Positions 1 to 64,000 of a DNA stretch of 64,000 bases are shown in pieces. The notes under the pieces are model-generated. The model ran no database searches and was not told the DNA's origin. It was given only the letters and a program-made list of their open reading frames with translations. Source of the stretch: an uncultured Selenomonadaceae bacterium (lineage in GTDB: Bacteria; Bacillota; Negativicutes; Selenomonadales; Selenomonadaceae); the NCBI GenBank assembly GCA_905233135.1, contig CAJOCQ010000014.1, forward strand, positions 4,643 to 68,642. The letters run 5' to 3'. Within the stretch, counting starts at the first letter, position 1, and every line of letters begins with the position of its first letter. Made by a program: the position numbers and the translations under genes.

Positions 1-192
1 TAGGCATATAGGAGAATTGCGCAGTTTCAGAAAAAAAAGCGTTGGCATTGTGCCAAAGTAATTCCGTAAAATCTACAAATTTTTTTAGCGTATGTTGGAG
101 CGCGTATTTTTGTAAGTTATTACCATAGTTTGAATAATCATCAAGAGCCAATGACGCTACTTTCAAAAAAAATCCCTCCCCTGTTGCAACTT

Positions 193-1341
193 TTAATAGC
201 CGAAAATTTCTTTAGCCTTCAGCATATTTTTTCTAATTTCGACGCCGAATGGGCAGCGCGTTTCACAAACGCCGCATTGAATACATTCGCCCGCGTGGTG
301 TTCAAGTGCCGCGTAATGTTCCCTTACAGTTTCAGGAATTGATTTCTGCGCTATAGTCAAATTTAAAAATTTTGTAACGTACGCAATATCAATTTTTTTC
401 GGGCAGGGCGCACAATGTGAACAGTACATACAGTGCCCTTTCCAACTGATTTTCGGAAATGACGAAAAAGCCAACGCATAATCTTTTTCTTCGTCGGTGG
501 CGTCTTCATACGCTAAACTTTGTTTGAATTGTTCGACGGAATGTGCGCCCGAAAGTACAACTGCAACGGCGGGGCGCGTCAAGGCGTAATGAATGCACTG
601 GTTAACAGTCAAGGCTACGCCCGCAGGAGATAATTTTGCATCAAGTAAATCTCCGCCGCCGAAACATTTCATAACCGTAATACCAACGCCTTCGCGCTGA
701 CAGGTTTCATAAAGTTTTTGGCGTTCGGGATCCATATTCGTTAAATTTTTTTTGTAGTTTTCACGGTTCCAAAGTTCTTCGACGTCTTCATTTGCGGGTT
801 GTAAATCGTAGCAGGGATTGACGCTGAACATTAAAACTTCTATTGCGCCGCTCTCAACCGCTTTAAGTGCAACTTGCGGATTGTGACTGCTCAAGCCGAT
901 ATGAAGAATTTTTCCCGACTTTTTAAGTTCCTGCGCATATTCCAAAACACCGCCGTTTGCAATAACGTCCCAATCTTTCAAATCGTCGCAGTAATGAATT
1001 GTTCCAACGTCAATATAATCTGTTTGCAAAAGTTTCAGCGATTCTTCAAAACCTGCGCGAACTTCGGACATTTTGCGCGTACGTTTATATTGCCCGTTCT
1101 GCCAAATTGAACAAATGTGCGATTGCGCAATAAAATTTTCCCTGCGCCCTTGCATAGCGTCGCCTATAGCTTTTCTAAGTTGCGGGTTGGAGGCGTACAA
1201 GTCAAAATAATTTACGCCGTTTTCTTCCGCAACGTCAAAAATTTTTTTAGTCATTGCAAAATTTTCTTCGCTTAAGCCTTCGCAGCCTATGCCGATTTCG
1301 CTGACTTTTAAGCCCGTGTTGCCGAGCATTCTGTATCTCAT
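193..1341 (-). CDS. Aldo/keto reductase with C-terminal 4Fe-4S cluster-binding domain
   Basis: ORF 193..1356. AKR-type N-terminus MRYRMLGNTGLKVSEIGIGC. C-terminal Cys clusters CMYCSHCAPCP and CIQCGVCETRCP. ATG at 1341 is preceded by GGAGAG; the TTG at 1356 is less likely. Confidence 0.8.
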   Translation of the reverse strand: MRYRMLGNTGLKVSEIGIGCEGLSEENFAMTKKIFDVAEENGVNYFDLYASNPQLRKAIGDAMQGRRENFIAQSHICSIWQNGQYKRTRKMSEVRAGFEESLKLLQTDYIDVGTIHYCDDLKDWDVIANGGVLEYAQELKKSGKILHIGLSSHNPQVALKAVESGAIEVLMFSVNPCYDLQPANEDVEELWNRENYKKNLTNMDPERQKLYETCQREGVGITVMKCFGGGDLLDAKLSPAGVALTVNQCIHYALTRPAVAVVLSGAHSVEQFKQSLAYEDATDEEKDYALAFSSFPKISWKGHCMYCSHCAPCPKKIDIAYVTKFLNLTIAQKSIPETVREHYAALEHHAGECIQCGVCETRCPFGVEIRKNMLKAKEIFGY

Positions 1342-1362
1342 ACTTAAACTCTCCAAAATTTT

Positions 1363-2070
1363 CTACTGTAAAATATTTTCTCTGATAAAAATTAAATTTT
1401 CGCCCCTAAATGCAAAAAACCAATGATATTTAGAAATTGCCTTAAAAAATTCGTAGGAGCAGCCGCGCTTCATTCTGTCATGCAATTCAATCATAATAAC
1501 TTTAACTTTAGATAACCAATCGTCAACATTAGCCGCGCCGAATACTTCTTTTTCTGCGCCTTCAATGTCAACTTTCAACAAGTCAATTTCATCAAAGCCC
1601 GAATCCTGCAAAATTTTTGAAATGGTTATGGTTTTCATAGCGGCGGGGTCATCTGCCGTTGTTTCAAAAGTCATATAGCCCCAGTTATCAAGCCCTACAT
1701 CTTCGACCTTAATAAAAGTTTCCTTGTCCCATAGCGCAGATTGTATGCCGTGAATATTTTCATACATACAAGTATTAAATTTCAAAAGTTGAAAATTATT
1801 TTTTTCCGGCTCAATAGAATAAATCTGCGCGTCAGAATATTTATTCGCAAAATAAACCGCACTGCAACCGATATTTCAGCCGCAATCTAAAATTAATTTC
1901 GGCTGAAAATTTTCAATTTGCAAAAAATATTCCTGAGATTTAAAAATAGAATTTATAATAGGCTCATCAGTTGTTCCGGGACGAAATGCAAGAGGAACTG
2001 CTTCACCTTTTATATTTTCTAAATTAACAAATTTAATCTTGGAAGATGTAATATTAAAATTTTCTGCCAT
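1363..2070 (-). pseudogene. FkbM-family SAM-dependent methyltransferase interrupted by one in-frame TGA
   Basis: ORFs 1876..2070 and 1363..1785 share a frame and are separated only by TGA at 1876..1878. The joined product reads ...KLILDCG*NIGCSAVYFANKY..., so the stop lies inside the DxGxNxG SAM-binding motif. GGAGA RBS before ATG 2070. Confidence 0.65.
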
Positions 2071-2152
2071 TTTAATTTCTCCTAAATTTTCTCAAGCAAA
2101 AGGGATTAGGGAAAATTCCCTAATCCCTAAAACCTGGTACCTGACACCTAAA

Positions 2153-5100
2153 TTATTTTCCTGCAAGAATTTTATAGCCGTTAATGCGTTCTTCAGCGTC
2201 CTTTTGAGTCTTTTTGAAAAGTTCCTCTGCCGCGTCGGGAAAATTGCGTTTCAATGAAGAGTAGCGAACTTCGCCCTGTAAAAATTCCTGGAACTTTGAA
2301 AAATCAGGCTCTTTTGAATCGAGCGTGAAAGGATTTTTGCCACTGCCGACAAGTTGAGGATTATAACGCCAATTTGCCCAATAGCCGCACTGAACAGCAA
2401 GCTTGCCTTCAAGTTGACTGTTGCCCATACCTTTTCTAATTCCGTGATTAATGCAAGGCGCGTAGGCAATGATTAAAGACGGTCCGTCATATGCTTCAGC
2501 TTCGGTAATTGCTTTGAGAAGTTGGTTTTGATCCGCGCCCATTGAAACCTGCGCTACGTAAACATAGCCGTAACTCATAGCCATTTTGCCCAAATCTTTT
2601 TTCTTAGTCTTTTTGCCTGTAGCCGCAAATTGCGCAATAGCAGCGGCAGGAGTTGCCTTTGACGCTTGCCCGCCCGTGTTTGAATAAACTTCAGTATCAA
2701 AAACAAAGACGTTGACATTTTCGCCGCTTGCCAAAACGTGGTCAAGCCCGCCGTAACCAATATCATAAGCCCAGCCGTCGCCGCCAAGTATCCACTGCGA
2801 ACGCTTAACAAAATAATCTTTGTTGGCGTAAATTTTATTTAATAAAGCGTCGTCGCCTTTTTCAGCCGCCAAAATTTCTGTAAGTTTATCTGCGCGTTCG
2901 CGGGTATTTTCGCTGACGTTAATATTTTCTTTCCAATCGGCAAGCGCGGCGCGGAGTTCGTGACTGCCTTTAGATTCGTCAATAGCTTGTGAAACCAAAT
3001 TTGCTAATTCCTTACGAATTGCCTTGACGCCCAAGAACATTCCCAAGCCGTATTCAGCATTATCTTCAAAAAGCGAATTGCCCCAAGCGGGACCGTGTCC
3101 CTTTTCGTTGACGGTGTAAGGCATAGCGGGAGCGGACGCGCCCCAAATAGAAGAACAACCTGTAGCGTTTGCAATCATCATTCTGTCGCCGAAAAGTTGA
3201 GTTAAAAGTTTAGCGTAGGGAGTTTCGCCGCAACCTGCGCAAGCCCCGCTAAATTCAAAGAGCGGCTTTTCAAATTGACTGCCGATAACAGTATTTTTCT
3301 TTGTAGGATTGACTTTAGGTGCAACTTTTGAAGCGTCAACGCCGTAATCAAAATATTTTTGACGTTGTTTAGCCGCGTCATCGAATTTAACCATTTCAAG
3401 AGCCTGTTTAGGGCAAACTTGCGCGCAGTTGCCGCAGCCTAAGCAGTCTTGCGTTGAAACGGCGATTGTTAAATTGTTGCCTTTTGAAATTTTTGAGGGG
3501 ATTGAGTCCATACCTTCGGGCGCGTTTTTCAATTCTTCGGGCGTTGTAATAATTGGGCGAATTGCGGCGTGCGGGCAAACAAATGAACACTGGTTACAGC
3601 CAATGCACTTTGAAGAATCCCATTTCGGAACTTTAATAGCAGTGCCGCGCTTTTCGTACGCTGAACCGCCGACAGGGAAAGTGCCGTCCGCCAAATCTTT
3701 AAACTTGCTGACGGGTAAAACGTCGCCTTCTTGACGATTGATAATATTTTGAATATCGCTGATAAACGCGGGCAAGCCTTCATTGGAAGTTTTTTCACGT
3801 TCGCCCTTCGCGTTAATATCCCAACTGCTTATGTCAACTTTATGCAAAGCCTCAATACCTTTATCAATAGCATTGCAGTTCATTTCGACAATTTGCGGAC
3901 CTTTGTTGCCGTAAGATTTTTCAACAGCATCCTTAAGATATTTAACCGCGTCATCAATCGGAATAATATTCGCAAGTTTGAAGAAAGCCGCTTGCATAAC
4001 CATATTAAAACGCCCGCCGAGTCCCAATTCGCCCGCAATTTTTACCGCGTTGACGGTGTAAACTTGAATATCATTTTCTGCAATATATTTTTTCATATAG
4101 GCGGGAAGTTTGCGCCCTAATTTTTCGTCGCTCCAATCAGTGTTTAAAAGGAAAGTGCCGCCCTTTTTCAAGCCCGCAATTAAATTATAGTGGTGCACGT
4201 AGGATTTTTGCGAACAGGAAATAAAATCTGCTTTCGTGATAAGATACGGCGAAATAATTGGCGATTTACCGAAGCGCAAATGACTCATTGTAATGCCGCC
4301 TGATTTTTTGGAATCGTAGGCGAAATAAGCTTGAGCATAAAGGTCTGTATTGTCGCCGATAATTTTAATAGCGGATTTATTCGCGCCAACTGTACCGTCA
4401 GAGCCGAGTCCCCAGAATTTGCAGGCGGTAGTTCCTTCAGGCGTTAAATCTATATCAGCGTGTTCATTGGGCAAAGATTTATTCGACACGTCGTCAACAA
4501 TTCCGATTGTGAAACTGTTCAGCGGTTTATCCTTTTTGAGTTCGTGGAATACAGCCAAAATTTGGTCAGGCGTGGTATCTTTGCCGCCCAAGCCGTAACG
4601 TCCGCCGACAATAACAGGCGAAATATCAGCGTCATAAAAAGCTGCGCGAACGTCAAGGTAAAGCGGTTCGCCCGTTGCGCCGCTTTCTTTCGTACGGTCA
4701 AGCACTGCAATTTTTTTAACGGTTTTCGGAATTGCGTTAAGAAAATGTTTAACGCTGAACGGGCGGTACAAGTGAACATTAATCATACCGACTTTTTCGC
4801 CGTTTTTGTTGAGATATTCAACCGCTTCCTGCATAGTTTGACAAACTGAACCGATAGCAATAATAATTCTGTCAGCGTCAGCCGCGCCGTAATAGTCAAA
4901 AATATGATGTTCCCTGCCTGTAATTTTTGAAACGTCAGCCATTGCACTTTCAACAATATCAGGCAATTCGTCATAATCATTGTTGATAGTTTCACGAATT
5001 TGAAAATAAACGTCCGAATTTGTGGCAGTGCCTCTTATAACGGGGTGGTCGGGATTTAAAGCATTACGGCGGAAATTGTTAATTGCGTCGTAGTCAACAA

Positions 5101-5680
5101 TTTTTGCAAGGTCTGCGTAGTCAATGACTTCAATTTTTTGAATTTCGTGCGAAGTGCGGAAACCGTCAAAGAAATTGATAAAAGGCAGTTTGCCTTTTAT
5201 TGCCGCCAAATGTGCAACCGCCGATAAATCCATAACTTCCTGTACGCTTGCTTCAGCCAACATTGCACAACCCGTTTGACGCGCCGCCATAACGTCTTGA
5301 TGGTCGCCGAAAATGTTTAACGTGGAAGTTGCAAGGGCGCGCGCCGATACGTGGAAAACGCCCGGTAATTTTTCGCCTGCAACTTTATAAAGATTCGGAA
5401 TCATAAGTAAAAAGCCTTGTGACGCAGTATAAGTTGTAGTAAGTGCGCCCGCCTGTAATGAACCGTGCACTGCGCCTGCCGCGCCGCCTTCGGATTGTAA
5501 TTCAATCAAGCGAACTTTTTGCCCAAAAATATTTTTTGTGCCTTTCGCCGCCATTTCGTCAACATTTTCAGCCATTGGCGATGATGGAGTTATAGGGTAA
5601 ATCGCTGCAACTTCAGTAAATGCGTAGGAAATATAAGCTGCTGCCGCGTTGCCGTCCATCGTCTTCATTTTTTTTGCCAT
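2153..5680 (-). CDS. nifJ: Pyruvate:ferredoxin (flavodoxin) oxidoreductase, single-chain PFOR
   Basis: 1175-aa ORF. N-terminus MDGNAAAAYISYAFTEVAAIYPITPSS. Two ferredoxin motifs CIGCNQCSFVCPH and CLGCGNCAQVCP. TPP-binding GGDGWAYDIGYGGLDHV. Confidence 0.95.
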   Translation of the reverse strand: MAKKMKTMDGNAAAAYISYAFTEVAAIYPITPSSPMAENVDEMAAKGTKNIFGQKVRLIELQSEGGAAGAVHGSLQAGALTTTYTASQGFLLMIPNLYKVAGEKLPGVFHVSARALATSTLNIFGDHQDVMAARQTGCAMLAEASVQEVMDLSAVAHLAAIKGKLPFINFFDGFRTSHEIQKIEVIDYADLAKIVDYDAINNFRRNALNPDHPVIRGTATNSDVYFQIRETINNDYDELPDIVESAMADVSKITGREHHIFDYYGAADADRIIIAIGSVCQTMQEAVEYLNKNGEKVGMINVHLYRPFSVKHFLNAIPKTVKKIAVLDRTKESGATGEPLYLDVRAAFYDADISPVIVGGRYGLGGKDTTPDQILAVFHELKKDKPLNSFTIGIVDDVSNKSLPNEHADIDLTPEGTTACKFWGLGSDGTVGANKSAIKIIGDNTDLYAQAYFAYDSKKSGGITMSHLRFGKSPIISPYLITKADFISCSQKSYVHHYNLIAGLKKGGTFLLNTDWSDEKLGRKLPAYMKKYIAENDIQVYTVNAVKIAGELGLGGRFNMVMQAAFFKLANIIPIDDAVKYLKDAVEKSYGNKGPQIVEMNCNAIDKGIEALHKVDISSWDINAKGEREKTSNEGLPAFISDIQNIINRQEGDVLPVSKFKDLADGTFPVGGSAYEKRGTAIKVPKWDSSKCIGCNQCSFVCPHAAIRPIITTPEELKNAPEGMDSIPSKISKGNNLTIAVSTQDCLGCGNCAQVCPKQALEMVKFDDAAKQRQKYFDYGVDASKVAPKVNPTKKNTVIGSQFEKPLFEFSGACAGCGETPYAKLLTQLFGDRMMIANATGCSSIWGASAPAMPYTVNEKGHGPAWGNSLFEDNAEYGLGMFLGVKAIRKELANLVSQAIDESKGSHELRAALADWKENINVSENTRERADKLTEILAAEKGDDALLNKIYANKDYFVKRSQWILGGDGWAYDIGYGGLDHVLASGENVNVFVFDTEVYSNTGGQASKATPAAAIAQFAATGKKTKKKDLGKMAMSYGYVYVAQVSMGADQNQLLKAITEAEAYDGPSLIIAYAPCINHGIRKGMGNSQLEGKLAVQCGYWANWRYNPQLVGSGKNPFTLDSKEPDFSKFQEFLQGEVRYSSLKRNFPDAAEELFKKTQKDAEERINGYKILAGK

Positions 5681-5700
5681 AAGCTCAAAATTCTCCTCTC

Positions 5701-5737
5701 AAATTAAAAATACCGCGCAAATTATAACACGCGGTAT
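5701..5737 (-). terminator. Rho-independent terminator candidate between macro pseudogene and nifJ
   Basis: Minus-strand hairpin ATACCGCG-12 nt loop-CGCGGTAT followed by TTTTTAATTT. The loop contains TGTTATAAT, an extended -10-like box about 45 nt upstream of the nifJ ATG. Confidence 0.45.
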
Positions 5738-5771
5738 TTAAAAAGTAAAACAAATTAACTATACAAAATTT

Positions 5772-6225
5772 CTAAATCAAAATATCACTGCGCGAAAATT
5801 TTTCTGCAACAACGCCTTTATAAATTTCGTAATCGCCCGCAGAAAAATTTACAACGGTAATTTCAATATCGTAATTTTTATTTTCGTCGAGCCAATTTGT
5901 CATTGCGGCAAAGGCAATTTCTGCCGCCGCTTTTTTCGGGTAGCCGTAAACGCCCGTTGAAATACAGGGAAAAGCTATGCTGTGCAAATTATTTGCTTTG
6001 GCAAGTTCCAGCGAATTTTTGTAGCAACCGTAAAGTTTTTCGGCGTCATCTGCCGCGCCGTGAAAAATCGATCCGACGGTATGAATAACGAATTTTGCGG
6101 AAAGTTTATAACCTTTGGTAATTTTCGCCTCACCCGTCATTCAACCGTTCAAAGTTTTACATTCCGCCCAAAATTTTTTGCCTGCCGCGCAATGAATTAT
6201 TCGCCGCGTTCACGTTTTAAGGCGG
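5772..6225 (-). pseudogene. Macro-domain (ADP-ribose binding / O-acetyl-ADP-ribose deacetylase-like) gene remnant
   Basis: The 122-aa ORF holds only the C-terminal two thirds (TGEAKITKGYKLSAKFVIHTVG, ISTGVYGYP). Upstream reads ...*TRRIIHCAAGKKFWAECKTLNG*MTGEAKIT with two in-frame TGAs. The VNAANNSL motif is in another frame and overlaps the nucleotides encoding IIHCAAG. Confidence 0.7.
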
Positions 6226-6315
6226 TGTTAAATATGAAACGCAACCGAAATCAAGCTCCGATAAAATTTACAATTTAAAAAATTGCTCTTTGAATTGACG
6301 GGCTTTTTTATTTTC

Positions 6316-6345
6316 TTGACAAGTTTAATTGACGCAGGATATTAT
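6316..6345 (+). promoter_or_regulatory. Sigma70-like promoter candidate for the histidine phosphatase gene
   Basis: TTGACA (6316-6321), 18-nt spacer, TATTAT (6340-6345). TAGGAGA RBS follows, then ATG 6372. Confidence 0.45.
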
Positions 6346-6371
6346 AAAAAAAATTTTTAGGAGAAATTAAA

Positions 6372-6989
6372 ATGCTAAAAATAATCTTGATAAGACACGG
6401 AAAAACTTTTTGGAACGGCGAATGGAAATTGCAAGGGCATTCAAATATTGAACTTTCGCCCGAAGGAATTGCAGAGGCGGAACTTTTGGCGGCGAATTTT
6501 CCAATTTTGACGATTGACGCAATTTATTCAAGCGATTTAATCCGCGCACAATCTACCGCCGAAATTTTGGCGCAAAGATTTAATTTGCCCGTACATACAA
6601 CGCCCGAATTGCGCGAAACTAATTTTGGCGATTGGGAAGGAAAAACTTTAGCTGAAATGAAAATTATCGACCCCGTCAACTATGAAAATTTTTTTGCAAA
6701 TCCCGAATCTCTTAAAATTAAAAATGCAGAAAGTTTTTCGCAAGTTCAACAACGCGCCATGCACGCCATAAAAAAAATTATCGCCGCGCACCAAAACGGA
6801 AATATTATCGTTGTGGCGCACGGCGCAATTAACCGTACTGTTCTTTGTTCAATTTTGGAAATTCCGCTGAAAAAAATGTGGGCGTTAAGTCAATTCAACA
6901 CCGCCGTTAATATCATTCGTTTTGAGGACGAAGTTTTTACAGTCGATTTAATCAACGGTACTGCACATTTAGGACAGAGTTTTTCTTAA
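6372..6989 (+). CDS. Histidine phosphatase family protein (GpmB/CobC-like)
   Basis: 205 aa. Catalytic N-terminal motif LIRHGKTFWN (RHG). Later AHGAINR (His phosphatase second motif). Confidence 0.8.
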   Translation: MLKIILIRHGKTFWNGEWKLQGHSNIELSPEGIAEAELLAANFPILTIDAIYSSDLIRAQSTAEILAQRFNLPVHTTPELRETNFGDWEGKTLAEMKIIDPVNYENFFANPESLKIKNAESFSQVQQRAMHAIKKIIAAHQNGNIIVVAHGAINRTVLCSILEIPLKKMWALSQFNTAVNIIRFEDEVFTVDLINGTAHLGQSFS

Positions 6990-6995
6990 AAAATT

Positions 6996-9608
6996 TTAAT
7001 CGTCAATCGAAGTTTCAATTTCTTCAAGCGTGTACGCTTCGATAATGTCGCCCTCCTTGAAGTCTCTGAAGTCAACGAAAGAAATTCCGCATTCGTAACC
7101 GGCGGCAACTTCTTTAACTTCATCTTTAAAGCGTCTCAAAGAATCTAAAACGCCGTCAAAAACTTCAACGTGGTCGCGCAGGAGTCGAACTTTGGAATTG
7201 TTATAAATTTTGCCTTCCAAAACGTAAGAACCCGCAACCAACGCCTTTGAAAATTTCATAACCTTGCGAATTTCAACGCGCCCTTGAATGACTTCCTTAA
7301 ATTTCGGCGCAAGCAAGCCGCTCATTGCCGCCTTAACGTCGCCTATAGCGTCATAAATAACTCTGTATGTGCGAATATCAACCTTTTCAGAATCTGCAAC
7401 TTTGCGCGCGTTGTTGTCGGGGCGAACGTTAAACGCAATTATTAAAGCATTCGCCGCGCTTGCAAGCATAATATCAGATTCATTGACCGCGCCAACGCCG
7501 CTATGCACAATTTTAACGCGCACTTCGTCATTTTTCTCATTGAGTTGCAACAGCGAATTTGCCAACGCCTCAATCGAGCCTTGAACGTCAGCCTTGACAA
7601 CAATATTTAACTCTTTGATAGTGCCAGCTTTAATTTGGTTGAATAAATCATCAAGCGAAACTTTTTTGGATTTAATTAATTCGTTGCGCTGAATTGCAAG
7701 GCGATGCTCCGCAATAGATTTAGCGGTTTTTTCGTCAAGAGCCGCCAAAATATCACCCGCCGCCGGTACGTCGTTTAATCCCAAAACTTCAACAGGGACG
7801 CTCGGACCGGCTTTTTTGACGTTGTCGCCTCTGTCGTTAATCATTGCGCGAACTTTGCCGTAAGTTGTACCTGCAACAATATGGTCGCCGATTCTCAAAG
7901 TGCCGTTTTGAACAAGGACAGTTGCAACCGCGCCGCGCCCTCTGTCAAGTTGCGCTTCAATAATTACGCCGCGCGCTTCTCTGTTCGGATTGGCTTTAAG
8001 TTCCTGCATATCAGCAACAAGCAGAATCATTTCAAGCAAGCCGTTAATATTCATACGCTTTTTGGCTGAAACTTCAACCATAACCGTATTGCCGCCGTAA
8101 TCGTCAGAAACCAATTCGTAGTCCATAAGTTCGCGCTTAACCTTTTCGGGATTTGCGCCGGGCTTGTCGATTTTATTAATAGCAACGATAATTGGAACAT
8201 TCGCCGCCTTAGCGTGGTTGATAGCCTCGACAGTTTGCGGCATAACGCCGTCATCAGCTGCAACAACCAAAACTGCAACGTCTGTAACCTGCGCGCCGCG
8301 CGCTCTCATAGCAGTAAAAGCTTCGTGCCCCGGCGTGTCAAGGAAAACAATTTTTCTATCGTTGCACATAACTTGATACGCGCCGATATGTTGAGTAATT
8401 CCGCCTGCTTCAGTTGCAGTAACTGCAGTTTGCCGAATTGCATCAAGCAAAGAAGTTTTGCCGTGATCTACGTGCCCCATAACCGTAACGACGGGCGGGC
8501 GCGGTTTCAAAGATTTAGGATCGTCTTCAATTTCGGGAATTAAAGTCGGGTCAACTTCGGGCGGCAATTCTTCAACGGTTACGCCAAATTCTGACGCCAC
8601 AATTTCCGCCGTATCAAAATTAATTTCTTGGTTAATATTTGCGATAACGCCCAACATCAAAAGTTTTTTGATAATTTCGGAGGCAGTACAACTCATTTTG
8701 CTTGCGAGGTCTTTAACCGCAATGCTTGAAGAAATTTTAATATGAGTCGGGCGTGCAATTTCCGCCTTATGAACGGGCGCAGCTTGCGGGCGCGGCTTTT
8801 TCTTGGGGCGGAGCGGGCGCATAACTGGTTGATTTTGAATTTGCGCCTGCTGTTGACTTTTAGCGATAGTAGCAGCATTTTTATTGCGGCGATTGCGGCT
8901 GCGGTTTTGAGTTTTGCCGCCGTCTTCGCGGCTTGAGTCGCGGTCTTTTCTTGCGGTACGTTCGCCGCGCTCGGGGCGTTCGCCGCGTTCGATTTTATTT
9001 TCTTCGCGGGCGGGACGTTCTGCGCGTTCGCTACGATTTGGACGCTCGGAGCGTTCGCCGCGTTCAGATTTATTTTCGTAAGTCGGACGTTCGCCGCGTT
9101 TATCGTCACGGGGCGGGCGGTCTTTGCGAAATTCGCGCGGCTTATTTTCAGTTTCGCGCGGTTTAAATTTTTCTTCAGATTTAGAAATTTCTGAAACGGG
9201 CTTTTCAGATTTAGGCGCGGGTTTTTCGACGCGCGGCGCAGGCTTACTTTCAAATTTTTTTGAAGGGTCAGCGGTGCGCGGCTTAAAATCTGATTTAGGT
9301 TTATCAGCGAAATTTCTTGCAGGGCGCGCAGGTTTAGCGGAAGATTTGGGCGCGGCTTCGGTTTTTTGTACTGGTTCAATTTTGGGCGCGGGCTCCTGCT
9401 TAACTTCGGCGGGAGTTTCTGCGGCGGGCTTACGGCGTGCAAAATTTTCCTTCAAAAGAGTATAAACTTCTTCGCCAACAGAGCCGAAACGATTGGCAAC
9501 CTTAATTTTGTTTTTCTTCAAAAACTCAATGAGAGTTTTATCGTCCTGATTAAATTCTTTAGCCAGCTCAAATATTCTGTATTTAGTGGTTTTTGGTGTT
9601 TTCGACAT
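6996..9608 (-). CDS. infB: Translation initiation factor IF-2
   Basis: 870 aa. GTPase motifs [24 protein letters not shown] and NKIDK. Low-complexity Arg/Glu/Pro-rich N-terminal region. Last gene of the rimP-nusA-ylxR-infB order. Confidence 0.95.
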
Positions 9609-9683
9609 AGAGCCACCTCCGATAAGTTTTAAAAAATTGTCGTTTGCATTATATTTTTCTCCTTTGCAGAAGGTTAATTAAAA

Positions 9684-9929
9684 TTATTTTTCTGCCACCG
9701 CCTCAATAATTTTATCGTAAATTTCGGCGGGCAGAGCCGTTTTAAAAGATTTATCAAGCTTGCGGCGTTTTTTGGTTTCAGCCGCGCAAGTTTCGTTTTT
9801 GCAAATGTACGCGCCGCGCCCGTTAGCCTTGCCTGTAAAATCGATAATAAAGTTGCCTTTGGGCGTGCGTACGACGCGCAAAAGTTCTTTTTTATGTTTA
9901 CTTTCTCGGCAGTTTGCGCAGCGGCGCAT
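9684..9929 (-). CDS. ylxR: YlxR/RnpM family (DUF448) RNA-binding protein
   Basis: 81 aa from ATG 9929: MRRCANCRESKHKKELLRVV...GRGAYIC, the typical YlxR motif. Sits between nusA and infB. The longer 174-aa track ORF is a repeat-driven N-terminal extension into nusA. Confidence 0.8.
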   Translation of the reverse strand: MRRCANCRESKHKKELLRVVRTPKGNFIIDFTGKANGRGAYICKNETCAAETKKRRKLDKSFKTALPAEIYDKIIEAVAEK

Positions 9930-9969
9930 TTGCGTTTGTTTAGCAGATTGAGTTTTCAATTTGCGCCAC

Positions 9970-11877
9970 CTATTCCTCAAAAGGATTGTCGCCGAAAGGA
10001 TTTTCTTCAACCTTTGCAGATTTTTTCTTTGCAGGTTTTTCGACAGGTTTTTCTTCTGCGTCAAAAGAATCATCACCAAAGGGATTATCACCGAATGGAT
10101 TTTCTTCAACCTTTGCAGATTTTTTCTTTGCTGGTTTTTCAACGGGCTTTTCTTCAGCGTCAAAAGAATCATCGCCAAAAGGATTGTCGCCGAAAGGATT
10201 TTCTTCAACCTTTGCAGATTTTTTCTTTGCAGGTTTTTCTACAGGTTTTTCTACAGGTTTTTCTTCAGCGTCAAAAGAATCATCGCCAAAGGGATTATCA
10301 CCAAAGGGATTTTCTTCAGCCGTTGCAGATTTTTTCTTTGCAGGTTTTTCTACAGGTTTTTCTTCAGCGTCAAAAGAATCATCACCAAAAGAATCATCGC
10401 CAAAGGGATTATCATCAAAAGGATTATCGCCAAAAATATTATCTGTAACTTGAACTTCTTGCTTAGCCTTTTTCTTTTTGGGCTTTTCTTCTACAGGTTT
10501 TTCTTCAGCGTCAAAAGAATCATCGCCAAAGGGATTATCGCCGAATGGATTTTCTTCAAAAATATTGTCGCCGAAAACATTATCCATATTTTGCGAATCT
10601 TGAGCAACTGCGGTTGTAGTGTCAGAAGTTTCAGCGGCGGCTTTTTTCTTTTTCTTCTTCTTTTTCTTTTTGGCGGGGGTGCCGTCGGGATTAAGATTTT
10701 GCACCTGTTGCGGAACTTGTTCGGGCTTGGGCGGTTTAACTTTCTTTTGCTTTTTGGGCTTATCTGCAACGAGTACAACTTCCCTCAAATCGGGGTCAGG
10801 TACATCGTCTTTAGCTTGCGCCTTGCTTTTAATATCGATTTTCCAGCCTGTAATTCTTGCGGCAAGGCGGGCGTTTTGCCCTTCCTTACCAATCGCCAAA
10901 CTAAGTTGATTATTCGGCACTACAACGTGCGAAACTTTTTCGTATTCGCTGACGGCAACTTTCATAACCTTTGAAGGGCTTAAAGCGTTTGCAATAAAAA
11001 TTGCGGGATCCTCGTCCCATTTAACAACGTCAATTTTTTCGTCGCCGAGTTCTTTTGCAATAGCCTGCGCCCTAATGCCGTGTTCGCCTAAACACGCGCC
11101 GACGGGGTCAATATCGGGATTATTTGAAAAAACTGCAATTTTAGCGCGGTTGCCGGGTTCACGTGCAACGCCTTTAATTGTTATAATGCCTTCTTGAATT
11201 TCAGGAACTTCCAATTCAAAAAGTCTGCGCAAAAAGCCGGGATGAGTTCTTGAAAGATAAACTTGCGGACCTTTTCCGATTTTGCGAACTTCGGCAACGT
11301 AAGCGCGGACTCTGTCGCCGATTTTAAATCTGTCGCCGCGCATTTGTTCTATTGGAACAAGAACCGCTTCAGTTTTACCGATGTCAACAATAACGTTGCC
11401 GTCTTCAATTCGCGTAACAGTGCCCGTTACAATATCGTTATCTTTGTTTGTAAATTCGTCATAAACAACGCCGCGCTCGGCTTCACGAATTTTTTGCATA
11501 ACAAATTGTTTTGCCGCCTGCGCCGCAATTCTGCCGAAATTGTTGGGCGAAACTTCATAGCGAACAACGCTGCCAACTTCGTATTTTGAATCAAGGAGTT
11601 TAGCATCCTCAAGCGAAATTTCTCTGTTCCTGTTGGTAACTTCTTCGACAACGTCGCGCAGTTCGTAAACGTGAAAAATTCCGCTGTCTCTGTCCAAATC
11701 TACCACAACTTTTTTATCGGCGGTTGCAGTTTTTTTGCAGGCGAAAATTAACGCCGACTCAATCGCGTCAAATAGGGTATTTTGGTCAATTTCCTTTTCG
11801 GCGCACAATTCTTTCAACGCGGTTATCATTGAAAGTTCGCCGCCGCCTTTTTTTCTTCGTACAGCCAAGTTATCCAT
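9970..11877 (-). CDS. nusA: Transcription termination/antitermination factor NusA with long repetitive acidic/lysine-rich C-terminal tail
   Basis: Conserved N-terminal, S1 and KH regions (e.g. VTRIEDGNVIVDIGK, GACLGEHGIRAQAIAKELGDEKIDVV, LAIGKEGQNARLAARITGWKIDI). Start is ATG 11877 or 11829; neither has a good SD. The tail has a K10 run and six NPFGD-containing units: five ~33-aa repeats plus a terminal partial. Confidence 0.9.
   Translation of the reverse strand: MDNLAVRRKKGGGELSMITALKELCAEKEIDQNTLFDAIESALIFACKKTATADKKVVVDLDRDSGIFHVYELRDVVEEVTNRNREISLEDAKLLDSKYEVGSVVRYEVSPNNFGRIAAQAAKQFVMQKIREAERGVVYDEFTNKDNDIVTGTVTRIEDGNVIVDIGKTEAVLVPIEQMRGDRFKIGDRVRAYVAEVRKIGKGPQVYLSRTHPGFLRRLFELEVPEIQEGIITIKGVAREPGNRAKIAVFSNNPDIDPVGACLGEHGIRAQAIAKELGDEKIDVVKWDEDPAIFIANALSPSKVMKVAVSEYEKVSHVVVPNNQLSLAIGKEGQNARLAARITGWKIDIKSKAQAKDDVPDPDLREVVLVADKPKKQKKVKPPKPEQVPQQVQNLNPDGTPAKKKKKKKKKKAAAETSDTTTAVAQDSQNMDNVFGDNIFEENPFGDNPFGDDSFDAEEKPVEEKPKKKKAKQEVQVTDNIFGDNPFDDNPFGDDSFGDDSFDAEEKPVEKPAKKKSATAEENPFGDNPFGDDSFDAEEKPVEKPVEKPAKKKSAKVEENPFGDNPFGDDSFDAEEKPVEKPAKKKSAKVEENPFGDNPFGDDSFDAEEKPVEKPAKKKSAKVEENPFGDNPFEE
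9973..10590 (-). repeat. Tandem ~99-nt (33-aa) coding repeats inside the nusA 3' end
   Basis: Near-identical units encode EENPFGDNPFGDDSFDAEEKPVEKPAKKKSAKV (five units plus a partial terminal copy; one unit has an extra KPVE). They generate long spurious ORFs in other frames. Confidence 0.9.
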
Positions 11878-11940
11878 CCTCTCGAAAAATTTTTCCGCTG
11901 TAATATTTTATAAGTTATGTTTTATTTTTAAATTTACAAG

Positions 11941-12135
11941 TCGGCATTTCTTTCTTTTTGAAAAAAGAAAGTGCACAGCAAATGCTCTTATTCATCGCAT
12001 TTGCAGGCAAAGAAAGAAAAACTTGCCGCCCGCTAGCGCACAGGGCTTTATAGAAATTGCAAACGCCCAAGCAATTTAACAAAGTAAGACGGGCGCAAAA
12101 GTGTTAGAAGAGTGCATAAGCGGGCGGCTTTTAAG
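11941..12135 (-). repeat. Structured intergenic repeat, family 1 (GC-rich stem + CTTTCTTT palindrome), copy A
   Basis: Palindrome CATTTCTTTCTTTTTGAAAAAAGAAAGTG (11945-11973). GGCAAAGAAAGAAAAACTT is the reverse complement of a 19-mer identical in copy B. Stem arms GCCGCCCGCT (12025-12034) / AGCGGGCGGC (12119-12128). Lies between rimP and nusA. Confidence 0.7.
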
Positions 12136-12174
12136 TACGTGCCCTGTTGCACCTTCATTCTATGTTACAAAATT

Positions 12175-12621
12175 TTAAAAATCTATGTGCAATCTGACTT
12201 GTGCAATTTTTTCGCGCGGTATAGGTTCAAATTCTTGCAACTTCAAAAAATTTTTGTCTCGACTTTCAAGCGTACCTGTAAGATTTTTTTTGCCGTTAAG
12301 CGGCGCGTATAAAGTCACGTCAACAACTTTGCCCGCCTCGCGTACAAAATCCCTGTCCTTTTTCAGCACCCTGTCAATTCCGGGCGAAGAGACTTCTAAA
12401 ATATACGGCTCCTTCATAAGCGGTTCTTTGTCAAGAATTGCGCCGACTTTTTCGCTCAAAAATTGGCAATCGTCCAAGTCAATCCCGCCCGCCTTGTCAA
12501 CAAAAATTCTCAAATACCAATCCCTTTCCATAGTATATTCAACGTCAACAAGTTCGTATTTTGTGCCTTGCAAAACTTCATTCATAATTTCTTCAACGCG
12601 CATTTCAATTTTGTTCGCCAT
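12175..12621 (-). CDS. rimP: Ribosome maturation factor RimP
   Basis: ATG 12621 preceded by GGGAGG. MANKIEMRVEEIMNEV...YILEVSSPGIDRVLKKDRDF (SSPG motif). First gene of the rimP-nusA-infB operon. Confidence 0.85.
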   Translation of the reverse strand: MANKIEMRVEEIMNEVLQGTKYELVDVEYTMERDWYLRIFVDKAGGIDLDDCQFLSEKVGAILDKEPLMKEPYILEVSSPGIDRVLKKDRDFVREAGKVVDVTLYAPLNGKKNLTGTLESRDKNFLKLQEFEPIPREKIAQVRLHIDF

Positions 12622-12780
12622 TAAAAGCCTCCCGTTTTCCCCTACAATATTAAAGAGTGGACAAAAAACGCCCACTCCAAAAATTTTGCTTTTTATGAAG
12701 TTTATGCATTATAACACCTAAAAAAAAAACTGTAAATAATTTTTCCAAATTCGTGAAACTTTTTAATAAATACGGTGCAG

Positions 12781-12809
12781 TTGTCATTTGTTTTTTCAAG
12801 TGCTATACT
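12781..12809 (+). promoter_or_regulatory. Sigma70-like promoter candidate for serS
   Basis: TTGTCA (12781-12786), 17-nt spacer, TATACT (12804-12809). AAGGGAG RBS follows, then ATG 12843. Confidence 0.5.
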
Positions 12810-12842
12810 TTTTCGGAAAATTATTGAAAGGGAGCAAATTAA

Positions 12843-14123
12843 ATGCTTGATATGAAATTTGTTCGTGACAATTTAGACTTTGTCCGCACAATGTTAAAAA
12901 ATCGTAACAATTCCTTAAACCTTGATAACTTCGCAGAACTTGAACAAAAACGCCGTGATTTGTTAAACGAAGTCGAACAGCTTAAAACTCAAAGAAATTC
13001 CACTTCAAAAAAAATTGGCGCAATGAAAAAAGCCGGCGAAGATACCGCCGCAATTTCCGCCGAAATGCGCGCCGTCGGCGATAAAATTTCTGCGCTCGAT
13101 AACGAATTGAAAAACGTTGAAGAAAATCTGCGCGATATTCTTCTCCATATTCCCAACATTCCCAAAGACGATGTACCCGTTGGCAAGGACGACAGCGAAA
13201 ATCCCGAAATTCGCAGACACGGTACGCCGCGCACTTTTGATTTTACGCCGAAGGCACATTGGGAAATTGGCGAAAATTTAAAAATTCTCGACGCTGACCG
13301 CGCCGCTAAAGTTACGGGCGCAAGATTTACTTTTTATAAAGGGCTCGGCGCACGCCTTGAACGCGCTTGTATAAATTTTATGATGGACTTGCACGCCAAC
13401 AAACACGGCTATACAGAAATGCTCGCGCCGTACATTGTCAACAAGGACAGTATGATTGGCACGGGGCAACTTCCGAAATTTGCTGAAGATATGTTTAAAC
13501 TTGAAGGGCTTGATTATTATTTGGTACCAACTGCGGAAGTGCCTACCACAAATTATCACCGTGACGAAATTTTATCAGCCGAAAATTTGCCCGAATATTT
13601 CAGTTGCTATACTGCGTGTTTTCGCGCAGAAGCGGGCGCGGCGGGACGTGATACGCGCGGCTTAATTCGTCAACACCAATTTAACAAAGTCGAATTGATT
13701 AAATTTACAACGCCTGAAACTTCTTGGGCTGAACTTGAAAGTATGGTTGACGCCGCCGAAGATGTTTTAAGAATTTTGGAAATTCCCTACCGCGTCGTTT
13801 TGCTTTGTACGGGCGATATGAGTTTCACTTCCGCAAAAACTTATGATATTGAAGTTTGGATGCCTGCGCAAAATAAATACCGCGAAATTTCTTCCTGCTC
13901 AAATTGCACGGATTATCAAGCGCGCCGCGCCAATATTAAATTCCGCCGCGATAATAAATCTAAGCCTGAATTTGTACATACTTTGAACGGCTCGGGAATT
14001 GCTGTCGGGCGCACTGTTGCCGCTATTTTGGAAAATTATCAAAACGAAGACGGCAGCGTTACTGTTCCAAAAGCTTTAATTCCGTATATGGGCGGCGTTG
14101 AAGTTATAAAGACTCAGGGATAA
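12843..14123 (+). CDS. serS: Seryl-tRNA synthetase
   Basis: 426 aa. N-terminal coiled-coil [14 protein letters not shown]. Class II motifs [21 protein letters not shown] and [12 protein letters not shown]. Confidence 0.95.
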
Positions 14124-14149
14124 AGCCTAAGGGATAGGGATTTTTTAAA

Positions 14150-14905
14150 GTGATTGAATTTGGAAAAAAATCTTTGGTAATGGGAATTTTGAATATTACG
14201 CCGGACAGTTTTTCGGACGGCGGTTTTTTTTTAACGGCTGAAAGTGCAATTCTTCACGCAAAAAAACTTGTTGCAGACGGCGCGAATATTCTTGACATTG
14301 GCGCAGAATCCACGCGCCCTAACTTTACGCCCGTTACTGCCGCTGAAGAAATTTCACGCCTTGAAAAAATTTTGCCCGCAGTAAAAAATTTCGGAGTTCC
14401 AATTTCTGTTGACACGTACAAGCCCGAAGTTGCAGAATTTGCGCTTGCAAACGGCGCGGCGATTATTAACGCGGTCGGCGGCGATATGTTTAAAGTTGCA
14501 AAAAAATTTAACGCGCCGCTGATTCTTATGCACAATAAAAAATTTTCAAGCGGCGATATTATTTCTGACGTGAAAAATTTTTTCAAAAAAAATCTGCGCG
14601 AAGATTTACAAATAATTTTCGACGTTGGAATAGGATTCGGCAAAACGCAGGAAGAAAATTTGACACTGCTAAAAAATCTGCGCGAATTTAAATTTATTGA
14701 CGGGCGAGAAATTCCGTTACTTTTGGGCGTCAGCAGAAAAAGTGTTATCGGCTATGCAACGGGCTTTGAAGTTGATAACAGAGACGAGGCAACGGGCGCA
14801 ATTTGCGTTTTGGCGGCGGCGGCGGGCGTTAATATTTTGCGCGTGCATAACGTTGCAATGATTTCTAAAATGTTGCGAATGACTGATATTTTGATTGGAG
14901 GTTAA
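14150..14905 (+). CDS. folP: Dihydropteroate synthase
   Basis: 251 aa. MGILNITPDSFSDGG pterin-binding motif, DIGAESTRP, GVSRKS. GTG start at 14150, or the internal ATG at 14180. Confidence 0.9.
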   Translation: MIEFGKKSLVMGILNITPDSFSDGGFFLTAESAILHAKKLVADGANILDIGAESTRPNFTPVTAAEEISRLEKILPAVKNFGVPISVDTYKPEVAEFALANGAAIINAVGGDMFKVAKKFNAPLILMHNKKFSSGDIISDVKNFFKKNLREDLQIIFDVGIGFGKTQEENLTLLKNLREFKFIDGREIPLLLGVSRKSVIGYATGFEVDNRDEATGAICVLAAAAGVNILRVHNVAMISKMLRMTDILIGG

Positions 14906-14908
14906 AAA

Positions 14909-15271
14909 ATGGATAAATTAATTTTAAAGGGCATAGAAATTTTCGGGCGGCACGGCTGCCACATTGAAGAACAACAGCGCGGGCAAATTTTCAAAGTTGA
15001 CATTGAATTGGATTTGAATTTGGAGAAGGCGGGCAAAACTGACGATATTAACGAAACTGTTGACTATCCGCAAGTTTTGTTTGACGTTGAAAAAATTGTC
15101 GGCGGTACTCCGCGCAAATTAATTGAAACAGTTGCTGAAGAAATTGCAGAAACTTTATTAAAAAATTATCCGTGCGTCGAAAGTTTGAAAGTTGTATTGC
15201 ACAAACCCAACGCGCCGTTGCTCGTCAGATATGCTGAAGCGGCGGTAGAAATTTCAAGGCGCAGAAAATGA
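14909..15271 (+). CDS. folB: Dihydroneopterin aldolase
   Basis: 120 aa. GIEIFGRHGCHIEEQQRGQIFKVDIEL is a typical FolB core. Lies between folP and folK. Confidence 0.85.
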   Translation: MDKLILKGIEIFGRHGCHIEEQQRGQIFKVDIELDLNLEKAGKTDDINETVDYPQVLFDVEKIVGGTPRKLIETVAEEIAETLLKNYPCVESLKVVLHKPNAPLLVRYAEAAVEISRRRK

Positions 15272-16185
15272 TTTGCTATTTGGGCTTGGGGGCGAATTTG
15301 GGCGACAAGAAAAAAAATCTTTACGCCGCCCTTGAACAAATAAAAAAAATTCGCGGCGTCAAACTTTTGCGCGTCTCGTCATTTTACGAAACAGCGGCTT
15401 GGGGCGTCACGAATCAGCCGAATTTTATTAACGCCGCTGTAAAAATTTTTTCTGAAATTGAGCCGCTTGCATTGCTTGACGAATTGCAACGAATCGAAAA
15501 AAATTTGGGGCGCGTGCGAAAAGAACATTGGGGCGCACGCACCATTGACATTGATATTTTGCTGATTGACGATTTAAAAATAAATTGCGAGCGTTTAACA
15601 GTGCCGCACAAATTTTTATACGCGCGGGATTTTGTACTGGTGCCGCTTAGTGAAATTTTGCCGACGCTTGAATTTAAATTGCACGGCGACGAAGTAAAAA
15701 AAATTGCAGGCAGTCCCGCCGATTTTAATTTAAAGGCGGTTGCCTGCGTCGATAAAAATTTTGGCATTGGCTACAAAAATAATTTGCTGTTTAAAATTCC
15801 CGATGACTTGAAAAATTTCCGCGCGTTGACGCTGAATAACGTTGTAATTTACGGGCGCAAAACTTTAGAAACTTTGCCGAATTGTCAGCCGTTGCCTTCG
15901 CGCAGAAATATTATTTTGAGCAAAACGCTAAAAAAAATTCCCAACGCCGAAATTGTAAGCAGCATTGAAAATCTTTGGGAAATTTTGCGCGGCGAAAATA
16001 AAAATTTTGTAATTGGCGGCGCGGAAATTTTTGAGGAACTTTTGCCATATACGAGCGAAATTTTTTTAACGGCAGTTGACGCCGAAAAGCCCGCCGATAA
16101 ATTTTTTCCGCCGCTTGACGATTTTAAAATTGTTGAATCAAAAATTTTTCCTGAATTTAAAATTTTGCGCTATGCTAAATTCTAG
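15268..16185 (+). CDS. Bifunctional HPPK (FolK) - dihydrofolate reductase (FolA) fusion
   Basis: N-terminal half is HPPK (YLGLGANLGD, WGARTIDIDIL). C-terminal half is DHFR (VACVDKNFGIGYKNNLLFKIPDDLKNFRALT, VIYGRKTLETLP, RRNIILSK). ATGA overlap with the folB stop. Confidence 0.8.
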   Translation: MICYLGLGANLGDKKKNLYAALEQIKKIRGVKLLRVSSFYETAAWGVTNQPNFINAAVKIFSEIEPLALLDELQRIEKNLGRVRKEHWGARTIDIDILLIDDLKINCERLTVPHKFLYARDFVLVPLSEILPTLEFKLHGDEVKKIAGSPADFNLKAVACVDKNFGIGYKNNLLFKIPDDLKNFRALTLNNVVIYGRKTLETLPNCQPLPSRRNIILSKTLKKIPNAEIVSSIENLWEILRGENKNFVIGGAEIFEELLPYTSEIFLTAVDAEKPADKFFPPLDDFKIVESKIFPEFKILRYAKF

Positions 16186-16882
16186 CCTCAAAATGCTTGC
16201 CTTTGTCGTCGTCCTTTTTGGGCGGCGATATTTTTGTTGGCGCAGAAATTTTTTCAGAAACGGCTTTTAAACGTTGGCTTGAGTCCTCAAATAAATCTGA
16301 CTTTTTGAGCGCGGGATTTTTTTTAAGCAAAACTTTTCTGACAAAAACAACGCTTAAAATTCCGACAAGCACAAGCATTACAATCCAATAAATTCCGCTG
16401 TAACTTTCGCCTTGATTTTGGTTGAGCGGGCGCGGCTTTTCTGTAACAGTTTGCATTTGATTGAGTTGGCGGTCTTCCTCTTGAAATTCGCGCAAAATTT
16501 CTTTGCCTTTGTTGCTTTTTTCGCTTGCAACGGGAACATTTTGAGTAGCGGGCGGTTCATTTTCGGGGCGCGTGATAGTTTTTTTAGTTAAAGCTCCGCC
16601 GCCGTTTGCAACGGATTCACGCGCCATATCTTCGGGCGTTGTAATTTTTCTTTCTGAAATTTGCGGCGACGAATTTTCGACGGGCTTTTCAACTTTTTTT
16701 TCGACGGGCTTTTCTTGAACTTCTGCGACGGGTTTTTCTTCGGTTTCAATTTTTGGCTGAAAATCTTCACGCTTGAAAGGCACTTCAAAAAATTGGTGCG
16801 CGTCAATGCGCGGCGCAGAATCTGCCGTTTCGCCCTTGTCGATTGTCGGCGGAGTCGGCGGCGTTGGAAGTTTCAGAGCCAT
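16175..16882 (-). CDS. Hypothetical membrane-anchored protein, Pro/Glu/Lys-rich with one TM helix
   Basis: 235 aa. Its ATG overlaps the ddh stop (TAATG coupling). Single hydrophobic segment IYWIVMLVLVGILSVVFV. No recognisable family. Confidence 0.55.
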   Translation of the reverse strand: MALKLPTPPTPPTIDKGETADSAPRIDAHQFFEVPFKREDFQPKIETEEKPVAEVQEKPVEKKVEKPVENSSPQISERKITTPEDMARESVANGGGALTKKTITRPENEPPATQNVPVASEKSNKGKEILREFQEEDRQLNQMQTVTEKPRPLNQNQGESYSGIYWIVMLVLVGILSVVFVRKVLLKKNPALKKSDLFEDSSQRLKAVSEKISAPTKISPPKKDDDKGKHFEARI

Positions 16883-17862
16883 TACAATAATTGGGCGCGA
16901 AGTTCCGCGCCTGTCTTCGCCGAAAGGTACGCGGGCGGAATATCTAAAACAGTCTTGCAGCCGAAAATTTTTTCATTGTACAGCCGAAAAGCCGCGCGCG
17001 CGTACGCAATTAAAACGTTCGACGTAAATTCGGGATTTGAATCAAGTTTTAAATTAAATTCGATAATGTGATTGTGCGCAAAATTTTCGCCCGTGTTGCC
17101 GCTGCGAATGACAAATCCGCCGTGCGCCAAGCCGCTATGATTTTTTAAAAATTCGTCTTCGCTGATAAAATTAACCGTTGTATCATAATCTGCAAAATAA
17201 TTCGGCATAGTTTTAATTTGGCGTTCAATTTCGGCGGCATCCGCGCCATCTTCCAAAACTACAAAACATTCGCGCAGATGTTTTTGGCGCGTGGTAAGTT
17301 CAGGATTTTTGCCGCTGCGCACTGCATTTAACGCCGCGTCAATCGGAATTGTATATTGCTTTGCATTTTTAACGCCCTTAATTCTGCGCACTGCGTCAGA
17401 GTGCCCTTGACTTACGCCCTTGCCCCAAAATGTATAATCCTTGCCGTTGGGAAGAATTGCATTGCCGTAAGCGCGCGCCAATGAAAATAATCCCGGATCC
17501 CAACCGACAGAAATTATTGCAACGTGATTTGAATTTGTCGCCGCCGCGTCAACTTTGGCAAAGTGTTCGGGAATTTTTGCGTGCGTGTCGAAACTGTCAA
17601 TGACATTAAACATTTCGGCAAATTTCGGCGTCTGCTCAGGTAAATCGGTCGCACTGCCGCCGCATAAAATCATTACGTCAATTTTATCTTGCCAATTTGC
17701 AACTTCGCTCAAATTTACAACGGGAACATTCGGCGTATTAATTTTCACGCTTGCAGGATTTCTGCGCGTAAAAACCGCCGCCAATTCGCAGTCAGAATTT
17801 TCTTTGACAGCGTATTCAACGCCGCGCCCCAAATTGCCATAACCTAAAATTCCTATCTTCAT
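16882..17862 (-). CDS. ddh: meso-Diaminopimelate D-dehydrogenase
   Basis: ATG 17862 with GGAGG 8 nt upstream. MKIGILGYGNLGRGVE, CGGSATDLPEQTPKFA, GWDPGLFS and WGKGVSQGHSDAVRRI closely follow the Corynebacterium Ddh pattern. Confidence 0.85.
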   Translation of the reverse strand: MKIGILGYGNLGRGVEYAVKENSDCELAAVFTRRNPASVKINTPNVPVVNLSEVANWQDKIDVMILCGGSATDLPEQTPKFAEMFNVIDSFDTHAKIPEHFAKVDAAATNSNHVAIISVGWDPGLFSLARAYGNAILPNGKDYTFWGKGVSQGHSDAVRRIKGVKNAKQYTIPIDAALNAVRSGKNPELTTRQKHLRECFVVLEDGADAAEIERQIKTMPNYFADYDTTVNFISEDEFLKNHSGLAHGGFVIRSGNTGENFAHNHIIEFNLKLDSNPEFTSNVLIAYARAAFRLYNEKIFGCKTVLDIPPAYLSAKTGAELRAQLL

Positions 17863-17879
17863 AAAATTTACCTCCAAAA

Positions 17880-19046
17880 TTAATTAATTTGCAAGTCAAA
17901 AATACTATGCAACGAATTAAAATCCTGCCGCCAATTTTTCGGCGTCTCAAAAAGTGTCGCTCTTAAATCCGTTGCAAGTAAATCAAACGCAAGAGTTTTT
18001 TTGTACGGTTCCAAAATTTTTCCTGTCAAAATCTCTTTCGACGTTAAATGTTGTGCAACTTTTGTAACGATTGGCAGGCGGCTTTTTAAATTTTTTAAAA
18101 GTTTTCGCCCGCGTTCGTTGCAAGCTAAAATTCTTGCGTAGTCTTCGACGCTTGAAATTTTTTCCGCCGTTACGTTCAACAAAAAATGTAACAGCAACCT
18201 TTTAACGCGGCTTATTGTAAAACGCCGATTGACAACGCCGCTTACAAGTTCCGAAAAATTTTTTGCACTTCGCGCAGATTCTATCAGCTTAAATTCTATG
18301 CCTTCGCTCATACCGTAAATTTTTTTTAAGTTGTTTAAGTCTGACGTTAAAATTTTTGTGACAAGCGGGCGGAATAAAAATTTTTCTTCGGGCAATTCGG
18401 CGGCTTGTAAAATTTCTAAAACGTTTGAAGGTACAGAAATTTTTTCCCAACGCACAGGCTTTTCAAAAAGTGCGTGCCTGATTGAAGTTGCACTTGAAAT
18501 AACTTTGTCGCGCGGGATTAACAGCGGCGAAATATTTTTTGGCAATGCCCGCAAATACTCTATCGCCAAAATTGTATTCGGCAACTTTAAAAATTTTTCG
18601 TCAATCTGCGCGACGTTCGACAAAATTTTTGAAACTGCCTCCGCGTACGATTTGCCGTCCGACATTTCCAATTTTAATTTTTCGGCAAAATTTTTATCTG
18701 CGAAAGTTTCCGCCGCCAATTTTAATTTTTCCACGTCAAAAACTTCCGCGCCGAATGCCAATTTGTCAATTCCAATTTTTACTAAAAGATTTACGCCGCC
18801 GCGTGCGAAATCCTGCGCACTTCTTACTGCGTACAAAAAAGGCAATTCCAAAACTAAATCCACGCCGCCTAAAATTGCAAGCCGCGCCCGCGTCCATTTA
18901 TCCAAAATTGCAGGCGTGCCGCGTTGAGTAAAACTGCCGCTCATTACCGCCACAATTTCTTCGGCAGGAAAAATTTTTTTAATTTCCGAAATTTGGTAGG
19001 CGTGCCCCGCGTGAAAAGGATTGTATTCCACAATTATCCCAATCAT
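17880..19046 (-). CDS. tmcAL: tRNA(Met) cytidine acetate ligase (YlbM/TmcAL family nucleotidyltransferase)
   Basis: 388 aa. GIIVEYNPFHAGHAYQ, VMSGSFTQRGTPAILDKW and VDLVLELPFLYAV match the YlbM/TmcAL N-terminus. Confidence 0.8.
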   Translation of the reverse strand: MIGIIVEYNPFHAGHAYQISEIKKIFPAEEIVAVMSGSFTQRGTPAILDKWTRARLAILGGVDLVLELPFLYAVRSAQDFARGGVNLLVKIGIDKLAFGAEVFDVEKLKLAAETFADKNFAEKLKLEMSDGKSYAEAVSKILSNVAQIDEKFLKLPNTILAIEYLRALPKNISPLLIPRDKVISSATSIRHALFEKPVRWEKISVPSNVLEILQAAELPEEKFLFRPLVTKILTSDLNNLKKIYGMSEGIEFKLIESARSAKNFSELVSGVVNRRFTISRVKRLLLHFLLNVTAEKISSVEDYARILACNERGRKLLKNLKSRLPIVTKVAQHLTSKEILTGKILEPYKKTLAFDLLATDLRATLFETPKNWRQDFNSLHSIFDLQIN

Positions 19047-19894
19047 TCTTGCACGGCTTCCAAAGATTTTATTGCAACTTCAATCATTGAATCGTCGGGT
19101 TCGCGCGTAGTCAAATATTGCAACCATAAGCCCGGCATTATCGCCAATCTTACAAATGAATTTTTGGAACGCCCCGCGAATCTTATTATTTCGTAGGAAA
19201 TTCCAGCAACTACCGGCAACAAAATTATTCTCGATAAAATTCTCAACCATAAATCAGGCCAACCCAAAAACGCAAATACAAAAATGCTGACTATCATTAC
19301 GATTAACAAAAACGCCGTGCCGCAACGCGGGTGCAGGCGCGGAAATTTTTTTACATTTTCTACTGTCAACGGCAAATCCGCTTCGTAGCAAAAAATTGTT
19401 TTGTGCTCTGCGCCGTGATATTGGAAGACGCGCTGAATATCTTTCATTCTCGAAATTGCCGCTATGTACAAAATAAAAATCGCAAGCCGCACTATTCCTT
19501 CAGCCAAATTGAAATAAAACGGGTCTTCGGTTATCGAATGTAAAAATTTTGCGGCGAAAGTCGGAATTGCTATGAACAACACCGCCGCCAAGCCAAACGC
19601 AAATATCATTGTAAAAATTAATTCTTTGTCGGAAAGTTGCTCTTCTTCTTCGCCCGCCGCTTGCGCCGAAAATGACAGCGAACGCATTCCCAAAATTAAA
19701 CTTTCTATTAAAGATACAGAGCCGCGCAGAAACGGCAACTTTAAAATTGGGAATCTGTCAGCTATTGAATTTACGGGCTTAACTTGAACATTTATATTGC
19801 CGCTCGGCTCGCGTACTGCAGTTGCAACTTTGCCGAAACCGCGCATCATTACTCCTTCAATGACGGCTTGCCCGCCGACTATAGGTTTTTCCAT
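19043..19894 (-). CDS. DUF1385 (YqhQ-like) membrane protein
   Basis: 283 aa. VGGQAVIEGVMMRG start, YHGAEHK motif, several TM segments. Confidence 0.8.
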   Translation of the reverse strand: MEKPIVGGQAVIEGVMMRGFGKVATAVREPSGNINVQVKPVNSIADRFPILKLPFLRGSVSLIESLILGMRSLSFSAQAAGEEEEQLSDKELIFTMIFAFGLAAVLFIAIPTFAAKFLHSITEDPFYFNLAEGIVRLAIFILYIAAISRMKDIQRVFQYHGAEHKTIFCYEADLPLTVENVKKFPRLHPRCGTAFLLIVMIVSIFVFAFLGWPDLWLRILSRIILLPVVAGISYEIIRFAGRSKNSFVRLAIMPGLWLQYLTTREPDDSMIEVAIKSLEAVQE

Positions 19895-19932
19895 TATTTA
19901 ATTTCCCCTTAAAAATAAAAAAATTTTTTAAA

Positions 19933-20066
19933 AGTACGCGCTTGCCAGGACACGGTGCGCACGGACGCGCACCGCCCGCAATAAGTCGCGTGATGCGACT
20001 TCTGCGGGTCGGAAGTTTTTCTTTCTTTGCCTAAGCGTTTCTTTCTTTTTCCAAAAAGAAAGAAAT
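19933..20066 (+). repeat. Structured intergenic repeat, family 1, copy B
   Basis: Hairpins GGTGCGC/GCGCACC and CCGCCCGCA..AAGTCGC/GCGACTT..TGCGGGTCGG, then AAGTTTTTCTTTCTTTGCC, then palindrome TTTCTTTCTTTTTCCAAAAAGAAAGAAA. Lies between divergent DUF1385 and cheV. Confidence 0.7.
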
Positions 20067-20225
20067 GCTGTATTTTCAAAAACAAAAAATTTCATAAAAA
20101 ATAAAAAAAACTTAAACGCCCAAAAAGTCTACCATAAAACTAAAAAATTTTCCATTTGCAGGATAAAAATTCTTGGCGGCGAAATGTACTTTAGTTTAAA
20201 AGTTGAAAACTTTGGGGGCGATTTA

Positions 20226-21188
20226 ATGGCAAATGATAAAGTTCGTAAGGGCGACGAGACCGCCGGCGATAAAAAGGGTATTTTGCTTGAAACAGGTACA
20301 AACGAATTTGAAATAGTCGAATTTAGCATTGGAAAAGTTAATTACGGTATCAACGTTGCGAAAGTGCGCGAAGTTATTCAACGCGCACCCGTTACTGCAA
20401 TGCCGCAAGCTCATCCTTACATTGACGGGCTTTTTACTCTGCGCGGAAAAGCTATTCCGCTTGTAAATCTTCCGCGCTGCTTGAATGTTGCGTCGGGCGA
20501 AGAAGCCAAAAATATTATCGTTACTGAAATTAACAATTACGGTATCGGCTTTTTGGTTGAAAATGTTTCGCGTATTCACAGAATTTCTTGGAAAGATATG
20601 GAACCTGCGCCCGAAGTCGGCGACCAATCCCGCGTTGTCGGTATTATCAAAATGAGCGACAGAATTGTTTTACTGCTTGACTTTGAAACAATCATTGCTG
20701 AAATTAATCCCGAAATTAACGCAAAACTTACAACCGTTGAAGACGCTACCGAAGATATTCGCTCTTCCCGCGCAAATGTTCACGTTGTTGTTGCTGAAGA
20801 TTCGGGAATGTTACGCGATTTGCTTGTTACAACTTTGCACGATTCCGGCTACAGATTTGTTCGTGATTTCGGTAACGGTATGGACGCTTGGGAATATCTG
20901 CGCGACCTTTCGACCAAAGACGGTCCTATTTATAACCACGTCGGCGTTATCGTCTCTGACGTTGAAATGCCGAAAATGGACGGGCACCGCCTCTTAAAAC
21001 TCGTACGCGACAACGACCGTCTGCGCGAAGTTCCTTTCGTTTTGTTCTCTTCTTTGATTAGTGAAGAAATGCGCTTGAAGGGCGAATCACTCGGCGCAAG
21101 CGGGCAAATTTCCAAGCCTGAAATTAATCAGTTAATCAGCTTGTTAGACAATTTAATTTTCGGTAAACCGATGCCCACCGAAAAATAA
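20226..21188 (+). CDS. cheV: CheV-like chemotaxis protein (CheW domain + response-regulator receiver)
   Basis: N-terminal CheW-like region (EFEIVEFSIGKVNYGINVAKVREV). C-terminal REC domain (VHVVVAEDSGMLRDL, IVSDVEMPKMDG). ATG 20226 follows GGGGGCG. Confidence 0.8.
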   Translation: MANDKVRKGDETAGDKKGILLETGTNEFEIVEFSIGKVNYGINVAKVREVIQRAPVTAMPQAHPYIDGLFTLRGKAIPLVNLPRCLNVASGEEAKNIIVTEINNYGIGFLVENVSRIHRISWKDMEPAPEVGDQSRVVGIIKMSDRIVLLLDFETIIAEINPEINAKLTTVEDATEDIRSSRANVHVVVAEDSGMLRDLLVTTLHDSGYRFVRDFGNGMDAWEYLRDLSTKDGPIYNHVGVIVSDVEMPKMDGHRLLKLVRDNDRLREVPFVLFSSLISEEMRLKGESLGASGQISKPEINQLISLLDNLIFGKPMPTEK

Positions 21189-21242
21189 TCAATAAAATTT
21201 TTGCCTGCGATGACGCGGGCTTTTTTTGTTGGAGGAAATTTT

Positions 21243-22016
21243 ATGAAACAATTTATAGTTGACGCTTTTACCGATAAAATTTTTGGCGGCAACCCCGCCG
21301 CAGTTTGTGTACTTGAAAAATTTTTGCCTGAAGATTTAATGCAGAAAATTGCAATGGAAAATAATTTTTCTGAAACGGCTTTTCTTGTCAAAGAAAAAAA
21401 TTTTTACAAATTGCGTTGGTTTACGCCCGCCGCCGAAATTGATTTTTGCGGGCACGCAACGCTTGCAAGCGGCTTCGTCATTTTAACACAGATTGAACCT
21501 AATTTAAATTTTGTAGAATTTGAAACAAGGCACGGCAAGTTGACTGTTACCAAAGTTGACAAATTTTTTGAAATGGATTTTCCCGCGTACGAATATAAAA
21601 AAATTTCCGTAACTGCCGAAATGCAAGCGGCGATTGGCGCAGAAATTTTGGAAGCGTATTTGAGCAGAGATTTATTAATGGTTGTAAAGGACGCTGAAAC
21701 AGTCGAAAAACTTCAGCCGAATTTTGAAAAAATTTTAAAGCTTGAAGGTACAACGCAAGCCGTAACCGCCGCAGGAAAAAATTTTGACTGCGTGTCAAGA
21801 GTTTTTGCGCCGAAAGTTGGAGTTAATGAAGACCCCGTTACAGGTTCCACGCATTGTTTAATTGCGCCGTATTGGGCAGAAAAGCTCGGCAAGAAAAAAA
21901 TTTTTGCGCGGCAAGCCTCAAAGCGCGGCGGAATTTTGCATTGCGAAATTATCAACCAACGTGTTAAAATCTCGGGGCAAGCTGTACTGTTTGCAGTTGC
22001 TGAAATTAATATTTGA
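21243..22016 (+). CDS. PhzF-family isomerase
   Basis: MKQFIVDAFTDKIFGGNPAAV N-terminus, FCGHATLA, EDPVTGSTHC. GGAGG RBS before ATG 21243. Confidence 0.8.
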   Translation: MKQFIVDAFTDKIFGGNPAAVCVLEKFLPEDLMQKIAMENNFSETAFLVKEKNFYKLRWFTPAAEIDFCGHATLASGFVILTQIEPNLNFVEFETRHGKLTVTKVDKFFEMDFPAYEYKKISVTAEMQAAIGAEILEAYLSRDLLMVVKDAETVEKLQPNFEKILKLEGTTQAVTAAGKNFDCVSRVFAPKVGVNEDPVTGSTHCLIAPYWAEKLGKKKIFARQASKRGGILHCEIINQRVKISGQAVLFAVAEINI

Positions 22017-22034
22017 AATATATTTAAATTTAAA

Positions 22035-22067
22035 GTCGTTACAAAAATATTTGTAGCGGCTTTTTTT
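22035..22067 (+). terminator. Rho-independent terminator after the PhzF-like gene
   Basis: 10-bp stem GTCGTTACAA / TTGTAGCGGC (two G-U pairs), 6-nt loop, then T7. Confidence 0.55.
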
Positions 22068-22068
22068 A

Positions 22069-22099
22069 TTGACAAAATCAAAACGGGGGGGGGTATAAT
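22069..22099 (+). promoter_or_regulatory. Consensus -35/-10 promoter with a G9 homopolymer in a 19-nt spacer
   Basis: TTGACA (22069-22074), spacer AAATCAAAAC+G9 (G run 22085-22093), TATAAT (22094-22099). AAAGGAG RBS and TTG start of the AAA ATPase lie downstream. Confidence 0.55.
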
Positions 22100-22132
22100 A
22101 AATTTTAAATTTCAGAAAGGAGCGTTTAAATT

Positions 22133-23080
22133 TTGTGGAAAAGAATCACGCCCGAAGACGAAAAAGCCGCCGCTGAAGAAACTAAAAAGCCTAAAGAGCC
22201 GCCAATAGAATTTTTTCCCGAAGAGCCGAAATATTCTTTTGACGAAATAATTTTGCCGCAAGCAGTCAAAGATAAAATTTTGGACGTGGCAAACTACGCC
22301 GAAAATTCCAAAAAAGTTTTTGAAGAATGGGGCTTGCAAAAAGTTTTCAAGCAGTCAAAGCGAATCGGAATAAATTTATACGGCGCGCCCGGTACCGGCA
22401 AAACTATGGCGGCGCACGCTATTGCAAAACATTTGGGCAGAAAAATTCTTGCCGTCAACTACGCAGATATTGAATCAAAGTACGTTGGCGAAACGCCCAA
22501 AAATATTCGTAAAGCATTTGAGGCGGCGAAGGCTACAAACAGCATTTTATTTTTCGACGAGGCAGACGCAATTTTGAGCAAGCGCGTTACCAATATGTCA
22601 AGTGCAACTGATGTCAGCGTGAATCAAACGCGCTCTGTTATGCTTATGCTGATGAATGATTATCAAGACTTTGTAATTTTCGCCACGAATTTTATTTCAA
22701 ACTTCGACCCCGCTTTTATGCGCCGAATTTCTACGCACATTGAATTTACATTGCCCGACCTCGAGTGCAGGAAAAAACTTTGGCGTTATTACATTTTGCC
22801 TACAATGCCGAATAACATTGACATTGACGAACTCGCCGAAAAGTACGACGAAATTTCAGGCAGTGATATTTCAAACGCAGTTTTAATGGCGGCTTTTAAG
22901 GCGGCGCGGCTGAATTGTGATATTGTCGAAAAAAATTTTGTATTTGAGGCGATTGAAGAAACTATTGCAAGCAAAAATGCAAATGCAGGCGTTACGGTTG
23001 AAAAGCGCGTTGTTTCTGAAGAATACGTCAAAGAAAAATTTGAAAAGCACGGTAAAAATTTACCGGCAACTGAAAAATAA
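22133..23080 (+). CDS. Classical AAA-family ATPase (single AAA module)
   Basis: Walker A GAPGTGKT, ESKYVGETPKNIRKAFEAA, Walker B ILFFDEADAI, second region of homology NFDPAFMRR. C-terminal tail EKRVVSEEYVKEKFEKHGK. Confidence 0.8.
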   Translation: MWKRITPEDEKAAAEETKKPKEPPIEFFPEEPKYSFDEIILPQAVKDKILDVANYAENSKKVFEEWGLQKVFKQSKRIGINLYGAPGTGKTMAAHAIAKHLGRKILAVNYADIESKYVGETPKNIRKAFEAAKATNSILFFDEADAILSKRVTNMSSATDVSVNQTRSVMLMLMNDYQDFVIFATNFISNFDPAFMRRISTHIEFTLPDLECRKKLWRYYILPTMPNNIDIDELAEKYDEISGSDISNAVLMAAFKAARLNCDIVEKNFVFEAIEETIASKNANAGVTVEKRVVSEEYVKEKFEKHGKNLPATEK

Positions 23081-23098
23081 ATTTTAGGCGGTGAAATT

Positions 23099-23431
23099 TT
23101 GGCAACTACTACCTTTGAAAGAGTTCAAAAAATTATTGTTGAACAACTCGGCGTTGAACCTGAGGAAGTTTATATGTCTTCAGCTTTCATGGAAGATTTG
23201 GGTGCGGATTCGCTTGATGTCATTGAGTTAATTATGGCGTTCGAGGAAGAATTTGATATTGAAATTCCCGACGAAAAAATCGAAAGAACGATAACTGTAG
23301 GTGATATTGTAAATTATTTAACTCCCTATGAAGAAGTTTCTTCTGACCGCATGAAGCGCGTTGTTTCTGAAGATTACGTTAAACAAAGAATGCAGAAAAG
23401 CGGGCGCAAAATTAAAAGGACAGGTGATTAA
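23099..23431 (+). CDS. Acyl carrier protein-like protein with ~35-aa basic C-terminal extension
   Basis: ACP fold signature [26 protein letters not shown] (DSL phosphopantetheine site). Extension [20 protein letters not shown] repeats the tail of the upstream ATPase. TTG start. No fab genes nearby. Confidence 0.7.
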
Positions 23432-23432
23432 A

Positions 23433-23801
23433 TTGATACCGTTAGGATTGGTGTTAATAGGTTTAGGCGTTGTGGCTATAGTTTCTTGTTGGGACGATAT
23501 TTTGGAATGGCTGTCAGATTTTCTGCCGAGAGTTGCAAACTTTATCAGAACTATCGGAAAGACTCTCGGACCAATGGCTGAATACGTAACCGAAATGATT
23601 GGGGAACTCCTCGATAAAGCTTCTACCGCAATAAAGCACTATTTATATTACAAACAAAACGGGCAGTGGATTGAAGAAACAACGAAGCGCATTTTGCCTG
23701 AAAGTGAATTGCCGCCGCGTATCAAGCGTAAACTCAGAAGAAAAGGGCAAGAAGAAGATATAACTGATGAAATTGAAATGGAAACAGGTTTAACAGTTTA
23801 A
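23433..23801 (+). CDS. Small membrane protein (one N-terminal TM helix, charged C-terminus)
   Basis: Frame of ORF 23361..23801. Probable TTG start at 23433, right after the ACP stop, with AGGACAGGTGA upstream. IPLGLVLIGLGVVAIVSCW hydrophobic segment. No family recognised. Confidence 0.5.
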   Translation: MIPLGLVLIGLGVVAIVSCWDDILEWLSDFLPRVANFIRTIGKTLGPMAEYVTEMIGELLDKASTAIKHYLYYKQNGQWIEETTKRILPESELPPRIKRKLRRKGQEEDITDEIEMETGLTV

Positions 23802-23815
23802 AGGAGGCGAACGCT

Positions 23816-24235
23816 ATGGGATTTTTTGAACGTTTGAGCAACAAAGGCAACGACGAAAAAAATTTTGGCACTACCGAAACTAAAAGCATTTTTGTTAAAA
23901 GCATTGACGAAATTACAGAAATTTTTGCAGATACAATCAACGATACTATTTTGAAGGAAGAATTTTACAAGGCGTCAATATTTTTGGGCGGCGAATTTTT
24001 TGTTGAGTACATCGACGAAAAAACTTATACGCATTATTGCAAATTTTATTTTCAGAAAAGGGACGATTCCACTTACACTTTGGAAACAAAAAAGCAGCGC
24101 GTAGATATAGGGAGGCTTTCTTACGAGGCGCGGCGTGAATTGGAAACAAAGAAAGTTATTAAATTTGAAATTCCCGAGCCTTCCGAAGAAGTGCGCAAAA
24201 CGTACACCTGGAACTTTGAAAAAAGTTTTTTTTAA
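23816..24235 (+). CDS. Hypothetical soluble protein
   Basis: 139-aa ORF with AAGGAGG RBS 6 nt upstream. Last gene of the 4-gene cluster. A T-rich tract follows. No family recognised. Confidence 0.55.
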   Translation: MGFFERLSNKGNDEKNFGTTETKSIFVKSIDEITEIFADTINDTILKEEFYKASIFLGGEFFVEYIDEKTYTHYCKFYFQKRDDSTYTLETKKQRVDIGRLSYEARRELETKKVIKFEIPEPSEEVRKTYTWNFEKSFF

Positions 24236-24429
24236 TAAAATATTTTTTCCGAAAAAAACCGGTTCAGCAATGGGCTGGTTATTTTTTTTTGTTGTGATAA
24301 AATATCTGCAAAAAATTTATTTGAGAATTGCAATGTTACAGCGAAAAATTTTTGCAACGATATTTTTAATGTTGGTTGAAATTTTTTTTAGAAATTTTTC
24401 AATCAGCGAAAGTTGAGGAGGAATTAAAA

Positions 24430-25824
24430 ATGAACATTTTAGCGGCAGTGGCAGTCCCGCACCCGCCAATAATTTTACCTGAAGTCGGGCGCGGCGAAGA
24501 AGAAAAAATTTCTGCAACTTCCAACGCCTACAAAGAAATTTCGCGCCGAATAGTTGAACTCAATCCCGATACGATTATTATAACGAGCCCGCATTCGATA
24601 ATGTACGCGGATTATTTTCACATTTCGCCGGGCGAATCAGCTGAAGGCGATATGGGCAGATTTCGCGCGCCGCAAGTCGATTTAAAAATAAATTATGACG
24701 TGGAATTTGTTGACGCGCTGAGCAACGCCGCAATGGCTGAAAATATTCCTGCGGGCAAAATGGGCGAACGTGATAAAACTTTGGATCACGGCACTTTAAT
24801 TCCTTTAAGATTTTTGGAGCAGGCGGGATTAGATTTTGACAAGGTAAAATTTTTGCGGATTGGACTTTCAGGCTTAAGCGCGGCAGTTCATTATAAATTC
24901 GGGCAAACAATTTCAAAAGTTGCAGAAGATTTAAACCGCCGCGTAGTTTTTGTGGCAAGCGGTGATTTATCACATAAACTCAAGGCGGACGGTCCTTACG
25001 GCTTTGTTGAAGAAGGACCGCAATTCGATAAGGCGGTTATGGAAAATTTGGGCGGCGCAGATTTTCTGAAATTGTTGACGATGGACAATACAATTTGCAA
25101 CCGCGCGGCTGAATGCGGCTTGAGAAGTTTTTGGATAATGGCGGGCGCACTTGACAGAAAAAATATTTCCGCCGAAAAACTTTCGTACGAAGGACCTTTC
25201 GGCGTCGGTTACGGCGTTGTTTGGTTTAACGTCGGCGGCGAAAATCTTAACAGAAATTTTGACGTGCAACTGGAAAATTTTCAACACGCAGATTATATCG
25301 AGCGCAAAAAAAATGAAGACGCCTTTGTTAAATTGGCGCGACTCAGTCTTGAAACTTTTGTAAAGACTCATAAGCCCGCCGAATTGCCAAAAGATTTGCC
25401 CGCCGAAATGACAAGCCGTCGCGCAGGAACTTTTGTAAGCTTGCATAAGGGCGGAAATTTGCGCGGTTGCATTGGAACTTTTTTGCCTACAACAAATTCA
25501 ATCGCTGAAGAAATTTTGCAAAATGCAATTTCGGCTTGTTCGAGAGACCCGCGCTTTTCGCCCGTCGAAGTTTCAGAACTTGAAGAAATTGAAATTAGCG
25601 TTGACGTTTTGAGCGAGCCCGAAAGAATTTTTGACATTAAAGATTGTGACGCCAAAAAATACGGCGTCATTGTCGAAAACGGCGGGCGGCGCGGCTTGCT
25701 GTTGCCTGACTTGGAAGGCGTCAACACTCCCCAAGAACAAATTGCAATAGCCAAAAAAAAGGCGGGTATTCCCGCCAATGAAAAAGTTGCCTTGTGGCGT
25801 TTTGAAGTCATTCGCCACCATTAA
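24430..25824 (+). CDS. Fusion of class III extradiol dioxygenase-like (LigB/Memo-like) domain and AMMECR1 domain
   Basis: ATG 24430 after GGAGGA. N-terminus MNILAAVAVPHPPIILPEVG. C-terminal AMMECR1 core RRAGTFVSLHKGGNLRGCIGTF...SRDPRF. Confidence 0.75.
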   Translation: MNILAAVAVPHPPIILPEVGRGEEEKISATSNAYKEISRRIVELNPDTIIITSPHSIMYADYFHISPGESAEGDMGRFRAPQVDLKINYDVEFVDALSNAAMAENIPAGKMGERDKTLDHGTLIPLRFLEQAGLDFDKVKFLRIGLSGLSAAVHYKFGQTISKVAEDLNRRVVFVASGDLSHKLKADGPYGFVEEGPQFDKAVMENLGGADFLKLLTMDNTICNRAAECGLRSFWIMAGALDRKNISAEKLSYEGPFGVGYGVVWFNVGGENLNRNFDVQLENFQHADYIERKKNEDAFVKLARLSLETFVKTHKPAELPKDLPAEMTSRRAGTFVSLHKGGNLRGCIGTFLPTTNSIAEEILQNAISACSRDPRFSPVEVSELEEIEISVDVLSEPERIFDIKDCDAKKYGVIVENGGRRGLLLPDLEGVNTPQEQIAIAKKKAGIPANEKVALWRFEVIRHH

Positions 25825-26276
25825 TTTTTTTGTTCGCCGTTAAGCGGCTTAAAGAAATTGAAAATTTTTTCGTACTGCGTTTTTAATTTTGAGAAAATAT
25901 CGGCTTGAATTGAATCTGCAAGTTCAATCAGCAATAATGAAAAATCTGTCCTGCGCGAAAATTCTTTGTGCGGGATTAATTTTTTTATAAAGTCAGAAAT
26001 ACTTTCGCCGCAAAAAATTTTTCTGCCAGCCGCGTAAATCAGCAAGCCGCCCGTTACAATCGCCGCAATTATCCACGTTGCCGCCGTCGGTAAATGTTTG
26101 GCAAGGAACGGAATGACTTTTTGCAGAATCAGAAAAAATATTCCCGCCAACACGCCTAAAATTATTATAAAAATTTTTGAGGCGGACAAAGTTAAACCGA
26201 GAATTTTTGCAAGCAGCCGAAAAAATCCCGCGCCGATTATCAGCAAAATTATCAGCAACACTGCAAGTGTAAACAT
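25821..26276 (-). CDS. Hypothetical integral membrane protein
   Basis: Several hydrophobic helices (FTLAVLLIILLIIGAGFF, IIILGVLAGIFFLIL, WIIAAIVTGGLLIYA). ATG 26276 with AGGAAG 8 nt upstream. The GTG at 26285 is an alternative start. Confidence 0.5.
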   Translation of the reverse strand: MFTLAVLLIILLIIGAGFFRLLAKILGLTLSASKIFIIILGVLAGIFFLILQKVIPFLAKHLPTAATWIIAAIVTGGLLIYAAGRKIFCGESISDFIKKLIPHKEFSRRTDFSLLLIELADSIQADIFSKLKTQYEKIFNFFKPLNGEQKN

Positions 26277-26291
26277 TGCCGCCACTTCCTT

Positions 26292-26912
26292 TTATAACGT
26301 ATCAAAAATTCTGTCGCCCGCGTCGCCGAGTCCCGGCACAATGTATGCATTTTCGTTCAAGCGTTCGTCAATCGCCGAAGTATAAATTGGCAATTCGGGA
26401 TGAGCTTCAGAAAGTTTTTTAATACCTTCGGGCGCGGAAATTATGCTGATAAAAATTAAAACTTTTGCGCCGTCATTTTTAAGCATTTGAATTGCCGCCG
26501 CCGCACTGCCGCCCGTTGCCAACATCGGGTCAAGTACGATTATTTTTTTTGAAGAAAAATTCGGCGGCATTTTTTTATAGTATTCAATCGGCTTTTTGGT
26601 AATTTCGTCACGAACAAGCCCAATATGTCCAACCGCCGCGTCAGGTAAAACTTTCAACGCGCCGCTTAACATTCCGAGACCTGCGCGAAGTATCGGCACA
26701 ATTACAAAATCTTCAGCTAAAACTTTCGCCTTGCAACGCGCTATTGGCGTTTTAATTTCAACTTCTTTCAGCTTGAAATTTTTTGAAACTTCGTACGTTA
26801 AAAAAATTGCAATTTCTTCGACTGTTTGACGAAAAATTTTCGGCGGCGTGTCTTTTCGCCTAATCAAAGTTAATCTGTCTTTCAAGATTGGGTTGAAAAT
26901 TTCTGTAACCAT
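26292..26912 (-). CDS. upp: Uracil phosphoribosyltransferase
   Basis: 206 aa. PILRAGLGM, VLDPMLATGGSA (PRPP loop), YIVPGLGDAGDR. Confidence 0.9.
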   Translation of the reverse strand: MVTEIFNPILKDRLTLIRRKDTPPKIFRQTVEEIAIFLTYEVSKNFKLKEVEIKTPIARCKAKVLAEDFVIVPILRAGLGMLSGALKVLPDAAVGHIGLVRDEITKKPIEYYKKMPPNFSSKKIIVLDPMLATGGSAAAAIQMLKNDGAKVLIFISIISAPEGIKKLSEAHPELPIYTSAIDERLNENAYIVPGLGDAGDRIFDTL

Positions 26913-26922
26913 TGCAAATTAT

Positions 26923-27762
26923 TTACCTCAATTCAGTCAAAAATTCTTCAAAGGGCAGTCCGTAATTCCACGCAAGGTTTAATTTTTCTGCGTGCAAAAT
27001 ACATTTTGTAACGAAATCTGCCGCCTTGCGTACCGCCGCAGTTAAAGTTTCGCCGTTCATAATCGACGCGGCAACTATCGCAAAAAATACATCGCCCGTG
27101 CCCGACCTGTCGCTCCCCAATTTTTTTGAAGTCACAAAATCAATTTTGCCGTTATCGTAAATAAAATTTGCAATGTTGGAGCCGTCGTCCACGTCAAGAT
27201 TTACGCCCGTAATAATGACTTTACCGCCGCGCGTTTTCGCCGCAATGTTCGCCGCCATCGTCGCCAAATCCGAATCTGAAATAATTCCTTCGACAGGATA
27301 CGGAATATTTAAAAGTTGGCAAGCTTCCGTTAAATTCGGCGTCGCCAAATCTGCGAACTTCAACAAGTCACGAATTTTAACGCACATTTCGCGCGTATAA
27401 GTTTTATAAATTTTGCCGTGATCCCCCATAACGGGGTCAATGAAAATTTGCGCGTTGGAATTTTTCAAAAAGTCGCTGACAATTTCAATTTGCGCCGCCG
27501 AGCCCAAAAATCCCGTCGCTACGCCGTCAAATTCCAAATTATTCAGCCGCCAACTTTTTATATAAGCTTGCATTTTATCTGTATAATCGTCTAAAAAATA
27601 ATTTTGGTAGCCCGTATGCACTGAAAGAATTGCAGTCGGCAACGGGCAAGCTTGAATTTTCAACGCAGAAATTATCGGTAACTCAACCGTTACAGAACAA
27701 CGCCCGAAGCCCGTTATATCGTTAATCAATGCTAATTTTTTTTGTCTCAAAATTTCAACCAC
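26923..27762 (-). CDS. pdxK: Pyridoxal/pyridoxamine kinase
   Basis: 279 aa. INDITGFGRCS, DPVMGDHGK, GTGDVF ribokinase-family anion hole. Confidence 0.8.
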   Translation of the reverse strand: MVEILRQKKLALINDITGFGRCSVTVELPIISALKIQACPLPTAILSVHTGYQNYFLDDYTDKMQAYIKSWRLNNLEFDGVATGFLGSAAQIEIVSDFLKNSNAQIFIDPVMGDHGKIYKTYTREMCVKIRDLLKFADLATPNLTEACQLLNIPYPVEGIISDSDLATMAANIAAKTRGGKVIITGVNLDVDDGSNIANFIYDNGKIDFVTSKKLGSDRSGTGDVFFAIVAASIMNGETLTAAVRKAADFVTKCILHAEKLNLAWNYGLPFEEFLTELR

Positions 27763-27768
27763 TCCAAA

Positions 27769-28206
27769 TTATTCGTGCCGCGCCAAACGTTCTTTAGCCA
27801 TTTGCTCAAATTCGCCGCGCCCGTAATTTACAAAAGGTTCAATCGCAATTCCGCCGCGCACTTTGAAAAGTCCTTCAATCTCCAAATATTTCGGCTCCAA
27901 AAGTTTTATTAAATCGTCAGCAATTCGATTAACCGCGCTTTCATGGAAAATCCCCGCGTTGCGAAAACTCGTCAGATAAAGTTTCAGGCTCTTACTTTCA
28001 ACAAGTTTTTCTGCGGGAATGTAGCGAATTTTCAACGTTGCAAAATCAGGTTGGTGCGTTATCGGACAAACGCAAGTAAATTCTTCGCAGTTCAGCTTGA
28101 CAAAATAATTTCTGCCGGTGTTGGGATTCGGTATCGCCTCCAAAAATTCCGGCTTGTAGTCAAAAGTATAATCAATTTGTTTACCTAAACTTTTTAATTC
28201 GCTCAA
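27769..28206 (-). CDS. queF: NADPH-dependent 7-cyano-7-deazaguanine reductase
   Basis: 145 aa. EFTCVCPITHQPDFA (catalytic Cys motif), SLKLYL, FHE. TTG start with GAAAGGAAG upstream. Confidence 0.85.
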   Translation of the reverse strand: MSELKSLGKQIDYTFDYKPEFLEAIPNPNTGRNYFVKLNCEEFTCVCPITHQPDFATLKIRYIPAEKLVESKSLKLYLTSFRNAGIFHESAVNRIADDLIKLLEPKYLEIEGLFKVRGGIAIEPFVNYGRGEFEQMAKERLARHE

Positions 28207-28234
28207 TGGAAAAACTTCCTTTCAGTCAGTTTTT

Positions 28235-28317
28235 TAGGAAACAGGATAAAGGAGAAAGGAGAAAGTTTTTCCTTCTTCCTTCTTCCTTAATCCTTAATCC
28301 TTAATCCTTAGCCCTTA
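28235..28317 (-). repeat. Purine/pyrimidine pentamer hairpin element, family 2 (AGGNN repeats)
   Basis: TAGGAAACAGGATAAAGGAGAAAGGAGAAAG - TTTT - TCCTTCTTCCTTCTTCCTTAATCCTTAATCCTTAATCCTTAGCCCTTA. Begins at the tsaD stop and ends at the queF leader. Confidence 0.6.
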
Positions 28318-29321
28318 AATCCTAAATTCGGTACAGCATTTAAATTCAACGTGGCAAAATCTTTTTTCAAAGATTGATAATAGCCGCGACAAGCAATCAT
28401 TGCGGCGTTATCGGTGCAGAGAATTTTTGACGGGTAGAAAAATTGCAAATTATTTTCCGTACAAACTGCGCGCAGATTATTTTCAAGCGAAGAATTGGCA
28501 GCCACGCCGCCAGCAAGTACAATTTTTTTCAAGTTGAAATTTTGCGCCGCGTCAACAGTTTTTTCAATCAGAGAATCAACAACCGCTTTTTGAAAACTCG
28601 CTGCAACATCGGCGTTGTTGACAACTTCGCCCTTCATCTGCGCCGAATTTAAATAATTCAGTACCGAAGATTTTAAACCGCTGAAACTGAAATCAAATTC
28701 AGAAACTTTCGGGCGCGGAAAATCTATAGCGTCAGCGTTGCCGCTCTTTGCAAGTTTGTCAATTTCGGGGCCGCCCGGATACGGCAAATTCATAACGCGC
28801 GCAATTTTATCAAAGGCTTCGCCCGCCGCGTCGTCGCGCGTTTGCCCCAAAAGTTCAAAATTGTTGTAGTCATTCATTTTTATAAGCGCGGTATGTCCGC
28901 CCGAAACTACCAACGCCAAAAACGGCGGCTCCAATTCTGCCGCACTTAAAAAGTTGGCGAAAATGTGTCCTTCCAAATGATTAACCGCAATCAGCGGAAT
29001 TTTTAAAGCGTACGCCAAAGATTTTGCGGCAGAAACTCCTACAAGCAACGCGCCGACTAATCCCGGTCCGTACGTTACGGCGATTTGATTTATTTCTGAA
29101 AGTTGCACGCCCGCTTTGTTAATTGCCTCGTCGATAACGGGCATAATGTTTACAATATGTTTTCTTGACGCAATTTCGGGCACTACGCCGCCAAATTTTT
29201 GGTGCAGCGGTATTTGCGTTGAAATGACATTTGATAAAATTTCCCGCCCGTCGCGCAGGACTGCCGCCGCCGTTTCGTCGCAACTTGTTTCAATCCCCAA
29301 TGTTAAAATTTTTTCTTCCAA
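28308..29321 (-). CDS. tsaD: tRNA N6-adenosine threonylcarbamoyltransferase
   Basis: 337 aa. [37 protein letters not shown]. Confidence 0.95.
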
Positions 29322-29394
29322 TAAATTTTACTCCTTAGTTTAAACTCAAAATTAGCTTCGGAAAAAGAAAGTACATTTAATTAAAAAAATTTTT

Positions 29395-29856
29395 TTAAAA
29401 AAAGTTTACAGCCCCTAAATCCGTATTCCACATAATTAAAGCGTCTTCGCCGTTGTCAATGTAATATTTCGGACGCCGCCCGACACTTTTTAAGCCGAAA
29501 CTTTCATAAATTTTAATAGCAGCAACATTTGAAGGGCGTACTTCCAAAGTTACGGCATTTGCGCCGCGCTCCTTGCAAAGTTTCAAAAGTTCGCCAAAAA
29601 GTTTCTTGCCAATCCCGCGCCCGCGATATTCCGCCAAAACTGCAACGCTCATAACTTCAGCCTCATTGAATGAAAGCCACGCGCCCGCGTACGCAATAAT
29701 TTTTTTTTCGAGTTCGCCGACAATGTAAGCCGTGTTTTTGCGCTGTACAACCTCAAAAAAAGTATCACGTTTCCAAGGCAACGCAAAAGATTTTATTTCA
29801 ATTTCTGAAACCGTGTCGGCGTCGGCGGGCGTCATTTTCCTAAAAATAATTTCCAT
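29395..29856 (-). CDS. GNAT N-acetyltransferase, RimI-like (paralog d)
   Basis: 153 aa. IEIKSFALPW, VAVLAEYRGRGIGKKL (acetyl-CoA Q/RxxGxG/A motif), EVRPSNVAAIKIYESFGL. Confidence 0.8.
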   Translation of the reverse strand: MEIIFRKMTPADADTVSEIEIKSFALPWKRDTFFEVVQRKNTAYIVGELEKKIIAYAGAWLSFNEAEVMSVAVLAEYRGRGIGKKLFGELLKLCKERGANAVTLEVRPSNVAAIKIYESFGLKSVGRRPKYYIDNGEDALIMWNTDLGAVNFF

Positions 29857-30300
29857 TTAAATTTTCAGCCCCATAACAAAAGCATCTTCGCCGTTGGCGT
29901 AATAATTTTTTTCGCGCCCGATTATCATAAAGCCAAATTTTTCACAAAGGCGCATTGACGGCAAATTATCTGTACGCACTTCAGCAAAAATAAATTTTGC
30001 GCCGCGCTTTTTGGCGGTACGAATTAATTTAGCAAACATTTTTTGCGCAATTCCGCGCCTGCGAAATTTTTCGGTAACTGCAACCGTTGAAATGTCAGCT
30101 TCGCCTTCGTAAATTTCCAAGCCCGCGCAGGCAATAATTTTTTTCTCAAATTCTGCAACAATATATTTAGCGTGCGGATTTTTTGCCGCGTAAGCGAAAA
30201 ATTGGCGGCTCCAGGCATCAACGCCGAAATTTTCTTTATCAAGTTCGGCTACTGCGTCAACGTCGGCAAGCGTCATTTTCCTAAAAATTATTTCCGCCAT
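29857..30300 (-). CDS. GNAT N-acetyltransferase, RimI-like (paralog c)
   Basis: 147 aa. VAVTEKFRRRGIAQKM, EVRTDNLPSMRLCEKFGF. Abuts the neighbouring paralogs with no gap. Confidence 0.8.
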   Translation of the reverse strand: MAEIIFRKMTLADVDAVAELDKENFGVDAWSRQFFAYAAKNPHAKYIVAEFEKKIIACAGLEIYEGEADISTVAVTEKFRRRGIAQKMFAKLIRTAKKRGAKFIFAEVRTDNLPSMRLCEKFGFMIIGREKNYYANGEDAFVMGLKI

Positions 30301-30747
30301 TTAAATTTGTCGCTCCATTAAAAAGGCGTCCTCATTATCCTTTTTGTAATAATTTTTCAAGCGTTCGATAATTTTAAAGCCGCAATTTTCGTAAAGGTGA
30401 ACAGCTGCAAAATTTTTCGTGTTGACGTGCAACCTTGCCGTTGTAAAATTTTTTTGTTGCTTAATGAAATTTAATATGCCCGGCAAAATTATTTTACCGA
30501 GCCCGCGTCGCCGAAATTCAGGCGCAATGACAAATTTTAATATCGTCACAATATTTTCCGAAAAGCCGAGCAAAACGTACGCAATAAAATTTTCTTCAAC
30601 CTTCGCAACGAGCGGCAAAACGTTATTGTAATTGATAATTTCTTGAAAATCTTTCAGCGTCCACGCCGCCGAAAACGATTTATTTTCAATTTCTGAAACG
30701 GTTGCAAGGTCATTTTGCGTCATTCGGTAAAAATCAATTTTAGCCAT
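30301..30747 (-). CDS. GNAT N-acetyltransferase, RimI-like (paralog b)
   Basis: 148 aa. IENKSFSAAW, VIAPEFRRRGLGKII, HVNTKNFAAVHLYENCGF. Confidence 0.8.
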   Translation of the reverse strand: MAKIDFYRMTQNDLATVSEIENKSFSAAWTLKDFQEIINYNNVLPLVAKVEENFIAYVLLGFSENIVTILKFVIAPEFRRRGLGKIILPGILNFIKQQKNFTTARLHVNTKNFAAVHLYENCGFKIIERLKNYYKKDNEDAFLMERQI

Positions 30748-31199
30748 TAAATTTGCCTTTCCATTAAAAAAGCGTCTTCGTGAATCAGCGCGTAAAAATT
30801 TTTCAGGCGTTCAGCCAATTTCAATCCGCAACTTTTGTAAACGTGAATAGCCGCAATATTATTTGCGCGTACGTGCAACTTTACAATCTTGCCGCCGTTG
30901 TGTTTAATGACGCTTAAAATCATCCAAAAAAATTTTTTGCCAATCCCGCGCCCGCGAAATTCCGCCGCAATGGTAAAAGTCATAACCGTTGCAATTTCGC
31001 CCGAAAATTTCAGCATTACATAGCCCGCAATTTTTTTATCAACTTGCGCGATAAGCCCAAAATTTTCTTCGCTTTGCAGACACTTTAAATAACGGTTAAT
31101 CGACAGCGGGATTATATATGAATCAGTTTCAATTTTATGAACGGCGGGCAAATCTTTGGGCGTCATTTTACGCAAAATTATTTTTGGCGTTGTTCCCAA
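30747..31199 (-). CDS. GNAT N-acetyltransferase, RimI-like (paralog a)
   Basis: 150 aa. TIAAEFRGRGIGKKF, HVRANNIAAIHVYKSCGL. Overlaps the tsaB 3' end. Confidence 0.8.
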   Translation of the reverse strand: MGTTPKIILRKMTPKDLPAVHKIETDSYIIPLSINRYLKCLQSEENFGLIAQVDKKIAGYVMLKFSGEIATVMTFTIAAEFRGRGIGKKFFWMILSVIKHNGGKIVKLHVRANNIAAIHVYKSCGLKLAERLKNFYALIHEDAFLMERQI

Positions 31200-31849
31200 A
31201 GTTCTTCAGCCTCCGAGCGGCGAATATAAAGCGGCTCAATGTTCATAACGTTAGAAATTCCGCCCGCGTCAATTAAATTTTTGCCGAAAAGTGCAACGTT
31301 TACTGCGCGCGGCATTCTGCAATTTAGCGGCGCAATTTTTACATTTTGCGGCAAGTCGATTTTAATTTTGTGCAAAACATCACCGCACAAAAAAATTTCG
31401 GCGTCAATATTGCCCGCGCCTGCAACAATTTCATCAATGCTTTTAATTTCGAGTTTCGAGAGTGCGCGGCAATTTTTAAATTTTTGAAAGTAAGCGCGGT
31501 TTTTCTGCGCGTCAAGCATTGGAATAACAATAGCGTTGCTTGTCGGGAAGTGGTAAGAAATTGCCTGCAAAGTCGGCACGCCGATAATTTTTGTATTCCA
31601 CGCATAACATAAAGCCTTAGCGGTTGCAAGCCCGATTCTCAATCCCGTAAAAGAGCCGGGACCAATGCTGACTGCAACGGCGTCAACTTTTTCGACGTTG
31701 GCAATTTTTAAAGCTTGTTCAATTTGCGGCAACAAAGTTTCAGAGTGCGTTAATTTAGCTTCCTGCGAAATTTCGGCTAAAATTTTTTCTTCAGATATGA
31801 CGGCGACGCTTGCAACGCGCGTTGCCGCCTCAATTCCCAAAATTATCAA
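31178..31849 (-). CDS. tsaB: tRNA threonylcarbamoyladenosine biosynthesis protein TsaB
   Basis: 223 aa. ILGIEAATRVASVAV, VSIGPGSFTGLRIGLATAKAL. Confidence 0.85.
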   Translation of the reverse strand: MIILGIEAATRVASVAVISEEKILAEISQEAKLTHSETLLPQIEQALKIANVEKVDAVAVSIGPGSFTGLRIGLATAKALCYAWNTKIIGVPTLQAISYHFPTSNAIVIPMLDAQKNRAYFQKFKNCRALSKLEIKSIDEIVAGAGNIDAEIFLCGDVLHKIKIDLPQNVKIAPLNCRMPRAVNVALFGKNLIDAGGISNVMNIEPLYIRRSEAEELWEQRQK

Positions 31850-31860
31850 ATTCCCGCCCC

Positions 31861-32355
31861 CTATTCTTCGCTCGTTACAAATTCTTCAAGTTCTTTTAAA
31901 AATTCTTGGTGTTCTTCGCCGACGCAAGAAAAAGTTATTCGCCGCATATTGCGCGTTTCCTTGAGTCTTTCAATTTCGATTTTAAAATAATTTTCAGGCA
32001 ACGATTCGGGAAATTTTTCGCCCCATTCAATGAAAACAATTCCTTCGGGAAAATCCGTGTACTCATAAAAGCCGATGTCCTCAAGTTCTTCTTCATTGTT
32101 GAGGCGGTACAAGTCGAAATGCACGATTGGGCAAAATCCCTCGTAAATGTTCATTAAATTGAAAGTAGGGCTTGTAACTTCGCCCTGTACGCCCAAAGTT
32201 CGCGCCATACTTTGTACAAATAAAGTTTTGCCCGCGCCTAAACTTCCTTCCAAACAAACTACCGTACCTTCGCGGATTCTTTGCGCTACTTTCGACGCCA
32301 ATTTTACAGTCTCGTAGGGAGACTGCGTTATGTTCGTAAACAAAAAAATCTTCAC
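31861..32355 (-). CDS. tsaE: tRNA threonylcarbamoyladenosine biosynthesis ATPase TsaE
   Basis: 164 aa. LEGSLGAGKTLFVQ (Walker A), SPTFNLMNIY, HFDLYRL. Confidence 0.85.
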   Translation of the reverse strand: MKIFLFTNITQSPYETVKLASKVAQRIREGTVVCLEGSLGAGKTLFVQSMARTLGVQGEVTSPTFNLMNIYEGFCPIVHFDLYRLNNEEELEDIGFYEYTDFPEGIVFIEWGEKFPESLPENYFKIEIERLKETRNMRRITFSCVGEEHQEFLKELEEFVTSEE

Positions 32356-32462
32356 TCCTTAGCAAAATTAAAATTTCCTGCCGCTTATTTTAAACAAAAA
32401 AAGCCTGCCTGTAAAGGCAAGCACTTTTTGGACTTTTGTTAGGGATTGGAAAAATTTTTTAA

Positions 32463-32491
32463 TTTACACTGAAAAAAAATCTTGCTACAAT
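32463..32491 (+). promoter_or_regulatory. Sigma70-like promoter candidate for the GH3 gene
   Basis: TTTACA (32463-32468), 17-nt spacer, TACAAT (32486-32491). TAGGAGG RBS before ATG 32518. Confidence 0.5.
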
Positions 32492-32517
32492 TTCAAAAAA
32501 ATTTAGGAGGCGGTGTT

Positions 32518-34839
32518 ATGAATTTAAAGAAAAAAATTGCGTTAGGACTTTGCGGCGTAATGTTAAGCGGCGGCAATGTTTTAGCCGCTGAAAATTTTTC
32601 TGTCGTACAAAATGCAAACGGTCCTACGCTCGGTTATTCGCCTGATTCAGGCGTAAAAATTTTAACTGTCAAAGGTTTAAAATTCAAAGATTTAAACCGC
32701 AACGGCAAGCTTGATAAATTTGAAGATTGGCGATTGACGCCGCAAAAACGCGCAGAAGATTTAGCAAAAAATTTAAGCATTGAACAAATTGCAGGTTTAA
32801 TGTTGTACAGTTTTCATCAGCGCGATTTGAAAGCGGAACTTACTGACGAACAGAAAAAAATGCTTGAAGTCGATAATATTCGCACGGTTTTAAATGCAGA
32901 TACTTCAGCAAGCGCAGAATTAACCGCGCAATGGAATAACGCCTTGCAAGCTTACGCAGAATCTTTGCCTTTCGCAATTCCCGCAAATACAAGCTCCGAC
33001 CCGCGCAATGACGCACGCGGCAACGGCGTTTATTTGAAAACTGTTGAAGATAATGTTTCGCGTTGGCCGAGTCATTTGGGAATTGCAGCAACTTTCGATA
33101 CTTCCATTGCTGAAGACTTCGCTCGCACTTATTCCAAAGAATACAGGCTTATGGGAATTGGTACGGGACTTTCACCGCAAATAGATTTGGCAACCGACCC
33201 GCGCTGGACTAGAATTTATGGAACATTCGGCGAAGACCCCGCCCTTGCAAGGGATATGGCGGCGGCGTCAATTTTCGGCGCGCAGGAAACCTTTTCAAAC
33301 GGTAAAGATATCGGCTGGGGCGAATACAGTATTAACGCAATGATGAAACATTTTCCCGGCGACGGTATAGGCGAAGGCGGGCGCGAGGCTCATTCAAATT
33401 ACGGCAAATATGCAGTTTATCCCGGCGGCAATTTCAAAACTCAACTAATTCCCTTTGAAGGCGCAATGAAAAACGGCGGCAAGGCGGGAATGCCTTCTGC
33501 GGTTATGCTGTCATATTCCATTGCGTGGAGCGACGGCGAATTGGGCGAAAAAGTCGGCAGCGCGTACAGCAAATACAAAATTGATTTACTGCGCAATAAA
33601 TATCACTACGACGGTGTAATTTGTACTGATTGGTGCGTGACGTGGGATAAATCAAAAGGCTTGTCAATGGCTTGGGGCGTCGAAAATCTTTCTGAAGCTG
33701 AAAGACACTACGCGGCGTTAATGGCAGGCGTTGACCAATTCGGCGGCAATAATGATAAAAATCCCGTTATCGAGGCGTACAATATGGGCGTTGCTGAACA
33801 CGGCAAAAAATTTATGGATAAACGTTTTCAACAATCTGCAACGCGCCTTTTGAGAAATATTTTTCAGTTGGGACTTTTTGAAAATCCCTACATTGACGTT
33901 GAAAAAACTGCGCACGAAGTCGGCAACGCCGAAGATTTATGGCACGGCTTTGAGGCACAATTAAAATCAATCGTTATGCTCAAAAATAAAAACAGCGTCA
34001 TTCACGCCGCCTATAATCCAAATGTTAAGCCGACAGTTTATATTCCGATGGTTTATCGTGATTCAATCGAAGTTAAAGTTTTCAATTCGTACACGCCCGC
34101 AAGTTGGACTTTGCCAGTTGATATAAAAATTGCGCAGGAATATTTTAACGTTGTAACAGATACAGTCGGTAATTTGACAGGCAAGGATAAAGACGGCAAG
34201 CCGATGGCTTTGCCCGCAGATATTCAAAGACTTTCGCCCGAAAAAATTGCCGCCTGCGATATGGTTTTGGCAGTTATAAATAATCCTATTCCCGTCGGCA
34301 ACCAATTTGAAGGGATTGGCTACGATAAGGACGCGGGCTACATTCCAATTTCTTTACAGTATGGAAAATACGTGGCAGATTCTCCCGCCGTGCGCCGTCA
34401 ATCGTTGGCAGGAGACGAGGGAGAAAATCGTTCATACTTCGGCAAAACTGCACAAATTGTAAATCCTATGGATCCTGAAAGCGTCAATTACAGCCGCGAA
34501 TGTTTGAATAAGCTCGGCAAAAATATTCCAGTTGTAACTTTGGTACACGCCGATAAGCCGCAAGTTTTTGGAGAAATTGAGCCGAATTCTGACGCAATTT
34601 TGGTAGGTTACGGCGTAAGCGACAGAGCATATTTTGAAATTGTAACGGGCAAATTTGAGCCGCAAGGTTTACTTCCAATGCAACAGCCGCGCGATATGAT
34701 AACCGTTGAAGAACAAAAAGAAGATGTACCGCGCGATATGATTTGCTACACTGACAGCGAAGGCAACACTTACGATTTTGCATTTGGATTGAATTGGCGC
34801 GGCGTTATCAATGATTCACGCACAACTAAATATAAATAG
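32518..34839 (+). CDS. Secreted glycoside hydrolase family 3 protein
   Basis: Signal peptide MNLKKKIALGLCGVMLSGGNVLAAENF. GH3 motifs SDPRNDARG, KHFPGDG, VICTDW. About 773 aa from ATG 32518. Confidence 0.85.
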   Translation: MNLKKKIALGLCGVMLSGGNVLAAENFSVVQNANGPTLGYSPDSGVKILTVKGLKFKDLNRNGKLDKFEDWRLTPQKRAEDLAKNLSIEQIAGLMLYSFHQRDLKAELTDEQKKMLEVDNIRTVLNADTSASAELTAQWNNALQAYAESLPFAIPANTSSDPRNDARGNGVYLKTVEDNVSRWPSHLGIAATFDTSIAEDFARTYSKEYRLMGIGTGLSPQIDLATDPRWTRIYGTFGEDPALARDMAAASIFGAQETFSNGKDIGWGEYSINAMMKHFPGDGIGEGGREAHSNYGKYAVYPGGNFKTQLIPFEGAMKNGGKAGMPSAVMLSYSIAWSDGELGEKVGSAYSKYKIDLLRNKYHYDGVICTDWCVTWDKSKGLSMAWGVENLSEAERHYAALMAGVDQFGGNNDKNPVIEAYNMGVAEHGKKFMDKRFQQSATRLLRNIFQLGLFENPYIDVEKTAHEVGNAEDLWHGFEAQLKSIVMLKNKNSVIHAAYNPNVKPTVYIPMVYRDSIEVKVFNSYTPASWTLPVDIKIAQEYFNVVTDTVGNLTGKDKDGKPMALPADIQRLSPEKIAACDMVLAVINNPIPVGNQFEGIGYDKDAGYIPISLQYGKYVADSPAVRRQSLAGDEGENRSYFGKTAQIVNPMDPESVNYSRECLNKLGKNIPVVTLVHADKPQVFGEIEPNSDAILVGYGVSDRAYFEIVTGKFEPQGLLPMQQPRDMITVEEQKEDVPRDMICYTDSEGNTYDFAFGLNWRGVINDSRTTKYK

Positions 34840-34860
34840 TTTTTAGGTGTTATGGAAAAG

Positions 34861-35040
34861 AAAAACCCGCCCGTCACTAAAGCCGCAGCGCGTACCAATG
34901 TTGGAGCGTCGGAAAAAGTTTGCGCCCCAAAGGGGGCATCCTGTTACCAAGAGCGTATCGGAACCGAGCGGCCCTGACGGGCGGGGAGTTTTTCTTTCTT
35001 TGGTACTTTTTTTCTTTTTACAAAAAGAAAGAAAGTACAT
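34861..35040 (+). repeat. Structured intergenic repeat, family 1, copy C
   Basis: Long stem CCCGCCCGTCA (34866-34876) / TGACGGGCGGG (34975-34985) encloses inner hairpins (GCCCC-AAA-GGGGC). Then GAGTTTTTCTTTCTTTGG, then palindrome GTACTTTTTTTCTTTTTACAAAAAGAAAGAAAGTAC. Lies between convergent GH3 and livF. Confidence 0.7.
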
Positions 35041-35078
35041 TTAAATTAATTTTAAAACTTAAGATAGAAATAAAAACT

Positions 35079-35789
35079 TCAGCCGCCAAGATACGCCTTG
35101 CGAATATCTTCACTGGCGGCTAATTCTTTTGCGTCGCCTGAAAGTGTAATTCTGCCTGTTTCCAAAACGTACGCGCGATTGGCGATTGACAACGCCATAT
35201 TTGCATTTTGTTCGACGAGCAAAACTGTTGTACCGGCTTTGTTAATGTCAACAATGATATTAAAAATTTCACGGATTAAAAGCGGCGCAAGCCCCATTGA
35301 AGGCTCATCAAGCAATAAAAGTTTCGGGCGGCTCATAAGTGCGCGCCCCATTGCAAGCATTTGTTGTTCGCCGCCGCTTAATGTACCTGCCATTTGCAAT
35401 TTTCTTTCTTCGAGGCGCGGGAATCTGCCAAAAACCATTTTAAAATCTTTTTCAATTTCGTCCTTGTCGTCGCGTATAAACGCGCCCAATTCCAAATTTT
35501 CCATAACAGTCATTTCTGCAAAAATTCTGCGCCCTTCCGGAACTTGAGAAATTCCTTCGCGCACAATTTTATGAGCAGGCATCCCTGCAATATCTTTATC
35601 TAAAAATTTTATACTGCCTGTTTTCGGCTTTAAAAGCCCCGAAATTGTTCTGAGCGTGGTAGATTTGCCCGCGCCGTTCGCTCCAATCAGCGTTACTATT
35701 TCGCCTTCGTCAACGCGCAAACTTATTCCCTTTATTGCGTGAATTGCGCCATAATAAACATTTATATCATTTATTTCAAGCATCGCCAT
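35079..35789 (-). CDS. livF: Branched-chain amino acid ABC transporter ATP-binding protein (LivF-like), orphan
   Basis: 236 aa. GANGAGKSTTL Walker A, LSGGEQQMLAMGRAL signature, LLLLDEPS Walker B. No permease or binding-protein genes adjacent. Confidence 0.8.
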   Translation of the reverse strand: MAMLEINDINVYYGAIHAIKGISLRVDEGEIVTLIGANGAGKSTTLRTISGLLKPKTGSIKFLDKDIAGMPAHKIVREGISQVPEGRRIFAEMTVMENLELGAFIRDDKDEIEKDFKMVFGRFPRLEERKLQMAGTLSGGEQQMLAMGRALMSRPKLLLLDEPSMGLAPLLIREIFNIIVDINKAGTTVLLVEQNANMALSIANRAYVLETGRITLSGDAKELAASEDIRKAYLGG

Positions 35790-35807
35790 AGAAATTTCTC
35801 CTTTCAG

Positions 35808-35880
35808 TCGAAATTTTAGTTTTCAGGTGTCAGGGATTAGGTGTCAGGAAGAATTTCCTAACACCTAACACCTAACACCT
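35808..35880 (-). repeat. Pentamer hairpin element, family 2
   Basis: AGGTGTCAGGGATTAGGTGTCAGGAA-GAA-TTTCCTAACACCTAACACCTAACACCTA. Mismatches become G-U pairs only in the minus-strand RNA. Followed by the shared leader CGACTGAAAGGAG before the livF ATG. Confidence 0.6.
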
Positions 35881-36808
35881 ATTTATCGTGCAACGCTACA
35901 AATTTTTCAACTCGATTTAAATATTTAAAGTTCTCGTAAATTTTATCAATATCCCAATTCCACCACTGAATTTTTAACAGCGATTCAATAATTTTTTCGT
36001 CAAAACGCCATTTGATAAATTGCACGGGGTTGCCGCCAACTATTGCATACGGCGGCACATTTTTTACAACGACAGAATCAGCCGCAATAACCGCGCCGTC
36101 GCCAATTACCAAAGGCTTTTCGGGATTATTTGATTTTAAAATAGAGCCGATTCCAATCCAAACATCATTGCCGATTTCAATTTTACAATCAGTTGTTTTC
36201 GGCATAAAATCTGCGCGAGTTCCAATTCCCAAATGATAAAAAGGAAATACCCCGAATCTTTTATAGTCATGGTCAACATTTTGTGCAAGTTCAAATATCA
36301 CTCTCAAAGAAATTGCGCAAAATTTTTTTACTGAAATTATTCCTTCGCCGATAACTGCCGCGCCGTTAATATAACTTCCCGAATCCATTTGCAAAATTGT
36401 TTTGTGACTTTTGATGTTGAGAATTTTTTTGTAAACAGTTTGCGTCCATTCGCTGAAATTTTCGCGTTCAAACATTCCGTAAGCAACACCTTCATTTATA
36501 AAGCGCGGAAAATTAAAATTCGGAATGCGAAAAATTCTGCCGTCAATAATATTTTTGCGCGGCACGCCCTGTGATTCCAAAAATTTCATTCGCTTATAAA
36601 AATCGCCGTCAGATTAAATTATTGCAATTTGAAAGTCAAGTTTTGCCGCCCCCCCCCCACCGGGATTAGCGTAAATACGCAATTTGTTATTTTCAAAAAC
36701 CGCATAGCCGACAATTTCCAAATTGCCGCGCTTAACTTCCAAATCATAGAAAGGTTTTAACATCTGATACCAATCATCAGTACCAAAAATCAAAGCTTTA
36801 ACCGCCAT
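35879..36808 (-). pseudogene. Hexapeptide-repeat (Vat/CatB-like) acetyltransferase split by one in-frame TAA
   Basis: ORFs 36614..36808 and 35879..36589 share a frame. The junction reads ...[29 protein letters not shown]-terminal part has [35 protein letters not shown] and WWNWD. A G10 run (C10 on plus strand, 36649-36658) encodes GGGG. Confidence 0.6.
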
Positions 36809-36835
36809 AAAAAAAAGCTCCTTTCAGTCGCTTTT

Positions 36836-36905
36836 TAGGAAACAGGATAAAGGAGAAAGATTCAATACCCTTTTTCCTTTAAACTTCTTCCTATTTCCTA
36901 TTTTC
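36836..36905 (-). repeat. Pentamer hairpin element, family 2
   Basis: TAGGAAACAGGATAAAGGAGAAAG...CCTTTTTCCTTTAAACTTCTTCCTATTTCCTATTTTCTTA. The left arm and the leader GCGACTGAAAGGAGC are near-identical to the queF-upstream copy. Confidence 0.6.
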
Positions 36906-37877
36906 TTAATTTTCCAAGCCGAGTTTCTTTAAAATTTCAATATCACTTTTAATAGTTGTGCCGGAAGTTGTAAGCATATTGCCCGTTATCGAGGCGGATG
37001 CGCCGCTCAAAAATGCTGACGCTCCAAAATCTTTCAAAAGTTTTCTGCCCGCTGCAAGCCGAATATTTGCGGCAGGATTTATATAACGGAAAATTGCAAC
37101 TGTGCGCAAAATTTCTTCAGCGGCAAGCGGCGGGCGATTTTCAAGCGGCGTACCCTTTACCGCCATAAGCGCGTTGATTGGAATTGATTTTATTTTCAAA
37201 TTGAAAAGTTCAAACGCCATATCAATTCTATCTTGCCAATTTTCGCCCATTCCGATAATCCCGCCCGAACAAACATTAAAGCCCGCCGCCTGCGCAATTT
37301 TTATCGTGTTAATCCTGTCGTCGTAAGTATGACTTGTACAAATTTGCGGGAAAAATCTGCGCGAAGTTTCAATGTTATGGTGGTAACTTGTAACGCCCGC
37401 TTCACGAAGTTTTTTAAATTGTTCTGCGTTCAAAATTCCGTGCGACGCGCACAAATCGATTTTAAGATTTTCGCGCAGGAGTTTATAAGTTTCAACAGCT
37501 TTATCAAAATCTGCGCCGCTTAAAGCTCTGCCGCTCGTAACGATTGAAAAGCGATTGACGCCCGCACTTTCGTTCATTTTGGCAACGGCTAAAATTTCTT
37601 TCGCAGGCAAAAAATTATATTCGTCAACGCCTGTATGATTTTTGGCGGATTGCGCGCAGTATTTGCAGTCTTCGCCGCAACGCCCGCTCTTGCCGTTAAT
37701 AATCGTGCAAAGGTCAATATGGTTGCCGAAAAATTTTTTCTGAATCAAACCTGCGCCGCGTTGCAATTCTTCAAGCGGCGTTTCAAGCAAAAATTTTAAA
37801 TCGTCTGCAGGCGTCAAATTTTCGCCGTCAATAATTTTTTCGGCAATTTCCAATGCCGTAAATTTTTCTGTATCCAA
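36906..37877 (-). CDS. bioB: Biotin synthase
   Basis: 323 aa. Radical-SAM motif GRCGEDCKYCAQS, NHNIETS, GGIIGMGE. Confidence 0.9.
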   Translation of the reverse strand: MDTEKFTALEIAEKIIDGENLTPADDLKFLLETPLEELQRGAGLIQKKFFGNHIDLCTIINGKSGRCGEDCKYCAQSAKNHTGVDEYNFLPAKEILAVAKMNESAGVNRFSIVTSGRALSGADFDKAVETYKLLRENLKIDLCASHGILNAEQFKKLREAGVTSYHHNIETSRRFFPQICTSHTYDDRINTIKIAQAAGFNVCSGGIIGMGENWQDRIDMAFELFNLKIKSIPINALMAVKGTPLENRPPLAAEEILRTVAIFRYINPAANIRLAAGRKLLKDFGASAFLSGASASITGNMLTTSGTTIKSDIEILKKLGLEN

Positions 37878-37951
37878 TGCTAAACTCTCCTAAAAATTTT
37901 TCCACTAAAAAATTATTATAAGTGCAAGGCGGTATAAGTGCAAGGCTGACT

Positions 37952-40012
37952 TTAGTACGGTCTGAAGTTTACAAATTTAAAAATAGAAATTCTTTTGTTG
38001 GAGCCGTCTTTCTCTTGAATTTCTTCTACGACGCGCTCACTCGTTGCCGCAAATACGGGAATTTTTAAATTTTTCAATTCCTCAACCATTATAAAAGTAT
38101 AATTAAATTCGCCCTGACAAAGTACGGCGGCAGGCTTGAGCTTTAAAATTTCCTGCAGATTTTTTGAAACCATTTGTTTAATTTCTTTGTTGGTTAAATT
38201 TGGCGGAACATCGGGGAAAGGTAAATTTACAATTCGCCCGAATTTTTCGGCGGCTGATTTTTGTTCCGCGCTCCAATTCGCCGAATCGTGATTGGTATGA
38301 TTGACGAAAATTTTTTCAAGCTGTTTTACTTCGGCGGGTTCTTCAATTTCGGCAAGTTCAATTTTTTTTACGGCTTCAATTTCTTCAAGCCCGCGTTGCA
38401 ATTCGGTTTGTAATTTTTTTGCCGTTGAAAATTTTCCTGTTCCATCTTTACGCGCGTGGTTACTGTGGTTGCGTTCGTCCTTAAACTGAAAATATTTTTC
38501 CATTACGCCGAAAAAAATTTCGCTGTCCATTTTCAAGCGGAAAATTTTTTTATTCAACATATATTCAAGCCTAAAAATTCTTGTGTCGCATTCGTACTCG
38601 GGAAAATATTTCGACAATTCCGCGCCGTTTAAAAATTTAAAAATTTCTTGCAAACGCTGTTTGCCGTATTTAAAATTTTCAAGATTTGCGGCGGCAATAA
38701 TTTTTTTCAGCGGCGAAAGTTCCGCCGCGTCAAGATTCAACAAAATTTTTGGATTGGTATTAATTTCGTCAAAAGTTTTAAAAATTTCTGCGTCAGGGAA
38801 TTTAACTCCGCGCGGCAATTTTTGCCCGTCAAAACATTTTTTTTGCAACTCTCCAAAATTTAAATTTTTACTTTGCACAAACTTTTTAAGAGTCGAAAAA
38901 AATTTTTTGTTCAGCGCGTCAACTGTATTTTCAAAATCTGCGCGAGCATTTGTAAAATCTTTGTCGTCTTCAAGATAATTATTCAAAACGTAAAAGCCGA
39001 GGTTGCGGTTATCCTGCTCCAAAATTTTTTCGACTGTTCGGACGTCATTTTCACGCAGTACAACAAATTTTTCAAAAAGATATTCGGGCACGCGTTCGGT
39101 ATAAAGCGTCAACGCTTGCTGCAAATAGCCGTTCTCAATGCACCAACTTAAAATTTTTAAATCGTCTTCGCCGCGCGTTGCAATAAGCTTTTCGTACTTT
39201 TCACGAATTTTGCCGATTAAGCGCGCCATTAAAATATCTTGAACATTTTCGGGCGTGGTTTCAAAATCGTTAATTGCATCGTGAAGTTGTTTTATAGCGT
39301 CAGTAAATTTCCCGTAACGGCAAAGTTTTATAGCGTCAGCAAAATTTTTCATAGCCGCCAATAAATTTTTCAGTTTTTCAGACTGTTCAATTTGCGCGTA
39401 ATATTTTTTTAAAGCGTTGACGCTGCCGAAATTTATAAATTCTTCTACGCCCGAAATCAGCTGAAACAAATCGTAAATGTTTTTGACTTCTTCAACGCGC
39501 TTTGTTGTGAAATTGGAATAAATCAGCCGCCCGACTTCAACGCCGCTGTATTCCAAAAGGCGCACAATGTCAAGCATCATCATATTAATATGACGCATAC
39601 CGCCCGTTAAATCGACGTGTAAAATAATTTTTTTGCCGCGCGCGTAATTTTGGATACGTTCCGCAATTTCGGCGACGCTTTTTAAATTTTCTTCGCCGTT
39701 GTTATCTTCGTTGTAAGGGTAAATTGTTTCTGCGGTAATGCAATTTTCGGCGTCAAGAAATTTTTGCATTCGGTTTTTAAAATAATCCAAATGAGTTTCA
39801 GAAAAGCCGTTGCCAATTTCGCTACGAATTTTTTTTGAAGCTAAAATAAAAATTTTTGAAAATTTAACGCCGTTCTGCAAAAGATACCGCACCGCAGATT
39901 CATTCGTTGTATGAACTTTTTCGCCTTCAACGTTAGTATAAGGAGTTTCAGAAACTTTGCCGCCGAAAACTTTTACATCGCTTAAAAAAGTCAACAAAAT
40001 ATTTTCTTCCAC
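37952..40012 (-). CDS. CRISPR-associated CARF-HEPN protein (Csx1/TM1812-DxTHG family) with extra C-terminal Csx20-like domain
   Basis: GTG 40012 with AAGGGGGG SD. CARF N-terminus ILLTFLSDV...TTNESAV and HVDLTGGMRH (DxTHG-like). HEPN Rx4H motif ERNHSNH. The last ~120 aa (IFVNHTNHDSANW...VLCQGEFNYTF...FKFVNFRPY) form an additional alpha/beta-looking domain. Confidence 0.7.
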   Translation of the reverse strand: MEENILLTFLSDVKVFGGKVSETPYTNVEGEKVHTTNESAVRYLLQNGVKFSKIFILASKKIRSEIGNGFSETHLDYFKNRMQKFLDAENCITAETIYPYNEDNNGEENLKSVAEIAERIQNYARGKKIILHVDLTGGMRHINMMMLDIVRLLEYSGVEVGRLIYSNFTTKRVEEVKNIYDLFQLISGVEEFINFGSVNALKKYYAQIEQSEKLKNLLAAMKNFADAIKLCRYGKFTDAIKQLHDAINDFETTPENVQDILMARLIGKIREKYEKLIATRGEDDLKILSWCIENGYLQQALTLYTERVPEYLFEKFVVLRENDVRTVEKILEQDNRNLGFYVLNNYLEDDKDFTNARADFENTVDALNKKFFSTLKKFVQSKNLNFGELQKKCFDGQKLPRGVKFPDAEIFKTFDEINTNPKILLNLDAAELSPLKKIIAAANLENFKYGKQRLQEIFKFLNGAELSKYFPEYECDTRIFRLEYMLNKKIFRLKMDSEIFFGVMEKYFQFKDERNHSNHARKDGTGKFSTAKKLQTELQRGLEEIEAVKKIELAEIEEPAEVKQLEKIFVNHTNHDSANWSAEQKSAAEKFGRIVNLPFPDVPPNLTNKEIKQMVSKNLQEILKLKPAAVLCQGEFNYTFIMVEELKNLKIPVFAATSERVVEEIQEKDGSNKRISIFKFVNFRPY

Positions 40013-40025
40013 AATACCGCCCCCC

Positions 40026-41716
40026 TTAAATTTTTTCGATTTCGTCAAGATAATTAACAATCATTTCTTCAAGCTCTGGAATTTCTTTACGCTCGGAGCT
40101 GTTGGCGTGATTTAATTGGTTGCGTTCCCTGCGTATTTCGTAATAGCCGTTCAAAAGTTTAAGCATTTTTTCCTGATTGTTGAGCTTGGATTTTGCAACG
40201 CCGTTTTGCAACATATCAATATAAATTGACGCACGATTTTCCCATTTCGGCTCGGCGGCAACTTCAATTTTTTTCATTGCAGAATTAAGCGCGGCTGTTT
40301 TGTTTATATTTAAAATTTTCAGCAGCGGTTCCGCCTTCAAACTTCCTATGACAGAAAAAAATTTATCATAGTCAAATAAACGCAGAAACTCAAAAAATTT
40401 TTTATTGGCAGGATTTTCTTTGTGCAAAATTTGAAAAGCGTTGAAAAGCAGCGGATATTTTTCCTTAAAAGCATTGACGGGCAAGCGATTATTTACGCAA
40501 TATGAAAACGCGCCGCGCCCTTTGGAATGTTCGGCGGCAAGATTTTTTAAATTGCCGTGTTCTTTGGAAATAAAACCTTCGGCAATAGGATTCGGTAAAT
40601 TTTTTAAAATGCGCCGTAAATCCTTACAAAAAATCTCCAATAAATTTTTTTCAACCTGCGTTGTATTTTGGCGTTGGTAAGAAATTATAAATTGCTGTTG
40701 CCATTCACGCCCGAAAGACAAGCCTTCGTTTTCGGCGTCTTTTTTTATAATGTCGTTCGTAGGTTCAAAAATTTTTCTGTTAATAATTTCTTCAGGAAGC
40801 CATTCAGTGCAAAGTGTCATAGCCTGTTGCCAAAAACCTTTTTTCATACACCAACGAATAATATCAGGGCGCGTGGCGTCACCTTTAATCAAAATTCCGT
40901 ATTCCGCCTCGACTGTCTCAATAATTTTGGCGAAAAGTTCGCTTTGAACGTCCTTGTTTTTTGTATCACGAAAAATTTTAATTTGCGCGCCGAGATTTTT
41001 TAAATCTGATTCAATATCTGCGGTGCGGCAAATTTTTATGGTTTCAGAAAACTTTTTCATAGCGTCCAAAAGTTTTGCGGTGGCGGCGTTGGGATTTTCG
41101 GCAAAATATTCTTGAAGAGCCTCGACACTGCCGAATTTAACAAATTCATCTGCGCCGGTTATCAGCGTAAAAACTTTTTGAATTTCGTTTGCGCGGTAAA
41201 CAATTTTTTTATCGGGGTCTGAATAAAGAATTTCGCCAATTTCAATTCCGCGATACTTTAAAAGTTGAATAACTGACAGCATTAACATTGAAGTATGACG
41301 AAAACCGCCCGTCATATCCGCGTGAATTTTAATTTTTTCGGCGGGAAAATTTTTGGCGTAATTCGTAACGGCGTCTGCAATTTCGGCAATTTGCGAAATA
41401 TTTATTTCCAATTCGGCGTCATCCGAATAATTTAACTCAACAAATTTATCTGCAAGGTGCGGGAACTCTTTGACAATTCGCCGCTTCAAAAATTCCAAAT
41501 GTGTAACCGCGCCAAATTCTGTTTCGCCTTCAACAAAATCATTAAAATTTTCGACAGCGAATTTTTTTTCAGCATTCGTTCAACGTAAACAATCGCAGAT
41601 TCATTTGTTTGAATCGAATCATACGGTGCGCCCTGAATTTTTTCGTAAGCTACGGGATTTTTGACGCGAAATGCACTTACCACGCTGACAAACGCAAGCA
41701 TTATATTTTTTGCCAC
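40026..41716 (-). pseudogene. Second CARF-HEPN Csx1-family gene, interrupted by a frameshift in an A8 (T8 on plus strand) tract
   Basis: The 76-aa ORF (MAKNIMLAFVSVVS...IQTNESAIVYVERMLKK) and the 490-aa ORF (HADMTGGFRH; HEPN RERNQLNH) are N- and C-terminal parts of one protein. One extra A in the run at 41562-41569 restores ...ERMLKKKFAVENFNDFVEGETEFGAVTHLEFLKRRIV... Confidence 0.7.
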
Positions 41717-42660
41717 TAAATCGCCTCCTGTTCTATTGTTGAAAAAATATCGATAACTTTTCGGCGGTAAATTTTTGGAGATATGACTGTTACTGCAACG
41801 CCCAAAAATAATATCCGCGCCAAAATTTCGTCTTCATCGAATTTTAAAAATTTTACCGTCAAAAAATAATTGCCGTCCGAATTGAGCCGCGCCTTTTTAT
41901 CGTACGCGCCGAAAATTGCAAAACACCTTTCTACGGCGTTTCTTGTATTGCGCACCAACAAAGAAATTTCAACCGAGTTTTCGGCGTAAAATTTTTCAAC
42001 TTTTTCTTTAACGCCCGCAGGAACTTTTTCATTTGTCAAAATTACTTTTGGAAGATTTTCGAGCGAAATTTTTTCAACGCAAGATTTTTTGTCCGACCAC
42101 GTTACCAAAAAAAATTTATCGGCGAAATTATCATATTCGAGGCGGTAGGGAATTAAATTTTCTGCGCCTGTCGAAATTATTTTTTGTTCTGTAAGTGCTT
42201 GAATTATCGCTGACAGATTTTCGGAAAAAATGAAACCTGCGCGAGGCTTTGAAGACTTTGAAGTAAATTTGCGCCAAATATTTTTTTCGTAAAGCGGCTT
42301 AACATTTTGCAAGCGTTCCAAAAGTTTTTCGCGCAGATTTTGCGGCAACAAAAAAGCAGTTTCGTCGTCAAGCAAAAAAGTTTTCAGCCAACTAATTTCA
42401 GTATCTGTAACGGGCGCGGAAATTGGCGCGTCGATACAATTTTTGGCAAAGCCGTTTTTTTCGTCAAAAGAAAAAATCGCGTCGATAATTTTTTCTTCGC
42501 GTTCAAAATCGGGGGCTTCATTGTAAAAAAAATTGGGCAAAGTTTGAATGCGCTTTTTAATTTCTGCGCGCGTCAATTTTTTGCCTGAATGAATTTCATT
42601 GACGAGGCGGCACATCAAACTAAACAGGGGATTTTTAATTTCGTCAAACAGGCTCTGCAT
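41716..42660 (-). CDS. WYL-domain-like CRISPR-associated regulator candidate
   Basis: 314 aa. Central segment LIPYRLEYDNFADKFFLVTWSDKKSCVEKISLENL resembles a WYL beta-barrel pattern. Overlaps both neighbours, suggesting translational coupling. Family call from pattern only. Confidence 0.5.
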   Translation of the reverse strand: MQSLFDEIKNPLFSLMCRLVNEIHSGKKLTRAEIKKRIQTLPNFFYNEAPDFEREEKIIDAIFSFDEKNGFAKNCIDAPISAPVTDTEISWLKTFLLDDETAFLLPQNLREKLLERLQNVKPLYEKNIWRKFTSKSSKPRAGFIFSENLSAIIQALTEQKIISTGAENLIPYRLEYDNFADKFFLVTWSDKKSCVEKISLENLPKVILTNEKVPAGVKEKVEKFYAENSVEISLLVRNTRNAVERCFAIFGAYDKKARLNSDGNYFLTVKFLKFDEDEILARILFLGVAVTVISPKIYRRKVIDIFSTIEQEAI

Positions 42661-43849
42661 AATTTTTCAAAACTTCCTTTGCATCGTTTAACATTCTTTC
42701 ACGCAAGCCGTCAACTCCGGGTAAAATTTTCGCCCAAGGCTGAAATTTCCAAAGGCGCGGGTAAAATTGCAGCGGGTCTTCAACTGCTATTGCGCAAATA
42801 AAAAAATTTTGCCCTTCGTCGATAATTTTAAAATCAATTTCCGCGTTCAAAAATTCGATACGTTTATTGCGCTCGGCGGCGTCTTGAAAGGCGACGCGCA
42901 ATTTTATTTCACGCAATTTTTTCTTTGGCGGAGAAAAATTTTGCGCGGGCAAATTTAAAATTTCGGCGTCAACAATTTTATCTGCGCGAAATTTGAAAGT
43001 GTCCTTGCCGCGTACTGCCCAAATATATTGCCTGCAACAAAGAAAATCCGTTTCAATCGCCAAAGGCGTAACGGCAAGCGGCGGATGATTTTCGCGCTTG
43101 TACGAAATTTGCCGCTTGTTGTTAATCGCCTCCAGCGTCAAAAATAAAATATCTTCGTCAAGTATCTGTACAAAATTATTGTTTTTGAATTGAAAAAAAT
43201 TCGGCGTCGACGTTTGAAAAATTTCTTGGAGCGAATCGACGAAAAAATATCCAGCCGCCGAAATCAGCGAAAAATTTTTATAAAAATTTACAGCCGCGCT
43301 TAAAATTTTAATTTCATTGGGCGAAAGTTCGCCAAGCGGATTTTTGAAACGCCTATAAAAAAATTTCCCGTTTTCCAAATAACTTGTTAAGACGCCCGAA
43401 TTTTCCAACGCCTTGACGCGGCGGCGCAAAATTTGCGGCAAATCCTTTTCAAGTTTTTCGGGATTCATTTCAAAAATTTTTTCGCTTACAAGTTCAACAA
43501 TTTCCGAAAGTGACAGCGGCTTTTGCGCCCTTTCCAAAATTTGTAAAATCGTTATGTTATACAAAAAATATTCGGGCAAAACAGTTTTCAGCAAAAAGGA
43601 GCGGTATAAATAATTTTCCGAAGAATAGCCGCTGAAGGTTGTGTAGGAAAATTTTTCGTGGCGGTGCACTTGAATATTTTCAAACGATATAAAAAAGCGA
43701 AGTTGCCTTAAAAAATCGTCGTAAGTGCGCGGCGTAATTCCGTACTTTGAAAATTGCGTGCGGTGGTAGCAACCATACGACACCAAGCGCAAAAATTTTC
43801 TCAAATCCTTGTACGAACGGTTAAACTTGTTAAAAATCTTCGCTGACAT
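42644..43849 (-). CDS. wHTH + WYL-domain regulator candidate
   Basis: ATG 43849 with GGGGGGA SD. wHTH-like LSLSEIVELVSEKI...RRRVKALENSGVL. WYL-like RQISYKRENHPPLAVTPLAIETDFLCCRQYIWAVRGKDTFKFRADKIVDAEIL. Divergent from the cas10 operon. Confidence 0.55.
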   Translation of the reverse strand: MSAKIFNKFNRSYKDLRKFLRLVSYGCYHRTQFSKYGITPRTYDDFLRQLRFFISFENIQVHRHEKFSYTTFSGYSSENYLYRSFLLKTVLPEYFLYNITILQILERAQKPLSLSEIVELVSEKIFEMNPEKLEKDLPQILRRRVKALENSGVLTSYLENGKFFYRRFKNPLGELSPNEIKILSAAVNFYKNFSLISAAGYFFVDSLQEIFQTSTPNFFQFKNNNFVQILDEDILFLTLEAINNKRQISYKRENHPPLAVTPLAIETDFLCCRQYIWAVRGKDTFKFRADKIVDAEILNLPAQNFSPPKKKLREIKLRVAFQDAAERNKRIEFLNAEIDFKIIDEGQNFFICAIAVEDPLQFYPRLWKFQPWAKILPGVDGLRERMLNDAKEVLKNYAEPV

Positions 43850-44010
43850 AAAATCCCCCCGCAATTTTTTTGACAGATTATCATATTTAAAAATTTGACG
43901 CAATGAAAAATTTTGATTTGCAGGATTTTTGAAATGAAATAAATTTTCTGCGCCGCTATAATTCGCACATAAAGTTAATTAACCCCGCACCTTAAAGGAG
44001 GCAAAAAGCA

Positions 44011-44091
44011 ATGGGCAGTTTGTGGGATGTTGTTGTGGATTTAGTGATAGATGAAGTTATAGACGCAGCTTTAGATGAATTGTTTGATTAA
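44011..44091 (+). CDS. Mini-ORF p1, 26 aa acidic peptide MGSLWDVVVDLVIDEVIDAALDELFD
   Basis: AAAGGAGG SD 9 nt before the ATG. Both Ile codons are ATA. Confidence 0.45.
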   Translation: MGSLWDVVVDLVIDEVIDAALDELFD

Positions 44092-44121
44092 TTTTGTTGA
44101 CAGTCGAAAGGGGGTGAAAAA

Positions 44122-44160
44122 ATGATAGAACGTTTGCTTGAGATAATACTTCGCCGCTAA
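44122..44160 (+). CDS. Mini-ORF p2, 12 aa MIERLLEIILRR
   Basis: GAAAGGGGGTGA SD 6 nt before the ATG. Codons: ATG ATA GAA CGT TTG CTT GAG ATA ATA CTT CGC CGC TAA. Confidence 0.45.
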   Translation: MIERLLEIILRR

Positions 44161-44191
44161 TTTTTCTTGACAGTCGAAAGGGGGTGAAAAA

Positions 44192-44230
44192 ATGATAGAA
44201 CGTTTGCTTGAGATAATACTTCGCCGCTAA
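44192..44230 (+). CDS. Mini-ORF p3, identical copy of p2 (MIERLLEIILRR)
   Basis: Same SD and codons as p2. Confidence 0.45.
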   Translation: MIERLLEIILRR

Positions 44231-44261
44231 TCTTTGTTGACATTTGAAAGGGGGTGAAAAA

Positions 44262-44300
44262 ATGATAGGCTCAATACTTCGCATAATACTTCGCCTTTAA
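44262..44300 (+). CDS. Mini-ORF p4, 12 aa MIGSILRIILRL
   Basis: Same SD module. Codons: ATG ATA GGC TCA ATA CTT CGC ATA ATA CTT CGC CTT TAA. Confidence 0.45.
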   Translation: MIGSILRIILRL

Positions 44301-44332
44301 TATTTGTTGACAGCTGAAAGGAAGTGATTTTA

Positions 44333-44389
44333 ATGATGTTACCGTTCCCGTTGCCGTTGCCGTTCCCGTTCCCGTTCCCAAGTTTTTAA
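44333..44389 (+). CDS. Mini-ORF p5, 18 aa MMLPFPLPLPFPFPFPSF
   Basis: Variant SD GAAAGGAAGTGA. The body is a (CCGTTS)x6 hexanucleotide repeat. Confidence 0.4.
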   Translation: MMLPFPLPLPFPFPFPSF

Positions 44390-44436
44390 TTTTAGTTATG
44401 GTTGTTTGAGGAAAAATTTTAGGAGCTGATAAAAAA

Positions 44437-44475
44437 ATGGAATATGACAATAGAACTCGGCGAGCCGTTGCGTGA
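44437..44475 (+). CDS. Mini-ORF p6, 12 aa MEYDNRTRRAVA
   Basis: TAGGAG SD. Contains AGA ACT CGG CGA (three non-CGC Arg codons). Followed by a weak hairpin AAAGC-GCAGCG-GCTTT and a T7 run. Confidence 0.3.
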   Translation: MEYDNRTRRAVA

Positions 44476-44548
44476 TAAAGCGCAGCGGCTTTTTTTGCAG
44501 GAAAAATTTTTATATTGTTGAAATCAAAATTTAAAGGAGGGGATTTTT

Positions 44549-46246
44549 GTGGCAGAAACAAAAAAATTTAATGCATTATTGTTCGATACGCGCTCCATTC
44601 AACGTTACATTTATTCGGGGAATTTGTTGCGGACGAATATTGGCGCGTCGTACATTGTGGACAGGCTTTTTTTTGATGTTTTGGTTAAAAAGACGCTGAA
44701 GGAAATTTTACCGCACGTTAATTTTTCTTTGGCTAAAGACACTACATGGGATAATAAAAAAGATTCTGAAGCCGCTTGGGAAAATATGGAAGATTGTTGC
44801 GTGGCGTACATTGGCGGCGGAAATGCTTTAATTTTGTTTGATGCGGCAAAGGAAGATAAACGCCGCGAAGTTGTTAAAAATTTTTCAATGAAACTTTTGG
44901 CAACTCGTCCCGGTTTAAAAATTGGCGTGGCATTCGGAGAACTCAATATTGACGGCGATAAACTTAACCAATCTGACATTGACGCGCTTTACAGCGAATT
45001 GAAAAAAAATCAAAATACCGTTTTCCCCGCCGTGAATGTTCCTTACAGCGGCTTAACTTTGAGCTGCGAAATTAACGGCGAAGCGGCTAATTTCTGCGAT
45101 ACTCGCGGAAAGGTTAAACCTGTTGGCGAAATTAGATTTTATTCACAAGAAACCGCCGTTAAAGCTGAAATGTCTGACGCCGCAAATGACAGCTTGAGAA
45201 GCCGTTTCAACAAAATTTTTGAGTTGAAGAACTCTTCGGAGCTTATGGATAATTTTGAATTTCCAATGAAAGTTGATGAACTCGGGCAAAAAGACGGCGA
45301 AAATTATTTTGCAATAGTGCACGTTGACGGCAATAACATGGGCGTAAAATTTCGCACTTGTGAAACTCTTTTGGCGCGCCGCCAACTTTCCCGCGAAATT
45401 CGCAGAAAAACTGAAGGTGCGTTTGCAGATTTACTTTTAAAAATAATTGCCGCAAAAAAAGAAAATCTTTTTGCAGACGATTTAAAATTCGTCAATAAAA
45501 AACTTTTGCCGATACGCCCGCTGATTCTTGGCGGCGACGACGTAACTTTCATTTGTCCCGCAAATATGGCGATTCTTTTCACAAAAACTTTGATGGAATT
45601 TTTGAATAACGAAACTGATAAAGATTCGCCTGAACATTCCACGCAAAAATTTTCTCAAAAAATGGACTGCTGCGCGGGCGTTGCAATTTTGCCAACGGCT
45701 TACCCCTTCTTCAGAGGTTACGAATTGGCGGAGCAACTTTGCGATGAAGCTAAAAAAGTTATGCGCGCTGAAAAAAATTCCGAAGGTTCAAGTTGGCTGG
45801 ACTTTGCAATTTTGCACGGCGAACAAGCTCCGACGCTTGAACAAATTCGCAAAAGAGAATACAGCGGCGCACGCGGCAATTTGCATTTCGGACCTTATCA
45901 AGTTTGCAATAAAAATAATTCCCGTTACAATATCGAAAATTTAATTTCCTGTACCGAACAATTTTTAAAATCTAAAAGCGAAAATCCTTCGCCCGAAACA
46001 ATTTCGCACGGAAAAATTAAGGAGCTGCGCTTTGTTTTACAACGCGGCAAAGATGAAACTGCAAAGTTTTTGCAACAGTTGAAAAATCAAGGGCAAAATT
46101 TGCCGTTTGTTGCAGATTGGCAACATTGTATAACAAATGCATTGTGGAGCGAAGAAACAAAACCGCGCACGCCGTATATTGACGCAATAGAATTAATGGA
46201 TTTTTATCCTGCGGAGGTGGCTGAAAAATGGCAAAGTTTGACGTAG
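44549..46246 (+). CDS. cas10: Cas10 (type III large subunit), compact and lacking an HD domain, cyclase GGDD motif intact
   Basis: GTG start after AAAGGAGGGG. 565 aa. N-terminus runs straight into a palm-like segment FDTRSIQRYIYSGNLLRTNIGASYIV. LPIRPLILGGDDVTFICP carries GGDD. No H..HD motif in the first 100 aa. Confidence 0.75.
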   Translation: MAETKKFNALLFDTRSIQRYIYSGNLLRTNIGASYIVDRLFFDVLVKKTLKEILPHVNFSLAKDTTWDNKKDSEAAWENMEDCCVAYIGGGNALILFDAAKEDKRREVVKNFSMKLLATRPGLKIGVAFGELNIDGDKLNQSDIDALYSELKKNQNTVFPAVNVPYSGLTLSCEINGEAANFCDTRGKVKPVGEIRFYSQETAVKAEMSDAANDSLRSRFNKIFELKNSSELMDNFEFPMKVDELGQKDGENYFAIVHVDGNNMGVKFRTCETLLARRQLSREIRRKTEGAFADLLLKIIAAKKENLFADDLKFVNKKLLPIRPLILGGDDVTFICPANMAILFTKTLMEFLNNETDKDSPEHSTQKFSQKMDCCAGVAILPTAYPFFRGYELAEQLCDEAKKVMRAEKNSEGSSWLDFAILHGEQAPTLEQIRKREYSGARGNLHFGPYQVCNKNNSRYNIENLISCTEQFLKSKSENPSPETISHGKIKELRFVLQRGKDETAKFLQQLKNQGQNLPFVADWQHCITNALWSEETKPRTPYIDAIELMDFYPAEVAEKWQSLT

Positions 46247-46887
46247 AAATTAAAGTTGAATCACCGATACATTTGGGCTCGGGGCAAGCCAACGTTAATA
46301 TCGACGCCGAAATTGTTCACGACGCTTTCGGCTTCCCGTACTTCCCCGCCAAAAGATTTAAGGGCTTGCTTTATGAAAGTGCGGTTGAAGTTTTTGAAAT
46401 GTTTGAACTTGCGGAAATGAGTACGGAAAATTTGGCGTCGCCCGAAAAAATTTTTAACAGAAATTCGGACGACAGCGGCAAAATTTCTGACGTTCAAATT
46501 ATAGTGCCGAATTTTTATCTTTATCCTTTCGACGAGTACAAAAAAATTTGCGCGGAATGGAAATATTTGCAAGATAAGTACAAAGGAATTTTCACTCCTT
46601 CAGATGTGCTGAAAAATTTTACGTCGATTCGCTACCAAACGAAATTGGAAAATGGAATTGCCGCCAAAAGTTCTTTAAGAAATTTGAATGTTTTAAACGC
46701 AGGTACAGAATTTTTTGGGACGATTGAAATTTTGAATTGCAACGACAAAGTTTTAAATTTAATGGCGTTGGCAGCGAAAAATTTAACTGCCGCAGGTACT
46801 AAAAGAAATCGCGGCTTCGGCAAAATTTCTTGCAAAATGAATTTGGGCGAAAAATTTTCTGCAGAAAAAATTTTAAAGGGGGCGTGA
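46228..46887 (+). CDS. cas7: RAMP protein, Cas7 (Csm3/Cmr4-like)
   Basis: 219 aa. SPIHLGSGQANVNIDAEIVHDAFGFPYFPAKRFKGLLYE and C-terminal G-rich loop GTKRNRGFGK. Confidence 0.7.
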   Translation: MAKFDVEIKVESPIHLGSGQANVNIDAEIVHDAFGFPYFPAKRFKGLLYESAVEVFEMFELAEMSTENLASPEKIFNRNSDDSGKISDVQIIVPNFYLYPFDEYKKICAEWKYLQDKYKGIFTPSDVLKNFTSIRYQTKLENGIAAKSSLRNLNVLNAGTEFFGTIEILNCNDKVLNLMALAAKNLTAAGTKRNRGFGKISCKMNLGEKFSAEKILKGA

Positions 46888-46889
46888 AA

Positions 46890-48452
46890 ATGTACCAGCT
46901 TAATTTTAAGATAGAAACGCTGTCGCCCGTTGTAATTTCCGCAATGAGTAATTCAACGCTTATGACGGGCAGTCATTCCGAAATTGGCGGCTCGATAATT
47001 CGCGGCGTTTTGGCATCAAAGTATGTTGCAGAAAAAAATTTGGGTGACAGGGCGCACGCCGATAAAAATTTTACCGAATTATTTTACGGAGGCTTGAAAT
47101 TTCTTTCAGCTAATCCCGCCGTTAAAAATTCGCGCAGCTTTATTTTGCCGTTATCACTTCAGCGCGGCAAGAAAGGCACGAATGATGCAAAAAATATTGC
47201 AGATTTATTGACAGAAAAAACGCCGCCCGCCGGTTATAAATCTCTGCGCGGTTACGGCACAGTTGACGGCGATAAAATTTTCACTGCATCCGTCGATAAA
47301 AATATTTCAATGCATATGTCGCGCAGTGCCGCCAATGAAAGAATCAGCGGCAAGAGTGAAGAAGGGCACATTTATAACTATGAGGCGTTGGAAGAAGGGC
47401 AAACTTTTTGCGGGCTGATTATTGGCGAAAAAGCTGCGCTTGAAAAAATTTCCGCCGCCTTGAACCTGAAAAATAATTCTTTCGCGGCGAACATCGGACG
47501 CTCGCGCTTTACCCAATACGGCAAATGCAAATTTTCTTTCGGCGATATAGAAGAAATTAAAACTGCAAATTTCGGCGAAAAATTTTGCTTGCGGCTTGAA
47601 AGTCCGTTGATTCCTTTTGAAGATAATTTTATTGGCGCGGAAAAAATTTTACAGGCTGAAGTTATCGACGCGCTGAATAACGCGCTCGGCAAAGAAATTT
47701 TTTCACTCGGTAAAATTTTTGCAAGCAGCGTGGAAATTGAAAATTTTTATATGACGATGAAACGCCCGCGCGTTATGGCTCTTGCCGCAGGTTCTGTTTT
47801 TGAAATTGAATCTAAAAATTTGACGCCTGCCGATAAAAAAATTATTTGCGAAAAAATTTACAGCGGTTTGGGCATTCGTACTGAAGAAGGTTTTGGGCAA
47901 ATCCGTTTTTGGCAACCTTCAAAATTCACAATCGGCGTAATTGCCAAAGATAATTTTGACAAGCCGAAAATTTTTTCGGCTGAAACGATTAAAATTGCGC
48001 AAAAAATTTTGTTGGCAAAATATTTGGAGCAAATCCGAATTTACGCGCACGAAGATGCCGCTGAATTAAAAATTGGCAGCGGCAACTTTGCGCACTTTTT
48101 TTCACGTCTTGATAACATTCTTTCAGCCGTCGGCAAAAAAAATGTTCGCCAACAACTTACAGAAAAAATTTTCGCCGAAAGCAAGGACGGCAGTTTATTT
48201 CAAGATAATTTGAAAAATACTTATTTGGGCGATCAAAATCTTTTTGATATGTTGACAGAAAGTGCGCCCTTGCCATACAAAAAACGCGACTTGAAAAAAG
48301 ATTTAGGCGGTAACCTTAATGAACTTTTGAGAGAAATTAAATTTGACGAAAATAATTTTCAGGATGAAATTTGCGTGGAATATCTGAAAAATTTCTTAAG
48401 GTCTGCGCGTAAATATGCGGTTATTGCGAAGGACGGCGATAAAAATGACTGA
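46890..48452 (+). CDS. csx10: Csx10-like RAMP (Cas5 of type III-D) with helical C-terminal region (possible Cas11 fusion)
   Basis: ATG 46890. LSPVVISAMSNSTLMTGSHSEIGGSIIRGVLASKYV, G-rich loop GIRTEEGFGQIRFW. The last ~170 aa look predominantly helical and have no RAMP motifs. Confidence 0.6.
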   Translation: MYQLNFKIETLSPVVISAMSNSTLMTGSHSEIGGSIIRGVLASKYVAEKNLGDRAHADKNFTELFYGGLKFLSANPAVKNSRSFILPLSLQRGKKGTNDAKNIADLLTEKTPPAGYKSLRGYGTVDGDKIFTASVDKNISMHMSRSAANERISGKSEEGHIYNYEALEEGQTFCGLIIGEKAALEKISAALNLKNNSFAANIGRSRFTQYGKCKFSFGDIEEIKTANFGEKFCLRLESPLIPFEDNFIGAEKILQAEVIDALNNALGKEIFSLGKIFASSVEIENFYMTMKRPRVMALAAGSVFEIESKNLTPADKKIICEKIYSGLGIRTEEGFGQIRFWQPSKFTIGVIAKDNFDKPKIFSAETIKIAQKILLAKYLEQIRIYAHEDAAELKIGSGNFAHFFSRLDNILSAVGKKNVRQQLTEKIFAESKDGSLFQDNLKNTYLGDQNLFDMLTESAPLPYKKRDLKKDLGGNLNELLREIKFDENNFQDEICVEYLKNFLRSARKYAVIAKDGDKND

Positions 48453-49761
48453 CGCACAAATTATTGGAAAAATTAAAATCAGCGGCGAACTGGTTTTAGA
48501 ATCCCCGCTGCTTATTGGCGACGGCGCGGGCGAAACTTCCGACAATTTTAAAGATATTCACGTTTTGAAAAATCAAAATGACGCGCCCTTTATTCCCGGT
48601 ACTTCACTTTGCGGAGTCTTGCACGAAATTTTTAGGGGCTATGAAGTTGCCGATGAACTTTTCGGCGACCCTGATAATTTTCAAAGTGCCATTCAAATTG
48701 AAGATATAAATCTTGAGGGCGGCGAAATAATTTCACGCGACGGAGTGGCGATAGATTTTTGGACCGGTACGGGAATTGACGGCGCAAAATACGATTATGA
48801 AGCCGTTGAACGCGGTGCGCACGGCAAAATAAATATGTTGGTAAATTTGCGCGGACGTCATTTTTCTAAACTGGAAAAATTTAAAAATACCGTTGCCGAA
48901 ATTTTGAGCAAATTTAAACGCGGTATTCGGCTTGGCGCGTTGACTTCCAAAGGTTTTGGCTTGGCGAAGGCAGAAAATATTGACGCACAATTTTATGACT
49001 TCAGAAAAAAATCTGACGTTGCGGCGTGGTTTACAGGCAACAGCGCGGCTGAATCAATTTCGTCCGCCAAAAACATTTCTGCAGATGCCGAAAACTTTAT
49101 TGTTGACGCGGATTTTTCTTTCAATTCGTCCTTCATCGTGCGTGATTATGACGTTAGCAAAGCGGACAAGGCAAATAAAATTTCTGCCGTAAGTTTGAAA
49201 AGTCTTGAAAGTTTTGTGCTGCCGGGTACAAGTTTGAAGGGAATTTTTCGCCACCGCGCCGAGTACATTTTTAAAAACTTGAATCTTGACAAAAAATTTT
49301 TAAATAATCTTATGGGCGTTGCCGAAGGCGACACAAAAATTAAAAGCCGTTTCGTCGTTGAAGAAAGTTACATTGAAAATAAAAATGTCGTCGAAGTTGA
49401 ACATACGCGCAATAAAATTGACAGGTTCACGGGCGGCACGTTGCAGGGTGCGCTTTTCAAAACTAAGCCGCTTTATCAAAAAAATTCTGCGCCGACTTTG
49501 CACATTCATTTTGAAATTTTCAACGCAAAAGATTTTGAAGCGGGGCTCGCACTTTTTTTACTGCGCGATTTATGGCTTGGCAAAGTTGCTCTCGGCGGCG
49601 AAAAATGCATTGGGCGCGGCACGGTTCAAGGAATTTCAGCCGAAATAAATTTTAAGGGCGAAACTTACAAGCTCGGCGAAGGCGGCAAAGTTATTCAAGG
49701 CAACAAGGACGAGCTTTCAAAATTTGCCGTGTCAGTCAGGAATTGGGGTGAATCGAAATGA
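48445..49761 (+). CDS. cas7: Fused double Cas7 (two Csm3-like RAMP modules)
   Basis: Module 1: SPLLIGDGAGE...APFIPGTSLCGVLHE. Module 2: FVLPGTSLKGIFRHRAEY...RNKIDRFTGGTLQGALF. G-rich loop GGEKCIGRGTVQG. Confidence 0.7.
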   Translation: MTDAQIIGKIKISGELVLESPLLIGDGAGETSDNFKDIHVLKNQNDAPFIPGTSLCGVLHEIFRGYEVADELFGDPDNFQSAIQIEDINLEGGEIISRDGVAIDFWTGTGIDGAKYDYEAVERGAHGKINMLVNLRGRHFSKLEKFKNTVAEILSKFKRGIRLGALTSKGFGLAKAENIDAQFYDFRKKSDVAAWFTGNSAAESISSAKNISADAENFIVDADFSFNSSFIVRDYDVSKADKANKISAVSLKSLESFVLPGTSLKGIFRHRAEYIFKNLNLDKKFLNNLMGVAEGDTKIKSRFVVEESYIENKNVVEVEHTRNKIDRFTGGTLQGALFKTKPLYQKNSAPTLHIHFEIFNAKDFEAGLALFLLRDLWLGKVALGGEKCIGRGTVQGISAEINFKGETYKLGEGGKVIQGNKDELSKFAVSVRNWGESK

Positions 49762-50327
49762 ACGGCTTAAACATTGCAAAAAAAGTCGGCTTGGAAATTT
49801 GCAAGTGTAAAAAAATTTTCGCGCCTGTAACTTGCGAAATTTCTTCAAGCGGCGTTGAAAATCTTGTCAAAGAAAATTTTAAAAACCCTCGCGCAGATTT
49901 CGTGGCGTGGCAAATTCAAAATATTTTTTGGGGAAAATTCGACGGCGAAAAACTTTTTTCAACTGCAGAAGTTACGCCGCAATTTTGGCTTGAGTGCAGA
50001 ATTTTTAACGACTCCGAAGAACTTCATTTAAAGCGCGTTGAAAATAAATTGCGCGGGCGTTACGTAACAGAAATTGAAGGCTCGAGCGACTTTTATGCTG
50101 ACAGTTTTTCAAGATTTTGGGGCGAAAATAAAGGCGCGGCGAACGGCTTTGTTAAACTCCTCGACAGACAAAGAAAACTTTTTATGGAAATTCCCTGCGA
50201 AAATATTAACGCTCAATGGTACGGACTTTTGACGCGCAATTATATTTCAAGCGACGAAAAAACGGGGCTCAGCGGTTATACCGATTATCGTTTTGTTGCT
50301 ATTGAACCTGCGAAGGAGGGAATTTAA
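49758..50327 (+). CDS. csx19: Csx19-like type III-D associated protein
   Basis: 189 aa. Sits between RAMP genes, as in III-D loci. ATGA start overlap. Family call rests on size, position and general pattern only. Confidence 0.5.
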   Translation: MNGLNIAKKVGLEICKCKKIFAPVTCEISSSGVENLVKENFKNPRADFVAWQIQNIFWGKFDGEKLFSTAEVTPQFWLECRIFNDSEELHLKRVENKLRGRYVTEIEGSSDFYADSFSRFWGENKGAANGFVKLLDRQRKLFMEIPCENINAQWYGLLTRNYISSDEKTGLSGYTDYRFVAIEPAKEGI

Positions 50328-52340
50328 ATGGCTGAAGATTGGCAAGCTCAATTAGCAAAATTAGGCGGTATAAAAATTGAAGAAGAAAAGCCGCAAAAAA
50401 ATTCTTTTTACAACAAAAATAAAAATTTTTCAAACAATAAAAATTCTGCTCTGAAAAAAAATGCTCCCGTTAAAAATTTTCCGCCGAAAAAAAATTCTGC
50501 ACCGCAAAATTTCTCAACGGCAACCGCGCCTTATAATTTTGTATTGTTGCCTGAAAAAGTTTTGCCTTCGCAAATTGACAGCGTTGAAGATTTTAAAAAC
50601 TATATCAAAGAAAACGGCAACTTAAGCGGCGAAATTGAATTGGAAATTGAAACTTTGACGCCGCTTTTTATCGGCGGCAATGCTGAAAAAAGTTTTGCGC
50701 CCGCAGGCAAATATATAATTCCCGGCAGTTCGCTTCGCGGTATGTTCAAAAATATTTTTAAAATCGTAACTTGCGGCGCGTTTCGCGGGCGTACCGATTC
50801 CCAACGCAAAGGCGAAGATTTCAACGACGAACATATTTATTTTCGTTGCCTTATGGCTCCTAAAGGTTCGCCTGCTTGGATGGAAGATTTATGCAACCTT
50901 TACAAGTCAAGAATGGAAGGCGAAAAGGGCAAAAATGCGCGTCCCGGTTTTCTGATTCAAACCAAAGACAACAAATATTTTATTGCGCCGCTGCTTCCGA
51001 AAATCGAACGCAAAAACGATTTTGTTTTGATAAAAAATTTTTTCCGCCCTGTAAGATTCAAAGATTCTTGCGTTGAGTGGCGGGGAAACATTGCATACAT
51101 TTTGACGGGCAACCAATGGGCTAACAAGCCTGAAAAATTGCTTAATGACGCGCAGTACAAAGAGTACAAGGAAAAATTGGCGGCGATTCATAAAAAATGG
51201 AAAGACGGATTTTTGACAGACGAGCAGCATACAGCGGAAGTTCAGAAATTTAATTACGGCAAGCAAATTATTCGTTTTGTAAAAATTGATTACGTCGATT
51301 GGAGCAAGCGAATTGAATTGCCTGACGACGTGCGCGAATCCTATGAACACGACAGAAACAGGCGCGGCGTAAATCTTTTCAAGGATAAAGGAATTTTGAA
51401 ACGCGAACAACTTAAAGATCTTTGCAAAAATTTGCCCGCCGACGTTAAATCTTTGATACCGTGTCATTTTCTGTACGAAGGCGACAGAGTAACGGCGTTT
51501 GGGCACGGGCAATGTTTCAGAATCCCTTACAAAAATTCAATCGGCGACGTTGTACCGCAAAATTTAAAAGACGAAAAAATTATAGATTTTGCGGACGCAG
51601 TTTTTGGGCGTAAAGAAAATTGGGCAAGCCGCGTTGCATTTGAGGACGCCGCGCCAAGTTCCGAAATTGAAACTTTGGAAACCGCCGCCGCGCATCCTTT
51701 AATGCAGCCGAATCCTACTTCTTACCAACTTTATTTAAAGCAGGGCGAAAAAATTTTAAATCATTGGGACAAAGATAAAGTACAACTGCGCGGCTACAAA
51801 CTTTATTGGCATAATCAAATTTGGGATTGGAAAGATAATTCAAATGCACGCGATGATTTGGCGAAAAAATTAACGCCGCTGAAAAAAGGCAACCGTTTTA
51901 AATCTAAAATTCGTTTCCAAAATTTGAGCGAAGTTGAACTCGGCGCGCTTATGCAGATTTTCAATTTTGAAAACGCGGCTTACAAAATCGGAATGGGTAA
52001 ACCTTTCGGCTTCGGCAGTATCAGCATTACGCCAAAACTTTTTATTGAAAATGAAAACTCCTACACAGAAATTTTTGACGGCGATAAATTTAAAAATCCC
52101 TACAAAAAAGTTGACGCCGCAAAATATCTTGACGCCTTTAAAAATTATATCGAAAGTCAGAAAATGTCGGCAACGTGGCAAAAAGTCATTGACGAATTGC
52201 AGAAAATTTTGGATTGGGAACATAAACCCGCGCCGCAAAAAATTAAATCGATGAGCGGCGACGTTTCCAAAAAGGACAGCGTTGACGAAAGATTTAAACA
52301 GCGTGCACCGTTGCAAAGTATTTTTGAGGTTGTGAAATGA
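50328..52340 (+). CDS. cas7: Large RAMP protein (Cas7 with insertion, TIGR03986-like)
   Basis: 670 aa. Asn/Lys-rich N-terminus, then TAPYNFVLLPEKVL, TPLFIGG, IIPGSSLRGMFKNIF, and C-terminal G-rich loop KIGMGKPFGFGS. Confidence 0.65.
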   Translation: MAEDWQAQLAKLGGIKIEEEKPQKNSFYNKNKNFSNNKNSALKKNAPVKNFPPKKNSAPQNFSTATAPYNFVLLPEKVLPSQIDSVEDFKNYIKENGNLSGEIELEIETLTPLFIGGNAEKSFAPAGKYIIPGSSLRGMFKNIFKIVTCGAFRGRTDSQRKGEDFNDEHIYFRCLMAPKGSPAWMEDLCNLYKSRMEGEKGKNARPGFLIQTKDNKYFIAPLLPKIERKNDFVLIKNFFRPVRFKDSCVEWRGNIAYILTGNQWANKPEKLLNDAQYKEYKEKLAAIHKKWKDGFLTDEQHTAEVQKFNYGKQIIRFVKIDYVDWSKRIELPDDVRESYEHDRNRRGVNLFKDKGILKREQLKDLCKNLPADVKSLIPCHFLYEGDRVTAFGHGQCFRIPYKNSIGDVVPQNLKDEKIIDFADAVFGRKENWASRVAFEDAAPSSEIETLETAAAHPLMQPNPTSYQLYLKQGEKILNHWDKDKVQLRGYKLYWHNQIWDWKDNSNARDDLAKKLTPLKKGNRFKSKIRFQNLSEVELGALMQIFNFENAAYKIGMGKPFGFGSISITPKLFIENENSYTEIFDGDKFKNPYKKVDAAKYLDAFKNYIESQKMSATWQKVIDELQKILDWEHKPAPQKIKSMSGDVSKKDSVDERFKQRAPLQSIFEVVK

Positions 52341-53125
52341 TAGGCGCGGTTAGTTATGAATTGTGCGCGGAAAATTCGGCGCGGTTGCCTTTCATAAACG
52401 GGCGATTAATGCACGCGGCGTTTTTTAAAATTCTGCACGAAGTTTCGCCCGCGCTTGAAAGTTTCGTACACGAAAAATTAAATATCAAGCCGTTTACGGT
52501 TTCATTTTTGGATCCGCTGAAAAAAATTCCTATAGTTGAAAATCGTTGGCAAGTTCGGCGCGGCGATAAATTTTTTTGGCGCGTTACGGGCTTAAACGAA
52601 GAAATTTTAAATGCCGCGCTTGCAGTTCCTTTCGGCTTTGCAATTCAAGCGGGCGAATTAATTTTATCAGTTACAGATATTGATTCGGAAATTTTGGCGG
52701 AAGAAAATTTTATTTCAAGCGTGAAAAAACTTTCGCCCGCCAATGAAATTACTTTTGAATTTTTAACGCCGGTAACTTTCAGAATTGATAATTTCGACGC
52801 GCCGTACCCTCGCGCAGATTTAATATTTGCTTCGCTTGCCGACAAGTGGACGCAGGTACAAATGCCCGCCGCTGTTGACAAAAAATTTATAAAAGAATTG
52901 GCGGCGCAAATTCGGCTGACTGAATGGCAAGGGCGCAGTAAAAAATTTTACCTCGCGCAGGACAGAGGCACTTTAGGATTTTGGGGGAATTTTAAATTCA
53001 GCTTGAAAGAATTAAAATCTGACGCGCAAAAAGTTTTTATGCTGTTGGCGAAATTCGGCGAATATGCGGGCGTCGGCAGATTGTGTGCGCAGGGCTTCGG
53101 GCAAACGCGAGTAATTTTTCAATGA
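52337..53125 (+). CDS. cas6: Cas6 crRNA endoribonuclease
   Basis: 262 aa. C-terminal G-rich loop GEYAGVGRLCAQGFGQTRV. Located between the effector and adaptation genes. Confidence 0.7.
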   Translation: MIGAVSYELCAENSARLPFINGRLMHAAFFKILHEVSPALESFVHEKLNIKPFTVSFLDPLKKIPIVENRWQVRRGDKFFWRVTGLNEEILNAALAVPFGFAIQAGELILSVTDIDSEILAEENFISSVKKLSPANEITFEFLTPVTFRIDNFDAPYPRADLIFASLADKWTQVQMPAAVDKKFIKELAAQIRLTEWQGRSKKFYLAQDRGTLGFWGNFKFSLKELKSDAQKVFMLLAKFGEYAGVGRLCAQGFGQTRVIFQ

Positions 53126-53397
53126 GATATTTAATTTGCTACGATATAACTGAAGACGACGTGCGAAATAAAATTGTTCGCTACTTGGAAGAATTTGCAT
53201 TCAGGCTGCAGTACAGCGTTTTCACTTGCGATGTTGACGCAAAAACGGCGGCGGCAATTTGGCAAGATTTATTAAACATTGTCGCCGAATCCGAAAAAGG
53301 CGCGGTTTTAATGTCGCCGCTTTGTAAAACTTGCGAAAAAAATCTAAAATTATCGGGGAAACCTTTGGAAGAAGAAAAGGGCTTTTTGGTAGTTTAG
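53122..53397 (+). CDS. cas2: Cas2
   Basis: 91 aa from ATG 53122 (ATGA overlap with cas6). MRYLICYDITEDDVRNKIVRYLEEFAFRLQYSVF. Confidence 0.85.
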   Translation: MRYLICYDITEDDVRNKIVRYLEEFAFRLQYSVFTCDVDAKTAAAIWQDLLNIVAESEKGAVLMSPLCKTCEKNLKLSGKPLEEEKGFLVV

Positions 53398-53409
53398 GCG
53401 GTGTAAAAA

Positions 53410-54363
53410 ATGGGGATGCTCTATTTAATATCGGCGGGAAGTTCTGCGCGAAAGGCGGGACCGCGTATCGCAGTAGAAAAGGACGGCGAAATTATCGGGC
53501 GGCTTCCAATTCGTTCGATTGACGGCGTAATTTTGGGGCGCAACGCGCAAATTTCGACGCAGGCAATTTTTGAACTGATTGAGTTGAGTATCCCCGTTAT
53601 TTACATTGACGATTACGGCAAAATTGTCGGCAACCTTTGCAACGATAAACAAACTGCCGCGCGGCTTTTTCGGCAACTTGAAATTTTTAATAATGCAGAT
53701 AAACAAATTTTGTTGACGCAAGAAATTATTACCGAAAAAATTTTAAATCAGCAAAATATTTTGAAACAGTACACGAAGACCAAAGACGCCGAAAAACTTT
53801 TGGGCAAAATTAAGCGGCTGAAAGTTCAAGCCGAAAAAATTAATTCGTTGAATGACTTGGAAGAAATACGCGGCGCGGAAGGTATGGCGTCAAAAATTTA
53901 TTTCAGTGCGTTCCCTGAACTTATTGACCTGACGCGCTGGAATTGGAAGGGGCGCAGTCAACACCCTGCAACGGATCCGATTAACGCGCTTTTAAATTAC
54001 GGTTATGCTTTTCTTGAAAGGGAAGTCCGAATTGTCACGGCGATTGTAAAATTGGACGCGCGGATTGGATTTTTTCACTCGAACGACGGCAGGAAAGACG
54101 CGCTTGTTTTTGACTTAATGGAATTTTTTCGACAGCCTGTCATTGACAGATTTGTTTTAAGTTTGCTAAATCGAAAAATGATTTCGCCCGAAGATTTTGA
54201 GAAGACGGCTGAAGGTTGCCGCTTGAAATTTGAGGCGCAAAAAGTTTGGTGTACGCGCTACGAAGAATATATGGCGAAAAAATATCGTGAATACGGCGAT
54301 AAAAATTCGCGTGATATGATTTTGGAGCGCGTCAAAACTTTTGCAGAATGTTTGAAGCGTTGA
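53410..54363 (+). CDS. cas1: Cas1 integrase
   Basis: 317 aa. EIRGAEGMASKIYF, NALLNYGYAFL, GFFHSNDGRKDALVFDLMEFFR are typical Cas1 motifs. Confidence 0.9.
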   Translation: MGMLYLISAGSSARKAGPRIAVEKDGEIIGRLPIRSIDGVILGRNAQISTQAIFELIELSIPVIYIDDYGKIVGNLCNDKQTAARLFRQLEIFNNADKQILLTQEIITEKILNQQNILKQYTKTKDAEKLLGKIKRLKVQAEKINSLNDLEEIRGAEGMASKIYFSAFPELIDLTRWNWKGRSQHPATDPINALLNYGYAFLEREVRIVTAIVKLDARIGFFHSNDGRKDALVFDLMEFFRQPVIDRFVLSLLNRKMISPEDFEKTAEGCRLKFEAQKVWCTRYEEYMAKKYREYGDKNSRDMILERVKTFAECLKR

Positions 54364-54372
54364 AAATTTTTC

Positions 54373-54401
54373 TTGCAAAATTTTTATGTATGGTGTAATA
54401 T
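54373..54401 (+). promoter_or_regulatory. Candidate leader promoter for the CRISPR array
   Basis: TTGCAA (54373-54378), 17-nt spacer, TAATAT (54396-54401). About 290 nt upstream of the first full repeat. Confidence 0.35.
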
Positions 54402-54614
54402 TTGCGCGTAGAAATTTTTAGCTCTTTGAAAATTGGAAAGTGTTTTTGGGGTACGGCACAAAGCCATTTTTCTAAAACCTTTTCCAAAATTTAAAAATGG
54501 CGTAACGACGGGAAGGAGTGATAGTCTTCTGAAATTCAGCTGATAAAATTTTAACAAAAATCTTTGAACTTGGAGCAGTTTTGGATACTTTTTCCAAAAG
54601 CCTCTTTTGAGCCG

Positions 54615-56215
54615 CATTGGGGCGCGCTAAAACAGGTTGCGGTTTTGAAACATCGGTAGAGCTTTAATAGGTATAATGTGCAATAAATTCCCTCCCGCGC
54701 GTTTGTTCTTACCGCTTGCGGTTTTGAAACTTGAGGAAAGTGGATTATTGGATGAATTAAAAAAGAAACCCGCGCGTTTGTTCTTACCGCTTGCGGTTTT
54801 GAAACGCGTATGGTATTAATGTGGGATAAAAGTATTTATTATGCAACCCGCGCGTTTGTTCTTACCGCTTGCGGTTTTGAAACGCGCCACTACGAATCCA
54901 ACATTTGATAACAATATTAGCATTTCCCGCGCGTTTGTTCTTACCGCTTGCGGTTTTGAAACCGTAAACCTTTTTGTTATCTATTCTTGCTACAAAAGTA
55001 CCTTCACCCGCGCGTTTGTTCTTACCGCTTGCGGTTTTGAAACTTTACGATTAGGTTGTGGTTCTATAGGTTTAATTTCTTCAACCCGCGCGTTTGTTCT
55101 TACCGCTTGCGGTTTTGAAACTTTGTTAGAGTGGAGTACTACTTTGTTAGAGTGAACCCGCGCGTTTGTTCTTACCGCTTGCGGTTTTGAAACTCTTAAT
55201 AATATTTCTGATGCGTATTTGCAATTTTTTATTGCCCCGCGCGTTTGTTCTTACCGCTTGCGGTTTTGAAACATCACCGCCACAAATTGGGTACGGGAAT
55301 ATACTGCAGTGTTCCCGCACGTTTGTTCTTACCGCTTGCGGTTTTGAAACTAATTTGGTTTCCATCACGCTTGAGATCATCCAATTTTTCTTCCCGCGCG
55401 TTTGTTCTTACCGCTTGCGGTTTTGAAACCCGCGCAGATAGTTGTAGGACAAAATCTTGATGTTTTGCCCCCGCGCGTTTGTTCTTACCGCTTGCGGTTT
55501 TGAAACCTCGCAAAAATCCCTCCTCTTGCGCCACTTCCACCAGACGCCCGCGCGTTTGTTCTTACCGCTTGCGGTTTTGAAACTTAAGACATTCAGGGCA
55601 AACACCATATTTTTTATAATCGTCAACCCGCACGTTTGTTCTTACCGCTTGCGGTTTTGAAACGTAGCTTGAAAGTCTGCGTAAACTTCAGAAAAAACCT
55701 GCGCCCGCGCGTTTGTTCTTACCGCTTGCGGTTTTGAAACATTTTATTATTGTTTTAAATATTGTAATCATATTTAATCACCCCGCGCGTTTGTTCTTAC
55801 CGCTTGCGGTTTTGAAACAAGAAATGGGAATGTCCGCAGCAGTCTTCACCTCCTTCACACTGCCCGCGCGTTTGTTCTTACCGCTTGCGGTTTTGAAACG
55901 CATCGACGTGTTCGAAATCCACGTATGAAAGATACGCGCCCGCGCGTTTGTTCTTACCGCTTGCGGTTTTGAAACTACGTTAAGTGCATTATTCAGCTCG
56001 TCAAATTTCAATTGAACCCGCGCGTTTGTTCTTACCGCTTGCGGTTTTGAAACCTATCTTTAGTTTGGACGGCAGGTTCTTCGACGATTTTTACGCCCGC
56101 GCGTTTGTTCTTACCGCTTGCGGTTTTGAAACCTGCAGCCTCCAAATTTACTTGTTCCATGATGGATATACTCCATCCCCGCGCGTTTGTTCTTACCGCT
56201 TGCGGTTTTTGAATA
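54615..56215 (+). CRISPR. CRISPR array, 37-nt repeat CCCGCGCGTTTGTTCTTACCGCTTGCGGTTTTGAAAC, 19 spacers
   Basis: 19 canonical repeats start at 54694, 54769, 54847, 54926, 55007, 55085, 55157, 55236, 55314, 55393, 55470, 55547, 55627, 55704, 55782, 55863, 55939, 56017 and 56096. The repeats at 55314 and 55627 share a G6A variant. The terminal repeat at 56178 is degenerate (..GGTTTTTGAAT). A strongly degenerate repeat lies at 54615-54651. Spacers are 35-45 nt. The GAAAC 3' end and the downstream terminator support plus-strand transcription. Confidence 0.95.
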
Positions 56216-56223
56216 ATAAAAAA

Positions 56224-56247
56224 ACGGCTTTAACAGCCGTTTTTTTT
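56224..56247 (+). terminator. Rho-independent (bidirectional-looking) terminator after the array
   Basis: ACGGCT-TTAAC-AGCCGT hairpin, flanked by an A run upstream and T7 downstream. Confidence 0.6.
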
Positions 56248-56398
56248 ATGAGAAAAATTCTGCCTGCCGACAAAATTTAATAAAGTTACCGCGCTTCCAA
56301 TTTAAAGGATTTCTTCGGATAAAATGGAATTACATTTTAAAGACAGTTGAAAATTCGGCTGCCATTCTTAAATTCGCCGAAAATATGGGAGTGATTTT

Positions 56399-57193
56399 AT
56401 GTCAACGCCTGAAGAAAAACTTGAGAAGTTGAAAAAAAATCTGCGCGAGGCGGGAAGTGTAGCAGTTGCATTTTCGGGCGGTGTCGATTCAACTTTTTTG
56501 CTGAAAGTTGCGCACGAAGTTTTGAAAGATAACGCGGTTGCAATTACTGCAACTTCAGAATTTTTCCCCGCGCGTGAAACTCAAGAGGCTAAAGATTTTT
56601 GCCGCGCCGAAAATATCAAACAAATTTTTCTGCACGAAAATATTTTAAGCGTCAAAAATATCAGCCAAAATCCTAAAAATCGTTGTTACATTTGCAAAAA
56701 CAATCTTTTCGCCAAAATAAAAAAAATCGCTGCCGAAAATAATTTGGCGTGCGTCGCCGAAGGTTCAAATATGGATGATAATTCGGATTATCGTCCCGGC
56801 TTAAAAGCGATTGACGAATTGGATATAAAAAGCCCGTTACGCGCCGCCGAACTTTATAAAGCCGAAATTAGGGAACTTTCCCAAAAATTAAATTTGCCGA
56901 CTTGGGATAAACCTTCCTTCGCTTGCCTTGCGTCGCGTTTCGTTTACGGCGAAAATATTACCGCCGAAAAATTACAAATGGTTGAACGCGCCGAAAATCT
57001 TTTACGCAATAAAGGCTTTAAACAATTTCGCGTTCGTCTTCATAATAAACTTGCAAGAATTGAAATTTTGCCCGCTGATTTTGAAAAAATTTTAAAACTG
57101 CGCGAAGAAATTATTTCGGTGTTCAAAAGTTACGGCTTCGATTATGTTTCGCTGGACTTGCAAGGTTACCGCAGCGGCAGTATGAATATATAA
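56399..57193 (+). CDS. larE: LarE-like ATP-dependent sulfur transferase (PP-loop ATP pyrophosphatase)
   Basis: 264 aa. PP-loop VAFSGGVDSTFLL, DYRPGLKA, and a Cys-containing CLASRFVYG that aligns with the LarE sacrificial-Cys region. LDLQGYRSGSMN C-terminus. Confidence 0.75.
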   Translation: MSTPEEKLEKLKKNLREAGSVAVAFSGGVDSTFLLKVAHEVLKDNAVAITATSEFFPARETQEAKDFCRAENIKQIFLHENILSVKNISQNPKNRCYICKNNLFAKIKKIAAENNLACVAEGSNMDDNSDYRPGLKAIDELDIKSPLRAAELYKAEIRELSQKLNLPTWDKPSFACLASRFVYGENITAEKLQMVERAENLLRNKGFKQFRVRLHNKLARIEILPADFEKILKLREEIISVFKSYGFDYVSLDLQGYRSGSMNI

Positions 57194-57232
57194 AAGTTGA
57201 CGAATAAATTTTAATGAAACGTGAGGGAATTT

Positions 57233-58186
57233 ATGGAACTCAAAGACAAAAATTTTTTTAAATATAAAATTGGCGGCTTGCTGTATATGCCCGCTTTTCA
57301 AAAAAACATTGTCGAAAAAATTAAAAATAATTCTATCAGCTGTTTAAATTCAGTTTGCTTTTGCCTTGAAGATTCTGTTCAAGATAACGCTTTGGAAGCG
57401 GCAGAAGAAACTTTGAAAAATATCCTGCGCGAATTAAAAATTTTTTATCAAGAATCGCCAAATAAAAATTTGCCGCTGATATTCATTCGCCCGCGCACGC
57501 CTGAACATTTGCAGCGGATTCACGAAAAATTTTCTGATTCTGCCGAAATAATTACGGGCTACATTTTGCCGAAATTCGATTTAAGCAACGCCGAAAAATA
57601 TTGCGCTGTCATTCGTGAAATAAATTGTTACGTTATGCCGACTTTTGAAAGCGAACAGGTTGCAGACCTTTCGACGCGCACGGCAAATTTAATTGCGCTG
57701 AAAAAAATTTTGGACGGCGTCAAAGAACACGTTTTAAATATTCGCGTCGGCGTCAACGACTTAAGCAACCTTTACAATTTGCGCCGCAATGTCAACTGCA
57801 CTATTTACGATATTGGAGTTGTGCGCGACATTCTGATTGATATTCTCAACGTTTTTGCCAAAGATTATGTGGTTGCAGGTTCTGTTTGGAATTATTTCGG
57901 CAAGGAAAAAGGCGCGTGGTCTGACGGTTTAACGCGGGAGTTGACGCTGGACAAAATTAACGGCTTTATAGGCAAAAGTGCAATTCATCCTTCGCAACTG
58001 CCATATATTTTTGAAAGTTTGAAAGTGTCGCAGGATGATTTAAATGACGCCGAACAAATTTTAAATTGGGATTCGGATTCTTTGGGCGTTGTCAAAGGTT
58101 CAGGCAGAATGAATGAGTTGAAGTGCCATTTGCATTGGGCGCAAAAAATTAAAATCTTGAGCGAAATTTACGGGGTAAAACAATGA
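57233..58186 (+). CDS. HpcH/HpaI aldolase / citrate lyase beta (CitE)-like TIM-barrel protein
   Basis: ATG 57233 after GAGGGAA. CFCLEDSV (CitE DLEDAV-like), GFIGKSAIHPSQ (CitE GxxGKxxIHPxQ-like). Confidence 0.65.
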   Translation: MELKDKNFFKYKIGGLLYMPAFQKNIVEKIKNNSISCLNSVCFCLEDSVQDNALEAAEETLKNILRELKIFYQESPNKNLPLIFIRPRTPEHLQRIHEKFSDSAEIITGYILPKFDLSNAEKYCAVIREINCYVMPTFESEQVADLSTRTANLIALKKILDGVKEHVLNIRVGVNDLSNLYNLRRNVNCTIYDIGVVRDILIDILNVFAKDYVVAGSVWNYFGKEKGAWSDGLTRELTLDKINGFIGKSAIHPSQLPYIFESLKVSQDDLNDAEQILNWDSDSLGVVKGSGRMNELKCHLHWAQKIKILSEIYGVKQ

Positions 58187-59208
58187 CAAAAATTTGGTTT
58201 AATCATTGGTTCAGCACAGCGTACCACTTGATAAATTTAATTAAAGACGCCGCGCCGAATGAATTTATTTTCGTCGGCACCAACAAAAACGCGCAGGCAA
58301 TTTACAAGCAAGTTTGCGACGAGTGGTACATTGAGCCGGCGGAGCTTGACGCCGAAAATTATATTGACTACTGCCTGAATTTTTGCAGGCAACACGAAAT
58401 AAATATTTTTGTACCGCGCCGAAATTTAACCGCAATTTCTGCCGCGCTTGAAAAATTTAATAACATCGGCGTAAAAGTTTTGGCGGGAAAAAATCCCGCG
58501 CTTATGCAAATTCTTGACGATAAAATTAAAACCTACGAATACATTTCCAAAAACGGACTCGCCGAAATTGTCCCGCCATATCAAATTGTAAATTCTATTG
58601 AAGACTTCGCGCAGGTTTACAAAAATTTAAAGACGACGGAAAATCGAATTTGCTACAAGCTCGTTAAGGACGAAGGCGCAGTTACTTTTCGCGTGATTGA
58701 TGACACTTTGGAAAGTGCCGGCGGCTTGTATGTCACGCCCAACGCAAAAGTTACTTTCGCCGCCGCCGAAAAAATTTTGTCGCAGTATAATTTTAAAATT
58801 CCGCTTATCGAAATGATTTATTTGAACGGGCAAGAAATCAGCGTCGATTGTTTGAAGACGCCGCGCGGCAATATCATTATTCCGCGTTACAAAATTAGCG
58901 GCAGGTACGCCGAAATTAAATTTGACGCGGCGGTTATGAAAATTTCTGACGCGCTGATTAATCTTTTAAATCTTGACGTGCCGCTGAATATTCAATTCAA
59001 AATGCACAACGATAAATTTTTTTTGCTGGAAATAAATCCGCGAATGTCGGGCGGCTTGCAACTTTCTTGTCTCGGCGCAAAAATTAATATCCCCGCGCTT
59101 GCGATTAATCAGTTGTTGGGAAAAAATCAAAATTGGAATTACCCCGAGTACAGTTCCTGCAAAGTTGCAAACATTGAAACGCCTGTCTTGCTTGAGGTCA
59201 GCCAATGA
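58183..59208 (+). CDS. ATP-grasp domain protein
   Basis: 341 aa. C-terminal ATP-grasp signature FFLLEINPRMSGG. ATGA overlaps on both sides. Confidence 0.7.
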   Translation: MTKIWFNHWFSTAYHLINLIKDAAPNEFIFVGTNKNAQAIYKQVCDEWYIEPAELDAENYIDYCLNFCRQHEINIFVPRRNLTAISAALEKFNNIGVKVLAGKNPALMQILDDKIKTYEYISKNGLAEIVPPYQIVNSIEDFAQVYKNLKTTENRICYKLVKDEGAVTFRVIDDTLESAGGLYVTPNAKVTFAAAEKILSQYNFKIPLIEMIYLNGQEISVDCLKTPRGNIIIPRYKISGRYAEIKFDAAVMKISDALINLLNLDVPLNIQFKMHNDKFFLLEINPRMSGGLQLSCLGAKINIPALAINQLLGKNQNWNYPEYSSCKVANIETPVLLEVSQ

Positions 59209-60323
59209 AAAATTATACTGCCAATGACGTTTTGAAAATTGCAAAACGCCACAATAACAACAAGCGCGCGTATCTTTTGGTTAATCCGTTGCAAGGCAAA
59301 CATATTCCTACAAGTCCTGCCGCCGCGCTTGAAATGATGAAAACTTTGGGCGAAAAAATTTCTGCGAAATACTCCGCCGCAAAATTGGTTATAGGATTCG
59401 CCGAAACTGCAACCGCTATTGGCGCAATGGTCGCCGCCTCTCTGCCTGAAGACTGCATTTATATTCAAACAACGCGCGAAAATTTAGGCGGTAATTTCAT
59501 TGAATTTCTTGAGGAACACAGCCACGCGCCCCAACAAAAATTATTTGCCGAAAATCTTAACGCTTGGCTTGAAAATACGCCCGCCGTTATTTTTGTTGAC
59601 GACGAAATTTCAACCGGCAAAACGCTCCGCAATATGATTCGTCAACTGAAAAATAAATTTCCACTTCTGAACGAAAAAATTTTGGTTGCCGCGTCAATCA
59701 TAAATCGTTTGAACGCCGATAACGAAAATTTATTTGCGCTTGAAAAAATTTCCTGCGAATACCTTGTTAAGCTCGGCGAAGAAAATTTTGACGTGTCGAA
59801 TTTTGAAACTGCCGCGCCGAAAATTTTAAAGCCCGTCGAAATTGCGCCTGACAAAATTTCTTTCCAAAAAATAAATTTTTTATTAAATCCGCGCTTCGGC
59901 GTCAGCATTCACGCCTACATAAAAAATTTAAATCAACTTGGCGAAAATATTTCAAGCACGATAAAAAGCGGCGGCGAAATTTTAATTTTGGGTACTGAAG
60001 AAAGTATGCTGCCTGCGCTGATTTGCGGAAAAATTTTGGAGGCAGGCGGTGCAAAAGTTTTTACACATTCGACGACGCGCAGTCCTATCGGCGTAAGTTC
60101 CCAAAAAAATTATCCAATCGTTGAAGGTTATCAACTCAAAAGTTTTTATGACTCGCGCAGGACAACTTACATTTACAACTTGAAATTTTACGATTTAATT
60201 TTGGTAATTTCGGACGTTGACAGTTGGCAAGTTGACGCAGTGAAAAGTCTAATTTCTGCGCTTAATGTTCACGGTTACGGCAAAATAATTTTTCTTGGAG
60301 GCGGCAATGTTCAGCACTTATAA
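59205..60323 (+). CDS. Phosphoribosyltransferase-domain protein (Ter-cluster type PRTase)
   Basis: 372 aa. PRPP-binding loop VIFVDDEISTGKTL. Long C-terminal extension. Confidence 0.7.
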   Translation: MKNYTANDVLKIAKRHNNNKRAYLLVNPLQGKHIPTSPAAALEMMKTLGEKISAKYSAAKLVIGFAETATAIGAMVAASLPEDCIYIQTTRENLGGNFIEFLEEHSHAPQQKLFAENLNAWLENTPAVIFVDDEISTGKTLRNMIRQLKNKFPLLNEKILVAASIINRLNADNENLFALEKISCEYLVKLGEENFDVSNFETAAPKILKPVEIAPDKISFQKINFLLNPRFGVSIHAYIKNLNQLGENISSTIKSGGEILILGTEESMLPALICGKILEAGGAKVFTHSTTRSPIGVSSQKNYPIVEGYQLKSFYDSRRTTYIYNLKFYDLILVISDVDSWQVDAVKSLISALNVHGYGKIIFLGGGNVQHL

Positions 60324-61362
60324 AAGCGAAGACGTAACAATTTTATTGAAAGATATAAGCGGGCTCGTCAAGCCGCAATCAACCGAAGAACGGGAAAAAT
60401 TAATTCAAGCGGGGCGGCACTATTCGGAAATGTTGCCGCTGGAATATGAACCTTCGGCGGCGTATTTGAAAACTTATTATGGCGCGCTGGAAAGATTTTC
60501 GGCAATAACTGCGGACGCCGTAGCCAATGTTGCAGAAAAAATTTTTGCGGACAAGGGCGCGGCTGTAGTTTTAATTTCGTTGGCGCGTGCGGGCACTTCC
60601 ATAGGAATTTTGATAAAACATTATATCGAAAAAAAATATAATTGCCACGTGCAACATTACACAATTTCGATAATTCGCGGCGTCGGCATTGACAAAAACG
60701 CAATGAATTTTATTTTGCAACGTCACGCGCCAAAGTCTTTGCAATTTGTTGACGGCTGGACGGGCAAGGGCGCAATTCAACGCCAACTTATTGACGCTAT
60801 GAAAGATTATCCGCAAGTTGACGCGGGCTTGGCTGTACTTTCAGACCCTGCGCGAATTGCCGCAAAATTCGGCACGCACGAAGATTTTTTAATTGCGAGT
60901 TCCTGTTTAAATTCGACGGTTTCTGGACTTTTAAGCCGAACATTTTTACGCAATGACATTATCGGCGCAAATGATTTTCACGGCGCGGCGTTTTACAAAA
61001 ATTTGCTTGACAAAGATTTGACATACCAATTTATTGAAAGTATCGAGCGCAATTTTAATTTTTCAAAAACTTTCAAAGAAAATCTTGACGGCGAAAAAAA
61101 TAACGGCGGGCTTGCAGAAGTTGCAAACATTGCCGCCGAATTTAAAATTAACGATATAAATTTGATTAAGCCGAGCATTGGTGAAGCTACGCGCGTTTTG
61201 CTTCGGCGCGTGCCGTTCAAAATTCTTGTTTACAGTTTGAATGACGAAAAAAATTTGGGACACATTTACCAACTTGCAAAGGAAAAGGGCGTTGAGGTAA
61301 TGGAATACCCGCTGAAAAATTACAAAGCGTGCGGGCTCATTCGCGCCTTGAAAGACGTATGA
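60307..61362 (+). CDS. StiP-like protein (second PRTase-related protein of the module)
   Basis: ATG 60307 after GGAGG. VVLISLARAGTSIGILIKHY resembles the StiP-family N-terminal region as I recall it. Family call from memory. Confidence 0.55.
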   Translation: MFSTYKSEDVTILLKDISGLVKPQSTEEREKLIQAGRHYSEMLPLEYEPSAAYLKTYYGALERFSAITADAVANVAEKIFADKGAAVVLISLARAGTSIGILIKHYIEKKYNCHVQHYTISIIRGVGIDKNAMNFILQRHAPKSLQFVDGWTGKGAIQRQLIDAMKDYPQVDAGLAVLSDPARIAAKFGTHEDFLIASSCLNSTVSGLLSRTFLRNDIIGANDFHGAAFYKNLLDKDLTYQFIESIERNFNFSKTFKENLDGEKNNGGLAEVANIAAEFKINDINLIKPSIGEATRVLLRRVPFKILVYSLNDEKNLGHIYQLAKEKGVEVMEYPLKNYKACGLIRALKDV

Positions 61363-62060
61363 CGAAAAATTTATTTGCCTGCGATTTGGACAACACGCTG
61401 ATACATTCTTATAAGCACCGCGCGGAAGGCGATATTTGCGTTGAAATTTACAACGGCAGGGAACAAAGTTTTATTTCTTGCCGCGTTGCAGAATTGCTTA
61501 AAGAAATTACGAAGAAAATTTTATTTATCCCCGTAACTACGCGCTCGATTGAACAATATCGAAGGATTAATTGGCTTGAAGGCACCGCGCCGAAATTTGC
61601 GGTTGTCTCCAACGGCGCAAATTTTCTTTGCAACGGCGAAATTGATTCTGCTTGGCAGAAAGATTTTTACAAAAATATTCAGCCGTATGAAGAAGAACTT
61701 TTCGCGCAGGAGAAAATTTTTTCGCAGAATGAAAATTTCAGTATCTGCCGCGTTGTTGATAAAAGCTTTTTGTTTTTGAAATGTTGCAACGGCGAAGATA
61801 CAGAAAAAATTGTTGCCGAAATTCAAGCCGTTACAAATTTGACTGTTCAAAGTTCGGGCTTGAAAATTTATCTGTTCCCGCCAAAACTTAACAAAGGCGA
61901 AACTCTTTTAAAGCTGAAAAAAATTTTTGCGCCGAAAAAAACTTTTGCCGCCGGCGACAGCGTGATTGATATTCCGATGTTAAATCTTGCAGATTGCGCT
62001 TGTAATTGCGGCGATGCAAATTCTGCGCTGATTAATTTTTTGGAAATTTTAAACAGGTAA
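61359..62060 (+). CDS. HAD-superfamily phosphatase
   Basis: ATG 61359 (ATGA overlap). Motif I FACDLDNTLIH. Late GDSVIDIPM (motif IV-like). Confidence 0.75.
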   Translation: MTKNLFACDLDNTLIHSYKHRAEGDICVEIYNGREQSFISCRVAELLKEITKKILFIPVTTRSIEQYRRINWLEGTAPKFAVVSNGANFLCNGEIDSAWQKDFYKNIQPYEEELFAQEKIFSQNENFSICRVVDKSFLFLKCCNGEDTEKIVAEIQAVTNLTVQSSGLKIYLFPPKLNKGETLLKLKKIFAPKKTFAAGDSVIDIPMLNLADCACNCGDANSALINFLEILNR

Positions 62061-63446
62061 AAATTTTTTTGCAATTTTATTTGAATAATTTTTACAGGCG
62101 GCAATAAAATTATCGGCGGCGTTGGGGCAACCTGCAAAATGTATGTGCAGATACGACGCCACAATATTTTTATCAAAAAAACCTGCGCGATAAATTTTCC
62201 CCGTTCTCATACGCTTACAACTGAAAATATTTTTGTCCGCCGAAATTTCAGCCGTCGAAAAATGGAACTCGTGCGCGTGCAACTTTTCGCCCGCCTTACC
62301 AATTATACAATCTTGCAAAATTTCCGCGTCAATGTAACCTACCGTTTGCAACTTGTCAGTCATCACGGCGTGCGCGGGAATTACGCCGCACATTTCAAAA
62401 TTATTTCCGCCAAAATCTGTTATGCTGTTCATTAAATACATAAATCCGCCGCATTCTGCGTAAACAGGCAAATTGTTTTCAGCCGCCGCCCGAATTGCCG
62501 CGCGGATTTTTTTATTTGCTTGAAGTTTTTCGGCAAACATTTCAGGGAAGCCGCCGCCGATTATCAAGCCGCTTATATTTTCAGGAAGAATTTCACTCTC
62601 AAGCGGGCTGAAGTACACAATTTCCGCGCCGCGCTTTTTTAATTCGTTCAAACTTTCTTCATAGTAGAAATTGAAAGCCGCGTCCTTCGCTACAGCAATT
62701 TTGCACGTTGAAGAAATTTTATCTGCTGTTGGAATTTCAACATTAACGGCGGGCGCAGAATTTGCGATTTTTAGCAAGGCGTCAATGTCAACTTCGCTTT
62801 CAACCGTCGCGCAGATTTTTTCTATAACTTCGGAAAAATTATTTTCCGCCGTCGGTACAAGCCCCAAATGTCTTTCAGGCAAAACAAATTCAGCATTGCG
62901 CCGAATTGCGCCGAAACATTTTATGTTAATTTTTTCCAGCGCGTCAACAATAATTTTTTTGTGCGAATCCGAGCCGACACGATTTAAAATTACGCCTGCA
63001 AGATTTACGCTTTTGTTAAATTCACGAAAACCCAACGCAACCGCCGCCGCTGAAGTTCCCATACTTTTTGCGTCGATAACCAAAATTACGGGAGATTGTA
63101 AAATTTGCGAAATTTCGGCGGTTGAACTCACTCCCCCAACTCCACCATCATAAAGCCCCATTACTCCCTCAATTACGGCAATTTCTGACACTGTGGCGGG
63201 CATAAAAAAATTTTGCACGAGCGTTTTTTCTCCGACTAACCAACTGTCAAGATTGAGCGAAGGTTTACCGCTTGCAATTTCGTGAAAACCCGTATCAATA
63301 TAATCAGGTCCAACTTTGTAAGCTTGAACATTTAATCCGCGCTTTTTCAACGCCGCCAAAATCCCGCTTGTAATTGTAGTTTTGCCCGCGCCGCTTTGCG
63401 TTGCCGCTATGATTATTCGCGGAAAATTTTTTTGCAACTTAATCAC
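62049..63446 (-). CDS. cbiA: Cobyrinate a,c-diamide synthase
   Basis: 465 aa. AATQSGAGKTTITSGILAAL, VGPDYIDTGFH. C-terminal glutamine amidotransferase region with YAECGGFMYL. Confidence 0.9.
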   Translation of the reverse strand: MIKLQKNFPRIIIAATQSGAGKTTITSGILAALKKRGLNVQAYKVGPDYIDTGFHEIASGKPSLNLDSWLVGEKTLVQNFFMPATVSEIAVIEGVMGLYDGGVGGVSSTAEISQILQSPVILVIDAKSMGTSAAAVALGFREFNKSVNLAGVILNRVGSDSHKKIIVDALEKINIKCFGAIRRNAEFVLPERHLGLVPTAENNFSEVIEKICATVESEVDIDALLKIANSAPAVNVEIPTADKISSTCKIAVAKDAAFNFYYEESLNELKKRGAEIVYFSPLESEILPENISGLIIGGGFPEMFAEKLQANKKIRAAIRAAAENNLPVYAECGGFMYLMNSITDFGGNNFEMCGVIPAHAVMTDKLQTVGYIDAEILQDCIIGKAGEKLHAHEFHFSTAEISADKNIFSCKRMRTGKIYRAGFFDKNIVASYLHIHFAGCPNAADNFIAACKNYSNKIAKKFLPV

Positions 63447-63482
63447 TCCAAAAAAAATAGCGGCAATTTCGCCGCTTGAAAT

Positions 63483-64000
63483 TTATTCTCTCGAATTGTC
63501 CAACAAATATAAAATCGCATTGACGGCGGCAACCGCAATGGGACTGCCGCCCTTCGTTCCCTCAACAGTTATGAAAGGAATTTTGTCCTGCGCGAAGAGT
63601 TCAGCTTTTGAATCAGCCGCGCCGACAAATCCTACAGGTACACCTATAATTACGGCGGGCGAAATATTTTCTTCCTTGACAAGGCGCAAAACTTCAAAAA
63701 GCGCAGTTGGCGCGTTGCCTATTGCAACAACCGCGCCGTTAAGATTTTCGCCGAAAATTCGCATTGCCGCCATTGAGCGGGTAATTTTTTTCTGCGCGGC
63801 AAAATTTTTAACTTCGTCATCAGCAACCTTGCAAAAAACTTCGCCGCCGAATTTTTTCAGCGCGCGCTTGTTAATTCCCGTGCGCACCATTTCAACGTCA
63901 GTAAAAATATTTGCGCCGCGCAGAATTGCCGCCTTCGCCGCGTCAATCGCCGTTGCAGAAATTTTTATTATCGGCGCGTATTCGACATCGCCCGCCGCGT
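63483..64000 (-). CDS. cbiC: Cobalt-precorrin-8 methylmutase, 5' end beyond window
   Basis: IGNAPTALFEVLRL, GVPVGFVGAADSKAEL. The reading frame stays open upstream of the track ATG (…ILRGANIFTDVEMVRTG) to position 64000, so the gene is partial. Confidence 0.85.
   Translation of the reverse strand, partial: AAGDVEYAPIIKISATAIDAAKAAILRGANIFTDVEMVRTGINKRALKKFGGEVFCKVADDEVKNFAAQKKITRSMAAMRIFGENLNGAVVAIGNAPTALFEVLRLVKEENISPAVIIGVPVGFVGAADSKAELFAQDKIPFITVEGTKGGSPIAVAAVNAILYLLDNSRE

Follow-up and report, generated by a model that had tools for sequence, protein, structure and literature searches.

Type III CRISPR loci carry protein accessory effectors driven by cyclic nucleotides. The CreTA modules of type I CRISPR-Cas systems include CreT, which acts as an RNA and contains AGA-AGA in Haloarcula hispanica and AUA-AUA in Halobacterium hubeiense (PMC8501985). 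Toxic minigenes have 2–8 codons and work by drop-off of peptidyl-tRNA at their early codons, and tRNA sequestration is weakest late in an ORF, as at codons 8–9 (PMC2490762). The promoters that depend on the WYL activators DriD and PafBC combine a regulator site with a set spacing to the −10 box, and have no −35 element (PMC13004042).

Here, a cassette of six mini-ORFs of 12–26 codons is described, which lies upstream of cas10 in a stretch of 64,000 nucleotides from a Selenomonadaceae bacterium (the window). According to the sequence, positions 43917–44498 form one putative transcription unit, an undescribed accessory module of the WYL / CARF-HEPN / type III-D locus. The literature was searched for a CRISPR-associated polycistronic micro-ORF cassette with a WYL-type promoter, and nothing comparable was found.

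The cassette and its relatives

The features of the locus are listed in Table 1. The gap upstream of cas10 is 699 nt long, compared with 640 nt in the preliminary description, and the six tiny ORFs reported there were all recovered as described. An SD match was found ahead of each of them (6/6), 7–11 nt upstream of the AUG. The unit consists of an operator-like motif with a −10 box, the six SD-led mini-ORFs and a terminator that is overlapped by the last ORF and ends 50 nt before cas10. We infer that transcription starts near 43969. Tandem Repeats Finder detected 3.3 copies of a 70-nt unit at 44092–44321 with 87% matches, in agreement with the tandem units of about 70 nt noted before, and the first two units indeed encode an identical peptide. 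A GTTCCC x7 repeat was also reported by the same program.

Table 1. Features of the cassette and of the surrounding locus (positions in the window)
Feature	Position	Strand	Remarks
CARF-HEPN protein (Csx1/Csm6-like) with C-terminal Csx20 domain, 702 aa	37952..40060	-	PADLOC CARF2--CARF_HEPN 5e-128, Csx20 8e-35; NCBIfam Csx20
Second CARF-HEPN protein (Csx1/Csm6-like), 490 aa	40026..41498	-	PADLOC CARF2--CARF_HEPN 2e-137
HTH-WYL-WCX transcription regulator, 314 aa	41716..42660	-	PADLOC WYL 2.9e-7
Larger WYL-like regulator, 401 aa	42644..43849	-	Divergent from cassette; PADLOC WYL 5e-4, faint winged-helix match
Operator-like motif TTTGCAGGATTTTTGAAATG	43917..43936	+	Heads every cassette in related loci
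−10 box TATAAT	43957..43962	+	Promoter scan; kept in L124; fixed distance from motif in all cassettes
SD AAAGGAGG and p1	43994..44091 (p1 44011-44091)	+	Acidic 26-aa peptide, net charge −8
70-nt unit 1: SD GAAAGGGGGTGA and peptide MIERLLEIILRR	44092..44161 (ORF 44122-44160)	+	
70-nt unit 2: peptide MIERLLEIILRR again	44162..44231 (ORF 44192-44230)	+	
70-nt unit 3: peptide MIGSILRIILRL	44232..44301 (ORF 44262-44300)	+	Class B amphipathic 12-mer
Unit 4: SD GAAAGGAAGTGA and peptide MMLPFPLPLPFPFPFPSF	44302..44389 (ORF 44333-44389)	+	Class C, Phe/Pro repeat
SD AGGAG and p6, peptide MEYDNRTRRAVA	44419..44475 (ORF 44437-44475)	+	Class D; last four codons are the 5' arm of the terminator
Intrinsic terminator	44462..44498	+	12-bp stem, 6-nt loop, T7 run; folding z-score −3.1
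Conserved spacer TTTTTGCAGGAAAAA...TTGTTGAAATCAAAATTTAAAGGAGG into cas10	44492..44548	+	Alignment of window with L124
cas10, 565 aa	44549..46246	+	GGDD motif present; first gene of type III-D effector operon, to ~52340
CRISPR array, 20 repeats of CCCGCGCGTTTGTTCTTACCGCTTGCGGTTTTGAAAC	54694..56214	+	

Six SD-led ORFs were observed in the region 43850–44548, against a mean of 0.88 and a maximum of 5 in 1000 dinucleotide shuffles, none of which gave six. Any other 700-nt stretch on both strands of the 64 kb holds at most two. The units are preceded by extended, near-perfect SD-like stretches, and exact matches to the anti-SD complement reach 8 nt in the window cassette and 12 nt in its relatives. 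The RNA is unusually unstructured, with a fold weaker than that of 99 of 100 shuffles.

The preliminary description had proposed a check on whether related loci keep such cassettes. About 25 loci of rumen Selenomonadaceae have the same architecture, and their DNA is mostly unalignable. The cassette is real and tied to a type III-D locus, as had been claimed; Csx10, Csx19 and a TIGR03986 RAMP confirm the type. Each transcript has five to eight ORFs of 10–41 codons, in which several peptide classes recur: hydrophobic 34–41-mers, amphipathic 11–15-mers, Phe/Pro repeats and acidic peptides, together with a short hydrophilic ORF that extends into the terminator. The copy number of the units shifts quickly between strains, and units 1 and 2 are a lineage-specific expansion absent from the related locus L124. 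Class C was found in L013, L015, L018, L022, L071, L089 and L124, and its unit is the sole ORF body detectable by blastn in more distant loci. The terminator is the best-conserved part of the family at the nucleotide level, with compensatory changes in 4 of 10 pairs, and in every cassette a class D ORF abuts or overlaps this common hairpin. Standard gene callers miss the cassette, and the only annotated class is that of the 34–41-aa peptides (18 clusters among 5.8 billion proteins). A phage origin was considered and rejected: class A has no relative in IMG/VR, and nine matches to the operator pattern in that database have no mini-ORFs downstream.

The cassettes sit beside CARF-HEPN genes and usually, not always, upstream of type III-D cas10; homologues of the 490-aa CARF-HEPN protein adjoin them in related loci. 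The WYL pair lies beside the cassette wherever flanks are available, including L127/L128, where cas10 is not nearby. A homologue of the 401-aa protein is the invariable neighbour of the cassette in L010, L013, L022, L089, L105, L107, L111, L124 and L127–129.

Regulators and promoter

The upstream genes had been called a WYL operon. For the 314-aa protein this is borne out by structure, and for the 401-aa protein the assignment is weaker (PADLOC E = 5e-4). Homologues of the 314-aa protein carry PF25583 and are named 'WYL domain-containing protein' at NCBI. Its AlphaFold2 model has a pLDDT of 81, and its top 26 Foldseek matches in the PDB are all PafBC, DriD, CapW or BrxR; the best match is PafBC (E = 8.5e-10), followed by DriD, CapW and BrxR. 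Searches of both WYL proteins against PDB sequences, with single sequences and with profiles, gave nothing.

The family consensus of the operator is TTCRCAGGAwwwTTGAnATG, which is followed by exactly 20 nt and then TAnnnT, and it is present in one to five tandem copies. The motif with its fixed distance to the −10 box occurs in every cassette and nowhere else in the related loci, only at cassette heads. No −35 consensus is present at 17 nt in the cassette promoter. By analogy with the DriD- and PafBC-dependent promoters, whose layout is alike, the control element looks like a WYL-activator promoter and not like a crRNA target. The repeat and all 20 spacers were compared with the masked window by blastn-short, and the matches within 43800–44600 are of at most 11 nt, at chance level; a crRNA-like partner or self-targeting was therefore set aside, since only chance matches were obtained. 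Rfam gave nothing for the whole window at gathering thresholds, and sub-threshold noise for the cassette and L013 at permissive E-values.

The TTGACA that had been included in the shared module of the units is present in the window units, but it is not kept outside the nearest relatives. Possible internal promoters built on this hexamer would have a −10 box that overlaps the start codon.

To our knowledge, the ligands and regulons of CRISPR-associated WYL pairs are largely uncharted. The cassette offers a concrete candidate target promoter for such a pair.

Peptides and codon usage

The density of SD-led ORFs, the frame-specific codon bias and comparisons between relatives show that the six mini-ORFs are genuinely coding, and the comparisons also show that the peptides are under purifying selection at the amino-acid level. 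Five synonymous and no non-synonymous changes separate L010 from L014 in class A, three and none separate L010 from L013 in class B, and three and none separate unit 3 of the window from L124. Synonymous excess and in-frame indels are seen in classes A, B, E and F, and the length differences between related ORFs are whole codons. The class D ORF shows no synonymous excess in these comparisons, and thus the class D peptide may be irrelevant.

The peptides have GRAVY values of 0.3–3.0 and helical hydrophobic moments of 0.72–0.76. Together with the amino-acid-level selection, these moments fit the small amphipathic peptides that were offered earlier as an alternative. Peptides of 10–13 residues are too short for spanning the membrane. 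A Pfam scan of the peptide classes matched no family. RiPP precursors were set aside: a maturase gene is absent, and 12 aa are too short for a leader and a core.

All 12 Ile codons in p1–p4 are ATA, as originally counted. The supposed rarity of AUA needs qualification, as AUA is moderately under-used, with 13.6% of Ile codons (ATC 10.6%) and 10.9 per 1000 codons, and is a minor codon and not a rare one. In 60 unique mini-ORFs of the family, the in-frame Ile codons ATA:ATT:ATC are 51:9:3, whereas the two other frames of those mini-ORFs are dominated by ATT (10:26:6 and 6:28:7). ATA thus makes up 81% of the Ile codons in the mini-ORFs, against 14% in neighbouring genes. Ile-Ile pairs are written ATA-ATA in seven of eight cases at loci other than L017, and in 2 of 97 cases in the window genes.

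The p1 homologues MSSLWDLVIDLVIDEVLDELFD (L124) and MDDLLDVVIDVVIDEVIDEVLDELFS (L127) are separated by in-frame indels, and every Ile is ATA. In the unit 3 orthologues MLGSILRIILRL (L124) and MLGSILRIILRR (L127), 3–4 synonymous and 0–1 non-synonymous changes are found at non-Ile codons, while ATA at positions 5, 8 and 9 is unchanged; codon 2 is ATA in the window and Leu in both orthologues. The nearest relatives retain the ATA-ATA pair at codons 8–9, which most of the remaining class B homologues lack.

A composition artefact as the source of the ATA bias is ruled out because of the out-of-frame and inter-ORF controls. The data also do not support ATA as an optimal codon: the PFOR gene, which is probably highly expressed, avoids it (6 of 83 Ile codons), and across the window genes ATA use is uncorrelated with the use of GGT, ACC and TTC. 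The mini-ORFs write other amino acids as GGT, ACC, TTC and CGT, and therefore AUA stands out. The AUA preference is genuine, frame-specific and family-wide, and is retained while neighbouring codons change synonymously. A purely peptide-based function does not account for this strict preference.

The explanation proposed here, to which we assign a probability close to one half, is an operon under WYL control that encodes hydrophobic or amphipathic micro-peptides and relies on tRNA-Ile2 for their translation. The WYL pair would bind the operator motif and switch the cassette on, in the manner of DriD and PafBC at −35-less promoters; this link is drawn because of the co-occurrence and the analogy. 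The trigger would likely be a nucleic acid that signals infection or damage, upon which the RNA would be heavily translated into hydrophobic and amphipathic micro-peptides, which may be small effectors, for example membrane or growth-arrest factors, following the logic that leads from DriD to DidA. With its AUA codons, the output would depend on the minor tRNA-Ile2 and would draw on it. If the peptides are effectors, they would give type III immunity a new output arm. Should the AUA dependence prove functional, the tRNA logic of CreT would reach bacteria, type III systems and transcription-factor control, and codon usage would be linked to anti-phage defence.

The codon data can also be read as CreT-like action without membership of CreTA, which we regard as unlikely. 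The AUA codons would sequester or report tRNA-Ile(CAU, lysidine) and tie up ribosomes on the strong SDs, with WYL regulators switching the unit on in place of a crRNA-like CreA holding it off, with the result that growth would stop or that phage genes rich in AUA would be selectively starved. The frame-specific selection of AUA, the excess of ATA-ATA pairs, the class B positions kept amid synonymous change, the preferred codons of the other amino acids and the avoidance of ATA in PFOR all favour it. So do the CreT precedent with AUA-AUA, the very strong SDs, the unstructured RNA, and the tandem amplification of units and promoters. Against it, the peptides are under purifying selection, unlike CreT, and AUA is not rare. 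Many cassettes have only one or two AUA codons, L015 uses mostly ATT and L017 uses ATC, and the mini-ORFs contain less Ile than ordinary genes do. Across the family the AUA pairs lie late, at codons 7–13, where sequestration by drop-off is weak. The units also lack a following stem-loop: none was found after units 1–4, whose folding z-scores of 0.2 to 1.2 are no better than those of shuffles, and the one hairpin that follows a mini-ORF is the terminator behind p6. Three spacer cores were searched against viral contigs for phage codon usage, without an exact match.

In its full form, which is likewise doubtful, the cassette would be a multi-copy translation trap set off by a WYL-sensed infection signal. 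A flood of unstructured RNA, with very strong SDs and with AUA as its only isoleucine codon, would draw down or gauge tRNA-Ile2 and ribosomes, possibly aided by the hydrophobic peptides, and would arrest growth or starve AUA-rich phage genes while the type III-D system and Csx1 act. If true, this would take the CreT-like principle beyond type I systems for the first time and would be its first case in bacteria with type III; no earlier element of the kind would have been governed by a protein regulator in place of a crRNA mimic.

Alternative explanations and comparison with known systems

In the window lineage, the WYL-controlled operon of micro-peptides probably doubles as a translated leader of cas10, since no conserved promoter lies between the terminator and cas10 there. 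No conserved −10 box was found in this interval in the window or L124, and no promoter was called in L124. By occupying p6, a ribosome would mask the hairpin's 5' arm, so that transcription could continue into cas10.

The stronger statement is that the cassette is mainly a leader or attenuator of the cas10 operon of the pyrBI type, in which ribosomes on the mini-ORFs, and chiefly on the last one, decide on terminator formation and the peptides are by-products. This is somewhat less probable still than the CreT-like action. The end of the last ORF falls within or at the terminator stem in every cassette, the hairpin shows covariation, and in most loci cas10 comes directly after the cassette; in the window and L124, the T-run is only 50 nt away from cas10, with no conserved −10 box in between. 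The run AGA-ACU-CGG-CGA reported for p6 is present, but only the rare Arg codons CGG-CGA are kept in relatives, against the terminator stem, and their conservation immediately before and in the stem (window, L124 and L127) also speaks for a leader. However, in most subclades a good promoter for cas10 follows the terminator (TTGAAA or TTGCAA, 17 nt, CATAAT). The module of ORF and terminator is also found at the end of cassettes with a convergent gene after them or without a nearby cas10 ('cassette 2', L071, L017 and L127/L128), and those with a convergent gene downstream cannot be cas10 leaders. The flanking A-tract and T-tract are consistent with a bidirectional terminator, and no antiterminator appears in minimum-free-energy or centroid folds of the RNA, whose structure is weaker than that of shuffles. 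Simple leader ORFs would not be expected to show the amino-acid-level selection seen on classes A, B, E and F. The attenuator suggested in the preliminary description is partly supported for the window lineage, with its terminator overlap and the missing −10 box before cas10, whereas the module also occurs without a downstream operon.

It is very improbable that the mini-ORFs encode small hydrophobic toxins of the type I toxin-antitoxin kind, held by antisense RNAs from promoters within the units, where ATAATA reads as a TATTAT −10 box on the minus strand. The peptides are hydrophobic, the size and charge pattern of class A are reminiscent of small membrane toxins, and two window units have TCAACA, 16 nt and TATTAT on the minus strand. 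However, these promoter-like sites were not found in the homologous cassettes L022 and L089, the window peptides are 12–26 aa with a strongly acidic p1, and the ATA preference is frame-specific and holds for single Ile codons, neither of which a −10 box needs. A non-coding region of tandemly repeated promoters or operators, or of duplication remnants, in which the ORFs are fortuitous, can practically be dismissed, for although each window unit scores as TTGACA, 18 nt, AATGAT and units 1 and 2 are a recent duplication, TTGACA is not kept beyond the nearest relatives, and frame-specific codons, synonymous excess, in-frame indels and conserved SDs, starts and stops persist across unalignable DNA.

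Like CreT, the cassette lies inside a CRISPR-cas locus, its mini-ORFs begin with AUG behind strong translation-initiation signals, and its use of the minor Ile codon AUA is under selection, also in the consecutive form AUA-AUA. Membership of CreTA does not hold. There is no creA-like partner with repeat-like and spacer-like parts and no downstream stem-loop, AUA is only a minor codon, and the AUA pair lies late in the ORF. The ORFs have 10–41 codons against about 6 in CreT, five to eight of them share a transcript, and their peptides are selected and conserved. The context is a type III-D system with WYL regulators, and the control element is operator-like. The cassette is not a CreT toxin in the strict sense. 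With toxic minigenes such as lambda bar (AUG-AUA-stop), it shares a strong SD, very short ORFs and AUA, and AUG-AUA starts three of the window units; its ORFs of 10–41 codons and its conserved peptides set it apart.

Like the pyrBI leader and the pheA, thr and trp leaders, the cassette has a short ORF with a good ribosome-binding site that runs into an intrinsic terminator upstream of an operon. Its peptides are compositionally biased, and the Phe/Pro class recalls the pheA leader. It differs from these attenuators in having no antiterminator, in its several independent ORFs with amino-acid conservation, and in its occurrence where there is nothing to read into.

As in the systems of the WYL activators DriD (Caulobacter, with didA) and PafBC (mycobacteria) (PMC13004042, PMC4211646), the adjacent regulator folds like PafBC and DriD, a conserved site lies at a fixed distance from a −10 box with no −35, and the products are small and hydrophobic. 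Two WYL genes stand in tandem, as for PafB and PafC. In contrast to those systems, the candidate targets consist of polycistronic arrays whose ORFs are much shorter and show no similarity to DidA, and the context is a CRISPR locus and not DNA repair. The repressors BrxR and CapW, both among the structural matches, are likewise WYL regulators divergent from a defence operon. They repress defence genes directly, whereas in the present locus the regulator and cas10 are separated by a distinct mini-ORF unit.

The cassette in the window

The cassette is real and conserved. It is a previously undescribed feature, an operon of translated micro-peptides that is linked to WYL genes and encodes isoleucine almost only by AUA. 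It lies within the type III-D / Csx1 loci of uncultured Selenomonadaceae from the rumen. The gap from the end of the divergent gene (43849) to cas10 (44549) is 699 nt, and all six mini-ORFs of the preliminary description were found there exactly as given. AUG ORFs of 10–60 codons with a Shine–Dalgarno (SD) match of at least 5 nt were counted, using 1000 dinucleotide shuffles as the control. The cassette contains six such ORFs, compared with a mean of 0.88 and a maximum of 5 in the shuffles, and it is the sole hotspot of this kind on both strands of the 64 kb. The inferred transcript folds more weakly than 99 of 100 shuffles (z = +2.1), and the terminator by itself gives a folding z of -3.1. 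The RNA looks suited to translation rather than to folding.

Features of the cassette, its neighbourhood and related loci
Feature	Position	Method or score	Remarks
Operator-like motif	43917-43936		TTTGCAGGATTTTTGAAATG
-10 box	43957-43962		TATAAT
70-nt tandem unit	44092-44321	Tandem Repeats Finder	3.3 copies
GTTCCC repeat	within fifth ORF	Tandem Repeats Finder	x7
Strong intrinsic terminator	44462-44498		12-bp stem, T7 run
Type III-D effector operon	downstream of cassette		Cas10 with GGDD, Csx10-like, Csx7-like, Csx19, TIGR03986 RAMP
Cas6, Cas1, CRISPR array	after effector operon		20 repeats
Two CARF-HEPN Csx1/Csm6-like proteins	minus strand	PADLOC, E about 1e-128 to 1e-137	
Second cassette type	L013 1-400; L010 1-440; L022 2200-2480; L073 1-400; L071 1-345; L018 1-150		also in L105, L107, L111
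Repeats GTTTCAAAACCGYAAGCGGTA...	L012 2900-3560; L009 about 1520-1650		orientation opposite to cas10

Codon differences among close relatives are mostly synonymous. In class A, the hydrophobic 34–41-mers, 5 synonymous and 0 non-synonymous differences were detected in one comparison, and 4 and 2 in a second. The corresponding values are 3 versus 0 and 2 versus 0 in class B (amphipathic 11–15-mers), 3 versus 0 between unit 3 of the window and the related locus L124, and 6 versus 4 in class E. Mini-ORF lengths differ between relatives by whole codons. The exception is class D, the short ORF at the terminator, in which the synonymous excess is absent between close relatives. The terminator and its A/T tracts constrain the nucleotide sequence here, and this region shows the best DNA-level conservation in the cassette family, with compensatory pairs. 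Judged by sequence comparison, the mini-ORFs are coding. In the related locus L089 (minus strand), the class D ORF near 2586–2630 (oriented coordinates) contains an A10 run that shifts its stop codons out of frame in this assembly; with one A fewer the end would be ...KKKSLAVA. The run may reflect a sequencing error or be a site of slippage.

Other repeats occur in the window. The gene at 9970–11877 (-) contains long tandem repeats of 99–141 nt, and thus encodes a repetitive protein. At 29395–31849 (-), repeats lie about 441–447 nt apart along a row of small ORFs (~150–220 aa), which suggests about four tandem paralogous genes.

Neighbouring genes and related cassettes

The Cas10 homologues place the host as a rumen Selenomonadaceae, Quinella-like bacterium. 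The four minus-strand genes upstream of the cassette encode two CARF-HEPN proteins, one with a Csx20 tail, and two WYL-type proteins (the WYL pair, 314 and 401 aa). Homologues of the 314-aa protein have the WCX domain and are named WYL proteins at NCBI, and the top 26 PDB matches of its AlphaFold2 model (pLDDT 81) are all PafBC, DriD, CapW and BrxR. The 401-aa protein is WYL-like by PADLOC profile only (E = 5e-4). PDB sequence searches with both proteins gave no match.

In the CRISPR leader, a degenerate partial repeat ACAGGTTGCGGTTTTGAAAC is located at 54632–54651, 42 nt 5' of the first full repeat. This may represent an old repeat or else a regulatory element that resembles one, and the intervening 42 nt do not match the cassette. 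One array spacer (55122–55156) is an internal direct repeat, TTTGTTAGAGTG ... TTTGTTAGAGTGAA.

When the cassette was compared with 68 related cas10 loci by blastn, matches were limited to the terminator and the Phe/Pro repeat. A search for SD-led small ORFs showed that the architecture recurs in many of the related loci, in the order operator-like motif and -10 box, class A peptide (MFFLxP...AGA...FSRRD), one to three class B peptides (e.g. MGELLLWYLLLRD, MLEDLLWWLIRR, MLLDLLRYVLVR; the 12-mers of the window belong here), Phe/Pro-rich class C peptide, short hydrophilic class D ORF ending at or inside the family's terminator, and cas10. Class A, the sole class long enough for gene finders, forms 18 clusters among 5.8 billion proteins, and all four clusters with retrieved context lie in cassette-bearing loci. 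A second cassette type has the peptides MPWFVAGFVVAGSMILASDR and MGFMPDFEGSLSVGMRRVFF and a class D ORF that starts with TTG, with the promoter motif and terminator of the first type; it diverges from the 401-aa WYL homologue and converges with a Csx1-like gene. As it occurs in loci of the first type, such loci carry two cassettes each. A metagenome scan by promoter pattern gave 30 matches, including six further cassettes; the other 24, which have no downstream mini-ORFs, appear to have matched by chance.

Homologues of the 314-aa protein led to the nearest relatives of the window cassette. L124 and L125 have the gene order of the window (WYL genes, cassette, cas10), with one class B unit versus three. 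In L127–L129 an expanded cassette accompanies the WYL pair and a Csx1-like gene, and no cas10 is nearby; thus, the WYL pair is the invariable partner of the cassette, and cas10 is a usual, non-obligatory neighbour. No cassette was detected in L003–L005 and L020, whose cas10 is closely related but which lack the WYL pair, or in any of the more distant genera. The preliminary description had asked whether related III-D loci keep such cassettes; many of them do. The number of mini-ORF units and of promoter units varies between near-identical contigs (L080 versus L081, 2 versus 3; L077 versus L078 versus L079, 4 versus 2; L127 versus L128, 3 versus 2), and is 3 in the window versus 1 in L124. An assembly gap within the L127 cassette suggests collapsed repeats. 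Some cassette-free relatives have a short array or solitary repeats between cas1/cas2 and cas10.

Isoleucine codons of the mini-ORFs

The consecutive AUA codons had been described as rare. In the window, ATA accounts for 13.6% of the Ile codons (10.9 per 1000), and is a minor codon, not a rare one; the PFOR gene, probably highly expressed, has 6 of 83. Since class B homologues have Leu, Trp or Val where the window has Ile, the AUA idea at first seemed dismissed, and a wider count reversed this. Among unique mini-ORFs of 12 cassette regions, ATA makes up 33 of 45 Ile codons, versus 14% in long genes of these loci. Ile-Ile pairs are ATA-ATA in 7 of 8 cases (loci other than L017), versus 2 of 97 in window genes. 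In the window's subclade all Ile codons are ATA with one exception, and class B ATA at positions 5, 8 and 9 is kept while 3–4 adjacent codons change synonymously.

After L124 and L127 were added (60 unique ORFs), the in-frame Ile codons are 51 ATA, 9 ATT and 3 ATC. The ATA:ATT:ATC ratios are 10:26:6 and 6:28:7 in the other two frames, and 75:108:31 in the inter-ORF spacers. These frame-specific counts rule out a composition artefact and independently confirm the reading frames, so that the AUA preference itself stands. The codon usage of the mini-ORFs departs from that of neighbouring genes for many amino acids besides Ile, as in GGT (53% versus 14%), ACC (65% versus 15%), TTC (63% versus 38%), CCG (73% versus 42%) and CGT (36% versus 16%), and AUA stands out against these shifts. 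Several cassettes have just one or two AUA codons, and L015 uses mainly ATT and L017 ATC. The DUF1385 gene at 19043–19894 (-) has ATA at 15 of 31 Ile codons, by far the top share among the long genes of the window.

Regulation and comparison with known systems

Each cassette starts with TTC(A/G)CAGGAwwwTTGAnATG, followed after exactly 20 nt by the -10 box, which is often TG-extended. The motif is present in 1–5 tandem copies per cassette and absent elsewhere in the loci, and no -35 consensus was found in the cassettes at 17 nt from the -10 box. DriD-dependent promoters are likewise described as lacking a recognisable -35 box and as carrying a clear binding site whose distance from -10 is fixed (PMC13004042), and didA, the classic DriD target, encodes a small membrane protein (PMC4211646). 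As a PafBC/DriD-like protein is encoded next door, the most economical inference is that the WYL pair controls the cassette through this candidate operator; the peptides presumably act as effectors.

Just 5' of the operator, AAATTTTGATTT is perfectly complementary to AAATCAAAATTT just 5' of the cas10 Shine–Dalgarno (43908–43919, 44492–44532). Both operator halves (TTTGCAGGA ... TTGAAAT) recur, spaced further apart, in the terminator-to-cas10 spacer. L124 keeps this repetition as well as the complementarity.

A leader-peptide attenuator of the cas operon had been named as an alternative. Most subclades have a good promoter (TTGAAA or TTGCAA, 17 nt, CATAAT) in the interval from the terminator to cas10. 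The 50 nt from the T-run to cas10 are well conserved between the window and L124. This conservation does not include TATATT, the sole -10-like hexamer of the window spacer, and the L124 spacer yielded no promoter call. In these two loci, cas10 may depend on read-through. The last four codons of p6 form the 5' arm of the terminator. A ribosome on p6, perhaps delayed by CGG-CGA, a conserved pair of rare codons, would cover this arm, and the arrangement could act as a pyrBI-like attenuator of cas10. However, the same ORF-plus-terminator also ends cassettes that face convergent genes, so that attenuation is not the general role of the module.

The main proposal was a CreT-like AUA-AUA module. Partly CreT-like action, through AUA and tRNA-Ile2, survives as a less probable rival reading and is weakened by the late position of the AUA codons in the ORFs (PMC2490762) and by the AUA-poor members of the family. 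With respect to the defining CreTA features (PMC8501985), CreT has a downstream stem-loop, acts as RNA and is partnered by creA, whereas the mini-ORFs have no such stem-loop, their peptide sequences are selected and no creA partner was matched, and therefore the cassette is not a CreTA member. The strong initiation signals are shared with CreT. Consecutive minor codons do occur in the mini-ORFs, but at late codon positions and not in all cassettes.
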